Positions 1 through 64,000 of a DNA stretch of 64,000 nt are shown here, one piece after another. A model generated the notes under the pieces. That model searched no databases. It was not told the origin of the DNA and saw nothing but the letters and a program-made list of their open reading frames with translations. A program made the position numbers and the translations under genes. The number at the start of each line of letters is the position of its first letter. Within the stretch, counting starts at the first letter, position 1. This stretch comes from Takakia lepidozioides (Eukaryota > Plantae > Bryophyta): NCBI GenBank assembly GCA_030704615.1, contig CM060734.1, positions 57,784,001 to 57,848,000 of the forward strand. Direction: 5' to 3'.

Positions 1-923
1 GTGAAATCCACTTTATCACATAAACTAAGTCAAGCCAAGAACACATTTGCTTAATGAGTCCACCCTACAAAACACTCAACACACTCCCTTTCAATACCTA
101 GAGCTATGGAGGTGAGAGAGGCTCATGGAGGTTCAACTACAAGAAGATGAGCCCTCCTCAACCCTCACAAGGGGAAAACCCATCCCCATGTCCCAAGTGA
201 GGCTTGACACCTCACTTGGCATATGAGACCAAATGAAGTCCCAACACACAAAATACAAATATAAATATCCAAAATGTCATAATTAACTAGAAGCAGGTAA
301 TTCTAGTTAACCATGACATCATCGTCTTTCGGGGCCGCACCTCACTTTGGTAAATTCCTTTTCAAGTCATAGTTACTCGTTTTGATGGAAGCACAGCACA
401 AACGCAAGGCACTTGAAGGAACCACCACCTGGCTTAAATACCAACACATCGAACATCCTCAACCAACACAATGTTATTTGACCCTCCAACTTCCACAGTC
501 TTACTAGCGGCTGTGCATCATAGTCAAAGACAGATCGCTAATATGTGCACTACCACTTAGGTAGAGCAGATCTCAAGTACTAGAGAAAATGCTGAATTTG
601 AGAATCTTCTCTTCTCATTCCTACAACCATGTCCAATTTGGTGGTCCAAAATCCTCTCAAGCCGGATACTAACAACTGGAAGCTGTTGATACACAGAAAG
701 TAGGGACAGAAAGGTGGCAATGTGTCTAAAGTACAAAACACAGATCATTTGTGTTTGCTAACTATTAGTAGCTAGCAGACATGGCTTGCGCACTTGCCCT
801 ATCTCGTCTTAATTGAGCTTCATTTCCTTGAATCAGAGGCCCATCAAGAAACTACAGTTCAACATAATATAGAATTCAACATCCTCCAGCCTGTTGTAAA
901 AGTGAAGAGGGATGATTATTGAC

Positions 924-1006
924 GGAGAAGTTTCCTTAAACAAAGGAGGTATCTTGATGGAGAAGTTTTCTTAAACAAAGGAGGTATCTTGATGGAGAAG
1001 TTTCCT
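924..1006. repeat. 35-bp tandem repeat, about 2.4 copies
   Basis: ggagaagttt(c/t)cttaaacaaaggaggtatcttgat occurs at 924 and 959, with a partial third copy at 994. It is followed by a ggtaa-rich tract (about 1040-1165). Confidence 0.85.
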
Positions 1007-2029
1007 CCAAAAGAAGCTTAACAATTTCTTAAGTCACTCTCGGTAATTTGGTTTACTCTCGGTAATTTGATAATTAATGGTAATTTATGATAGATCATGG
1101 TAGATTACGGTAACTTTTGGTAACATGATAACTTGATAACTTCTGGTATTTATTCCTGGTAAGTTCATTTGGGCTATGTCCGTGACAGTCGGGTATGAAT
1201 ATGTGACAAGTAGTGGATGTTGGTTCGTTGGTGGTGTTTGATAACCATCTGAAATTTATGGTGTAGATTGGGGTTTTTGTAGGTGCCAAAAAGGTGATCA
1301 TTGTTTTCCCAGGTGTTACGTTTGGGAGTTGTTCCCTTCCATTGATAATTATATAGAGTTTTGACACATATAGCACCATATTGATCCAAGGACTTTTTTT
1401 TGAGTTATGCCTTGTATTTCCACTAGTGTGTGGGCGGGTGTGACGGGGTATTCTGTGGGGTGAATAGCAAGTGGCGATGATATAGCAGTAGGTTGGAGTG
1501 GCTGTGGCTAGGGTGTTTGAGGTTGTGTGGGGCGGCCGTTTGTTGGATTTAAGATGGAGCCATGGAATAGTAATTAGATTTGGTTTTGCACCGGTCTCGA
1601 TGAATATCGAGGGAGTAGCTCCCATGGATGATGGGGCGAAGAATTACATTGTCTTGTGTTAGGCATGCAGGAGTGGGAAAATATAGTATTTGGAGGTGTT
1701 GCAAATGAACATGTTGGGAGCGCGATGGTGGTTTGGGGTCATGTGGAGCACATTGTATAGTGTAGGTGAAGAAATGCGGCCACGTCATGTTGTGGATAAT
1801 TATTACTTTTTAATGACAAGTTTTAGTCAAAATTGCATACGGAAGACATTAGTTGTTATTGTTTTTTTGGGAGGGGGCACAAGTGAAGGCAATTTTACTT
1901 CACTCCGGAGAAGAGTACAAAGCAACCCCCAGCCAGGATATAAAGGGGCTTCACCCCAAGCCCAGCAGGGGCGTGGAGATCAAACTAGTGAACAAATTGA
2001 CCCATTCTAGGTCTCTGATAGGACCACAT

Positions 2030-2500
2030 AACATGTCTACCAGCCATGTAAAATAGCAGATGTTGTGACCCCCAAAGCTTGTCAAAATGAGAGAGGATGT
2101 CATGTTCAGCCATTGGAAAGTCATCTACTGTTTTGATAGCCTCTTTCCATGCCATCTTGGCATAGTGAAGGAGGGCTTCCCAGACGAGCTGTTGCAGCTC
2201 CTCCTGCTGCCACCTGTCCCTATTGAAGATGAGATCATTCTCTCAATCCAAACAAGCCAAAGGATTATGCCCCTCAACAGCGACCAAATTGGACCAAAGA
2301 ACCGAAGGCTTTTGGGTAGTTTCTTGTCAAAGAGGCACTGCTGTAGGTTGAAACACTTCCAAGCCCCTTCCCTGAGGAGCATTTGACCTCAACCTGTGAA
2401 GGACAGTAATACCCCATTTCAAGGCCCTAACAGCTTGAGGGCACTCTAAGAATCTATGCGCAAATTGTTTCAAGCAAAGACGCAACTATCTATGCGATTT
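2030..2500 (-). mobile_element. Degenerate L1-clade LINE ORF2 3' fragment (zf-RVT region)
   Basis: Minus-strand translation across frameshifts gives ..LETI.HRFLEC.. followed by WSLLRGIILWLVWIER (ORF 2125..2382). This matches the plant L1 C-terminal E-x3-H-x4-C and W..W..RN motifs. Confidence 0.65.
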
Positions 2501-2981
2501 ACCATACTGGAAGGTACCCCCTAGACTTGTACTTGTTTGAGTTCAATGTTCTTTGTAAATGGAAAAGGTAGTGCCCATGTAATGGTTACTTCTTATTTTC
2601 CGAGTGGTAAAATAGCAGTGCATGTAAACTGAACTCTACATTTTAATAACTCGTGGAGTGGTAAGAGGTAGTATCCATGATGCTTAGGAAGTTGTTGGTC
2701 TTTGGCAATCTGGACAGTTGACAGATACTGTGGAGGTGCCAATAGCAACTAGTAGGTATACCAAACAACCCTAATTTCAGTCATTCATTCCCTGTCCCTT
2801 CAAGCTAGTTGATCCACTTCTGTTGGGAAATCAAAGAGCCAAGATATTTTATTTCCACATTGAATGTGTTTCACCTGACAGCTTCAAAAACAACACTGTA
2901 CTTTTGTACTTATGTTGGTTCATACTTGATAGTAAGGATTGCCACTGCCTTACTAACATCAAATTGCAAAGATCTCTCTCT

Positions 2982-3065
2982 TTTCACCCAAACCGGGTGT
3001 GGGGTCAATGGCCACAAGGCTGCGGCAAACGATATCTTATGAGTACATTCTCTCTGTCTCTCTCC
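2982..3065 (+). mobile_element. Short 3'-end copy of the RTE-X-like LINE
   Basis: aaaccgggtgtggggtcaatggccacaaggctgcggcaaacgatatcttatgagtacattctctct closely matches the LINE 3' end at 61221-61280. CT-rich tracts flank both sides. Confidence 0.85.
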
Positions 3066-3540
3066 AGATACACAAGCAAGGGGAGTGTGGTTATTTGCCT
3101 GACATCCTTCCTGTTCATGTCAATCTAGACATTTAGCATTGGAACTGCAATGGACAGTAGGGAGCGGAAAGAGCGGAAAGCAACAAGAGGGAAAAAAAGG
3201 TTTCCCCACAGATGCTTCCTTGCATTAACATCTTCATGCTCAATTGGTAGATGGCTCCATGGATGGAATTCCTTACCAAGGAATGGTGACAATTTGGGGA
3301 CTTGTAATTTTCAGTTTGGTGAACTCAGTTAACCATTGGAAGGTAAACTGAATGAACTGATGGATGAACCAAGACATCCATCATGTCATCTCAAGAAATC
3401 CACCTCTACAAATCCTGGGACTGTGTACTACAGTCCTCAGTTCAGTTAAATGCACTTCTTAACTAAAGATAGACAGTGAACAACTTTAAAGTGTGCCTGA
3501 AGTTCAACAATGTGCCTGTACACTATGCTACTCACAGATG

Positions 3541-6200
3541 CTAGTAAACCTGGCATTTTATCACCTGTAGCTGAACTCTGAATCCAGGCATGGTCATAAA
3601 TTGTACCTTCGGCGATATGATATTGGGGCAAACTTTTGTGGCAGGATTGACTGTCTCAACATAGAGAGGACTGGCTTCCATACCTCTCCCCACCCTGAGT
3701 ATTGTAGCCGCAGGATTCAGAGAAAACGCCAGCTGGTGCAGCAACCAGACACTCTTGGCTGCATCTAGAAAAGCTCCTGTGAATACTTGTCTTTCCTCAG
3801 TATTCTTGAAGACAATGTTCCAAGGGAAAAGGAACCATATGTCCCGCATTTTTTTCTCACAAAACGCCCAGAATTTTGGTTCAAAGTCAGCATGATCGGG
3901 ATTGACAGCATCCGTTGCATCAACTAATTTCATGCGTTGGAACTCTTTGAACCGTATTGCAGTTCGCTCACTGGGGTCAATGATCAGCGTCAGCCCCGAC
4001 TCGTCGAAGCTATCATTTTCAAAGCAATGAAACATGACCTGCCAACAAACCATGACACATGTACACACTGATAAAAGTGGCTTTAGAATCTAGAGCCCCC
4101 TCCACCACTGAAGAAAGAAATGACAGTTCTGTTACCCTGAAGTTTGCAGTTTGATGAACCAGGATCAAAATGCTGTTGCAGTGGCAAGCACATTGATTGA
4201 AGCTTCTCAATAATGGTTGCTTTTATACCATGTACCATTTCCCTGGTGAGGTCTAAGTTTAGGGTTTAGGGTAGATCCAATATGCCCAACATGGTGACGT
4301 AAAATGGTTCTTGCAGAGGAAATAGTCTTGCACACCGCCCTCTCGGTGCAAGGGTACTTCCAGGACTTTCCATTGTTGATAGTGGTATGTACTATGATGG
4401 TTGCATTCTGAATCCGAGCCGACCATAATGCACAATTTTGTTGTGGGCATCACCATGTTGAAATTATACGGGTCATTTCAGTGCACACTAAGACTTCTGA
4501 GATTTTGTCTCTCCCCAGTTAGGATGAGACTTTACAGAGGGAAAAACCAATGGAGATTTTTTTGCAATAGGTGAAAGCATGATGGAGCAATAGTGGGTGG
4601 AGGCAGAAAGCTCATGAGCCTTAACACATCTCTCAGAGAATATGCAATGTCCTTGTCTGAGGAGCTGACAGCAGCCACAGACAGGACAGGATGCCAACGT
4701 TATCCAGAATGATTATAGCTGGCTTCAGGATCTATATCAAATCCCAAGGCTCAAACCTGGATAGGTGAGGGAAACTATCAAGGTGGAGTACTGGGAAACC
4801 TGCTCCTGACAGACTGCATGCTTGAAACTTGTAGTTCAAATTCATTAGAAATTTCTTGCCATAACCTTGTGCCTATACACTATGCAGCTGGTTTGGACTC
4901 TTACCTTGTTAAGGCTGGATTCCAATGCAAATAAAGTATGCTCTCGTTTAGAGAACTTTGCATCAGGATCAATTGCTGCAAGAGTTCGCCAGACTGAGTA
5001 CCCCGAGACTTCCATCTGTTTCATGAAGACTCTGCAAAAGTATTGAACGGCGACCCGGGCCCTGATTACTGCCATCTCAAACAGAAGGACTCTTGCTGAG
5101 ACTGTCGATTCCTCGGCTCTTGGGCATTGGGGATTCAAACTTCCCATTGCCTGCCCAACACCACCTAGTGGATGTCTTCCCAGAGTTTCCCCCATTTGCT
5201 CAGTTGATGCTGTTTCTGGTCTTGTACTTGTCTGTTGAGAATCTTCGCTACTTTCAGAGAAGCCAATGCTGGAAGAGGATGGCGAGGTCTCTGTGGACGC
5301 CCTGAACAAAAGTTCACCAGAACTGGAAGTCTTTGCATGAGGGATGTCCACACTTACAACTGGTTGCTTGCCATCCATGGCCTGTACACCAAAGATACTC
5401 CCTTTCCCAACGTTAATTCCGATAAGATGATGAGGTATATCAGATAATGAGGGATATGGCTCAACTGATCCTGGTCTAGAATCTTTTTTATCTTTAAACT
5501 GCCACTCACTGAGTCCAGTCAGTAGTCCAACCTCTAGGTTCCCCTTCTGATGCTGTTACTACAAGATCTCAAGGCAATAAAAAATTTGTCCATCTTGTTT
5601 GCAAATTGAAAGAAAGCTCCAGAAGATTAGGTCAGATCCTGCATAAGATGATGAATTGAAGGAGACTGTTGGTATCCAAATCCTGCAGTTTTGTCAAGCA
5701 TTGGTGTTGTAAGAGCTAGTATTCTGTTACTTACTGAAGCAACCTATGTTAGCAAACCATCAATGACAAATCGATCATTTGCCTGTCTCAGCTTGTTCGG
5801 CTGCCTGTTGGTATCTCCTTGGGGTAGCTCTAAGTCCAGCTCTCACCATAGTGAGTCCAACCAATGAACATCTCTATGCTGATATGGTAAATGTCGTACA
5901 GCTTGACTGGCCAAATGAGAGAAGGAGGGAAGGAGTCCAACGTGAGACTATAAGAATCACCACACACACCTGTAACTGCTCAAGCTTCCATTCAAGCATT
6001 TCAATTGTTTCTTCTTTGTCTGCAAGTGCTGATTGCTGTCTCTTGCTGAGCTCTAACAAAGCCGCTGCCCTGCTTTTGGCCCATACCCTATTTTTCAAGC
6101 TGTCATTGGGTACCCAACATGACAAAAAGCCTGAGAAGAGGCATGAAAAGGACACACGGGGCCAACCACGTCTCGCACCATGGCAGACTTCATGAGCTGC
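3541..6200 (-). CDS. GIL1 / IRK-interacting (IRKI) family protein, multi-exon; 5' exons unresolved and may extend towards about 9.9 kb
   Basis: Last exon 3541-4038: MFHCFENDSFDESG..F.AFCEKKM..W..FLDAAKSVWLLHQLAFS.NP..ILRV..MPGF..IKCQVY*, the GIL1/IRKI C-terminal domain. Exon 4905 to about 5553 ends FCRVFMKQMEVSG..H.LFALESSLNK|gtaaga. A coiled-coil exon ends EWKLEQLQ|gtgtgt at 5970. Confidence 0.8.
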
Positions 6201-8235
6201 ATCCTCGCTAAAAAACATGAGTGGTGACGCATTGAGACTCAGATAGCCTGGAGAACCAACGGCCACAAAATTTTAATTGCTTCTCACATCTCTGAACAAT
6301 TGAGGAAAACTGAACTTCACCAATGGGCGTTTGGGCGGAACAGAGAGAGGGAGAGAGAAGGAAATATATGAAGTCCATGTAGACCCAACGGGACACAAGT
6401 AGAGAGGGGAGCTTCAAATGGGGTTGCTATTTGACACGCTCTACAAGGCTTACATACAAAGGAACATAAAGTACCCCTAAACACTTGTATGACAATGCTA
6501 TGAACCTCAATTTCCAAAGGGTGTGCGCAGATACATAGCCAGATAGAAATTTTCAAAAGGGAGCAAGCGAAGAAGCCCAAACACACACACACACACACAG
6601 AGATGAACTGAAATGGTTCTTTCTAACGTCCGCAGAAAGCTCAAAGAGCTTAAGGTAGAAGAGAGTATGAAACAAGAAAAGAGAGGGACCCTCCACAAGG
6701 TAAAAGAGGCCCCATGGCGAAGGAAGGGGAAATGAAATGAAATGGTGCTTTATAACGTCCGCGGAAAGTCATAGAGCTTATGGGACAAAATGGAAAGAAA
6801 AACATGAGAGAAAACAGGAAACCAGAGTCAAAGATAAGAACTAATGTTCGAGTGATTGTCTAAGGGTGAATGCCTCGTGCAGGTAGGCTGCCAAGCATTT
6901 CTGATCCTCATAGTGAAAGACCTCAGTGAGAGATTGGGTTCCACGGAATAGACAACGGAATCTCCCACGGATCTCATAGTATAGAGGGCAATAGAAGAAG
7001 AAGTGGAATTGAAGTGGAAGGAGGAAAGTGAAGTTCTCGGAAACAGTGGCCAGACAGATACCTCGTGGTGTGTTGGGTGCGACTTTATGATACGGGCTTT
7101 CATCTTCTGTGCTACGAAACTTGAGAGAAATTGCCGAAAGGATGGGTGACGAGCTGTAACGTTTGGTTACCCATGTTTTGGAGCACAATCCAGAGTTGCC
7201 AGAGGTACCTTCTTTGCCCAGTCCACATTCATCTTCCAAAGGTGCCTGCAAAGTAATACACTCATTGTAATCAGACAATAGAAGCATGCATGTATAACTG
7301 GGAGTGTAAGCATTCCAAGTCAATAATGGCAGTACGGAATGGCTTGAAAGTCTCAATATCACTGGGAAAAACTGAATGAAATGCAGTTAGACAGTGTTAA
7401 ATATTTTCAGCTCAAACCATGACTCTGAACAACCCTTAGTAAGGCAAGACTCTTCACGGTTATAGAATATTTTCTAGGTCATGTGAGTAAAAGCTGCAAA
7501 TGCCCTATTTGTTGTCTACCATTTGTTCAAGATACAATGAACACTCCTCGGTCGAATGTTGTTTCCGGAATTTTTAGGCACAAATCTCAAGCTTATATAT
7601 CAAAGACACCAGCATCTTCCATAATATCAATCATGACTCACAGTGTATTACACCATCGGGTTTAAGATCTACACATCATCTCCATAATCAGGTTGTGCAA
7701 CAAGCTTCACGACTTGTTAAAAATAAAATAAAATAAAAATATACATGACTTTCGTGACTACTGGTTATAGGCCAGAAGAACCAGATACTAGAGCATTCCC
7801 TCAACAATGTGCCTGTAAGTGCGCGTACATCACTGGTTTCCACTATGCCATGCCAATCTATAAATGTGTCCCATGGAAAGAAAGCCACCTGGCCCCCAGC
7901 TTAAAGCATAACCATTCAACAAACAACAGGAAATAAAGGTTCAAGTTCCTGGACCTTAGTCAACAACATCGTAAGTCGCAGGAGGTGAATGGAGATGGAT
8001 CACAGACAGGGGAAGAAAGAATATCAAATTGAGAGAAGAGGGTCTGCAGCTAGAATAACACAGGAGAATAGAGTTCAACCTGCTGATGAGCAGCATATTT
8101 GCCAACAGATGTATGCATGGAACCTTCCATATCCAGGCCACCCTCTTCCTCCCTAAGTTGCAAGTGGGACAAACGCCTCCTACAGCTTATAGCCGAGATA
8201 ACTGTAACAAGTTCAGCATGGTCAATGCATTTTGG

Positions 8236-8239
<4 letters not shown>

Positions 8240-8334
<95 letters not shown>

Positions 8335-8336
8335 GA
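8240..8336. repeat. (GA)n microsatellite, about 97 bp
   Basis: Near-perfect GA dinucleotide run. Confidence 0.98.
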
Positions 8337-10539
8337 TGATTTTTAAGGTCAGCTGAATATACTACTGACATGTAAAAGTATAACATACAGAGAAACAGAG
8401 CTGGCTTATAGTCCTGAGGTTTACCCAGAAGGTGAACTTATAATGCTGCTTGTGCACACAATTGCCATAGCTTATGATACAATGATCTGGAGTTAAGAGA
8501 TTCGCAACCCTCCAGAACCAACAAGTTTCACAACATTGAACGTCTAATTTTGTGTAAAGTAGGCAAAAGGGTGAAGGAAAACCTTCTTAAACTGCATCTA
8601 ACTTACTTGATCTTAGTGTGTCAGAGGAGAGGAGAGTAGAGGACGTTACCTGGCACATAAGCAGATTGACAACCAGCGAGCCATTTTGGTTTGCACTCCC
8701 ATGTTAGCAGCTTGGATGTGTTTGATAAGATTCACAGCTGTTTTCTTCAACCTCGATTTGGCATTGATAAGTTGGCACTTGGATTCTTCAACTCCAAGGG
8801 ATAGCAGCCATAGGGACAGAATCAGCATTGCAACTTCACTGAAAAGTGTTTATAGACAAGAAGCCTTTATCCAGGCATCAGCATTTATTTGGCTTCTGCT
8901 CCCTGTATCTTGCTTCTCTATTCACCTCATTTCTCCCTCTCTCCTTTTCATGCCTTCCACCCCTGCGTAGATGCACTTGAATCTTACTTCCCGATATGAA
9001 CTACAAAAGATCAACGTTTGGTCGTGTTCTGAGAAATATATTCCGCATCTCGGGGAGTTAACAGAGAACAATGGCAACGAGTGTGAGAGAGAGGGACCCC
9101 GAGAGTAGGCTAGGTTCATTGTCTTCCCTGGATCTGAAGGTACACGGTACCTCAAGAAAGAAAGTAGAATGAGGAAAAGCGTGAGGAACTTGAGATCAGA
9201 CAAAGCGAGAGAGTGCAGTAGCTATAGGCAGAATTCACACAAGAGAGAGAACGAAAGAGAGTCCAACATTCATTTCCCGCATTTCGAAGCATAAGAGTGG
9301 GAATACAAGAGCACAAGAGCTAAGACTCTAGACGATTACTGCAGACTGCTTCTTTGGCTCAGATTACCTACACGGACCTACCGACCTCCAGCAGAAAAGA
9401 GAAGACTTTCTGTGGACAGCTAACACAGCTGCCACTTCCGAAGCTCCAACCAACAACGAGAGAGAAAACAGATCAATCCAACATCAGCTACAATTCAGAC
9501 TGCACATTACCTACACATCACAACAGACACCAGAGAAAATCCTCAATGCTTGGTCAACACCAAAAAACCAGAAGCCAACGGATTTCACACACGGTGCAGA
9601 ATCCACACGCTCATGCCTGTCGTCCTTCAAACCAGTCACGCACAAGCACACGCGCACACGAGCGAGGTGCCAGTGAAGTGCACACATTCCAACGTGGCCA
9701 CATCCCTCCTCCTCCCTCCCTAATAATCACCTCCTCTTGTCTCCCAGACATCCAGCGATCCACATTGCTCCCGGGAATGTTAGTCCCGGCATCAGAGATG
9801 CTATTTTGAAGCGCAGAGCCGGCAAACGGCCAAACAGTTGAATTGCCGCGCAGCGAGCGCCATAAAGACGACGCCATGAAAGCTTCTCCGCACTACTCCT
9901 TCACGTCCTCGCTCCCCCCCTAGGGTTCGTTGCAACGTCAGAGACGAAGCTTCCCCCACGTATGACCCCCAGGGATGAACGCAGTAGCCCAATATTCATC
10001 CACTAGCACCAGCATACCGTCGGCCTGCCCACATCCATCTGCACACACATTCGTCGAACCTTTTTTCGGGGGGGTATAAAATTGAGCCAAAATTGGATAT
10101 TTTCATTTATTGCTACATTTTGGTTCCATGTACGTTCCGCCTGGCATGTTCCATGTTAACGGTTAAGTCATGTCAGTTTCTGTTAGCAATAAGGTGGATG
10201 GAGTTGCGTAAGCGTCATCCATCCAAAATGCAGATGGATGGAGTTTGTCGCCGCTAAATCTGGCGGTAGTTAGGGTCTGGCGGCAGCTAAATGTAGCGGA
10301 GGAGTTTGTTGTAACTTCCGGCTCGTCGCTTCGAGGGACGCTGCTGCCTCTTCAGGTTCTGGTTCTAATAACTCTTGAGGGATGGAAAGCCGCATGCAAA
10401 TCGGTTAGGGCGTACACACATGCGTGTCTATGGTGCTTGATTCTTCTTCTTTGCAAGGACTTGGTACCTGAAGTGTCGGATCTCCTTTTCATCGTTGGGG
10501 AAAGGAAATCGAAGAAAGATCGAGGAAGGATTTAGGATT

Positions 10540-10750
10540 GGGGTTTTGAGCAGTCGAAGTAGTAGAAGCTTGATAAAGCCTGAGGATTTGGAGTAGTCGA
10601 GGAGTCGAAGCAGGATTAAAGAAGGTTGAGGATTTGGGTCGAAGCAGGATTGAGGAACGCTTGAGGATTAGGGTTGCGTCGAAGCAGATTGAGGAGAGCT
10701 CGAGGAGTTGGGTCGGAGCAAGATTGAAGAAAGGTTGAGGATTTGGGTAG
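10540..10750. repeat. Degenerate purine-rich tandem repeat (unit about 33 bp) upstream of the + OBERON-like CDS
   Basis: Recurring gaggatttgggtcgaagcaggattga(a/g)gaa-like units, about 5-6 copies. Confidence 0.65.
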
Positions 10751-10820
10751 ATGAGGGAGGGAGATGACATGACTGGGGTGGCCGATTTTGGTTCAGCATC
10801 CAGGCACAAGGGATTCTTCA

Positions 10821-13454
10821 ATGGAAAGTCTCAATTCCTTGTTTTTGTGGAGGAAAAGACGGCCTGAGAACAGGGCCTTGTTGGATAGGAGAAATTTGGG
10901 AAGTAAAGAGGCGTGGGACCAAATACCAGCCTCCTTTGACAGCTCCCAGCGCACAGTCGAGTCGGACGGAACTCCGTGCTGGCCTTTGTTCAACTGGGCG
11001 ACCTTCCCATGCAAGAAAGCGAAGCTATCATCGGGGTGTTGCAGCAAGGATCCAGGGCCTGGATCCAAAATACATCCCCTTTCCTCCCGTATAATTAGAG
11101 AGCGCAATTCAAACCCGACCAGGAAAAATCATGACCATCACAGTAGTGAAACTGTGAACAGGGAGGAAAGCTCTCCCTTTTCATGGGGTCCTTTTGCGTT
11201 GGGGTTTAATTGCATCGGAATGCCTTCATGTGATCGGCGACGGACAGGGGAGCCGAGAGAGAGCAGGCGGCGGTGTAGCAGAAGCCCAAAGAAGGGCATA
11301 GGCCTGAGTGTGCTTGGATTATGGCCTGCAGCCTCCAAGAAAGCACCGCATGGTGAAGATTTGATATCAATTATTACAAACCAGACCAGCTGGAAATGGT
11401 TCATTTCCTCAGACTCCATCTTGCAGAGCTTCATGGATGAAGCTGCAACACTGAAGCACAAGGATAGCAAGGAATTGAACGAGATGCGCCTTCTGTTGCT
11501 GAAAGGGCAGCTGACCTACAATCGACTGAGGAGGTATCCAAAAGCGGTGTTGAAGGTGTTTGTATTACTGCTGCGCAACGTGGACCCCCCCAATGCCCAG
11601 AAAAAAGTACTGATTGATCTGTGCACCAAGTGGTGCTGTAAGAACAAAAACTACTTTTGCTATCTTGAAAATTTCAAAGGAGGGAATACTAGAGGGGGGA
11701 GCAGTGGGGATGAAGCTGAGAGCCATGACAGTTATATGGGCTCCAAAATCTTGAAACACTGGCCAGATAAAGGTGGCATCTCAGACACAGCTGCAAATGG
11801 TGGATTTGCGGATGCAAGTAGTTATAAGGACATTATGAGTAAGAGTGAATCTACAGAGGATTCCATGCTCGACGACAGTGGCTTGAGGTACTCATCATCT
11901 TATGCAACATGACTCTCTAAGAAAATCGTGTTACTGCTTTAAGATAATCTAACACACACCACCGGGGATAAGAAAGCTTGGACTTCATATCCATATATGT
12001 GACAATGATCTGAGAAGTGTTTGACAACAGTTTCACCTACTGGGAACAGCTTGCACATGGGGAGCAGCATCTTGGATCATCAAATTCTGAGCAGTGAAGA
12101 TGACAACGAGTTGGAAAGCATGTGCACTGACGATGATGCAGAATGTTCGAGTGTTGTTCAAGACCATGAGCCCACCTACTGCCCATGCTTTGCTTGCAAC
12201 AGCAACGATGAGTTTTGCTATGGATGCATGTGTACGGTTTGCAAACTTGTGTGCCGACCTTGGGAGTCCTTCAACATAATCACATGCAGGGCATGTGCAC
12301 ACATGGCTCATTTGCGGTGTGCAGTGAAGATGTGCCTTGCAGGATGTGTGGCTGACAGGGGGCTTGAAAGCGAGTACTGGTGTCAGAGTTGTGGCGCTAA
12401 GGTATCACCATTCCTCTGTGTTCTTCCTGCTAGAGAACCTTCCATTTTTGCAGACTACATTGAAGCACTCCTGGGGGATATGGACCTTTTTCATCGTCAA
12501 ATGTCTGGTTTAATGTGAAGGAGGACTTGGTGCCGTATTGGAAAGCGCGACTGAGGGATGCAAGCCAGAGCAATGATAAGCAAACAATGGAAAGCCATCT
12601 ATATTGTGCAATGATTGCGCTCACCAACACACAGCGGCCCCGTTACAAGGACCTACAGGCGCTTGTTACGGAAGCTTGGGCTCAGATTGCCAATGGCACT
12701 CGATTCTCTGATGTTCAAGGCCTTGTGGGGCTCATTTGCTCTGAAATCGAGTCCCAAAGTTCAGTACAAAGTGACCTAGGTAAGCACATGCAAACTGTGA
12801 ATACTTGTGCCCCTTATTTCTTTCCCCAACAACTTGGGAGGGCAAGAATTTCTCTCTTTATGTTCCTTTCCCCCTACCTGAATGTCATGATGCCTTACAC
12901 ATAGTCAGAAGAGCAATTGTAAGTAGCTCTCTCTTGCATACTCTCCTTTGTTGGCATTGGCCTTCTCCCAGCCTTTGCACTTTGCAGTGGCAAGTGTGAA
13001 CATTGATAGAAAGTATGTGTCGTGAAGAACTAGACAAATACAATTACCAGATTTTATCCATTGCGGATGAGTGGTGAGTGTCAAATGAGTGCATGATTAT
13101 TTACAGAGCCTTACAAGTGGCGTTGCATGCACAGTTGGAGTAAACATTCAAGAATATGCTTCGGATTTGTTGAAGAAAGCAGAAGAGGATGCAACCGATG
13201 TCACTGAGACACGGCAAGAGGTTGAGGCATGGAAAGGGGTCTTGCAACAAACTGAACAACAATTGAAGCGCCTGGAACTGAAGTTGGATGCAAAAACAAA
13301 GAGTGCTCTCTTCTCAAGGGCTGCAGCTGTCATTGCACGAAAGCGCATACAAGAGTCTCAAATTTGTCAGCCACCTTTTGTGGCTGGAAATGAAGAACAG
13401 GTAAACACTAATGATGACATCGTGGACAATCTCACAGCGATGTTAAAAAACTAA
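10821..13454 (+). CDS. OBERON/VIN3-type PHD-finger protein (paralogue A), multi-exon
   Basis: Predicted exons 10821-11838, 12031-12401, 12521-12779 and 13135-13454 (possible further donor at 13401); all GT-AG joins keep frame. Contains CPCFAC..FCYGCMCTVC..CRACAHMAHLRCA..AG.V...LESEYWCQSCGAKEDLVPYWK (PHD_Oberon-like), then a helical bundle and a coiled coil. Confidence 0.75.
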
Positions 13455-14439
13455 ATGAGGTGGGACATAAAACCAATGAGGTAAAAGTTGTGAAATCTTG
13501 TGCAAGTAGTTCATTCGACTGCTGAACAGATCATATTGTTCAAGCTTACCTCCTTTTCCTGACAAGAACTATGATCTTGGGATTGCAACTTTTATAAACT
13601 TTGGGATCCAACAGGCCACAAAACACAAACCATTGAAGTCGAGTTTAGGTGCTTGGCTCAAGTCTGGTAGTTTTCAGCATCTTCTTTCTCATTTCAAATA
13701 TGTTCTTGATTATCCACATTCCCGATTAAGTTCCAGACAGACGAACACCACAAGGAACAGTTTTGTTCTCACCAAGTACGAGTATGTGGCTTCAGTCCAT
13801 GAAAGATACGGAAAATGCTGAAAAGATGCTGAAAATGCTGTGATGTAACTAGTAACCACCTCGGTCTGATGGGATTTTTCTGCAAAACTTCTGCATGAGT
13901 TGTATTCCTAGCGCAGTTGATCACTAGATCAGATTTAAATCAAATGGTCAATACATGGCTTTCCCATACATAGTAGACAATGGGCTGTGAACTCCAGATA
14001 GTCCATAGTGCGCACAAATACGAGGCATTCATCAGAACGGGTTTGCTTCAGAATGCAGGGAATACCAACTTGCAAAAGAGGTGTCAACGACATTCAGTAG
14101 GACAACAAAAACGATTATGATTGGTTTTACAATGACGATATGGACATTGTAGGCATTGTAGCAGAGAGCTGTTCCATACCCAGAAGCCGGAAACTAAGTT
14201 GAATTTGTTACAGAAAACTAGAAAGTTCTGTATTGACAACCTACGGCACTTCCACTCAAGCCAGAAGTAGATGGCAAGAAATTTAGATGGGAACAAAGAG
14301 AACCACTCCCACTAAGGAGCTTCTATAAAGAGTGGCACAGATAGTTATCTCCTAACTAGGTGAGTCATCTTAATTCCATCGTGGCTACCTGAGGGATGCG
14401 AAAGAGACGAGGAAGGGAGGAAACGAGGCGAGCTTCTAA

Positions 14440-17400
14440 TCACTGGGACTGGTACAATGAGACCATGTAATCCAACTTAAAACTGTCAGATTCCACTATC
14501 TCTCTCTGGGCCATGAGTTGGTCCAGCAATGCTGAAAATGCAGGGAGTGAGTCTTCACCGGTAGGACCCTGGAAGTAGGCCACATCATGCTGGAGCTGCT
14601 CCAGCACAGAGCTGGCACGTTGGAATTCCGCCCTCTGAACCTCCACTTGTTCCAACGTCACCCCCATTCTTACCTGTACCTGTTTCAAACAATGACACAT
14701 CCCTCCCGTATAAAACTCTAAGGTGATACAGCACTAAACGAATTTTGTTCAACAACAACCCCCCCCCCCCCACTGCACCCAAGAGAGACAGGATGACCGA
14801 ACCAAACCACATTGTTAACACTCTCAGTATATCCATGTTCTTCATTTATAATAGGATCAGGCCGTTTAGTAGATGAGATTGGGGTTCTCCCAACTATCCA
14901 GTAGCCGTCCTCTACCCATAATGCAAGACTTGAGCAGAACGACAGAGAAAGATAAGCTACATAGCTGAACGTAGCTTCTCTGCCTGGTCAGTACATGACC
15001 TTGAGGCCTCTTCCAGTAAATGTATCACTCAGAAATAATGTCATCAACAGTTTCACATGTGGTACTTCAAACATCATGCACCGATATATTTCGCTCCTGC
15101 AGATATCAACGTCAAATTAAGTAACATGTACTCCAGAGGAGTATAGCATTCATGATTGACATGACCAATCCTCCATTAGACTGAATTATGCCAATCAATT
15201 CCAGATCTTTCCTCTGTCAGAGGATCCTAGTTAGTCTCGACAGACTGTTGTGCCCAGAATGTGCTTAATGAAAAGATACAGTAAATCTGCACCAGTTACC
15301 AACCAATCCAGTTTCATGAAAGTATGCATGTGGCAGGAGTACCTGCTTCATCACTTTTATTCGGCGGCGTCCTTTGTAAGCTTGCAAACTCAACGTAGTG
15401 GCACGATGTGCATGAGCCTTGGCTTCAGCATCAGCTTGCTGAACATGCTGTGCCAGCAAAGCTCGTTGGGCTTCAGCTACCTTTTCAGCACGTTCCCATT
15501 CTTCATATTCTTCCTTAGCTTCCTTTTGCCATGCAGACACTTTCTTCTCCTCATCCCGCCAGTTAATGTTGTGTCCAACCACCAGTGCTTCCTGTGCCCA
15601 CTCAGCATCTTGACCTGTTCCCATGATTTATATAAGCAACCAATCATCATCGCTGATATCAACATCTTTCCGGCCATGACAGAGAGATACTGTCAGTGAA
15701 CCTTTTGCAGCAAACGTCCCATCGCCATACCATGAGGGGCTCCCACCATGCATCGCATTGAAATTAGGACCACTACGTGACCAATTTCAGAGGAGTTGCT
15801 TCCAGTCCTACCTAGCCCAGTAAAATACCAAACAAATACAAGAAACAACAAGAATCCAGCAAAGTAACACTAACCTCTAATTCCCCATAACCCCCTGCCT
15901 CAATATATACATAGAAGTAAAAGAAAAACAGTTGAGGTCCCATTGTTGTAGCATGGTACAAAAAGAATGTTAGGGGGCTGCTTGGCCCGTCTAACAGAAA
16001 TCCCCCACTATTACTCGTCCAACTACATAATCAACCTAGTTCTTCTAATTCTTCAGGCAGAACTTGGCACACCAAGTAATACATGGCGTCTGTCATGCCC
16101 AGAATAGCTATTGAAGAACAAACCAAATAAAAGTCTATTACTGGAAGTAATGAAAAGAGGATAAGAAGTACCAAGAGGGGTATCCTCGTCAATGAGTGCA
16201 TCCAGTTCTTCCCGAATGAGTTGCAAGAAATCATGTATTTCAGTGCTGGGAGAGGGGCACTGCTGTACCAACTGGTGGGCTTCCATCACCTTGTGCTGTA
16301 AGGGTTCATATGTAACCCTCTCAGTGTCTTTCAAGACCAGAACAGCTAATAATAGGTGTTTCTCTATCTCGTCCACAAGATGGCTGCTCACTGCAGACTC
16401 CAACCTCTTCTTCCAAAAGTCCAACAAATCAAACCTTTCAGAGCAGACTGGGCATTGAAACTCCCCATCCAGGTGACGTTGCTTAAACACACCAGCTTGT
16501 TGAATATTGAAGGCACAGAGGAAGTGACACACATGAGAGCATGCTCCACACTCGAGGACCTTCCACTTCTCATCAGGCCATATCCCCACCTTGCACAAGC
16601 TACACATGCATCCACGACAGAAGGATACTTGTGTGCAGCTCTTGCACAAGCAAATTGTAGCAGCCACTTCACATCCTGGCCCTGTCAAAAGTGATGTCAC
16701 ACGGCTATGGCTAGTTTTCTCTCTCCCTCCTACTATCCCCTCCCTCCGTCCAAGATCAGTGTTGGACAAATCTGCCATCTCCTGAGCTCCACCATCATAC
16801 TTGACCTGTCTATGACCTGTGCCTTCTGAGAGAATCCAATGGGCACCAGCATGTTCAACATGTCCATCACCTCTATCCTGAGCTACATCTCCAGCCTCTA
16901 TTGGTGGCAGATCCCCTTCTTTGACTGCTTCCAGACTTCCATTCAAATCAAACGGTGCTGGTGGGCTCTCTACATGCTTAAAGTTCTGGAAAAAGCTGAG
17001 TGCTGTAAATTCTTCAACACCTTTGTTATGCAGCACACCCTCGGCATTTGCAGACCCCACCATTGCTGCATTGACTACGCCCACTTGATCCGAATAAGGT
17101 TGAATCTCTTGGCGACTGGATTGCACAGCCTCACTGGGATGGCCGTGCTCAAGGGTATGTCCAACCTCAATTGAACCATTTTCAGCCCCTTGGTCATTAG
17201 ACAACAATTTGCCGCCAAATTGGGTAGCCTCCTTAGTAAGGGTCCTGATTTTACCAGCCTCCAGCAAGCACCAGTATTGCTTGTGCTTGCATCGCCAGTC
17301 CACACACAAGGACGCAAGCTCAGTCTTTGCTAGAGAAACAGGGGGGTCCTCATTCCTCAAAATAGAAACAAACACGCAGAGCACAGGTGGTTCATAGCGT

Positions 17401-19569
17401 AGTAAGTTGTTGACTTCCAGCTTTCGCTTGAGTAATAGACCCCTCATTTGAGTCATTTCTGATGCACTCTTGCCCTTCAGGCGTCCTGCCTCCTCCATAA
17501 ATTGTCGAAAGACATCGTTTCCATTGTGAAGCCATTTGTAGCTCGATGGAGTGGACAGAATAGACTTGAATGAATGCTTGAGAGCACCAGCGAGTCGCGC
17601 CTCAGTTTTCTTCCTCTTTCTTCCAGTCATGAGGGTTGCTGCAGCAAACGGCGTCACTTTATGTGGGAGGTCATTTGATAACATCAAACCACTCTTGTCT
17701 GCTTTCTCCTGGCCATTTTCCATAACCAATGATATGATCAAAAACTTCTGCCAGTTCCAGCATAAAAGCTTGATGGTCCTACCTGATTTCCACCCATTTC
17801 TCCATCACCCAAGCTTTGTGGTGTGCCTACAGTGCTGGTATAACAACTGCAATTGGAAATTGGCAGCGGAAATGGGGGGCCTTCTTAGGTTACCCATGCT
17901 AGTGCTGTTTTTCTATGGCCACAAGGCTACACCAAACAACATCTTACATGAGTACATTCTATGTTAGAACTTAGCAACACTTCAACACTCATCTTCCGCG
18001 TGTGCATGTATCACCATTGGCACAGGAAAAATGGTTGCATCCCATGTACAAATTTGCACGCAGCTGGTAGGGGGCCAAGAGGCTGTGTCATCTTGGCCAT
18101 GGCACCTATCACCTACCACCTAGTTTCTCCATAATCCCATTCTCCTAAACCGTGACCCGACGACCTGGCAAGAAAGAGAACTGCACTGCGAAACTCCATC
18201 CCAGCTAGCAGCAGGCAGATGTTTGTTGCACCCGAATAATGAACCCCTAGCACTAGGTTCTGTGGCCATGGATCCCTCTCGCATATGTGCATGGGCTACC
18301 AGAACCAGAAAAAAGCACAAGTAGAATTTAATGCCTGCTCCCATCTCTCTGCGGCGAGTAATCCTTACAGTGTGAATCTGATACCTTAAAAACTGCAGTC
18401 AGAGAATTAAGCATGACAATATTGTACCCCACATATTAACATTCTGAATAGTCACTGAAATAGGACCCTGGCATTTAAAAGAGTCTGATGGTAAAGGATG
18501 TTACCATGTGAGGTGCGAGGCCCTTTTGAGCATTCTTTTTCATACGCTTCCTCTTAGCAGACATCTCATCATCCTCAGCTTGCTTTCTCTTGGCAGATGA
18601 TTCCTCCTCTTCAGATAGAATTTTATGTGCAATTATGTCACCATCTTGAGACCCCCTCCCACGTTTCTTGGGTACAGCTAAGACCCCCGGCAATGGCCCG
18701 AACTTGAAGTCTTGCAACAACAACCCAACGACACAATCGACGTTTTAGAGGTGGCCCGCATCTGTGCAGTGTTTAGACACTCTCCCGGCCAAAATAGGAA
18801 GAAAAAGGGTAGATATGTCTTCACTTCCAGAGAGAAAAGAGTAGATGAAAGGCAGCTGGTTTGAGCAAAGAAAAATATGAAGGAGTGGAATCAAATGGAA
18901 TGGATGTAGACCCTACCTACAGTCGTAAGATCAAAGTTTGTAGCCATGCAACAGGGCGGTTAAAGACTGCACTTGGACAAGCATACATTATGCCCATTCA
19001 GCCAACTCATCTGGAATTTTATCAACTTACTTCAGCTCCGTTCTACATACCAGGGCTTGGCCCTGCAGCTGTGCGACCTAGGTGGAAAGCATTGTCAGTG
19101 AAGTCTTGCTCCCTACATCTCTGGCTACAAAATATTCTTCAGTCCCATGAAATGTCGTTGAACTAGACCCACATAATCATCTGCTAGAGCCTGAACTGGT
19201 TACAGAAAACCCACTGAGTTCAGTTACACAAATTTTCTCAGAAAGTATCCCCAGCACGGACTTTCTTAATATTTGCATCCCATCCGCTATCAGAGGAGGT
19301 GTAACTACCTTAAGTAGAGGACGAATTTCCAAACGAAACTCACCTTCTGGGCCGACCCGCCAGCAGAATTCACTGAAGGCAGGTGGGTTTGGAATAGAAG
19401 AGAGGTAGTCTTGTAGCTGTATCTGGGACCGAATGCGCTTCCCGGTGGGCGAGCAAAAATACATATCTGACACCCTTTGCCCTGCTTTCCATTTCCAGTC
19501 CTTCGGTGCGAAGGGCGGACCCTCTCCCGTCCGCCCTGCTAGGGGATGTGGTATAGGGTCGTGACCCAT
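14440..19569 (-). CDS. MBD + AT-hook-like + OBERON/VIN3-type PHD + coiled-coil protein (paralogue B), multi-exon, about 850 aa if all exons join
   Basis: Predicted exons 19569-19344, 18710-18505, about 17747-16172, about 16062-16036, about 15614-15343 and about 14679-14440; phases are compatible. Exon 1: GEGPPFAPKDWKWKAGQRVSDMYFCSPTGKRIRSQIQLQDYL..EFCW (MBD). Exon 2: PKKRGRGS. Exon 3: CLCKSC..FCRGCMCSLC..CGACSHVCHFLCA..LDGEFQCPVC..DLLDFWKKRL. The join between exons 2 and 3 is the least certain. Confidence 0.72.
17913..17960 (+). mobile_element. Roughly 50-bp 3'-end copy of the RTE-X-like LINE
   Basis: ctatggccacaaggctacaccaaacaacatcttacatgagtacattct matches 61240-61280. Confidence 0.75.
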
Positions 19570-21095
19570 TATCCTTTATAGGCTTCGAATCTACGAAAGC
19601 ACTCGAGCTGGAAAAGAAGAGGGTGGAGAAACTGTCAGACCAGACTACTGTATCTCTTTTGTCAAGGGCGGTTTCGCAACAGATGTTCAGAAGATTTTCA
19701 CAACTGCTCAGCGCATCTTGGTGCCCAAGCAGATTGACATCGGAAGGCCCGTTCTCTCGCTCTCATGCACAGTGGAATCTCAAAGAGACAAGCGACAAGA
19801 TTACATAAAACTGTTACCATCGAAGTGCCTGACATCAAGAACTTTTTCTCTCCCATTCTCGCATAGATTGGATGGATAGTACACCCACCTAGTCAAGAAG
19901 CTGCACGAATAGAAGAAACTTCGGTTTGGAAGTTACAAATGGTAAACCGGTCGTTACCAGTCTCTCCTTCGCCGTTAACTCCACTTTCCGGCCTTCATAA
20001 TCACACCCATTACAGCGTATTGCAGCTACGTACAAAGCTGCAGTCAGGCGCTTGGTGTGCTGGCTTTGGCGGCTGCGGCCTCAATCACTCTGCCACTTGA
20101 TTTTTTCGTCTTTCCATGTTCCCATGCTGGAAAGGGTACCTATTCAATTAGCCTTTCGCTTAGGCGTCCAAGAAAATATTTCCACCCCCCCTCCCTCTCT
20201 CCTAACATGGCAATACACAATAAACCTCCATTGGAGGATGACACTCCATGTAAACCCTATAGAGCAGAGAAGAAATGGAAAACCTATACGAAATTTGCCA
20301 TTACGAAGTGACACACTCCGAGGTGAAAGGACGTAATTATGGCTCGAAAGTTGAGGCACCGCCCGGAGCCTACCTAAAGTGCAATAGGTATGAAATGGAC
20401 TCAAGTACTAATAAGATATCTGTTGCTTTTAGCCAGGTTGCGACATTGCGACGGCGGGTTGACATCACTCACACCACGCATCGCGCCTCTCAATCTACCC
20501 TTACCTCTGACCGATTACGTACATGGCCCTGTCTCGCCTCCATCTACAGCCGCACTAAAAACTACGTGAGTACCAGGTAGAACAAACAAAACCACAAAAT
20601 CCAGACACTCTCAATCGGAAATCCATCCGAAGCTGGGAAAACAGTGTGTTCTATTAACAGCATGCAGTACTATTATGTCCTTTAGCGTGGATTCTTTACA
20701 CTTTCTGACCTTCAAATGATCTCATCACAGCAACCTATATCGCAACTCCACAGTGGGAGCAATCACCGACTACCGCTGACCAAATCCCACTGGAAAACAT
20801 ACCTACCTACCTCTCCGCCATAGTTGAATGGAATCATCACTGCTCCATCTCTGACATCACACACTGTGTCGTCTTCCTCGCGTCCACAGCCCTAATCCGC
20901 CATAGCCAGGGCGCAGCGCTTATATACTATACACAGCCACGCATGCGAAGCGGTATGGGATAAATGGGGAATATGGCGTATAGTTATTATATTATGCTTC
21001 GTAATGCGAGATGCCTGGCAAAATCTGACGTGATCGAATTCTTACTAACTATATTTTGAGGGGTTGGCGCGCACGTCTTTTTAAAGCGCTTCAGG

Positions 21096-21164
21096 CGTCA
21101 GTCAGGATTCGACCCCCTGCGTGGTCCGACCCCATTGACTTACGGTCTAACTGTCGCCACTGAC
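21096..21164 (-). pseudogene. Degenerate tRNA-like sequence (long variable arm, Ser/Leu-like), lacking a D-arm
   Basis: Minus strand reads gtcagtg..tagaccgtaagtcaatggggtcggaccacgcagggggtcgaatcctgactgacg. It has acceptor-like GTCAGT/ACTGAC pairing and a B-box-like GGTCGAATCC inside a gcagg/cctg stem. There is no A-box, and the anticodon loop is imperfect. Confidence 0.4.
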
Positions 21165-21174
21165 AGGTGTCGAT

Positions 21175-21830
21175 CACATTCATTCGCGCCGACGCTCTAG
21201 GATGAATATCAAGACGTTCATTCTTATGGTATACCGGAATCGATGACCGTGTCTCGCGACTCTCTAGGATGATTATTAAGACGTTCAGTCAGATACGGGG
21301 ATAGAAGACATTCATCCGTGTCTCAGACGCTCTAAGATGAATGTTGAGACGTTCATTCATTATGCCAGAATAGATTACATTCATCTGTGTTTTGCGATGC
21401 TCTCGGATGAATATGAGACGCTCATTTGGACTAGATGACATTCATGATGCAATTGGATGAATATTAGAGATGTTCATACATGTTCAGGAATCGATGACAT
21501 TCATCCGTGTCTTGCGATGCTCTACTAAAGACGTTCATTCATGTGCCGAATAGATGACATTCATCCATGTCTCATGGCACTATATGATGAGATATTATAC
21601 ATTCATTCGTATGCATGAATAGATGACATTCATCCATACTTGCATCGAATATGGAGACGTTCATTCATGTACCAAAATAGATGAAATTCATCCATATCAC
21701 ACAACGCTCTAGGATGAATATTAAAGTTCATTCATATACTAGAATAGATGACATTCATCCAGGTCTCGCGATGCTCTATAATGAATATGAAGGTATCGAA
21801 ATAGATGACATTATCTTCATCAATGTAGAA
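21175..21830. repeat. Degenerate minisatellite, unit about 68 bp, about 10 copies
   Basis: Consensus is roughly gaYgctctaggatgaatattaagacgttcattcatatNccagaatagatgacattcatccgtgtctcgc. Units start near 21191, 21258, 21326, 21396, 21446, 21516, 21576, 21644, 21702 and 21770. Confidence 0.9.
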
Positions 21831-22009
21831 GATGCAGATGAATGAGAATATTTTCATTCGTGCATGATCCCAAATGTCTAGACATGAATGAGGGAATGCA
21901 GTTGTTATTTATTTCGTAACTTATTTTTAAATTCCAGTGCAAAAGCAAAAACAACTTAAATACCCATGTTGTATGAGATTGTGTAGAATGAATTGCCCAA
22001 TTAAGTTAA

Positions 22010-22813
22010 CCCCTAAAGGACGAGGGGAGGCGATGCGGGTCGCGTCAGATTACTTGCCAAGCTCCAATTCCCATGGATGATAGTGGATGGAAGTGCACCT
22101 TGAAGATGAATTGTAGATTGTCATAGAGGAGCACATGTGGGAATTTACAGCGCCAAAAAATCATAGAAGCTCTACTCCCTAGAATTTTGCAAAGTGCTAG
22201 GGTTTCATGAAATCCAGTGTTAGAGCACCATTGACCCGCCTGCGTGGCAGTCAAATGGGCAAATGTTCAAGATAACATCTAGGGCTGAAAATTTATCATA
22301 ATGCCAAAAAATTTGGACAAGGCACCATGAAATATTACTGTGCACTTACTTACCAAAGGAATTGGTAAACAAATGTCACCTCATGGGTGTACTTGGGAAA
22401 GAAGCCAAAACAAGATAATTTACACCCCAATTTCACATACAAAGCAGCCCCCCATATTTTTAGCATATTGGTCTGAGATTATGGGAGATGACATATTGGT
22501 TGCCCTTATCCGGATTCTGGAGGCCATTTCTTCAAGAAAAAATGTAAAACCACCAAATTCGCATGGTCAAAGCAAATTTTCCTCTCTTTTTTTGTTCATG
22601 GTTTTAACTTGGCCAATTTTCTTTTGTTATAATCTACTAAATGGAACGGTCAAAAGTGCTACAATTTTTTGAGGACCTTCATGTAGTAGGTAGGGATGGA
22701 ATGGAACGGTTCATCCAGCTGGATGTAAGGGGGGTAAGAAGTTACAGCTTAGCAATGGAAGGTATGGCCCACTTTTTGGGAAAACTCCCAAAAGTTAGCT
22801 TGTCCTTTAGGGG
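22010..22813. mobile_element. piggyBac-like non-autonomous element (804 bp)
   Basis: Perfect 12-bp TIR cccctaaaggac/gtcctttagggg, flanked by TTAA at 22006-22009 and 22814-22817. It is absent from the opposite foldback arm and has no transposase ORF. Confidence 0.75.
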
Positions 22814-23698
22814 TTAAGTGGGACTCACCGTAAAGTTTAGAATTGTGAGTAATAGGAAAAGCAAAAGAAATGTAGATTGGCTTCAATATTATATGTTATT
22901 GTACATCATAAGTGCCTATGACAAATGCCTTATACAATGGTGGACTGGTGCCTGGAATTTTTGACATAGTAAGGTCATAAGCTTTTAAAAAACAGATCCA
23001 TTGTTTTCATTGGTTGCTCTATCAAAAATCAAAAAGGCCATTGATAGCTCTAGCTGACTAAACAATAGGTCAATGGTGGTCCAACAGAGGGGCGTGCTAC
23101 AGTATGAGTACACAATACACCTTGTAGAAGATATAATAATTGTCGTGCACCTAAGCATCGTGCCACAACATGCATCACGGTAATTCTACGTCATCATGAC
23201 TAAAACCTTGACATTATATATAATAATTCGTCATTAGGTGGTTATCCCAATATCAGGTCACAGCCCTCAAGTGGTTCGTTTTTCCCACTTTCTTCATGCA
23301 TTTTCGGACCCCATCCCTTTTTCAAATATATAACATCACCAAACATATCACATCACAACCCTTTTGTACCCCACGAGTAGAGGCTTCGTTGCTAGGTGGT
23401 TCTCAACTTGCTTAGTCTACTTAGGAGTTTCTTGCTACGCTATGATTTAGTGAATGAACATTGAGTTTAAGGTTACTAAACCCCTTGTCCGGTACGTTGC
23501 CTAAGAGTAAAGTTAGCAGTTGACCAAAACAAAAAGGTTGATATGGATTGCTGGCACGCGTAGTTGGACAACTAATTTACAAGATATTGTGGTGTGATAT
23601 GTTTGGTGATGTTGATAATATATATATTTGAAAAATGGATGGGGTCCGAAAATGCATGAAGAAAGTGGGAAAAACGAACCTGGTATGAGGGTTGTGAC

Positions 23699-26600
23699 CA
23701 GTGTTGGTCTGGTATATAGGGGCCAGCCTGGTATCAAGAATGGTATCAACACTGGTATGAAGAACCAGACCAGGCTGGTCTCAACAGTTGTGATACTCAG
23801 GTGTAAACTAATATACCCCTGGTATGAGATTTTGTAAGAAACGGGAAAAGTCCAGACCAGCCTGGTAGCACTTTCGGAATACCAGACTTCATACTCGATG
23901 CACGTTCACCTTCTTCCTTCTTAGCCTAGTATCGGTATCCAGCAAACTTAGGGTTCTTAGTAAGCTATGGAGGGTTGTTGCAACTCATTATTGCAATGGC
24001 GGCATTCATTCATAATGTGTTGGTAGTTGGTATTTAGTAGGCGGGGTTTGTGGCGCCGGCCACGTTTCAATGCTGTCGGCCAAGCATCAACGCAGCTTTC
24101 CACTTTCTACTTAGGTTTTGTTCTGTGTAACTGACTTAGGTTGCACCGAACCCGTGTTTTTGTCTGTGTGTTGTCAAATGAACGATATGTTTAACGCAGC
24201 TTTTGGTAAGGTTTGATCGTTCATCATGGATCCCAACTACTTGCATGTTGAGCATGAGGATTTTTGGGAACCTGATGAGGATGAGGGGACAGACACAGGG
24301 TTGGCAACCGAATCTTTGAGCGAGCACACAGTGGAGACGGTGGCGGAGGTGCTTGCTGCCGAGGAAGAAGCGATTTGGAAAGTGTAGCTCTTACAACTTG
24401 TGAAGAACCAAAAAATTTGGTACCCACATCACATATCTGCACCTGCTTGGGCGTTTTTGTGCTCAACGACCCAGCAACAGCCGTGGACGTTCAAGTTTGT
24501 CAAATCATGCGGTGCGTGTTATGCCATCCTACAAGCCCATCTTCCAGTTCGAGCAACAGAACCAGATCTCGGAAAGGGATTATTGCATACAATCCTTCTC
24601 ATGGCATTACGAGTATAAAGAAACATGTGGGTAACAAACACGGTGGTGCACTCACAAGATATAAAGAGCACAAACGATCTGCAGATGAGGCTCAAGGTGG
24701 ACGCCAAAAATGTAAGAAGAGAAGGAACTCGGTTGCACCCACTGCCATTACGGAGTTCTTTGGTAGCAAACATCCTTACAGATGTAACGATCCTGGTCAG
24801 CTACACGTCATAGAAGATCTGGTTTTGTTCATCGCCAAAGGTTACATGCCTATGTCAGTTGTTGAGAGTAGTTGGTTACGGCGATTAGTTTTACGGCAAT
24901 GTGATAAGGTGCGCTTTCCTTCTCGCAAGCAGCTTGTGCATGAGCACATCCTGGCGATGCTAGCAAAAACAATTGAGAGTTACGTACTCCCATCCATTGC
25001 ACAATGTTCCACAGCCACGGCCACTTTTGATTTGTGGATGTCCAGATCGGGATTTTACACTTTTGCCCTGGTCATTAACTTCATCAATGAGGAGTGGCTT
25101 CTATGCCATGTTACTGTAGGTTTGTTTGAGGCACCAGACACTTCTGGCGCAGCACTGGCGGAACAGGTTAAGAAGCTTCTGGCCGAGTACAAGCTTACGG
25201 ACAAAATTATCTCGTATGTGAAGGATGAAGGGGCTAACTTAAACACTCTTGCACAAGCTCTCACATCAGTTGTCTCTTGCACACCTCTGGAACTTCAATC
25301 ACCATTTGTTGGTGTTTGTTTTGGGCATCTCATGTCAAAGGCTTGCCAATACGCCACAACTGAGAGCAAAGTGGGTGCTGGAATGAAAGAAGTTAGTCTT
25401 GTGGATGCTCAAAGTGCCTTGCAGAAGACAATAACATGGACTAAGAAATCAGGAAAGGGAAGACAGGAATGGGATCTTGCCTGTAAGGAAGTTGGATTGC
25501 GGCCAAGAAAGCTTAAAACCCCTGTCAAAACGCGATTTGCCTCAAAGGTGGTGCTCTTCCAAGAGACCTTGGAATATTCTACAGCGATTAACTTGTGCTA
25601 CAGTCGACAGACATCTCGACTTCAATCTCGGGTACCTGGTGGCTCAACATAGGCCATCGCCAAGGCAGTCACTGAAACTCTTACACCTGTTGTGAAGCAA
25701 TGCATTTTAAATCAAACTAGAGGATATTGGCTGTTGTCGGATACCTTGTTTGCAGCATTCTCTATTGCTACAAAAATGAGTCAAGATTATAATCGTCGGG
25801 CAGCCAGGAACCCTCCACTAACATGTGGTGATTTTGAGCAAGAGTTGGAAATCCTGTATGCTCGAATGGGACTAGAAGTTATCAATGTCTTGCGGCCTTT
25901 TCTATCTTTTGCAGTCACTTTTAATCGAGGCCATGCACAGAATATGTGTGCACTTATACTTGATCCTCGGTACAAAGGCCTGCAGTGCATCATGGACTAT
26001 GGAGGACGAGAAAATACAAAGGCTATTAACTGCATTCAAGCACCTCAATCCAGGCCGTGTAGATAGTCCTCCTCCAGAAGAGCCACTCCCTCAGGAATCA
26101 CTATGGGGAGTTTCTACCTCAACTGAGGAGGCGAGCTTAGGGCTTGTAAAAAGTGAGTTATCAATGTATCGCCGTTTGATTGTGAATCCAGATGATGTCA
26201 AGTCTCCGTTATTGTGGTGGAAGGATCATGAAAGCCGCTTCCCTAATGTAGGGTTTTTGGCTCGCCAATTTCTAGGAATACCAGGTTCGCAGATTGAGAC
26301 CGAACGCATATTCAGCATTGCAGGGATATTTACCAGTATGCGTCGATGCCGACTTGGAGTGAAGAACATGGACAAATTAGTGATGATTTTAAAGAACTGG
26401 CCTAGCGATGCAAGGACTGGTTGCCCTCTCGCTGATAAGGGAGTGGAGGAATTTTTCATTGCTGAAGATGATCTCCTTGAAGATTATGAAGAAGAACTTG
26501 AAGATGCTGGTTACTTTGAGGATGTGTTGTAGCACTTAGTTTCAGTACTTTTTGGCTGTGAGGATGTCTGCAATTGTGTGGCAGCTTCAGTACTCTTAAC

Positions 26601-27179
26601 ATGTTTGCAAATGTTGTGACTCAACAGATTGGGGGCAATCATATGACTTCTATTACAAATTGAATTATAGTGCACTTGAAACACAATGTCTGCATGTTTA
26701 TTTCGCTTTGACTGTAGAGAGATTGTCTTTTTTTGTGCTATCAGAATGTACTAGCTCATGGAGCTTGGTAATTGCAATGGTCTAAGGCTGTAAGTTAGTG
26801 AGTGATGCTCACTTGAAAATATTGGTATGAGATGATTTGCTTCTGAGAATTTCAAGGAGCAAAATTTGCTTCCAAGTGAATAGGTTGGTTGAAGTGTTGA
26901 AGTGCACACTTCAGCTTTTTTTTTAAATAAATAAAAATAAATAAACTAAAAAAACTGATACCAGTATTGATCACCAATACTTGCTGGTATCACTTTGATA
27001 TTGCTCATATTTATACCAGTAGTGCACAATTCCAATCTCAACAATTATTCATACCATACTGGTAGTGGAAATGTCAATATATGGCTGGTACTAGAGTTCA
27101 GCTGGTATCAAACATCTTTAAAATCCTCTATACCAGGACCAGATTGGTATGTGTTGCATGCAATACCAGACCAACACTG
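23699..27179 (+). mobile_element. hAT DNA transposon, full length (3481 bp)
   Basis: Perfect 17-bp TIR cagtgttggtctggtat/ataccagaccaacactg and perfect 8-bp TSD gttgtgac (23691-23698, 27180-27187). Subterminal tggtat/atacca motifs repeat at both ends, and there is an internal transposase. Confidence 0.97.
24226..26532 (+). pseudogene. hAT transposase pseudogene
   Basis: BED-like CVLC..KKHV..KH, TFDLW (catalytic D), VKDEG (D), CFGH, KTRF, and C-terminal PLLWWKDHESRFPNVGFLARQFLGIPGSQIETERIFS (E; dimerisation domain). Lesions: in-frame TAG at 25650-25652, a frameshift near 26020-26040, and further breaks in the 5' part. Confidence 0.93.
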
Positions 27180-27434
27180 GTTGTGACCTGATATTGGGAT
27201 AACCACTTAATGACGAATTATTATATATAATATCAAGTTTTAGTCATGATTACGTAGAATTACCGCGATGTATGTTGTGGCGATGCTTAGGTGCACGACA
27301 ATAATTATATCTTCTACAAGGTGTACTTACTCATACGGTAGCATTATTTTGTTTTTGCCCTTTATTCATAATTTTAAACTTTGCGGTGAGTCCCACTTAA
27401 TTGGGCAATTCATTAACACAATCTCGTAGTACAA

Positions 27435-27590
27435 CACAGTACTGAAATCAATAAAATGGTCAAACATCGGCGGAGTTAGAAAAAACAAGATTGCATTTGC
27501 ATCCACATTTGAATTTGCTCTTGTGAGCCACCCACATTGATGTTTGCTGTAGCAATTTTACCCTATATTACTCTTGATATCACGCTTCCT
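27435..27590 (+). repeat. Dispersed duplicate of the sequence 3' of NUP93 (about 49140-49292)
   Basis: acagtactgaaatcaataaaatggt..aacaagattgcatttgcatcc..gatgtttgctg.agcaattt..ccctatatta.tcttgatatca.gctt is present at both loci in the same orientation. Confidence 0.88.
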
Positions 27591-27593
27591 TTT

Positions 27594-28085
27594 CTAATTG
27601 GGTGAGGCATCAGATCGACTCGGGTAGCTTGTGTAGCTTACCACATCTTCTCAAGTAGAGCATTTGCATCCTCTCAAGTTGCCCCATCTGCACAAGCATG
27701 AGTTCAGTAAGCCGCTGACAATCATCTAGGTGGAGCTTTCTTAATTGGGCTGTGAGGTGGCAGATTGACTTGAGAGCAGTTTGCTTAGCTTACCACACCT
27801 TCTCAAGTAGAGCACTTTCAAGTTCTCAAATTCCCCCATCCACTCTGGCAGCTCCGTAAGCTCGTGACAACCATTTAGATGGAGTTTTTCTAATTAAGTG
27901 AGGCTGCGGATTGACTTGGGCAGTTTGGCTACCTAGCTCACCACATTCGCTCAAGTCGAGCACTTCTAGTCTCTGAAGTTCCTCCATCCGCTCTGGGAGC
28001 TCCATAAACCCATGACAATTGTTTAGGTGGAGCTCTTCTAATTATGTGAGGCCGCAGATCGACTCAAGGAGCTTGCCTAGCTTAC
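27594..28085. repeat. Tandem repeat, unit about 148 bp, about 3.3 copies
   Basis: ctaatt..gtgagg..cagatYgact..tagcttaccaca..tctcaagtagagca..ccatc..tgacaa..tagRtggag recurs at about 27594, 27740, 27889 and 28037 (partial). Confidence 0.9.
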
Positions 28086-30089
28086 GGGAATTTAAGTTGT
28101 TTTCAATAATTTTAATAAAGCTCCGAAGATTATGTTTACTACAATTTGGAAGATTCATGTAGAGGCAATCTAGGGTGCAATTTGTGATAAGGAATGAATG
28201 AAGTTTGTTGATTGTTTAGTGGTAGTCAATTGCATGCTTGTTGATGTCAGGATTTCATATAATGTTTTCTTGCGGATGTGTGGTTTGTGTGTGGCGGCCC
28301 TTTTAGTTCATGCAATCATATACCTTCTACCTCAGGGCAGGGGAGCTAAGTTCATACTAATGGCTTTATACGATGAAGAACATGACCCTTGTGTGTACGT
28401 ATCCATATTTCTTACAGGGCCCCAAATCGGGGCTGTAGTAGCAACTTTGCACGAAAGATCTACACATCCAATATATGTTGATGAGATCTTTAAATCTATA
28501 ATCATTTGTATCTTCGCAAACCATGTTGTTTATAGTATGAAGATAACAAGCTCTTTTGCCTACATGCTAGTATTCTTATTCAAATTTTCAAAGACTTATT
28601 GTAGAAGACTGTAACTATCTACAAAATTACTAGGATGATTTTGTTTGCACTACTGCTCTAAAGAAGAATGAATTAGATTCCCCTTGAATTAAAAAAAGAT
28701 TCATTTGAAAGAGTTCTTGCACCTAATATTATAGTCCAATTTAATTAGAGCTCTTTGTCTCATGTTTGGACAACATCATTTTAAAGTTCTTACATCAATG
28801 GTGATCTAGACATAAATTTTCGGAAAAAAAAAAATAGTTGTGACTACAACATAGATTTCAGTATATACATGAGGAAGATAACATCAATGTCATCATTCTG
28901 CTTTACATCGTAAAGACCTTGCATATGATGAATCTATTTGTTCGTAAGAGTTGGAGTTTTTACATTTAATGTTTTTCATGTTGACATTTTTGTTTCAACT
29001 TTGTCTATAAAGTATTTTGTTTTGCAAACTTGTACGTATTTTATCAAATCAAAGAATATGACAGACAACATGGATATTAGGTTGTCATGGAGACGGAGTT
29101 GTCAAAAGAAGGTTCAACTCATGTGATTATAGCGCGTGAGTAGATGTATATTATTTGTTTGAGTTGGAGAGTTCGGAAAGAATATCCTAAGTCTCTTGGG
29201 GGATGTACTCATTTGTCTTGTCCAACAAGATGCTATTTATTGAAGACCTACAATAAGAGAGAGAGAGAGAGACCTACAATAATATATTAGAGACTGACAT
29301 TCAGCGTAGAAGATACGTAGGAGATGTCAAATACATATATACTTCGTTTGAATTTGAGAATGAAAAGCAATATGTTGCGAGTTTACTGCAATATGATTTT
29401 GACCTACATTTTTAGGTAAATTTATAACAACTTTACAGCCTTGTGCACTTTCTAAGTTGTTGTTATGTAGTTAATACTCTATTATTTTTGTTTTCTCATG
29501 TATTGCTACCCAATGGTTCAAGGGTTGGGTAACTAGCCAGTTCCCTGGCGGTTCCAGCTCGGGCCGGTCCACCAAAATTTGTTAGATCAAGACCCTGCAG
29601 ATTACCCCGTTGGGTATGTGTAGCCCAACACTGTCACTGTATTTTCCATCTCTCTCTCTGCCCGTCGAGTTTGTCTCTTTATCAACCTTGACTATGTAGG
29701 AACAGTCGAGATATCGTCAATTGTCTAATGCGATTTCCTTGAATACCCGGATGCAGAACTGGTTGGCACATGTGATGATGCAAAAATGACTCTATTTGAC
29801 TTGGGAACGATATGCGGGATTGGACAACGAGCATCTGAGGCACGCGAGATGTCACGAGATGGAAGACCTCAAATCAATCTCTGGTAAGGGCTGGGTATGG
29901 TATATTTGGTAAAATCAGCATCTACCATGAGGTGGCTTAGTAGCAGTGACTTGCAGACCTTATTTCTACTCTACACTGAAACTTGGTCTCCGACTTCCCA
30001 GTCATCATCAGACGGCGTATTTCTATCATTCATCTACGTCCTCGGACGTTGCTTCTAACTACTAAAAACAAAAGATATACAAGTATATT

Positions 30090-30268
30090 GACAACCAAGT
30101 TATAGCCCAGTGGTAATGGGCACAGACCACCTTGGAAGTGGTTGTGGGTTCAATCCACCCTTGGTGTCACAAAGGTGTCCACCTTCCTAGCCTAAGGGAG
30201 TAACCCTTTGGGGTGAAGAGACACCATAATTTACGCTTCCTTCGGAGGCGTCAAATATTATTATATAT
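30090..30268 (+). mobile_element. tRNA-derived SINE (179 bp)
   Basis: A-box tagcccagtgg (30103-30113), B-box ggttcaatcc (30147-30156), 3' hairpin acgcttcc-ttc-ggaggcgt, and an AT-rich tail. Perfect 12-bp TSD tacaagtatatt at 30078-30089 and 30269-30280. Confidence 0.88.
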
Positions 30269-30833
30269 TACAAGTATATTTCCAAGAGTCGAATATGGAT
30301 ACCAAGGGCCAAACAACCCGTTGTTTAGGTGACTGTGGGAGGTTCCTGTGCGGCGGTTATATGGATGGTGGCTCTCTCTCCTTTGTCTCTCTCATCTTCG
30401 AGAATGGAAGAAGCTGGCGTTATGCCAAGAGTTTTTGTACCTTGCTAGTTGGGTTATGAGCATTAGCATATCCGCCTCGGTGCTGAATCCATGCCATGAT
30501 GAGACAAATGTTGGGTTTGCAGTGTGGCGAGCATGGGAATTGAGTGCATTACGTGGGTATTGAGATCTATGACGTTTGTTGCATGTGGGTGGGCTTGATT
30601 CTTAGATGCATCTGATTTCCACGGGATGGTATTTGCTGATGGAGCAATGATAGAGGATAGTTCTGTCTGAGGATGGAAACTCTTCAGTGCACATTTCCTG
30701 GGATTTCTTGCTACGGTGGTTGTCAAGGTCAAATTAGGAATAATGATGCAGCATTGAACTTGTATAGTTCGGTAGTCGGCAACCGAACCCGGGTGGAGCA
30801 GAGTATTCTAATAGTCTTGGACAGGGGGGCATC

Positions 30834-31988
30834 ATGAGTGAGGATATAGACAAACATGTTCTCCGCAAGTATCATGTGGGTCAAAAACTCGGCAAAGGGG
30901 CGTATGGAATTGTGTGGAAGGCGGTTGAGAGGCGGTCTAATGACGTCGTGGCTCTCAAGAAGATCTTTGATGCCTTCCAAAATTCCACTGATGCGCAAAG
31001 AACATTTCGGGAGGTGATGTTTTTGCAAGAGATGAATGATCACGATAACATTATCAAACTGCTCAACGTATTGAAGGCAGAGAATGATCGTGATCTCTAT
31101 CTCGTGTTTGAGTACATGGAGACGGATCTGCATGCGGTGATAAGGGCCAACATTCTTGAGGAAGTCCATAAGCAGTTCATAATGTATCAACTTTTCAAGG
31201 CTTTGAAGTACATGCACTCGGCCGAATTGCTCCATCGGGACATCAAGCCCAGCAACTTGCTGTTGGACTCGGAGTGCCAAGTGAAGCTTGCAGATTTTGG
31301 CCTTGCTCGATCAGTTGCACAGTTGAAGGATGACCATGGCACCAGCCCCACCATCCTTACTGATTATGTTGCCACGCGTTGGTATAGGGCACCTGAAATC
31401 CTGCTTGGATCAACGCAATATACATTTGGTGTGGATATGTGGTCGAGCGGTTGCATATTGGGAGAACTCTTGAATGGCAAGCCAGTCTTTCCTGGGACTT
31501 CGACAATGAATCAAATCGAGAAAATTCTGGAAGTGATTGGAAGGCCTGCACTGGATGACATAGTTGCCCTAGAGTCCCCATTTGCAGCAACAATGCTTGA
31601 GAGCATGCCAACCAGCACCAGGCCCTTTCTACAGGTGTTCCCAAGAGCGTCATCTGAGGCAGAGGACCTACTTCGTAAACTACTGCATTTTAATCCCCAT
31701 AAACGGATAACAGCTGAGGAAGCATTGCGGCATCCATACTTGGCCCAGTTCCACAGCCCCATGGACGAGCCCAGCTGCAATAGAATTGTCCGCATTCCCA
31801 TTGATGACAACACTAAGTTTGCAATAAGTGAATACCGTGAGAGACTATACGCAGAGATTGTGCATCGCAAGAAGGAGATTCGTAGAAAACAGAGAGAGAA
31901 GGAGCGCATGGACCGTGAGTTGTGCCGCAACCAACGCCGGCCCAAATTTCGCTCAACTACAAGTGCAAGTGAGAATAGAGACTACTAA
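30834..31988 (+). CDS. MAPK15: MAP kinase, MAPK15/ERK7/ERK8-like (TDY activation loop), intronless, 384 aa
   Basis: IDKHVLRKY..LGKGAYGIVWKA..VALKKIFDAFQNSTDAQRTFRE, HRDIKPSNLLL, DFGLARS, LTDYVATRWYRAPEILLGS and EYRERLY are signatures of the ERK7/8 subfamily. Confidence 0.93.
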   Translation: MSEDIDKHVLRKYHVGQKLGKGAYGIVWKAVERRSNDVVALKKIFDAFQNSTDAQRTFREVMFLQEMNDHDNIIKLLNVLKAENDRDLYLVFEYMETDLHAVIRANILEEVHKQFIMYQLFKALKYMHSAELLHRDIKPSNLLLDSECQVKLADFGLARSVAQLKDDHGTSPTILTDYVATRWYRAPEILLGSTQYTFGVDMWSSGCILGELLNGKPVFPGTSTMNQIEKILEVIGRPALDDIVALESPFAATMLESMPTSTRPFLQVFPRASSEAEDLLRKLLHFNPHKRITAEEALRHPYLAQFHSPMDEPSCNRIVRIPIDDNTKFAISEYRERLYAEIVHRKKEIRRKQREKERMDRELCRNQRRPKFRSTTSASENRDY

Positions 31989-32302
31989 ATAGATGGAGAT
32001 GCCTCAGGGTGATTGTATCCTGGCAATATTTGAAGATGACATGGAGATCTCATGCATCTTTCTAAAGGTTTAACTGAAAGGCTAGTTAGGCCCTTCCCAT
32101 GTTTGTCACCATTAGTCGGTAGGGACTATAGATATTTCATTATCCCCTATACATACAAGTCTAGGAAGATCTTTAGAAGAACAACATGGGGATGACGCTT
32201 TGCTTACAATTGCGATTTCAAGATACAAAGGACAAAATGAGCTTTCTATAGTGTCCACAAAAAGCCCAACGATAGTAAGATGTAACTAAAGAAAAATAGA
32301 TA

Positions 32303-32339
32303 GCATTAGATGTTGCTTGCTGTAGCCTTCTGGCCATAT
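32303..32339 (-). mobile_element. Degenerate 3'-end copy of the RTE-X-like LINE
   Basis: Reverse complement atggccagaaggctacagcaagcaacatctaatg resembles atggccacaaggctacggcaaacaacgtcttatg. Confidence 0.55.
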
Positions 32340-33109
32340 TTTATGTGCTTAGAACACAAGCAGAACCATGGTCCAAGGAAACAGAAAGAGAGCCACTACA
32401 GTTGCAGAAGGCTAGCTTGAGTCATGGAAATCACCTTTGGAAATGAAGTTTGGTCTGGTCTTTCAGATTGTAGTAGAAAACTCTCAACTCTCGGCATCAA
32501 TTTGATGCCTATATTCAGTATGGAATTCACACCTACAAGCCCACATCTTTCGGGTATGTGTGTATCAGAGAGATTTGAGACTTCTCCGTAGAATGCCAGT
32601 AGTTCTGAGGGACAACCCAGAGCACGGTTTGATAGAGCACAAATGAGGGAGAGGGGAATAGGTGACCAAGGGTGCTCTGTAGCATTGGGATCTATGTGAG
32701 TTAATCTCTCAGGTTTATCCCATCCCTGGCTCTGCTAACAAACGCCACGCAACTGTGGCGCAAAAACAAATAAATCTGGGCAAGTGTCCGAAATATTTTG
32801 CTCGTTTTGTTCTCTTTTCTTCCCCGTGAATGGCTATGGCGGACTGATGAGCTCCCCGAGCTCATCAAAGTGAGACTTGCAGAGGAGAGGGAGATGCTAG
32901 AATGAATTCAAGCTTAGTCTTATAGGGGTAGGACTATACATGGTGGCTAGACTCAATTTGGTGTAATCTATTGGTACCATGGGAATTTAGAACCTATGGC
33001 TTTGACATACCACAATTTGTACCAGAGACTAGGGAGTGTTCTACCTGCAGCATATCCATCTTTCCTACTTTGGAGGAACTATATAAGTTTTGCACCTCGG
33101 CACGATTGG

Positions 33110-33873
33110 GTTTCATTAACGATGGTGGGGTAATGTCCCATCGCTACTAGAGATTAGATGGATGAGCCAAAGTACCCACATGATTTTTGTCTTTTTTTAA
33201 CAACTTTGAATCCATAGTTTTGAAATTAGTGTCAAGGAAGGGAAATGCATCAGGATTTGCTGCTTGGGCTGCCCATTGCCCCTGCATTACCTTGTCATTT
33301 GTGGAGGTGAAGTCCAGAAGACCTCCTATTGGGTGGATGTCTTCATTGGTGTAATTTTCCTTCGCTGGTTCCAAATTATCAAAATGCCAAATGTTTTGGA
33401 CAAGGCACTATGTAATGGCACTTACTAATTACCAAAGAAATAAGAAAACAAAAATCAACTCATGGGCGTACTTGGGAAAGAAGCCACACCATGATAATTT
33501 ACCCCCCAGATTTTACATACAAAGCAGCCTATCTCGTTTTCGGAATTTCGGTCTACTTTTTGAAGGAAAGAGTCCCCTAGGTGCCATATAATCAGATTAT
33601 GGAGGGCATATGCCTCATAAATTCATGACTTTAGTGGTCAAACCATTTTTTCCATGCAATCTTAAAATACATTTACAAATTGGGGCAAATTATTTTGATA
33701 TAAACTCCCAAATGCAATGGTCAAATTGTCTACGTTTTTCATTGCATATGGATGTAGTACTATGCACATAAGTATAAGGTTCATCCACATGGATGATTGG
33801 GGGTAAAATGTTACACCCTTATCCACGAGGGTATGCATTATTTTTAAAATGGTTCTCCTCGTTTAAATGTTAA
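33110..33873. mobile_element. Second, diverged copy of the piggyBac-like element
   Basis: Colinear similarity to 22010-22813 (tggacaaggcac, ctcatgggYgtacttgggaaagaagcca, catacaaagcagcc, ttcatcca..tggatg..gggggtaa). The right end terminates at TTAA (33870-33873). The left end is degraded. Confidence 0.7.
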
Positions 33874-34069
33874 TCCCTCCATGCCATAACTGTACCACAG
33901 TCAGTAGCTCAGTTGGATACTGCACTTAGTGTCACTCAGATGATTCAGGGGTCGAATGCTGTTACACTGTCCAGGTGGTATGATTTGCCGTTCAGCCACA
34001 AAATCAAAAGCAGAGTGAACAACATCCATCCACGATTCATTCATTCAATAGGGTTACATCCAGGTTACC

Positions 34070-35392
34070 CTATATATCAGGAACGCTATCCAGCTTGTCT
34101 TCGATCACTTGGACGCACTGTCCCACAGACTGGCCAGCTTCCATGGCCGCTGCGAGCTTGGCTTGCACTCCCGTGTGCCTTCTCAAGAGTGTGACAGTGT
34201 TCAGAGCTGCCCAGCGCACCTGAGCATCTGCTTTCTTTTGGGTGAAGCCAAGGCCCTTCATCAGACTATCAAGCTGCTGAATGTCTGCCAGGCCTCCCTC
34301 CGCAACACCGTAGAGAAGGTACTCGGTTGCAATCCCAGCTAGTGCCACACAGGAGAATCTGTTCAAGGTTTGGGACGATAGCTTCCCAGACTTGATCTCT
34401 TCCTGGAAATTGTAGTCCACGAATGTGGTGCCTGCTTGCACATTGAGAGATCCTAGAGTGCGGAGGGCGTCCAGGCTCGACAAGGTGTAGCTTTTGGGTA
34501 AGATTCCCATCAAGTATGACACCAGAAAGTGGCCTGCTTCATGCTGAGCCACTCGGTCTCTGTATTTTGGACTGACTAGCCGGCCGATGGAATCGAGCAG
34601 CAATGCCTCCACTCCTCCACCGTTTGCAATTTGGTCCCAAGTTGCAAGAAAGAGAAACGCCACAAAAGAATATAAGAGCTGGAATTGGTCGAGTTCTAGT
34701 GATTGCCAGGCCGCTATCCCTCCGGCTATGGCTGCCAGCTGCAAGTTCCTCTTCACACCATTGAGCGTCGCATCTGTTGGGGACAGAAACTGAGATGCTT
34801 CGATCTTGTTCAACCTCAGGTCCTGCAGCGAGTAGATCCTTTGTGGCACAAGGGAGGCACCACCAAATCCACGGAGAGTTGCAGCCATAGCTACTGCGTG
34901 TTCATCGAGACCCCGTTGCAACGCTTTATCGAGCAACGTCACCACCTGCTTCCTGCTTAATTCCCCCTTCTTGGCAGCAGCCAGCTCCTCCTCCAACAGT
35001 TCTCCTCTGTTGCTCCCATCGTTACTCTTCAAATCTCTACTTGTTTCCAGGCTACAAATTATCGGATGCTGCAGGTAACCACGGCAGGGGAATGAGAGGT
35101 GTTTTGTTCTCAAAAAACCGTTTCTACAAGACAGTCCCGAGCTTAAAATTCCCGATTGAAAGATGCTAGGATACGAACAGCAAACGGCTGCATTTGAGAA
35201 TGCAGAGACCACAATAGGGAAGTGGGAGAGTGAAGAATTGCAAGGCAAGCTGACATGGGCCACAGCTCCCGCCATAGCCGCAACTGTTCTCAGTGTGGAT
35301 CTCTCCATTTCGCTTCTATTCCTTGGGTGTTTGAATGAATGCCCTGGACACTGAAATGGATGAACGATGAAAGACAACAAAACCCTTGACAT
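34070..35392 (-). CDS. Plastid-targeted peptidase M41-like protein (VIR3 / 'stress regulated protein' family), intronless
   Basis: Ser-rich transit-peptide-like N-terminus, VPQRIYSLQDLRLNKIE..LSPTDATL, two hydrophobic segments, and RVAQHEAGHFLVSYLMG (HEXXH). The later ATEYLLYGVAEGGLADI segment holds the third-ligand region. There is no AAA domain. The true start may be a downstream Met. Confidence 0.88.
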   Translation of the reverse strand: MSRVLLSFIVHPFQCPGHSFKHPRNRSEMERSTLRTVAAMAGAVAHVSLPCNSSLSHFPIVVSAFSNAAVCCSYPSIFQSGILSSGLSCRNGFLRTKHLSFPCRGYLQHPIICSLETSRDLKSNDGSNRGELLEEELAAAKKGELSRKQVVTLLDKALQRGLDEHAVAMAATLRGFGGASLVPQRIYSLQDLRLNKIEASQFLSPTDATLNGVKRNLQLAAIAGGIAAWQSLELDQFQLLYSFVAFLFLATWDQIANGGGVEALLLDSIGRLVSPKYRDRVAQHEAGHFLVSYLMGILPKSYTLSSLDALRTLGSLNVQAGTTFVDYNFQEEIKSGKLSSQTLNRFSCVALAGIATEYLLYGVAEGGLADIQQLDSLMKGLGFTQKKADAQVRWAALNTVTLLRRHTGVQAKLAAAMEAGQSVGQCVQVIEDKLDSVPDI

Positions 35393-36671
35393 GGGGTCTC
35401 ACAAACCTTAGAAGGTCTCCTGATCTTGAATGCATAAACTCTTTATGATCCAGATCAGCAAGAGAGTTGGAAGTCTTAGAAAGGAAAAAAGGCCTTTGGG
35501 TCCACTTGTTTGCTGCTCAACACAAAGAAGAGTATTGCCCCCCTAAGGGTTCAAGCACTCGCATTTGTAGAAAGTGCACAGATTAGAACATCACCTTCTT
35601 CTAGGAAGTGACAGCAGTGATAGAAAGTTGGTTGGTGAATGCAAGGGTTCTGAACAGAGATTGACAATTTGCACTGACAACCAAATTCCTGCTTTTTGAA
35701 GCTTCCAACACACGCCAACATCAAACATACCCAGCTATGCTCATCAATAATGGTGGAAACTCTGTCATTTCGGATGGTCAACTAGAACAGTGTCCACATA
35801 TTATTGTCATAGCACTCTCGTACCCTTTGCTTGCAAAAGCACAGCGGATGTGGAGAATCTTAAAAACCTCTTGCAACATAAAGACTCCTTCACATTCCAT
35901 GTTACCAACTGTGATATATCAGCCCCAAAAATGCAGGCCGAGTAACAGAGAAAGCGAGTATCTTAGCCTCTGCAAAAAATCACCCAAGATGGACATTTGA
36001 ATGAACATTCCTCTGTCAGAATGAGCACCGAACAGCACTGGTGGCAAACCTATCCAATGTCTGACTAATTTCAAGCATGAAATCTACGAGACAGGGTTAC
36101 CAGTCATTATGGCCCTGACAACATCAGATTCATGAAACAAGCGAATATTCAAATTTGTAATGCTACAGTCGTATGTACAACATATATGTAATATAGAATA
36201 GTGCTTTGTAGACAGGGTCAGATGCACTTGCATTACCACTGCTTTGGAGCAAAAATACAGCATGAATGAGAGACCTTGATCCAAACATGTGTTTGGGCTG
36301 TCTCTGAAATTTAAGATGATGTGACTAGTATGATACTGGAATCCAGAGATGTTCATCAGACCTCCTAGTTATCAACCCTAATGTTCAAAGAATTTGATCC
36401 ACAGTCAATGAAGTTTGCTGAGGAATCACCTGGTGAGCCTGCCCACTCTCCAAGAATTATGAGAAGCGAAAATATAGATACAGTATAGTACACATAAACG
36501 ACTACGATAACAAGGGCTGTAACATCTTCACCCCCCACGATGGAATGCAAACAAAGGATCCAACACATTGTCATTGCCACCATGGATTTATTGACTGCAG
36601 TTTTTGTCATATCCCCAACCTCATGCAACTTTTCTCATGGCTGATCTCTTCACAGACTCCCTTCCGTCCTG

Positions 36672-38417
36672 CTACACAGCCCCCTTCTTCTTTTTGCCAA
36701 TGAAAGCAGCTGTCAATTTGCCCGTAAGAACATTAATGAATGACCGAACACCTTCGGATGTCATGGTACCTGCAACCTCCATAATCAGCTTTCGGTTGCT
36801 GGGGACGGCAAGAGCCCTGGAAAGCCCATCAATCAAGGTCATAGAACCTGTATCTTCTCCCCTCCCTGTTCTACCACCGACAATGCTTCCTCTTTTGAGG
36901 CGATTGCTCAAAGTAGCCACTGCCAATGGTTCTGAGTTCGTATGGCTGTATTTTGGGCTCTTGGAATCCGGAAAAGACAAACTGACAGGGTCTTTCTCAA
37001 GTATCCCTGAGCTGGCAGAATCTTCGTGCTGAGACCAGGAGTAACTTGCACCTGGCAATGGGGAGTCAAGCTGAACCACTCCCTCATGGGGATGTGGCAG
37101 CTTTCCCTGTTTTGCTAAGTTGGCAAGCATTGTAACCATTTCTGGTGATTGGTTTCTGGCATTCGGATTTAGGGAGGGGTCAGAATCACCACCAGAACTT
37201 AGCACTTCATGGGATGTCCGCAGAAGGGTCTCAGCAGTTCCACTGCAAACCGTTGTCAGCAGCTCTGTGACAGGTCCCCGATGCTCTGGCTTCAGAAATC
37301 CAGTTACCAGATCGTTGAAGAAGTTTGTATCCTTGGTCCTGTCCAGATACACTGCAACAGCAGTGCCCACAAATGCCTGAATACATTCAGCCATGAGCAA
37401 CCTGCCCTTGGTGCTACTTGCAAACTCCATTAGGTTAAGTGATAGGTCTGATTTGTGTTCCCCTTTCAAGCCCTGCTCCTTATGTTGCTTGAGGGTACTC
37501 AAATGATCAATAACAGCAACCACAAGGCTGCGTGATGCACTTGCCACCACTGCAGATGCAAAACCTTTGCCTGTCTCACTGAACAGCTTCTCCACAAATT
37601 TATCTGCAAGATTACCCTCTACTCTTCTATCTGCTGCTGTTATGTCTCTGTCAGACCTGGCATCCCCTCCCAGTTCTTCCTTGATACCTTCAGCCATACT
37701 AGTGCCCACTTGCAGGCCTACAGCATCCAACACACTTCCAGCAGACTTCCAGGACGATTGCTCCCATTCCCCCTCGTCTCCCCCCTTGGCCGAGCTCTCG
37801 TCAAACTCCCCCCACGACCCTCCATCAATCTCTTCTGGCCCTTCATACTCCTCCTTGTCTTTCCACGAGAGATCTTTCTCTGGCAAACCCACCTGTCGAT
37901 CCCCTGTTATGCCCCAATCTCTAGACTGTTCCTCTTGTCGGAGACTAGCGGTAGGTCCTCTCCCATGGAGTGATTGCAAGAAGCCCTCGGCGACCGAAGC
38001 AGACAGGGTAGAGACGGATTTCTGGACCTCATGGCAACCGACTACCTTAAATAGCTGTTTCACACTTTGAGGGACCTCATCTCTGTCCGAGAGAAGAAAA
38101 GCGTGGAGGTCCTCAAATACAATACCTGCAGAGCCCATCCCCTCTGATAGTGCTTCGAAAAGAGATGACAAGGACTTGAAGAACACGTAGACTTGATTCG
38201 TCTTTTGCGAGAAAGCAGATGATCTGTACAGACGATAAGATGCATACCCGCCCGCTGCTACAGCAGTGCATGTAAGAATAACATTCCTTCTGCGGCGGGA
38301 GATGGAGAAAACCATATCTCTCCCTGCTACTTGGCCAGAAAAGATTGTCATGTTTCGGATGTTCTTCGCGCCCTCTTTTTCTTTCTCCGCTCTTTCTGAT
38401 CTCGCCCTTTCTCTCAA
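36672..38417 (-). CDS. PHLOEM PROTEIN 2-LIKE A10 family protein, intronless
   Basis: SRRRR..AAGGYASYRLY, DLHAFLLSDRDEVPQSVKQLFKV, KLFSETGKGFASAVVASASRSLV, FVGTAVAVYLDRT..NFFNDL, VCSGTAETLLRTSHEVL and LAVPSNRKLIMEVAGTMTSEGVRSF are the recalled conserved blocks of this family. The likely start is MVFSISRRRR. Confidence 0.85.
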   Translation of the reverse strand: MRERARSERAEKEKEGAKNIRNMTIFSGQVAGRDMVFSISRRRRNVILTCTAVAAGGYASYRLYRSSAFSQKTNQVYVFFKSLSSLFEALSEGMGSAGIVFEDLHAFLLSDRDEVPQSVKQLFKVVGCHEVQKSVSTLSASVAEGFLQSLHGRGPTASLRQEEQSRDWGITGDRQVGLPEKDLSWKDKEEYEGPEEIDGGSWGEFDESSAKGGDEGEWEQSSWKSAGSVLDAVGLQVGTSMAEGIKEELGGDARSDRDITAADRRVEGNLADKFVEKLFSETGKGFASAVVASASRSLVVAVIDHLSTLKQHKEQGLKGEHKSDLSLNLMEFASSTKGRLLMAECIQAFVGTAVAVYLDRTKDTNFFNDLVTGFLKPEHRGPVTELLTTVCSGTAETLLRTSHEVLSSGGDSDPSLNPNARNQSPEMVTMLANLAKQGKLPHPHEGVVQLDSPLPGASYSWSQHEDSASSGILEKDPVSLSFPDSKSPKYSHTNSEPLAVATLSNRLKRGSIVGGRTGRGEDTGSMTLIDGLSRALAVPSNRKLIMEVAGTMTSEGVRSFINVLTGKLTAAFIGKKKKGAV

Positions 38418-39389
38418 ATAGACAATTTAGGCAATGCCTCCCGGTTGCTTCTTCACTCACATTCACAATCTCAATCCTCCCTATATGTTTCTGCACAGCC
38501 ATTCATCACTGCAGGGACTCCATATCGAATAAGCTTCGCACACCATCTCTGTATTAATGCAACCGAAACTTCAAAGACAAAGGCTCAATTCAGCCTGGAG
38601 TCTTCTAGAGACATCCAAGCTACTGCGATGCAAGAAACATCCACCTTCTACTCGGTTGGCATAGGCTGCACCAAACACCACCCTTGCACGCAACCTCAAT
38701 CCATGTCAACCTGTCTCGAGTAGACACAAAACAACCGGACCATCAGAACCCACCACCTGATTTCTCACCCTGTGTAGACGCTAAAGATGGAATCCGCAAA
38801 TGGATCCCATTCCTCATCAACCCTTCAACCGCCAACCTTGGATTCCTCACCAAGGCCGGTCATCTCGGGACCCTAGTAATCCTCTACTCTTATGACACAT
38901 CCCCCGACTTGATCGAGCGGAAGACTTGAAGAATGTCTGGACGATGGCATGTGCAGCCAAATAAGTGACGATGGCGTGATGGCAGATTAGAGCAAATCAT
39001 TCACCTGCATCCCTGGCAGATCCAGAGATTTTGCTCTTGCATTCTGTCGTGTCGCCTCCCTCCTTCTGACCAAAGGTCGCTCTACGTTTATCGTTCGTCT
39101 ACTAAGACCCCGTTCGTTCGTTGGACGCTTCTCTTCCCGCTCTCTCCCAACAGTGTTTCGCATGGGGTTCTCATTCAGTAATCCCTTCGTGGCATTGTCC
39201 TGAGTCCTGACAGAGAGTGCCGATCTCTCTTTACAAGTTGGGTTCGAAAACTCTGCTTCTTAACAATCAATCTTTGTCTCTGTCTCTGTCTCTCTCTTTC
39301 TGAAACTCATCCACTCAGACCCATTTAATAAAAATCGCTTTATCCCTCTATCTCTTTCATTCGATCTCTAGTATCTCGTAGCATCGACA

Positions 39390-42300
39390 ATGGCAGGAGG
39401 AGATACAGACATGAGGAGCTGGGCGGACCTGCTGCACAACTCTTCCCAGCTCGTCCATTCTTACACTTCTTCTGCTCCATTCCCCCCCATCCAGGTGCGA
39501 GTCGTTCGGGTGGATATCACAGGGAGGACATTTTTCACCGCTTGCATCCATACCTTCACCGTTGACATGGAATATATAGAGTCTGGACGGAGTTGGTGTT
39601 GGGGTGTCTGTGTAGGAATTTATGCATAATCGTCTGAAGTGATTTGCCCTGGCTGGCGATGAATTCATGGCTGCATTTCGCAAATTGTAGACTAGGGTGT
39701 TGCTATGAATCCTGTGGGAAGGCAGTGATAACAATGAACGGTACTATGTGGTCGCTAAACCCTAAACCTTTGTCTGATGAATTGTACCCATAGAGCTCCG
39801 AGGATTCAAATAGCAAAGGTTGGGAAGTGGAATTTCTGTTTGTCTGTCGAGAAGTCTTGAGTGCAGGCGTGTTCTTGTGTGTACAGTGGCTTAATTGTCT
39901 TTTTGCATCTCATGTATGTCGGGGAATCCACACAGCCCCGGATTTCATGTCAGGGGCCTGAAACGAATGCTCGTTTTTCTTGGCAGAGTTAGGCTGGATT
40001 GTTCATATATATGAACGAAAGTTGCTATCTTGTGATTTGGGAGCTTTCATTTAGTTGGTCTGTGGCAGCTCTCAATTTAAGCTGAGGTGTACACTTATGA
40101 CAATCTTAGGGAGGAATTTTGTCCGCACGTCACAATCACCACAGTAGTTCAGGGTGTTGAAAATATTTGTCTGCTGTGGCATTTGGGTGGGTGGTCTACA
40201 GAGAAGTCTAGAGCAGCTCGAGGCACTGTCACGGCAGCTGAAAGCACGCACGTCTCGCATTGAGGCTCCCGGCGAGGCTATTGCTGCCACTCGGTGAGCC
40301 CAAAATTTCCTTCTTTGTTCGAGGAATTAAATGATTCTCCCTGTTGTGGTGGATGTCGGCTTTACTTGGCCATTATCAGGGCAGTGAGAGACAGCACACA
40401 CTTCCATTGGGAGTGAGGAGTTGAGATTGTTAAGAAGTTGTGGAGGACGGGGTTATTACAGTGAGCAAGAAATTTCACCAGCTTCGTGCATGATTAAGTT
40501 ATAGACCTCTGAGTGCAGACTGCTGGCGCGAGAAGGAATAAATGCGGACCAGCTCACACGGGATTTGAAATCCTTCGAGCTGAAGGTTGGCATTAATGTC
40601 TACGCTTTGTTTCACTTCATACATGTGGATATCATTTGTGGTTTGTCGAATTCTGACTGCTAGAGATTGAGTTCTACCGAGTGCTGGGTATTGTAGATCG
40701 ATGGTTTGATGTGATTATTGCATCTGGAGGTTGAGCTTTTCGGTGTGATGTAACAGACTGGACTGGACACCACATATCTTGCCCTGAGGAAAGATTTTGG
40801 TCAACAATAATATTGGTTTTTAGAATCTACATTTTAATATCTCGGTGTTGAGCCACTCAATTATTTCCTTACTTTCTGGTTGTTTTCATGGTGGAGGAGG
40901 CGTGTGTGGTGGGGTCTCACCCTCTAGAACATTGTGGTTTCACAGCTTGGCATTTCCTTACAAGCCTCCTTGAGTGAGTACACTCTGTCCATGACTGTGG
41001 CTGCTACAGGCTTGCAGCATTGTACAGAGTTGAACGTATCAATCTGTAACGTTGGGGCGACTTGACGTGTGGGTACAGACAACATTTGAGGATGTATTTC
41101 CGGTGGAGGCAACCAGTGTGGAAGAGTATTTGCAACAGGTAACTTCTACAATGTCTTTTGTTCCTGCTGATTCTCTCTTTGTGGGCTCCCCATGCATGTC
41201 AGTGCACTTCTCTTTCTTAACTAGCTGTTTGGGCCTACATGGAGCTTTTTAATTCCAACTCCTCTGCTGAGGAATTTGTAGTTAGGCACATGCTGACAAA
41301 GTTGTATTTGTAGGAAACTTGTGTGGTCACCATCTGGAAACTATGAGGAATCTGTTGCAACGTAGGTTGTCTTCTTTGCTAGTTGTGCTGCAAGATAGTA
41401 ATGAAGGCTGGTGTTGGAGGGAATGCAGGTGCATGAAATGGCAATGCTTTCAGCTATCCAAGAAGCGCAGCGTGATAATTTGCGCAGCTTTGATGACTAC
41501 ATGCTGAAGGTGGTTGAGGTGAGCTCTCCTCCTTTTGGATGGCTTCCCTTCTCTTTGAAGAGCAAGTGTACGGTTATCAAATCAAGACCTTAATGTTTCA
41601 GGGGAGTCCCTCCATAGTCAAAACAGGGATATTCACAACAACTCAATCTTTGAAGAGAGAAGATGGTTTAATTTTTAATTGTGGTTAAAGGAGAAGTGTG
41701 CCGTGTATGTGATGGAATGAAACAAGTTGACGGTGTTGCTGGCAGGATGACTGGCAGAAGGAGAAACGTGAATTTTTGAACAATTTAAGTCGCTTACCCT
41801 ATGCTCCATCACCAAGTGGGCCAGGGCCAACCCCGTCCACAACTGCAATTCAGGCTTATCGGGGACGCACTAGTGTGGCAGGTTACTCGAGATTCCAACA
41901 GGACACCCGTGGGGCAGATCCATCGTCCATGCTGAAGACATTGCTAGAAAGGAAAGCTGCAGCCTATTCTGAGGTGGTTGTGAGAATGAACGCTGCAAGA
42001 GAGCGAAGCGCTCCCTTCAAAGTAGGACTCTCCCTCTGGTGGATCTTTGTGAAGCTATGCTCTCTTTCTCTTGGACTTTTATTAGTTCTGAGTTTGTTCT
42101 TTGTGGTTCTACAGTTTGCTTTCGCTGTTGTTCTACTTGTGTTCTCTGGGCTGGATGGATGTAATAAATGTCTATCATTTGGTCATTCTTCTCTCATATC
42201 AAGATCATTGCTTCAATCTTCAAGGTTGCGACTGCAATGAGAGCAGCCTATGAAGCGGTTGCAGGAGAGGTGACAGCGTCCAAGTCAGTAAGCCTAGTGA

Positions 42301-45300
42301 AAATCTGGCACCTGTTGCAGGTACGCATCCCAGTGACACAGAACCATGGAACTATATTCCAGGCAAGGGTGAAACAAAAGTACCAAATGAATCCTTTTAA
42401 GATGGTCATCTGTAAGATGGTGTTACGTATTCCAAAGGCTTAGTATGAGCAGCTAATGTGTAACAAATCTCTGGCCTTGTTGTTGGTCAAGATGGACTAC
42501 ATGATCAAGGAAGACTACTCATCAAACAGTAGCGAATTTGGAATAAATGGTACCAAGCAATGTTTTCTTAGTAGCCTGTTGAGTTTCAAGTAGCCTTGAA
42601 GGCCATGTCTTCACATTGAGCCATAGATCATGTCAGAGTTTCCAAAAAATTTATCAGCAATACGTTTCTTCTATGCTATGAGGGATGATGCCTGAGCTCA
42701 AGACCCTGAAATCTAATATGAGGTGAGCATGAGTATTGATGGAAGAGGAGGTTGTGCAAGCTAGTCTCTTCTGGGAGAAGATGTGGACCACCCCTCACCT
42801 CTCACAAGAAAGATGAGTATGATTGCTGGAGCGAGGCGGCATTTGGAGGCAGGCCATGAAAAATACATTTTGGATACCATTCAAAGTCATCCTGCCCAGG
42901 TAAATCCACCTCTCCCACTATTTCAGGCAGATAAAGAAGATTAAGTGGTAGTGAGCCCGGGTGCCAGCATTGATGATCTACAGGAGAGAAACTAATCCAT
43001 GAGCAGGATTCATGAGCCCATGCGCAAGTGAGTGTAAAATCCATGAGCTCAGGCTTGTGATTCATCCAAAATCGTGAGCACAGTCTCATAGACTCACAGT
43101 GTTCACTCACAAGCTCGTGGGTGGAGGCTCACGAATTAGATTTTCCCAGGCTAGAGTGTCACAGATGAAATAGTAGTTGGCTTCACTTCTCTTCTGCATT
43201 ATTGGAGGTTTGGCACGTGCAAGAGTGGACAGCCTCTTGAATATCCCCAACTCGATAGGTATCTGATGGTCGCACTTTGCAGCTCACCACTGCCTCCCAT
43301 TTTATCTGGGTCATTTTAGAGTAATCACGTACTGGAAGACTTAACAAGTCTCAGGAGAAGAAGCAGCAGCTGAAGACCTAATAAAAAGAGAAAAGAGGTA
43401 GAGAGAGAATGTACTCATAAGACGTTGTTTGCTGTAGCCTTGTGGCCATTGAGGTAGAGAGAGGGATAATGTACTCATGCGACAGTGTTTGCTGTCGACT
43501 TGTGGGCATAGACCCCGCACTGAGTCTGGATGAAACAAGAGGGAACAGACACTACCTCTCACTCCAGTGGTGGGACTTACCTTTGTATAGACAATTGGTT
43601 CGGGCTTTCCAGATTTCCTCTAGGAACCCCTTCAGACAAGTGTCAAGTGAGCTGCCCAGCAATTAGACCCCAACAGGGCCAGGGCTCGAGGCTGAGCCTC
43701 AAGATTTTGAAAGTGAACAGAGGTGCAGGGCCTAAGTTGTTGATGGTCCTGAAGAGGGTCGCATTTTGATGAGAATACTCCGAACATGTATCAGAAAATC
43801 GATGTCTTCAGGCTGCCCACACATTGGGCAGACTCCCCGCCCTTAGTTAAAGCTTCAGGCTAGTGCCGAGGGTAGGCAGGCCCTGCAGATCATCCTTAGG
43901 ATCCTCACCCATGTCACAAACAAGTTCAGGGAAGTTTTATGAGAGAGAGATAGGGGCAGCTGCTCTAGGTTAGGACCTAGGGAAAACCCCTAACCCATTT
44001 CCTGTTTCCCCTTCTGTTCTAGGCAGAAACTTCCCAACAGAATAACAGGATCAGGCAATTCTTGAGTGACGTTACCAAAATCTTAGCCACCATTAAGATA
44101 AATGAGAGAGAAGGAGAGAATATACGGATAATTACTTTGTTTGCCATGGCCTTATGGATATGGCTGATGGCTGATGGATATGACTGATTCATACAAAATC
44201 AGTCAAGAATTTCAATGACATCGTCTGCCTGAAACAGGCACCAACATACTTTTACAGGCTCGTTTGTTTTTTCAGCTTGCCTTCAGTCCAGTGGGGGGGG
44301 AGTAGAGACAAAGTCTCTTTGGCTCGAACTGCCAGAGAGTTGAAGACCACCTTGATAGTCCAGCACTAGATACACAAGACTACCATATCAGATACTACCC
44401 AAACCAAATCCAAAACTGCTGAACACATGTATTTCAGAGTTATGATAGATATTAACACCATACCATAGAAGAATCAGCCAGCATATTGAAAGAATGCCTT
44501 TCATGTGGTTCCAAATTCTATGGTAAGCAAGCAAACCTCATTTACAAGGTTGGAGAAGAAAGTCATTAGACAGCAGCCAGTCCTAGCTATCGAGGCAAAG
44601 GTGAAGCCTCACTGGATCAGCACAGCCAACTAACAAACCAACAGGTTAGTGATCCCTGTGGAACCAGGTACATGGCCTCACCTAGTTAGCCATGTCCACC
44701 ATGAGAGACGAAGGAGACTATATTAGTGTCTAGATGACGAGCATAGCATTGCAGCACTAGAACACCAAGATTACTGCAAAGGAAGTAGTAAGGAGAACCT
44801 GTTTGCTCATGTCCTCTACCTGGCTGGTCCTTGAGGGAGAGGCCATTGACGCTGTCAATCTTCTCTTTTCCACTTGAGAGTGCCTTCCTTCTTTGAGCAG
44901 TCTGAGCTGGCTCTTTTCTACACTCTGGAAGTGCGGAAGGTGCAGGGGAAAGAAACAATGTGCAGTGAATGGCCACCACCTAGGACCTTAGAAAACTAGA
45001 TAGCATGTGGTGTTATCTTCTAGAGAGTCCCAACAATTTGAGGAGTTGCTAGCTAACGGGTGTCTCTTGAACCTACCCAAATATATAAATCACATGCTTA
45101 CAATGTTGTAGAAGCGAGCAACTTACTGGTTGGGTTGGGTTACCAGGCAGCACTTGGAGGATCCACAGGCAATTTACAGCGTGTACGGGCCTTCCTGCGG
45201 GTATGTTATGCTGTCGTGTACAGATTTTACTTCAGGAAGGACATTGTTTCTTGGTCAACCCAACAAGTTGAGCAGGGGACTTTGCTGCAGCCTTGCAATT

Positions 45301-48300
45301 ATAATGAAATGCCAGGGATGAAGAGGCTGATAGATCCTGAAACCTGAGATGCAAGCCCCTGCATGCATAGTATTCGGAAAGGACACCATTGCTCTCCACA
45401 ATAACCTTGCACCCGATTATGGAAATTTTAGCAAGATTCAGCAGGTGGATAAGGTCTAAGCTGTGTGCCTGTGCAGTATGTCTAAGCTTGTCCTTCCAGT
45501 GCACAGAAGGTGACATGGGTGTGTTGCATTGGGAACGACTGCTTACATAGGTGCGATTAAGGGATCAGGGAGCAGTACTGGACTTTGATGCCACAGATCT
45601 GCGCCGACAACCTCCTTTGGACACCACTTGGCACCAGGTGGTGGTCCTCTGCCTTTTCTATGAGTGTTCTGCCTTTGAAGGCCTGCTAAACAGATAATCT
45701 GAACATAATTGAGTCATTCCAGCATGGACATGCAGGCACAGACAAAATTCATGCAGATGGTCGTAATGGTCCATCAGAACAGTTGAGCCTGTGATCCAGC
45801 TTGGGCTGTATCAGTTGCAGGAGGGGGCAGAAGGCGAAGAAAAGGCTGGGCCAGAGATCAATGATAGACAATGAAGGTGGGGAGAGAGTGATGTGCAGGG
45901 GCTGGTCCTGTCAAGGATCAGAGCCATAGATAGGAAATGGAAATATGGTGGCATTGTGCCTCAAGTCACGTCACAGTTGGGTGGGGTTTTCCTTATGCAG
46001 ATTTACTACTGCCTGCGCTCAGGGTACTATGAAGAAGCAAATCTGGTGGCGCAGTCCTCGAGGATCAGCCGAACATTTGCCCCACAGGTGTTGCTTTCTT
46101 CATCTTTAAGTTTGTTTTCTTCCCTTGGAAAATTACAGTATGCCTCTCTCTCCCTCTTAGCTAGCAGGCGCACAATGACGGCGAGACTAACATAGGGGGT
46201 AAGCAGCTGGCAGAGTGGACCCTGAATGGAGGCTCAGTGTCAGCAAGCACAGAAGCTGCTGTGGCAGAGGAATGTGAGCGCATGGCTCGCTCAGGAGACC
46301 GGGCGGGGCGAGCAGCCTATGACAAAAAGAAAATGCTGCTTCATGCGATTGTTTGTGGCAGTCGGCAGCAAGCTGACCGCCTGCTCCGCGATATGCCAGT
46401 GCTGTTCACCACGATTGAAGATTTTCTGTGGTTCAAGCTGGCTATGGTCCGTGAATCTCCCTCTGATCCATCATTGCAAACGCATGATGCATTGACATCC
46501 TACACTCTGGAGGATCTGCAGAACTATTTGATCAAGTTCGAGCCTGCTTATTACACGAAGAATGGCAAGGATCCATTAGTGTACCCGTATGTTCTGCTTT
46601 TGAGCTTGCAGCTCCATGCAGCAATTTCTTATCTGATGAAGGAAGCGGGGAGCGAGGGCTATCATATTGACAGTGTCCACATTGCTGTCGCCGTGGCAGA
46701 CCATGGCTCTCTGTCGGAAGGAATTGGGGGTGCACAGAAGGTAGGAGCCATGGATGCTGTTGCAGAGATTGCAAGCATCGTCCGGCATTATGGATTATCA
46801 TATGTTAGGCAGGGCAATATGGGGATCGCTTTGGAGTATTATGCGCAGGCTGCAGCAGCTGTTGGGGGAGGGGCAGTGGCTTGGAGTGGGCACAGCAGTG
46901 CTGATCAGCAACGACAGCGCCATCTTCTGCTGAAGCAGCTTATTACAGGTATCTAGAAAATAAGTTCATATAGACCCCTTTTTGGAAGATTTTGCTCTGT
47001 GTGTCATCATAGACCCAAGTAGAATCAGCTGGAGTGTTCAGGAATTCTAGTATGTGGCTTAAAAAAGGCGTTGAAGGTCATGCAATCGATAGGTGATTCT
47101 ATGACATTCAGTGTTCAGCAGTTGCTGCTAAGTATATCAGTCACTTTCGCAATTGAAGATAAGCTTCAATTGGGGAACTGTTGGCTCTTTGCAATTATTT
47201 CTGTGCTTGATAGGTGATGGACCCGAAACCCACATCAGGACATTTCCCTTCTAACAAGTGTCTCACTGCGTGGTTTGAAGAGCTGCTGCTGCGTGATGGA
47301 GGTATCCCATTGCTGTTAGGTGCAACTGGGTCAGGTTCTGAAGGCACATTGCGCCGCTTTCTACCAGACCCACAGAGCCAGCGCATGCTGCTGCTTGATG
47401 CTGCTCGCCAGTGCCAGGATTCAGGCCTTTATGACAGGGTAAGATGATGCTCACACCCTGGGCAGTAGTCTCTCTTTCAATTCTCATGGAGTGTTTTGAT
47501 TGTAGGACGTTTCCATCACAACTTTGAGAAATTGTATCTGATCTGTCAGTCCACAGCAGTTCAGCAAGTAGTCTTCGTTCAGAAAAGAAACTTTGCATGC
47601 TTATAAAGCCATGAATTATGTATTGTATTTGCTTAGAGGGGTTATTACTGTACAGGCTGTAGAGCTGCTCAAGCGCATTGGAGAGTTTGCAGCAGCCTTG
47701 GAGACAGTGAATCAATGCCTGTCTGAGGCGATTGCTGCCATGGCCAGTGGCCGTGCCGACGGAGACACCAAATCCTCAGGATTGATACTTGCTGGCAATG
47801 AAATCTTGGATGCTTACAAAACCGTTGGAGGTGGCAGGTTTGAAATTCATGCTGCTGGAGGCATTTCATTCTGTATCTGTTTTGCTTCCTCATTAATGTG
47901 CTTCAGTTGTAGAGGATCCCAGCAAACCTTTGAGAACAGTTAGGCTGGAAAGAGCTGCAATAGGTAGGATGAAGTACTCAGTTCTCTAAAGCCCTGACTA
48001 ATGTAAGGCAATGTCTGTCTTATGATGAATTTGCAGTTCGCAGAATGCAGAGCAAATGGCTGAACAGCAAACAGCGTTCAGGCAATTGGAATCAATTCTG
48101 TCCTTCCATAGATATGGCAGGACTGGGAGATACGGTGATGCCTTACGGGAGCTCTCCAAACTGGCCTTCCTGCCCTTGGACTCCCGGACCCCTGAGAGGA
48201 GTGCTGAATCGCTGCGCTATACCTCACTCTCTGTGCAGGTAATATTATTAGTGCTGTTTTGCCGTTCACCTCGAAATCTGCAAGGCACTGCATGCTATTA

Positions 48301-48806
48301 AGTGACGAGCATAGTCATCATTTTTCCATCTTTTGAAGGGAAAGTTCTGACCCTTTTAGTCTGTGGGCCTTCTTCCTGGCACTCTGACTAAAGGTGTATG
48401 ACATTCCTGATTGGTTCCAGCTCTGCCAACAACTACATACCCGGCAATAAGAAGGTGGTGGGACAGCTCTTGAGTTGAATAAGAAACCCTTATGTTAATA
48501 TGATAATCTGGGGATTCTGGGTGCAGGCTTGTGTGCCAGACCTGCTAAAAGAGGCTCTCACCTGCCTAGATCATGTGACTGACATTGACGGCACCATTCG
48601 CAGCCTAAAGACCAAGGTACTCCTTTGCACCACATGGTGTGTTTAAGGCTGCTAGAATATCCATTATCTTGTCATTTTTCGCCTCCATGATTCTGATGGC
48701 AATCGTCATGATATGTGGGTGGCCACAGATTGCTAATTTCATTGCGAACTCACTCCCGAGGAACCTACCTCAAGAGTTGTATGAAAGAGTGGCCCGAATG
48801 CTGTGA
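39390..48806 (+). CDS. NUP93: Nuclear pore complex protein NUP93/NIC96, 17 exons
   Basis: Exons 39390-39494, 40202-40293, 40519-40585, 41079-41138, 41429-41518, 41746-42021, 42225-42320, 42765-42899, 45147-45200, 45551-45637, 46001-46087, 46207-46948, 47281-47438, 47656-47837, 48037-48238, 48527-48616 and 48729-48806, all GT-AG. Motifs: TTFEDVFPVEATSVEEYLQQ, GARRHLE, IYYCLRSG, LFTTIEDFLWFKL, KDPLVYPYVLLLS. Confidence 0.95.
43395..43940 (-). mobile_element. Roughly 550-bp non-coding derivative of the RTE-X-like LINE 3' end, with a duplicated terminus, in NUP93 intron 8
   Basis: The reverse complement aligns to 60730-61280 and to 61320-61860 (aaaacttccctgaacttgttt..gtgacatgg; ctaattgctgggcagctcac). 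It has two atgagtacatt termini and (GA)n at both ends. Confidence 0.85.
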
Positions 48807-49696
48807 CATGAAGATGTGCGGTCTGCTCAAAGCTGAGCTCAGCCCCAGTTTTGGTAACTACAGATAAGATAGCAAAGAAATGACCAGTTTCCATCAGTCA
48901 GGGGGTAATGATCAAGAGCAACTGCAGAGGAGCCATTTCTGGTTCCCGTACATTATGCCCCACTAGCTTAAAAACAGAGGGATCAAAGAGATTTCTGTTG
49001 CGATTTTGTGGTGGGAGAATGATGCTGGAACTTGGAATTTACTCCCTGGATGTTTTTCCACTTGTAGAATAGAGAGAAGTATATTTCCATCCTGCTCCCT
49101 GGAGGACATGTTTTCACCCACATGTTGTATCAAACAATCACAGTACTGAAATCAATAAAATGGTAAAACACCAGTAGAGTCAGAGAAAACAAGATTGCAT
49201 TTGCATCCCATTAGAATTTGGTTTTAATGCCACGCACATAGATGTTTGCTGGAGCAATTTATACCCTATATTAATCTTGATATCATGCTTCTCCTCTCCA
49301 TAACCTCTTTCAGGAAGGTTATATGAAGCAGCAATGGCTCCAGTTTTCCTTAACGCAGACATTTCTGTGTTGCTCGAGCTGATTAATTCACGCTTCATTC
49401 CCTCATAATGGTTTTGGTGACATTTCCCTACAATGTAATGCAAATTCTGTTTCCACAACAACATTGAAGACGAGGATAACGTCCTTTATTTCGATTGCTT
49501 GTGGGTTTCTTCTTAGGTGAAGCAGTAGAAAGGGCAATATTGAAGTAACTCTTTCCCTATATCCCATCATTTCTGAAGGAAGGCCCTACTATCACTCCGC
49601 AATAGAACTTTCCGTCTTAATTATTGAATGATAAGAGAGAACTTAACAGATAAACTCAGTAAAAGACTTGCCTTAGGCATACTGGATAACGTATCA

Positions 49697-50070
49697 AAAT
49701 CCAGCAAACGTGCAACTAAAACAAATGTCACTCAGTAACCACACATTACTGTATAGAACAGCGGCACTCAGATTATATTATTCTGCTAAAAAATGTCACA
49801 GTACAAAGACAAGATTCAGAAAAAAATTCCAGCAAACATGCAGCTAAAACAAATGTTACTCAGTAGCCACACATTACTGGATAGAACAGCACTCAGATTA
49901 TATTATTCTGCTAAAAAATGTCACAGTACAAAGACAAGATTCAGCCAAAAATTCCAGCAAACATGCAGCTAAGACAAATGTTACTCAGTAACCACACATT
50001 ACTGTATAGAATGGCACTCAGATTATATTATTCTGCTAAAAAATGTCACAGTACAAAGACAAGATTCAGC
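49697..50070. repeat. Three near-identical tandem copies of about 125 bp downstream of the EF1A stop codon
   Basis: tccagcaaac..ccacacattactg.atagaa..gcactcagattatattattctgctaaaaaatgtcacagtacaaagacaagattcag occurs three times. Confidence 0.95.
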
Positions 50071-50313
50071 AAAAGAACACTGTCGCAACAGCCGTGTCAC
50101 AAATATCCTAACCCTCAATGTTATTCAAACTTACTACCAGGTAAGTCTGCCCTGCCACCGTCTGTCAAGCACCCAAGTCTGCTTCTGGCTAGCCAGCAAC
50201 ATTTCAATGGAGCAAACATAATGTTGATTTAGACAAACAGAAGGAAGAAGAGTGGAGCAAACAAAAGCAGACAGTCCCAAAGACCAGCATCTGTCTGACT
50301 CATCCATCTCAAG

Positions 50314-51959
<1,646 letters not shown>

Positions 51960-52047
51960 TCAGAACCAGCAAAGCTCTAAGCATTCACCGAAAACACAAG
52001 AGTTGCGTCAAGGCGGCACGATGCCTTGACGGCAGGAGAGGTCATCT

Positions 52048-52738
52048 AAACCCTAAACCCCAAATAAAGGGGAAGTAGATTCCACTAGGTAATACTACTA
52101 CACAGGAAAGTGGTCTTGCAGGAGTTTCAAGGAAGAGGGCAGATGAGACAACCGAACTTCACTGCTGCAAGCGAATACGTACACAGGAAGTAGTTACAAG
52201 AGAAGAGGACCACTACCCCACACCATGAAGACCAAAAAGACATCCAAGACGCCAAAGAAACAACAAAGCCGACATCCTGCACTGCAGCGCCCCCACTTAC
52301 TGCAGACAACTGAGTTCAAACAACAGGAAAACTGCACGAAAGAGATGATAAACTAGCGAACAGCAACAAGCGACACAGACCACAAATTCCCTGCAGACTG
52401 CGATTCATATGGCCACTCAGTATGGATGGAAGGGGAGCACGGATGCGCACAGGTGGGAGACAGGTTGAGATGGGCAGCAAGAAAGGTGGTAAAGAAGGCT
52501 TACTGCTCTTCTCTCTCACACGCAGCTTACCTGTCCTTCTTTAATCCTCTTCTTCTCTACAGACCCTGCCCCTCCCACGGAGGCAATCTCCACAACCCCG
52601 CAGTGGCTCTTACCTACAGTCTCAACTCGTGCAAACAATTGTGCTGGAGTGATCTTTCTTTCCCCCAACAACACACTAAACACTCCTTGAACCAGAAACC
52701 CGTTCCTACTACCCTCTGAGCTGTGCAGGCTTATATAG
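52048..52738 (-). promoter_or_regulatory. EF1A promoter/leader: TATA box, 5'-UTR intron and telo-box
   Basis: Minus-strand CTATATAAG at 52730-52738. A leader intron runs from the donor cag|gtaag near 52530 to the acceptor ttgcag near 51940. aaaccctaaaccc (telo-box) lies at about 52048-52060 inside this intron. Confidence 0.65.
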
Positions 52739-53866
52739 AGCCAATTCCAAAGAAGGGCAGGCGGCGAGCAGAGGGCATACCTCGATGGGGCGGCGCAGCA
52801 ACGATCGCAGACGGAGACCCTCGCTGAGAGAGAGAGAGAAAGACCTATTCTGTCTGCGCCGCGTTCTCTTCTTTCCCTCGCCGGCCTCCACACTTCCTTG
52901 TCCGATGCTTTCGCGATCCGTCCGTCCGATGTATCACTATCTGACGGCCGGCGGGCAGGCGCACATGTGGCTAATCCAATTAAGGAACATGTCAGCACAC
53001 GATTGCGGGAGCGGCGCCCCCAACTCTTTTGCGCCGTCGATCTTCCGATCTGGCTGGCAAGCATGGACGACGATCACGCAGCAGCCGCTTTAGGTTTGGT
53101 CGCGTATATGTAAATTAATATATTGCCGTGCTATAAATCGCCATCAAAATACACTATGATAAAAAAAAATTAAATTGAGGTGGTTTATGTATTATAATAT
53201 ATGCCTCTGTCCCCTTTCACAAAAAGAAATAAAAACAAATTTCGTACACTCCATTCTGTGTAACCCCGAGTGGAGTTACACACCTCGTCGTGTAACCCGA
53301 TGTAACCCCGACTTGAGTGGACACTCCTTCAGTTCCATGTCACTCTCAAGAGAGGGTGGGGAAGATTTGACATGCCGGAAACCGGCGTACTGTACCATCC
53401 TGTCAGAGGTTGCACGAGTTCTTACATTATTCCTAGTATTATCTTCCTTAAAAATATAGGGTTGGGTATTTTTTAAACCCTCTTTACTGTGTCATTTTCA
53501 GGGCGTCCATCCCATTATATTTTTGGAGGAAAAAAGTTATGTGCAAACGGTATGGGATATATCCCTGCTTCTCTCGGTCTCTGGAGCATCCACTAAAGCT
53601 CAACACGGTGCGCACTGGAGCCATGGAGGCAGCTGCGACCTAGTGTGTTGGATGTTTTGTGCAGCGAGTGCGTTCTCTGTCTTGCTTTTGTGTTTTGTGT
53701 GCAGTTGCGGAGATGTCACCCTCTTACTGTTGCTGCAGGCTGTGCCCATGAGTTTCAAAAGCCTTCTTGGACTAGTTGAGCTTCTCACATGTCGGAATTC
53801 AGAGCTTAATTGACACTGTTTCTAGTTTCTAAAGGGGGTGATAGTTAGGGCTGAGGAAGTGTCGGG

Positions 53867-55329
53867 ATGGAAGAGCAACAGAGCACGATGGATTATCTCG
53901 ATGCTGCCAGCATGCTGAGGTAATGTGATGTGGATCTTCGCCCTCTTGCTCTGCGGAATTGCCTATATGGTGGGTTTGGAGAAGAAGATGATATCTGTTG
54001 TAGGTTTTTGATATGCATCAACGGGGTTTTCCTGGCCTGCCAATTCCAGTCTGCAAGCTCTGCGTGGTGATTGTCATGCTAATGGGGATCTTTACATAGT
54101 GTCTCTATTTTATCAAAGAGTCAGTTGGACGTCAATTATTGGCTTTGAGGAGTTTGTATTAGACCCAAGCAAAATCTCCACCTCAAGTCATATCTTCCAT
54201 GCAGAGGGAATGTACCTGGCCAAAGTTTTTCTGTGTGTTGATGGGCGCGGGCAAGTTATTCATGACAGATTTGTGGTTAGAGAGTTCAACTACTGAACTG
54301 GGATTGTATCTGTCACACCTTTGCGACTACAGGTTTCTGGAAGAAGAATCGAAGACTTTGCAGCAGATGCAACTTAAGATTTCTAATGAGCTTCATCGCC
54401 TTCAGGTCCACAGCTTACCCGCTTTCTGCAGAAGACTTAAAGAGTGCATTGTTGGTCTCTCTGAGAATTCCCTTCCTGACGTACCTTCCTGAGACTGAGA
54501 AAGGACTGGATGATGTCATTCATCACCATTGAAAAGATAGAGCTAAGAGGAAGTCACCCTTGACGTTAGTCTCGCTCTCTCTCTCCCTCGCGCGTGTCTT
54601 AACAATACATGTACAGGGTAGGTGGAGGAGGAGTTATTCGTTCGAACCATAGAGAGGTTGACTGAGGGTGCAAAGAAGGCCAGCAACATTGAGGTAATTT
54701 GGTTATCATTTCGATTTGGATACGTTGTCTTTCATTCCCTTCTCATTCAACACTATCTAGTAGTAGTCCATATTTCATAAAATGTGATTTCCAGATCCAT
54801 CTTCTTGGCTTGTAATTTACATCTGATAGAAGGATCTGTGACAAATGCCAGGAAGTGGAGACTGGCAGGGACTGGGAAGATTCCAAGGGCAGCAGGGCTG
54901 GGCTAGAACTTGCAGAAGCCTTGCAATTGGAATTGGCACGTTTGCCCCTTAACAAGCCTGCCTCTCTTGAAGGTTTAAATGGTACAATTGGAGTGACAAC
55001 ACAGGTGCATTTCTCTCAAATAATATTCTGAATAATAGAGTTGAACTGTTGTAGGAAATATCAAACAGCTTCCCTTAAAAGCCATAATACTTGAGAAATG
55101 TCAGAACTACATATAAACTACCTTGCCAGCCTGGTGGAATCTTTGTCTGTAGCTTGTTATTGCAGATTATGTTATATGTGGTGGAATCCATAAGGGTTCT
55201 GGTGTGTGGCAGTTTCCTCTCTTGGGTTGGTTCCTAACCAGGATGTGGCCTGTCACTTTTCCTTTGTAGGACCCTCAACCCGAAGGCAGCATTGAGGACA
55301 TTACAATCAGAGAAGCGGACGGAACATGA
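53867..55329 (+). CDS. Small coiled-coil protein, SNAPC5/SNAP19-like (snRNA-activating complex subunit)
   Basis: Exons 53867-53919, 54333-54405 and 54622-54693 splice to MEEQQSTMDYLDAASMLRFLEEESKTLQQMQLKISNELHRLQVEEELFVRTIE, which resembles the SNAPC5 core L..EE.TL.......QL.RL.VEE. Tentative further exons 54852-55004 and 55270-55329. Confidence 0.6.
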
Positions 55330-56934
55330 GAAGGAAAGAAATTGTGTATTGGCCCCAGCAGGCGCACTAGGGCCCAAAATTGAGACAGCCACAATATTGA
55401 GCAAGGTTGACAACCATGCATTTGCTGGTTCATCAATTTGGGAAATGCATTTCCTTAAAGGGTAAAAAGGTATAAACCCTTTTGCAGATTGAGAGGGGAC
55501 GGTCTCGTGAGGAAGCTTGTGTACATGTCCTGCAAGATAAGAGCTGTACGTGTTGTTCATGGTCCCTAGATCGGTGAGGGATAGTCACCAAGTTTATACC
55601 ACAAAACTCAGCCAACATTTGGACCCAGTGTTTTGGGAGCGGCAGTAGCGGAAGAGACAAGTGATGATTGGTGCATGTTTGTGGCAATTTATTCTGCATG
55701 ACTATTTGGATGAACAGGAAGTGGGGCAACAGGATTGGAGAAAGGAGGGGATGTCTAGGACTAGTTGCAGCAACAAAAGATCTTGTGTTGTGGTCCATGA
55801 CTGCATCATCTGTCTCTCTCACACACATGCTGATACTAACTAACCTCTGGCTTAGGGGTCCAGCAACTTTCCAGGGTGGGTCAGTAAGTCAAAGACCTAT
55901 TTGACCTAGGGAACCTCAGGAAGATAATGCGCACCCCTGACCGGGGACAGTAGCACTGGTTCTGTGTTCATGAGCAATTGATGTGAACAATGATGGATCT
56001 TAAGCAAATTCTCGTACTGGGAGTTTGATACTCCAATTATCCCAATTTCCAAAGGTAGCATGGTCTATACATATGTGCTCAAAAGTGCATTGCCGGTGCA
56101 TGCCAAGGCAAACCAATAGCTAGACATTGCACACAATGCAGATCTAGAATGCCCCACAACAGGTTATTGTTGGGAACAAGAATGTGACCTTGCAGTGTCT
56201 GGGACATCACTTCCTTGCTCAATTGTCCTTTGCTTCCCTTCAAGGTGCTGAACACACTTGGATGGGACAAGATTGATGTTGGCACCAGAATGCAACTTTC
56301 AAGCTCCCACTTACGAAAATCAATTCATCTTGAGATATTTACATGCTTAGAAAATTGTACATCTGAATGCGCCTGGTTACATTTTGTCAGACTACCCAGG
56401 TCCACAGTACAGAAGATGGGGCATTTTACTTGATTTGAACAACAGATATCTGATGTTATGAATTTGGTTTTCCAAAGAATTACATCTTCTACAACTCCTA
56501 ACCTCTAACCAAGTTCTTGGGATTGAACATTCACCAACGCCTCTGCCACAGGTACTGCCACACCCACTAGTAATGAACATGTGGTACCTCGCTCCTTCAT
56601 GTGTATGGAATTCTCCTACTCAGCTTGATTTCCAGTAGAAACCGACAGATCCAGCAGGAACTGCTTTCCCACGTCTTTTTACTGCCATTCGCTTAACTGG
56701 TTTGTTGGTGACCCTCCTTGCAGCAGGGCTGACTTCGTAGGATAAAACTCCAGCACAGGCTTTGTACCCAGAATGAGAGGCCACTCTAACTGCAGGGCTC
56801 TAGCTTGAAGCTTTGTTGAGAAATTTCAGCTACAATTCTTCCACATCAAGCTAACATAGGAGGCTTCATCTCATTCCCCTCAGTAGCATCAATATATAAT
56901 AGATCAAATGCAGAATGCCCAAATTTTTCCAAGC

Positions 56935-59900
56935 CTAAAATATGGAAGTAATCCAGGGCAGATCTTTTGCAGGCTTATCCAGGCCGTAAACCACTGCACC
57001 TGTTGCAGCCAAAATCATGAAAATCCAGTCAGTTTGTTATGCCTTCCAATCCTCCACTTCCAGCAGTTAAAAGTCCACATGCTGGGACCTACTCAGAACC
57101 ATTGCCTGCCTACATTGGCTTGAGCCTTTAGTCCAGTGAGAACAAAAGACTCTGAGGACAAGGTGTCAGGTCTCAGCCCAACATGTATGGCATGATGCTA
57201 GTGCACTGCCAAAGCACTATTGATCGTCAAGAGATTCTCTATGGCGGACAGCGTCATGTACATACGCAGCGAGGCATTTCTGACTGTCTTAATGAAAGAC
57301 CTTAGTGAGGGATTGGCTAGAGAGAGAAGAGACGTTTCAAGTAGTCTTCTGATCCCACATGCCAGTCAGACCCTGGTCCCAACAACAGCACTTGTCTATA
57401 AAAGAGGAGATGCAGTCATTGACAATCTCAGCTCTCTTGTGCCCTTCATCGAGGGTCCCTTGTGATATCATCCTTTATTGTTCTGGGCTCATCCATGTAC
57501 CATGGGACTCGGCTCAAATTTTCCATGGTGGTCACATAAGCCAAAGCCCCAATCGATGTTTGGTTTTGTTATTGACATCAAGCTAAGAAAGCATGAGGGT
57601 AGTTCCAGCAATACGCATCTGGCCATCTAGCTCACACATGGGCCTGTGAGTGCACTGCCAGTCACCCTGGAGGGGTGGGAGAGAGAGAGCCTCCTTCCTT
57701 GCCTGTTTGAGTTCTTGCCGAAACTTTCTTTGGCTATGCTGACCAAGAGATAAGTTTGATCTGCAGACTTGCCTTTTTGTAAGAAAGAAAAAGCAACAGA
57801 GAGAGGAACAGAAGGACAGAACTCACCAAGAGTAGGGGTGAGCACTGAAAGCAGAGCAATGCCAACAACTTTAAGAATCAGGCCTGGGATGAACATATCA
57901 GATGCCCTGAGGTACCCAGTTGCATGTGCAATTGCATTTGGTGGAGTCGCAATGGGTAAGATAAATGCAAAACTACATGAGAAGGTTGCTGGAATCATGA
58001 GCAGTAACGGATGCCAGCCGATTGACACAGCCACCTCTGCCAGAAGCGGGAGAAACAGTGTAGCAGTTGCTGCATTAGAGGAGAACTCCGTTGTGATGTT
58101 GATAATCAATGAAACAACTGGTGTCAAAAGCCAATAGGGCACTGAATCGAGGACTTCCATGTTCGCTGCTATTGAAGAAGCCAGCCCACTATCATGGATG
58201 CCTGCAGAAAGTGCAAAACCTGCATGGTGTACGTGTACCCGCATCCAGAGAAGTCAATAATACAGAGATAGGAAAGAGAAATAAAGAAAGATGGCTAACC
58301 TGATTTGGCACTTACAGGACATGCAGAAGTACAGAAAGACATAAATATGCTTAGCCAGAAAAAGTGGAAAGTTTATCATGGGAACAATCATTATGTTAGT
58401 AGACATGACTAAGTTACCAACCACAATAAAACTAAAGGTAGCTAGTCAGTTACAGGGACAGGTAGATTTACAAGCTCCAAAAGCCTACTCAGACTTATGC
58501 TAGATGAGGTTTGAGCTAGCTGGGATGTTAGAAGCTCAGCTGTGATGCTTCTCCATTACAACAGATGCTATAGCCTGCAGCCACAGACATGCAGACGTTA
58601 CCCATGCAGGTAACGTCTAGTAGGGAATCTCCATAGCTACTTGTGACTGCAAGAAAAGGCCATAGACAGGAGATTCACCTCCCCCCAGCAGCAGCATAAC
58701 ATCCCAAGGCAGCTTTTTACAAGTGGGCCAGTCCAGCAGTTTCTGGCCTTCCACCACCTTATTCGGCACCAAGAAGAGTATGATTCCCATCATGACCTGC
58801 ACTTATAGCCCATTCTTTAGCATCTTGCAGTTTCCATCCCTCTCTTTGTACATCCCCCCACCACCCACCCAGTAGACCTCCTGACCGGTTTTTCACTTGA
58901 GTTGCACACATGTGCAATTTCAGCCAGTTTTCCTTATCCAAAACTCAAGAGACAAACATACCAAGTATTTCACAGAACATATTATAGCCTCAGGCCAATT
59001 GATAACAATATAAAATATAACAAAAATGGTTCAAGTATTACCCCACTTAAGTCTTGTTGGAAAAGAGGACAAGCCTAAAAGTCAGGCCCTCAGTATGGAT
59101 ATAAGTGTGCAAATGTGAAGTTCCAAAATGGCCAGAAGAGCTCACACTGACGGTGCCTTCATTGGGGAGATCACCAAAGAACACAGCCCACCCGGGATAA
59201 TTCCCTAAGGTTCTTGTGCACCACAATATCACCAATACCTACACCCGTGCCAAAAATGAGTGCACAAGTCCCAATCAAATGAAGCTTGCAGCTGCCTGGT
59301 CAAGGAAAGCGATGAAGTGTGCAATACCTTAAGAATAGTCACACTAATTTAGGTCAAAAAAGCAACCTGCAAGCAAAATGGACATGACATAATGCTGAAG
59401 AGATTGGAATTGAGAGACTCACAACAAATTCAACAGCAATGAATTTCTCCGAAAACTTCATAGGCCCTGCATCCATGACATGTGTGAACCAGTGTGACTA
59501 CCATTCACTTGTCTGATAGAAATACGTGCACATATCTGGAATATTCCTGTAGCTTTGCAAGAGAACGCACATTATACATAAACATGACTCATCCCAGAAA
59601 AACCCATCAATTTCTTCTTTCCTGGTTTCGTATGCTTTACCATGGCTAAATCCGTGGCCCTCCTTGTGGCCAAGTATTGGGTGAAGTTCAAAAACATTGA
59701 GCTCTTACCCTTTACCCTCATCCTAAAGTGATTCCACACTGAGCTATCAAGCTCTCTCTCTCTCTCTGTCCAAAGCCAAAGTCCAACTTCTTTGACATAG
59801 ACCAAGGTGTAGCTCAAGGATGTACTCTCTCCCCTCTGCTCTTCAATGTTTTCATCAATCAACTCCTCGAGGATGTGGAAAGTGAGGGATTTGGGTTAAG

Positions 59901-62900
59901 GGTGGGTGATACCACCATACCAGCCCTTATGTTTGCGGATGACTTCGCAGGCATAGGGGAGACTCCAACCAATCTCCAGGAGTTGATTGATTGCGCGAAG
60001 AGATACTTTGATCTTTGGGGGCTAGAGGCTAATGTCAGCAAATGTGCAGTGGTAGCATTCAACGACAGAGGAGAGGGAGGAAGTGATCTTAAGTGGCTGT
60101 GGGGTAGCCAAGAGATCCCGGTCCTCCCTTCCTACACTTACCTGGGCGTTGAGTTCTCCTCCAATTGTAATTGGGATGCACATATCCAGAAAGTTGTTCA
60201 AACTGGCAAGGGCAAAGCTCTGGGGCTCACTAAATTTTTCCACTGCAGAGGGGTCAACTCTGAGGTTAAGAAAACGATGCTTTGTCGCGTTATTAGACCT
60301 GCCTTGGAGTACGGATCTGCTATATGGGTTGATAACTCCAACCAGGCTAAGTCTCTAGAATCCATTCAAGTGGGGGTGCTTAAGGAGTGTATGTCAGCAT
60401 GCTCCAAAACAGCCAATGTGGCTGTTCGGGGTGAGTTTGGCATTCCGTCCTTGAGCTCCCGACGAGATGAATTCAAGGTCAGATGGTGGGGTCAGCTGCA
60501 ACATATGCCCAACACCAGATATCCTAAATTAATCGACTCTATATCTTGGAAACAGGACCGCCCTGTCAAACAGGCTAAGTCCTGGCAGAAGAGAGTAGAA
60601 GAGATCCTCAAGGACCTGGACCTGGATCCGCAAGTCTTGACCCTGCTGGATAAATCTGACTTAGAGGCTGTAGTGTCCTCAGCCATGTCTGTTGCCATGA
60701 GATTGTCTGATGAAAATGAAGTTAGGCAGAAAACTTCCCTGAACTTGTTTCCAGTCTGTGACATGGGGGAGGACATCTTGGATGACCTCAAGGGTCTACC
60801 CACTCTCGGCACTAGACTGAAATTTAAACTCAGGGCAGGAAGCCTACCTTTGAACAGCAAACAGAAGCAGAGAGGAAAGGGAGAGTGCAATTGCCCGTTG
60901 TGTGGGCAATCTGAAGACAGTATTCATTTTCTGATACACTGTCCGGGGTTCTCTCACCAAAGAGACGCTCTCTTCAAATCTATTAAGGGAATTGTGCCTG
61001 TACCCCTGTTTACCAACTTTGAAAGTCTCGAGGCTGAGCCAAAAGCCCAGGCCCTCCTGAGGCCTAGTTTTTGGGCAAATCACACACAGCAGATTGATGC
61101 TTGTGTGAAGGGATTTCTAGAGGATATCTGGAAAACCCGGATTAATTCTTTGTATGGAGGTAAGTCTTACTACCAACGTCAGCCCCTGACAGAGGTAGGT
61201 TCTGTCCCTTTTGTTCCCACTCAAACTGGGCGCGGGGTCAATGGCCACAAGGCTACGGCAAACAACGTCTTATGAGTACAATCTGTCCACAGCCACATCT
61301 GATGCCCGAAGACTGTACGTTCGAAAATGAAGTTAGGCATAGAACTTCCTGAACTTGTTTCCAGTCTGTGACATGGGCGAGGACCTTAAGGATGCTCTCA
61401 AGGGCCTACCTACCCTTGCCACAAGACTGAAATTTAAACTCTGGGCGGGAAGCCTACCTAACAGATGCAGAGAGGAAGAGGAGATTGTAATTGCCCAATG
61501 TGCGGGTTTGAAGACAATATCCATTTTCTGATACATTGTCCGGGATATTCTCACCAGAGAGTGACCCTCTTCAGGACAATCAAGAACATTGTCCCTGCAC
61601 CTCCGTTCACCAACTTCCAAAATCTTCAAGAGTCTAAGGCCTTGGCCTGTTGGGTCTAATTGCTGGGCAGCTCACACACAAAAAGCTGATGCTTGTGTGA
61701 AGGGCTTTCAATATCTGGAAAACCCAAACTAAATGTCTCTATCAAGGTAAGTCCCACTACCGGAATGAGCCCCACAAAGGTACTGTTCCCTTTTGTTCCA
61801 CCCAAACTGGGCGCGGGGTCTATGGCCACAAGGCTACAGCAACTAACGTCTTATGAGTACACACACACTCTCTCCCCCCCTGTTCCGCTCAAACTGGGCG
61901 CGGGGTCAATGGCCACAAGGTCTTATGAGTACATTCTCTCCCCCCCTGTTGAGGTCTAACTTTTGGGCTGTTTGTTTGAAGGGCTTTCTAGAGGATAGCT
62001 TGAAAGCCCCAACAAATTGTTTATATCAAGGTAAGTCACACTACTGGAGTAAGCCCCTCCCAAAGGTAGTGTCTATTCCCTATGTTTCCATCCTACGGCA
62101 AGCAAAGTCTTATGAGCACATTCTCATTCGCTCTCTCTCTCTCACACACACATTCATGTGGCTTAAGACTCTGGAAAGTAAACTCTAATTTAGTCTAAGT
62201 GTGTGTGCTCATATGGCCACAAGCCACTGGAAGAAAACTATAAACTACATAAGAGTAGGCGTTAATTTCCATAGAGCGAGAAACTTAAAAGAGGACAAAT
62301 TGAGGAGGTACCCAAGGCCTCATATTCCTCCTCCACCATGGAACGGGTCAAGCTGGCCTCGATAACTTGCACAGAAGTGGGAGGACAGAAGAGCCAACAA
62401 AGTAGCAGCCACTCAAAGATAAGAAAGGGAACTGCGAGCGGCACGGCGAACAACATCCATTGCAAGTAGGAGACTGGGGGCGCTTCAGGAAATCTTTGAC
62501 TGTAAATGCCCGGGAGCACCAGATTGGGTCCACAGCCTGTGAGTGTGCCTAAACCCCCAATTGCTGTCGCGTATGTGATACCAAGGATTACAGCTCGACA
62601 AAAATCCTTCTTAACCTTCGCAGGATCAACCTCCTTCCCGGCCTTCTGCTGCTTGGCCAGAGCCTCAGGGTCAATTATGTCGTCACCGTCAGCATCTTCT
62701 ATCACACTATATGAGTGGACGGCACGCACATGTTTCGTCCTGGAAAATTTTCTGGAAAAGGTTCGGGAACATTGATTGCATAAAATGGGAGCAATGTCGT
62801 CGGCCTCGAAGTGCTTCAAGAATCCAGTAGCCATGGGGATCATCATCACAGCAGCAGCAGTGTTGGACATCCACATGCTCACAAACCCCGGGCCCACGCA

Positions 62901-63386
62901 GAAGCCCAGTAACAATAGACGCGGGTCCATCTTCTCGCCGCCAACAAACAACAAAATCCTCAAAGCAATGCGCTTGTGGAAATTGAACCTCTCGATAGCC
63001 AGCGCAAGCATGAAACTGCCCAACATCAGCATGACAGTGTCGTTCACATACTTACTTGCTACTTCATCTGCTTCCATGATCATTAAGAAGGGAAACAAAA
63101 CCACTGGCAACAGAGCTGTGATGCATATGGGCACCGGCTCGAATATCCACCAGATGCCCAGCCACACAACTGCCCCCAACATTCTTGAGGCTAACGGCCC
63201 CTCTGCAATAGTGACAAAGCAGATGACCAACACCATCGCCAAGGGGCCTGCCAGCACGACCACCAAATCCTTCTCCTTCACTCCAACCCATCTCCACACA
63301 CTTGACAACACTGAGCGCCAATAGTCCCTGTTTCGATTTGAAGTCAGATGCGAAGGAGATGTTAGGAAAGGGGTGGAATCAGCCAT
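56935..63386 (-). CDS. TDT: Tonoplast dicarboxylate transporter (SLC13/DASS family), 6 exons
   Basis: Exons 63386-62312, 59466-59423, 59238-59146, 58796-58679, 58219-57827 and 56999-56935. Motifs: WWIFEPVPICITALLP, ALAIERFNFHKRIAL, SMWMSNTAAAVMMIP (SNT), GGLGTLTGCGPNL, LPWDVMLLLGGGFAL, TEFSSNAATA, AFILPIATPPNAI. Confidence 0.93.
59779..61281 (+). mobile_element. 5'-truncated non-LTR retrotransposon (RTE-X-like LINE) in TDT intron 1, antisense to the host gene
   Basis: Open frame from KSNFFDIDQGVAQGCTLSPLLFNVFI through LMFADD and YTYLGV to C-terminal LKFKLRAGSLPL..CPLC..EDSIHFLIHC, with the stop at 61275. Probable 14-bp TSD tctgtcca(a/c)agcca at 59765-59778 and 61282-61295, next to (CT)n. Confidence 0.9.
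61297..62140 (+). mobile_element. Stack of degenerate 3' fragments of the same LINE family
   Basis: 61297-61860 repeats about 60706-61280 with frameshifts. 61878-61945 repeats the terminus again. About 61950-62130 is a further fragment ending gtcttatgagcacattctc and (CT)n. Confidence 0.85.
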
Positions 63387-64000
63387 TGCTTTGTGCAACC
63401 TAGTGCCCTCTCTCCATCCAATTTGCTACAAGGCGCTGTTCTACAGCTCAGTTCTACAACTCATGATCCGCCTGCCCCTGTAGTCGCCGCTACCTGTTGT
63501 CACGGTCTTAAACAAAGATTATCTTTAGAAAGCAGTCTCAATTTCTTTTCTTTCTTAAGCCTCGCGTCTCTCTCGAAGGCGCGGGCCTTCCTCGTCTACC
63601 TTGTCTTTTCCGTGCCCAGGACACCGACTCTTACGGCCCCTTCTGTATGCCTTATGGCTTTTGCAAGGTTAGCTTTCCTTGTCCTTGTTAAGTCGATGAT
63701 CAGGGCAGGTTCTATTCTATCGTCACGCGTAAAAGTACTTCACAGTCAGAGGTTTCCGGTTTGGGCCCGCCACCTTTCCAGGGAGATATTACAGTGTGCA
63801 AGTCTGGCAGACAAGTTGACACCTGACGAGATGTAGCTTTCACAACACTTCTAAGCATGGTGCTATCCAAAACAGTTGATGTAGGTAACAACTAGGTACT
63901 CTTAACAACATCTCTTCAGACTCTTGAAGACTACGAGTGCAGTTTTACAATTGAAATTTGCCAGAGATCTCATGTCTCTAGTTTCTACCAGCATGGCAAA

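Follow-up and report, generated by a model that had tools for sequence, protein, structure and literature searches.

An MBD-type domain joined to a VIN3-type PHD module in a transcribed gene of Takakia lepidozioides

Introduction

Plant MBD proteins are treated as a fixed set, with 13 members in Arabidopsis, and we know of no studied MBD protein that is fused to a PHD superdomain. Where methyl-CpG is read, the residues responsible are two arginine fingers together with D121 and Y123, and charged residues at both ends of the L1 loop matter for affinity (PMC8811898). The PHD superdomain has been stated to be exclusive to VEL and OBERON proteins, a statement that did not cover the family described below, and the superdomain of VIN3 shows no binding to histone H3 tails (PMC9640981); a histone-reader role should therefore not be assumed for the PHD part of the present gene.

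Here we describe a gene in a 64,000-nucleotide stretch of Takakia lepidozioides DNA (the window; all coordinates count from its first letter). Like the canonical MBDs (MeCP2, MBD1/2/4, AtMBD5/6) it has the MBD fold, the P-x-x-P-x-x-W entry motif and, at equal spacing, the Arg finger, the Asp, the Tyr, the second Arg finger and the Ser, but it carries in addition an invariant G-x-G-x-P-x-A-P lead-in that is common only to DUF7081. With the AtMBD10/11 type it shares the C-terminal half of the domain (PTG, QL..YL, a Pro-rich turn and F.W), and among solved structures no single sequence matches better than AtMBD11 (PDB 6acv; E 6e-6). In the alignment, however, AtMBD11 has Glu-Val-Val where the gene has Asp-Met-Tyr and Ile-Ser-Asn where it has Ile-Arg-Ser, i.e. 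it lacks the Asp-x-Tyr and the second Arg of the reading residues, and it has no PHD module. MBD10/11-like repeat proteins also turned up in the family search. In common with VIN3/VEL proteins, the gene matches PHD_Oberon, with similarity running through zinc finger, PHD finger and first bundle helices, and in searches and trees the nearest other PHD group is that of the VIN3-like proteins. Unlike VIN3/VEL proteins, the gene has no Fn3_VIN3/VIN3_C (VEL polymerisation); an MBD is present, and the helical C-terminus differs from theirs.

Results

Domains of the gene and their distribution

The gene lies on the minus strand, and its five exons, from the ATG at 19569 to the stop at 14440, encode a product of about 826 aa (Table 1). 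For the searches, single exons or full-length orthologues served as queries rather than one joined protein. In Pfam, the large exon matches PHD_Oberon (PF07227) with 53 bits at a cut-off of 28.8, and the PHD region is similar to the VIN3 PHD superdomain (7qce; E 5.2e-5, query residues 12-136). The zinc finger and a Cys4-His-Cys3 pattern are visible there and align to 7qce, and the alignment, at sequence level only, extends to the first helices of the bundle (query 83-136). Fn3_VIN3 and VIN3_C were not found by Pfam in exons 3-5 or in the C-termini of the orthologues but are present in outgroup proteins.

Table 1. Features of the gene in window coordinates
Feature	Position	Strand	Evidence
Exon 1, coding part, MBD residues 1-75	19344..19569	-	Pfam MBD, AF2, X1 contig 3
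R32 codon	19474-19476	-	
D35 codon	19465-19467	-	
Y37 codon	19459-19461	-	
R47 codon	19429-19431	-	
S48 codon	19426-19428	-	
Intron 1, 633 nt, GT..AG	18711..19343	-	X1 contig joint 18710/19344, shorter side 206 letters
Exon 2, basic/acidic/Lys-rich NLS-like linker	18505..18710	-	Sequence
Intron 2, 796 nt, GT..AG	17709..18504	-	X1 joint 17707/18504, cut +1, exon 2 side 20 letters
Exon 3, 1537 nt, 512 full codons	16172..17708	-	X1 contigs; collinear with Sphagnum P0002, P0004
Conserved helical domain between linker and PHD	17253..17579	-	Alignment block
PHD superdomain: zinc finger, PHD finger, first bundle helices	16275..16661	-	PHD_Oberon, VIN3 7qce
Intron 3, 557 nt, GT..AG	15615..16171	-	X1 contig 1 joint, side 255
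Exon 4, charged helical region	15343..15614	-	X1 spliced contig; Sphagnum P0002 identity
Intron 4, 663 nt, GT..AG	14680..15342	-	X1 contig 1 joint, side 255
Exon 5, coding part and stop, conserved helical C-terminus ending KLDYMVSLY	14440..14679	-	Sphagnum, X1 contig 1

Ahead of the PHD region lies a helical domain without a Pfam match, confined to the lineage of the gene and to the neighbouring paralogue, with stand-alone matches to profile positions ~188-314. For this domain an identity as QRICH1 or integrase SAM-like was put aside, these being weak Atlas leads (score 0.90, ~100 of 256 features shared). The KKRGRG tract (18652-18669, minus strand), read as AT-hook-like from the sequence alone, is indeed present in exon 2, but the AT-hook reading was rejected: the Pfam search of the exon returned no family, AT_hook (PF02178) was unmatched at E up to 10, the context KKRGRGS contains neither Pro nor a GRP core, and the motif is not conserved in the Sphagnum orthologues. 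We keep it only as a basic, NLS-like patch; true AT hooks occur only in the relative P0010.

The same MBD plus PHD architecture was found in Chara, the liverworts Marchantia and Riccia, Sphagnum, the lycophytes Diphasiastrum and Selaginella, and the gymnosperms Cryptomeria and Taxus. Full-length Sphagnum proteins can be aligned collinearly over all five exons: exon 3 is 52-54% identical to P0002 and P0004, and exons 4 and 5 are 72% and 70% identical to P0002 (52-77% for each of the well-aligned exons 1, 3, 4 and 5), while the low-complexity linker of exon 2 aligns poorly (39%). The helical C-terminus is conserved from liverworts to gymnosperms. The gene is a member of an ancient family of streptophyte proteins in which the MBD is followed by a basic linker, a helical domain specific to the lineage, the VIN3-type PHD superdomain and, last, a long C-terminus of helices; of this architecture and family assignment we are nearly certain. 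Database names of its members are automatic only, and a literature search returned no paper on DUF7081, on an MBD with PHD_Oberon or on the Marchantia member Mp2g18710.

The N-terminal domain is an MBD

Exon 1 encodes an MBD, as is seen from the Pfam profile, from matches of the family profile to solved MBDs and from the predicted fold. Translation of 19345-19569 on the minus strand gives exactly the peptide quoted in the sequence-only reading, and Pfam MBD (PF01429) matches residues 21-73 with 34.2 bits (cut-off 21, E 1.9e-8). Both domains proposed there score above their Pfam cut-offs. A profile of 19 family N-termini matches solved MBD4, MBD2, AtMBD11 and MeCP2 at E ~1e-7. The AF2 model (pLDDT 86.9) has strands at residues 14-16, 26-29 and 36-39 and a helix at 49-58, in agreement with the MBD fold, a sheet of three or four strands against a single helix. 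MBD/TAM structures head the list in both structural comparisons: the top 36 rows in Foldseek are all MBD/TAM, as are the top 37 in VIA, where unrelated folds appear from Z 2.6. AtMBD11 ranks first in VIA (Z 6.5), MBD4 reaches Z 5.8 (rmsd 2.0 A over 54 residues), and the SETDB2 MBD and the BAZ2A/B TAM domains are also among the matches.

As had been proposed, the MeCP2 residues R111, D121, Y123, R133 and S134 are retained, namely as R32, D35, Y37, R47 and S48. Read from the sequence, the distances from W25 to R32 (+7), from D35 to Y37 (+2) and from Y37 to R47 (+10) equal those in MeCP2 from W104 to R111, from D121 to Y123 and from Y123 to R133, and S48 directly follows R47 just as S134 follows R133. 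The L1 loop is indeed shortened, but by 7 residues rather than about 6: V33 and S34 alone separate the Asp from the first Arg, as against 9 residues in MeCP2, and the whole lineage is alike. Among the 19 family sequences, which range from Chara to conifers, R32, D35 and R47 do not vary, S48 is conserved in at least 90% and Y37 is present in 17; Cryptomeria and one of the Diphasiastrum paralogues have Cys in its place.

DUF7081 proteins form a sister lineage

The angiosperm start GEGLPYAP..W.W..G.R, given in the sequence-only reading as part of a domain that might be a diverged MBD, is real; the domain is Pfam DUF7081, and the conjecture held. The locus numbers named there, At1g05410 and At3g22520, putatively members of this angiosperm family, were met with in the literature search only in gene lists. 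Compared with hhalign, DUF7081 and the MBD family of the gene are related with 98.1% probability (E 1.1e-13). In one Chara protein the same residues score 35.7 bits with DUF7081 (cut-off 27) and 20 bits with MBD (just under the cut-off of 21), and in the structural search with DUF7081 the VIA ranking places MBD/TAM chains at 8 of the top 11 matches. Matched directly against solved MBDs, the DUF7081 profile finds only AtMBD6 (E 0.3; Foldseek E 1.1), which is too weak alone, so that the case rests on hhalign, the Chara bridge protein and the VIA ranking; by these three, DUF7081 is shown to be a diverged MBD homologous to that of the gene. Exon 1 itself scores 15.9 bits with DUF7081, below the cut-off of 27.

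The angiosperm proteins had also been taken as the same family as the gene. The homology of the N-terminal domain supports part of this, but they are an old sister lineage and not orthologues: the PHD tree puts the gene in a clade sister to the DUF7081 proteins, and the PHD regions of the two lineages are sister groups (100/100) against VIN3-like proteins. Chara, Physcomitrium and Welwitschia members are found in the DUF7081 lineage as well. The angiosperm proteins combine DUF7081, PHD_Oberon and DUF7615 (e.g. Arabidopsis Q8LAG1, 471 aa), and have the N-terminal signature and domain in common with the gene; in their MBD the first Arg finger, the Asp and the Tyr are kept as well. The L1 loop, however, is nearly full length (8 residues, against 2 in the gene), the second strand is followed by mostly 9-25 inserted residues that the gene does not have, and there is no helical domain ahead of the PHD. 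Of 138 proteins of the lineage, 102 have Ala at the position of the second arginine finger and only 5 have Arg; Brassicaceae including Arabidopsis retain this finger, and Q8LAG1 has both. Their C-terminal DUF7615 has no detectable relation to the C-terminus of the gene; no Pfam match to DUF7615 was found in the lineage of the gene, hhalign gave a probability of 9%, and homology of the two C-termini is rejected for now.

A possible methyl-CG reader

The gene product is most likely a nuclear chromatin protein. In the mechanism that we propose, the MBD would be seated on DNA in the major groove, where R32 and R47 as arginine fingers, D35 holding the first finger and Y37 of the water network would do the reading, and this base-reading set would thereby give a preference for symmetrically methylated CG. 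The basic linker may add nonspecific DNA affinity and nuclear import, and the PHD superdomain with the helical C-terminus may serve partner binding or self-association, with oligomerisation and an effect on chromatin as conceivable outcomes. To this explanation as a whole, the intact MBD-PHD chromatin-protein gene together with the reading mechanism, we assign a probability of about 50%. Judged from its residues, a preference of this MBD for methylated CG is tentative, its chances falling only just short of even, and its affinity is probably below that of MeCP2 or MBD2, since only two residues are left of the L1 loop, the part that grips the backbone.

Instead, the domain could act independently of methylation, in the manner of AtMBD11, MBD3, the SETDB1/2 MBD or the BAZ2A TAM, binding DNA or RNA nonspecifically or binding protein, with Arg-Asp-Tyr-Arg kept for general nucleic-acid contact or fold stability. 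We regard this as quite possible, if at somewhat less than even odds. Several of the observations above count for it, and most of them also against methyl-CG reading: the L1 loop 7 residues shorter than that of MeCP2; AtMBD11, without the Asp-x-Tyr and the second Arg, as the nearest solved sequence; SETDB2 and BAZ2A/B among the structural matches; the change from Tyr to Cys in two lineages; and the sister lineage, which mostly lacks the second arginine finger, so that this type of domain can persist without it. On the other hand, the gene keeps precisely the residues that read the bases, canonically spaced, three of them invariant and S48 and Y37 nearly so, whereas MBDs that do not bind methylated DNA usually lack at least one reading residue, as AtMBD11 does in the alignment.

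Transcript structure and integrity of the locus

The locus is an intact, transcribed and spliced gene that joins an MBD-type domain to a VIN3-type PHD module. The evidence for splicing comes from spliced contigs of the public run X1, whose joints (19344/18710, 18505/17708, 16172/15614 and 15343/14679) define four introns, all GT..AG. Contig 3 spans 19344-19900 and extends further, so that the 5' UTR reaches upstream past 19900; contig 1 covers 14200-14675 and also extends further, with the 3' UTR going below 14200. Exons 1 and 2 agree with the coordinates given from sequence alone, but exon 3 starts at 17708 rather than near 17747, which makes it 13 codons shorter, in frame.

The joints and the Sphagnum collinearity bear out the proposal that MBD and PHD exons lie in one gene. 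If they instead belonged to separate transcripts or genes, the fusion would be an artefact of the gene model, and the data leave some room for this in that the contig across intron 2 holds just 20 letters of exon 2 (the bridge rule being 31) and the mRNA is covered by three contigs rather than one. However, those letters adjoin exon 3 precisely across a GT..AG intron, the frame staying open, the three contigs tile the entire mRNA with overlaps of 20-23 letters, independent gene models of at least eight other genera have MBD and PHD in one protein, and N-terminal signature and PHD clade occur together in both sister lineages; we therefore consider separate transcripts highly improbable.

A divergent paralogue without an MBD adjoins the gene tail-to-tail at 10.8-13.5 kb; neither HMM searches of six-frame pieces nor tblastn found an MBD exon for it, and a tblastn match at 19828-19908 was dismissed as a second MBD exon, being interrupted by stops. 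In view of this neighbour, the gene might be taken for a duplicate that is decaying or has no function; the chance of this is minimal, given that all five exons are open in frame with canonical splice sites, spliced X1 contigs represent the gene, identity to the Sphagnum orthologues is as given above with the functional residues kept, and the neighbour is only ~46% identical with orthologues of its own, so that the duplication is old.

Discussion

Taken together, the lineage of the gene and the DUF7081 lineage are a third and a fourth group with the PHD superdomain, beyond VEL and OBERON; both start with an MBD-type domain and go back to the ancestor that Chara shares with the land plants. DUF7081 thereby gains a fold and a hypothesis, and hundreds of records that bear names like 'OBERON 1/2-like', 'TITANIA' or 'CDPK adapter' (e.g. 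'CDPK adapter, putative (DUF1423)') are marked out as a family of their own. Tractable members of the two lineages exist in Marchantia (Mp2g18710) and Physcomitrium (LOC112286875).

CG-methylation readers are, to our knowledge, barely known in bryophytes, and the gene offers a candidate. The furthest-reaching interpretation, which we consider rather unlikely, is that in an ancient streptophyte family a true 5mC-reading MBD is coupled directly with the VIN3-type PHD superdomain plus a helical tail that self-associates, and that the 'OBERON-like' DUF7081 proteins are cryptic MBD proteins. If this were true, early land plants would have had a link within one protein from CG methylation to Polycomb-like or VEL-like silencing assemblies, and every census of plant MBD proteins would have missed the widespread angiosperm DUF7081 proteins.

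Gene structure and transcript

The gene under study is open over five exons on the minus strand and has a coding length of 2481 nt (826 aa). The public sequencing run X1, whose RNA nature we presume from a guessed label, contains 46% of the sampled words from the 5.1 kb stretch, which is approximately the exonic share. On the locus the X1 contigs omit four stretches, all with GT..AG ends; as the contigs lack these introns, their source must be processed RNA. The mRNA is tiled by three X1 contigs (overlaps of 20–23 letters) from beyond 19900 to below 14200. The transcript evidence is weakest at the joint of exons 2 and 3, where only 20 letters lie on one side, less than the 31-letter criterion of the tool. 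Independent support for one transcript comes from the exon order, since the five exons align collinearly with two full-length proteins of Sphagnum, P0002 (843 aa) and P0004 (829 aa). Compared with P0002, exon 1 is 77% identical, exon 3 52%, exon 4 72% and exon 5 70%. Single exons or full-length orthologues served as queries in the homology searches of the gene. The exon 1 peptide of the sequence-only reading matches the translation of the window exactly, and its exons 1 and 2 were borne out; exon 3, which it had started at about 17747, begins in frame at 17708 according to the X1 joints. In another run, X2, we observed a 31-letter contig within intron 2 with a word depth of 50, far above the remaining locus, which probably represents a short repeat common to other places in the genome.

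Features of the gene studied and its surroundings (window positions)
Feature	Position	Strand	Remark
Gene studied	19569-14440	-	five exons
Exon joints around the stretches omitted by X1 contigs	19344/18710, 18505/17708, 16172/15614, 15343/14679	-	GT..AG ends
KKRGRG motif	18652-18669		exon 2
Contig of run X2	17912-17939		intron 2
Conserved helical domain before PHD	17253-17579	-	no Pfam family
Second family member	10788-13454 (~10.8-13.5 kb)	+	tail-to-tail with gene studied
Three reading frames	24375-26532	+	425, 124 and 215 aa

Domain organization

Exon 1 encodes an MBD (Pfam MBD, residues 21-73, 34.2 bits, cut-off 21, E 1.9e-8). Compared with solved structures, exon 1 alone matches AtMBD11 (6acv) with an E value of 6e-6 and MBD2/MBD1 at about 1e-3, while a profile of 19 family N-termini finds MBD4, MBD2, AtMBD11 and MeCP2 at about 1e-7. 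The AF2 model of the domain (pLDDT 86.9) has three strands and one helix, and a Foldseek search with it returns MBD or TAM domains in all of the first 36 rows. With VIA-align, where unrelated folds start at Z 2.6, the model reaches Z 6.5 for AtMBD11, Z 5-6 for MeCP2 and Z 5.8 for MBD4 (2.0 A, 54 residues).

No Pfam family, AT_hook included, matches exon 2. The KKRGRG motif, previously described as AT-hook-like, is without the Arg-Gly-Arg-Pro core and is not kept in Sphagnum; the AT hook reading is not supported. True AT hooks in the linker were seen in one family member only, P0010 from the Logan contig SRR33208241, at the same place as KKRGRG. There (L001 7363-9440) the MBD frame P0034 is directly followed downstream by a frame that contains two canonical AT hooks, after which the helical domain and PHD_Oberon of P0010 are found.

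The large exon carries a Pfam PHD_Oberon finger (53 bits, cut-off 28.8). Over query residues 12-136, the PHD region and the helices downstream of it match 7qce, the structure of the VIN3 PHD superdomain (E 5.2e-5). Among other PHD proteins, those closest in an exhaustive HMMER search are VIN3-like. These contain VIN3_C and Fn3_VIN3, whereas the window protein has neither. The PHD superdomain is said to be confined to two families, the VIN3-type and OBERON proteins, and H3 tails are bound by OBERON1 but not by the VIN3 superdomain (PMC9640981). For the helical domain in front of the PHD, an Atlas feature search pointed only weakly to QRICH1 and phage-integrase SAM-like N-terminal domains, at a score of 0.90 with about 100 of 256 features. 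Exons 4-5 encode an unnamed C-terminus that is conserved from liverworts to gymnosperms.

Family distribution and relationship to DUF7081

A search of 1.84 billion representatives with a full-length profile found only 120 proteins at E values up to 1e-3, and true OBERON proteins were absent at this threshold. Full-length relatives with MBD and PHD_Oberon occur in Sphagnum, Marchantia, Riccia, Diphasiastrum, Selaginella, Cryptomeria, Taxus and Chara braunii; their names are all automatic ('MBD domain-containing protein' or 'hypothetical'). Our literature search found no paper on the MBD + PHD_Oberon or DUF7081 family. The angiosperm N-terminus invoked in the sequence-only reading is present in real proteins from Amborella to eudicots, which start with G-E-G-L-P-Y-A-P, then W-x-W-K-x-G-x-R, and carry Pfam DUF7081, PHD_Oberon and DUF7615 (e.g. 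Arabidopsis Q8LAG1, 471 aa). Common record names of the DUF7081 proteins (P0156-P0272) are 'CDPK adapter, putative (DUF1423)', 'OBERON 1/2-like', 'protein OBERON 1/2/4-like' and 'TITANIA'; despite the OBERON/TITANIA names, their PHD regions group in trees with the MBD family, next to VIN3-like proteins.

Three results argue that DUF7081 is a diverged MBD, as had been proposed. Aligned with hhalign, DUF7081 and the window MBD family match over 66 columns (probability 98.1%, E 1.1e-13). Residues 500-578 of P0067 from Chara braunii (1518 aa) are recognized by DUF7081 (35.7 bits, cut-off 27) and, just under the cut-off of 21, by Pfam MBD (20 bits), and score alike with the profiles of both lineages (48.7 and 42.5 bits); judged by these scores, this domain is a natural intermediate of the two types. 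Finally, when the AF2 model of a DUF7081 domain (pLDDT 91.6) was compared with 48,161 chains, MBD/TAM domains made up 8 of the best 11, with Z scores of 2.6-3.6 that are low in absolute terms. Homology of DUF7081 to the window MBD therefore stands.

In PHD-region trees rooted on VIN3-like proteins, the MBD and DUF7081 groups are joined at 100/100 and then split into two lineages. The short-loop MBD lineage comprises the window protein, Sphagnum, liverworts, lycophytes, conifers, Ginkgo and, on a long branch, Chara P0024, with no named angiosperm in it. The DUF7081 lineage comprises Chara P0067, Physcomitrium P0055 (with the complete DUF7081, PHD_Oberon, DUF7615 architecture), Welwitschia and the angiosperms. 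By this split, the angiosperm DUF7081 proteins are old paralogues of the window gene and no orthologues. The MBD and PHD architecture and the link from DUF to MBD are supported; the orthology to angiosperm proteins has to give way to paralogy.

The neighbouring family member contains the helical domain, PHD_Oberon (37.7 bits), helices of the bundle and a coiled piece at the C-terminus; no MBD exon was detected in it. Its identity to the main gene of ~46% and its own orthologues (P0029, P0032, P0059) identify it, at the sequence level, as an old paralogue. Among the three plus-strand reading frames elsewhere in the window, the 215-aa frame ends with a motif that resembles the dimerisation region at the C-terminus of hAT transposases.

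Potential methyl-CG reading

The MeCP2 contact residues R111, D121, Y123, R133 and S134 had been mapped onto exon 1, where they correspond to R32, D35, Y37, R47 and S48. This mapping is sound, as the spacings W25-R32, D35-Y37 and Y37-R47 equal W104-R111, D121-Y123 and Y123-R133 of MeCP2. From Chara to conifers, R32, D35 and R47 are invariant in 19 of 19 sequences and S48 is kept in at least 90%; the only exceptions to Y37 are a Cys in Cryptomeria and in a single Diphasiastrum paralogue. The L1 loop, in contrast, which separates the first Arg from the Asp, has 2 residues compared with 9 in MeCP2. Two Arg fingers, the Asp and the Tyr form the methyl-CpG reading set, and the ends of L1 make backbone contacts that are important for affinity (PMC8811898). 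Among 138 DUF7081 proteins, whose L1 loop is 8 residues long, the first Arg (137), the Asp (136) and the Tyr (128) are largely kept. At the position of the second Arg finger, 102 of them carry Ala and just 5 have Arg, among these Arabidopsis, Sinapis and Camelina.

In our reading, the base-reading part of the window MBD is intact and under long-term constraint, and its backbone grip is reduced. A role of the MBD that is independent of methylation is the serious rival, to which we give somewhat less than an even chance. A preference for methyl-CG is plausible (probability about 0.45) and would probably go along with modest affinity. Reading of 5mC by the encoded protein may be regarded as a reasonable hypothesis.
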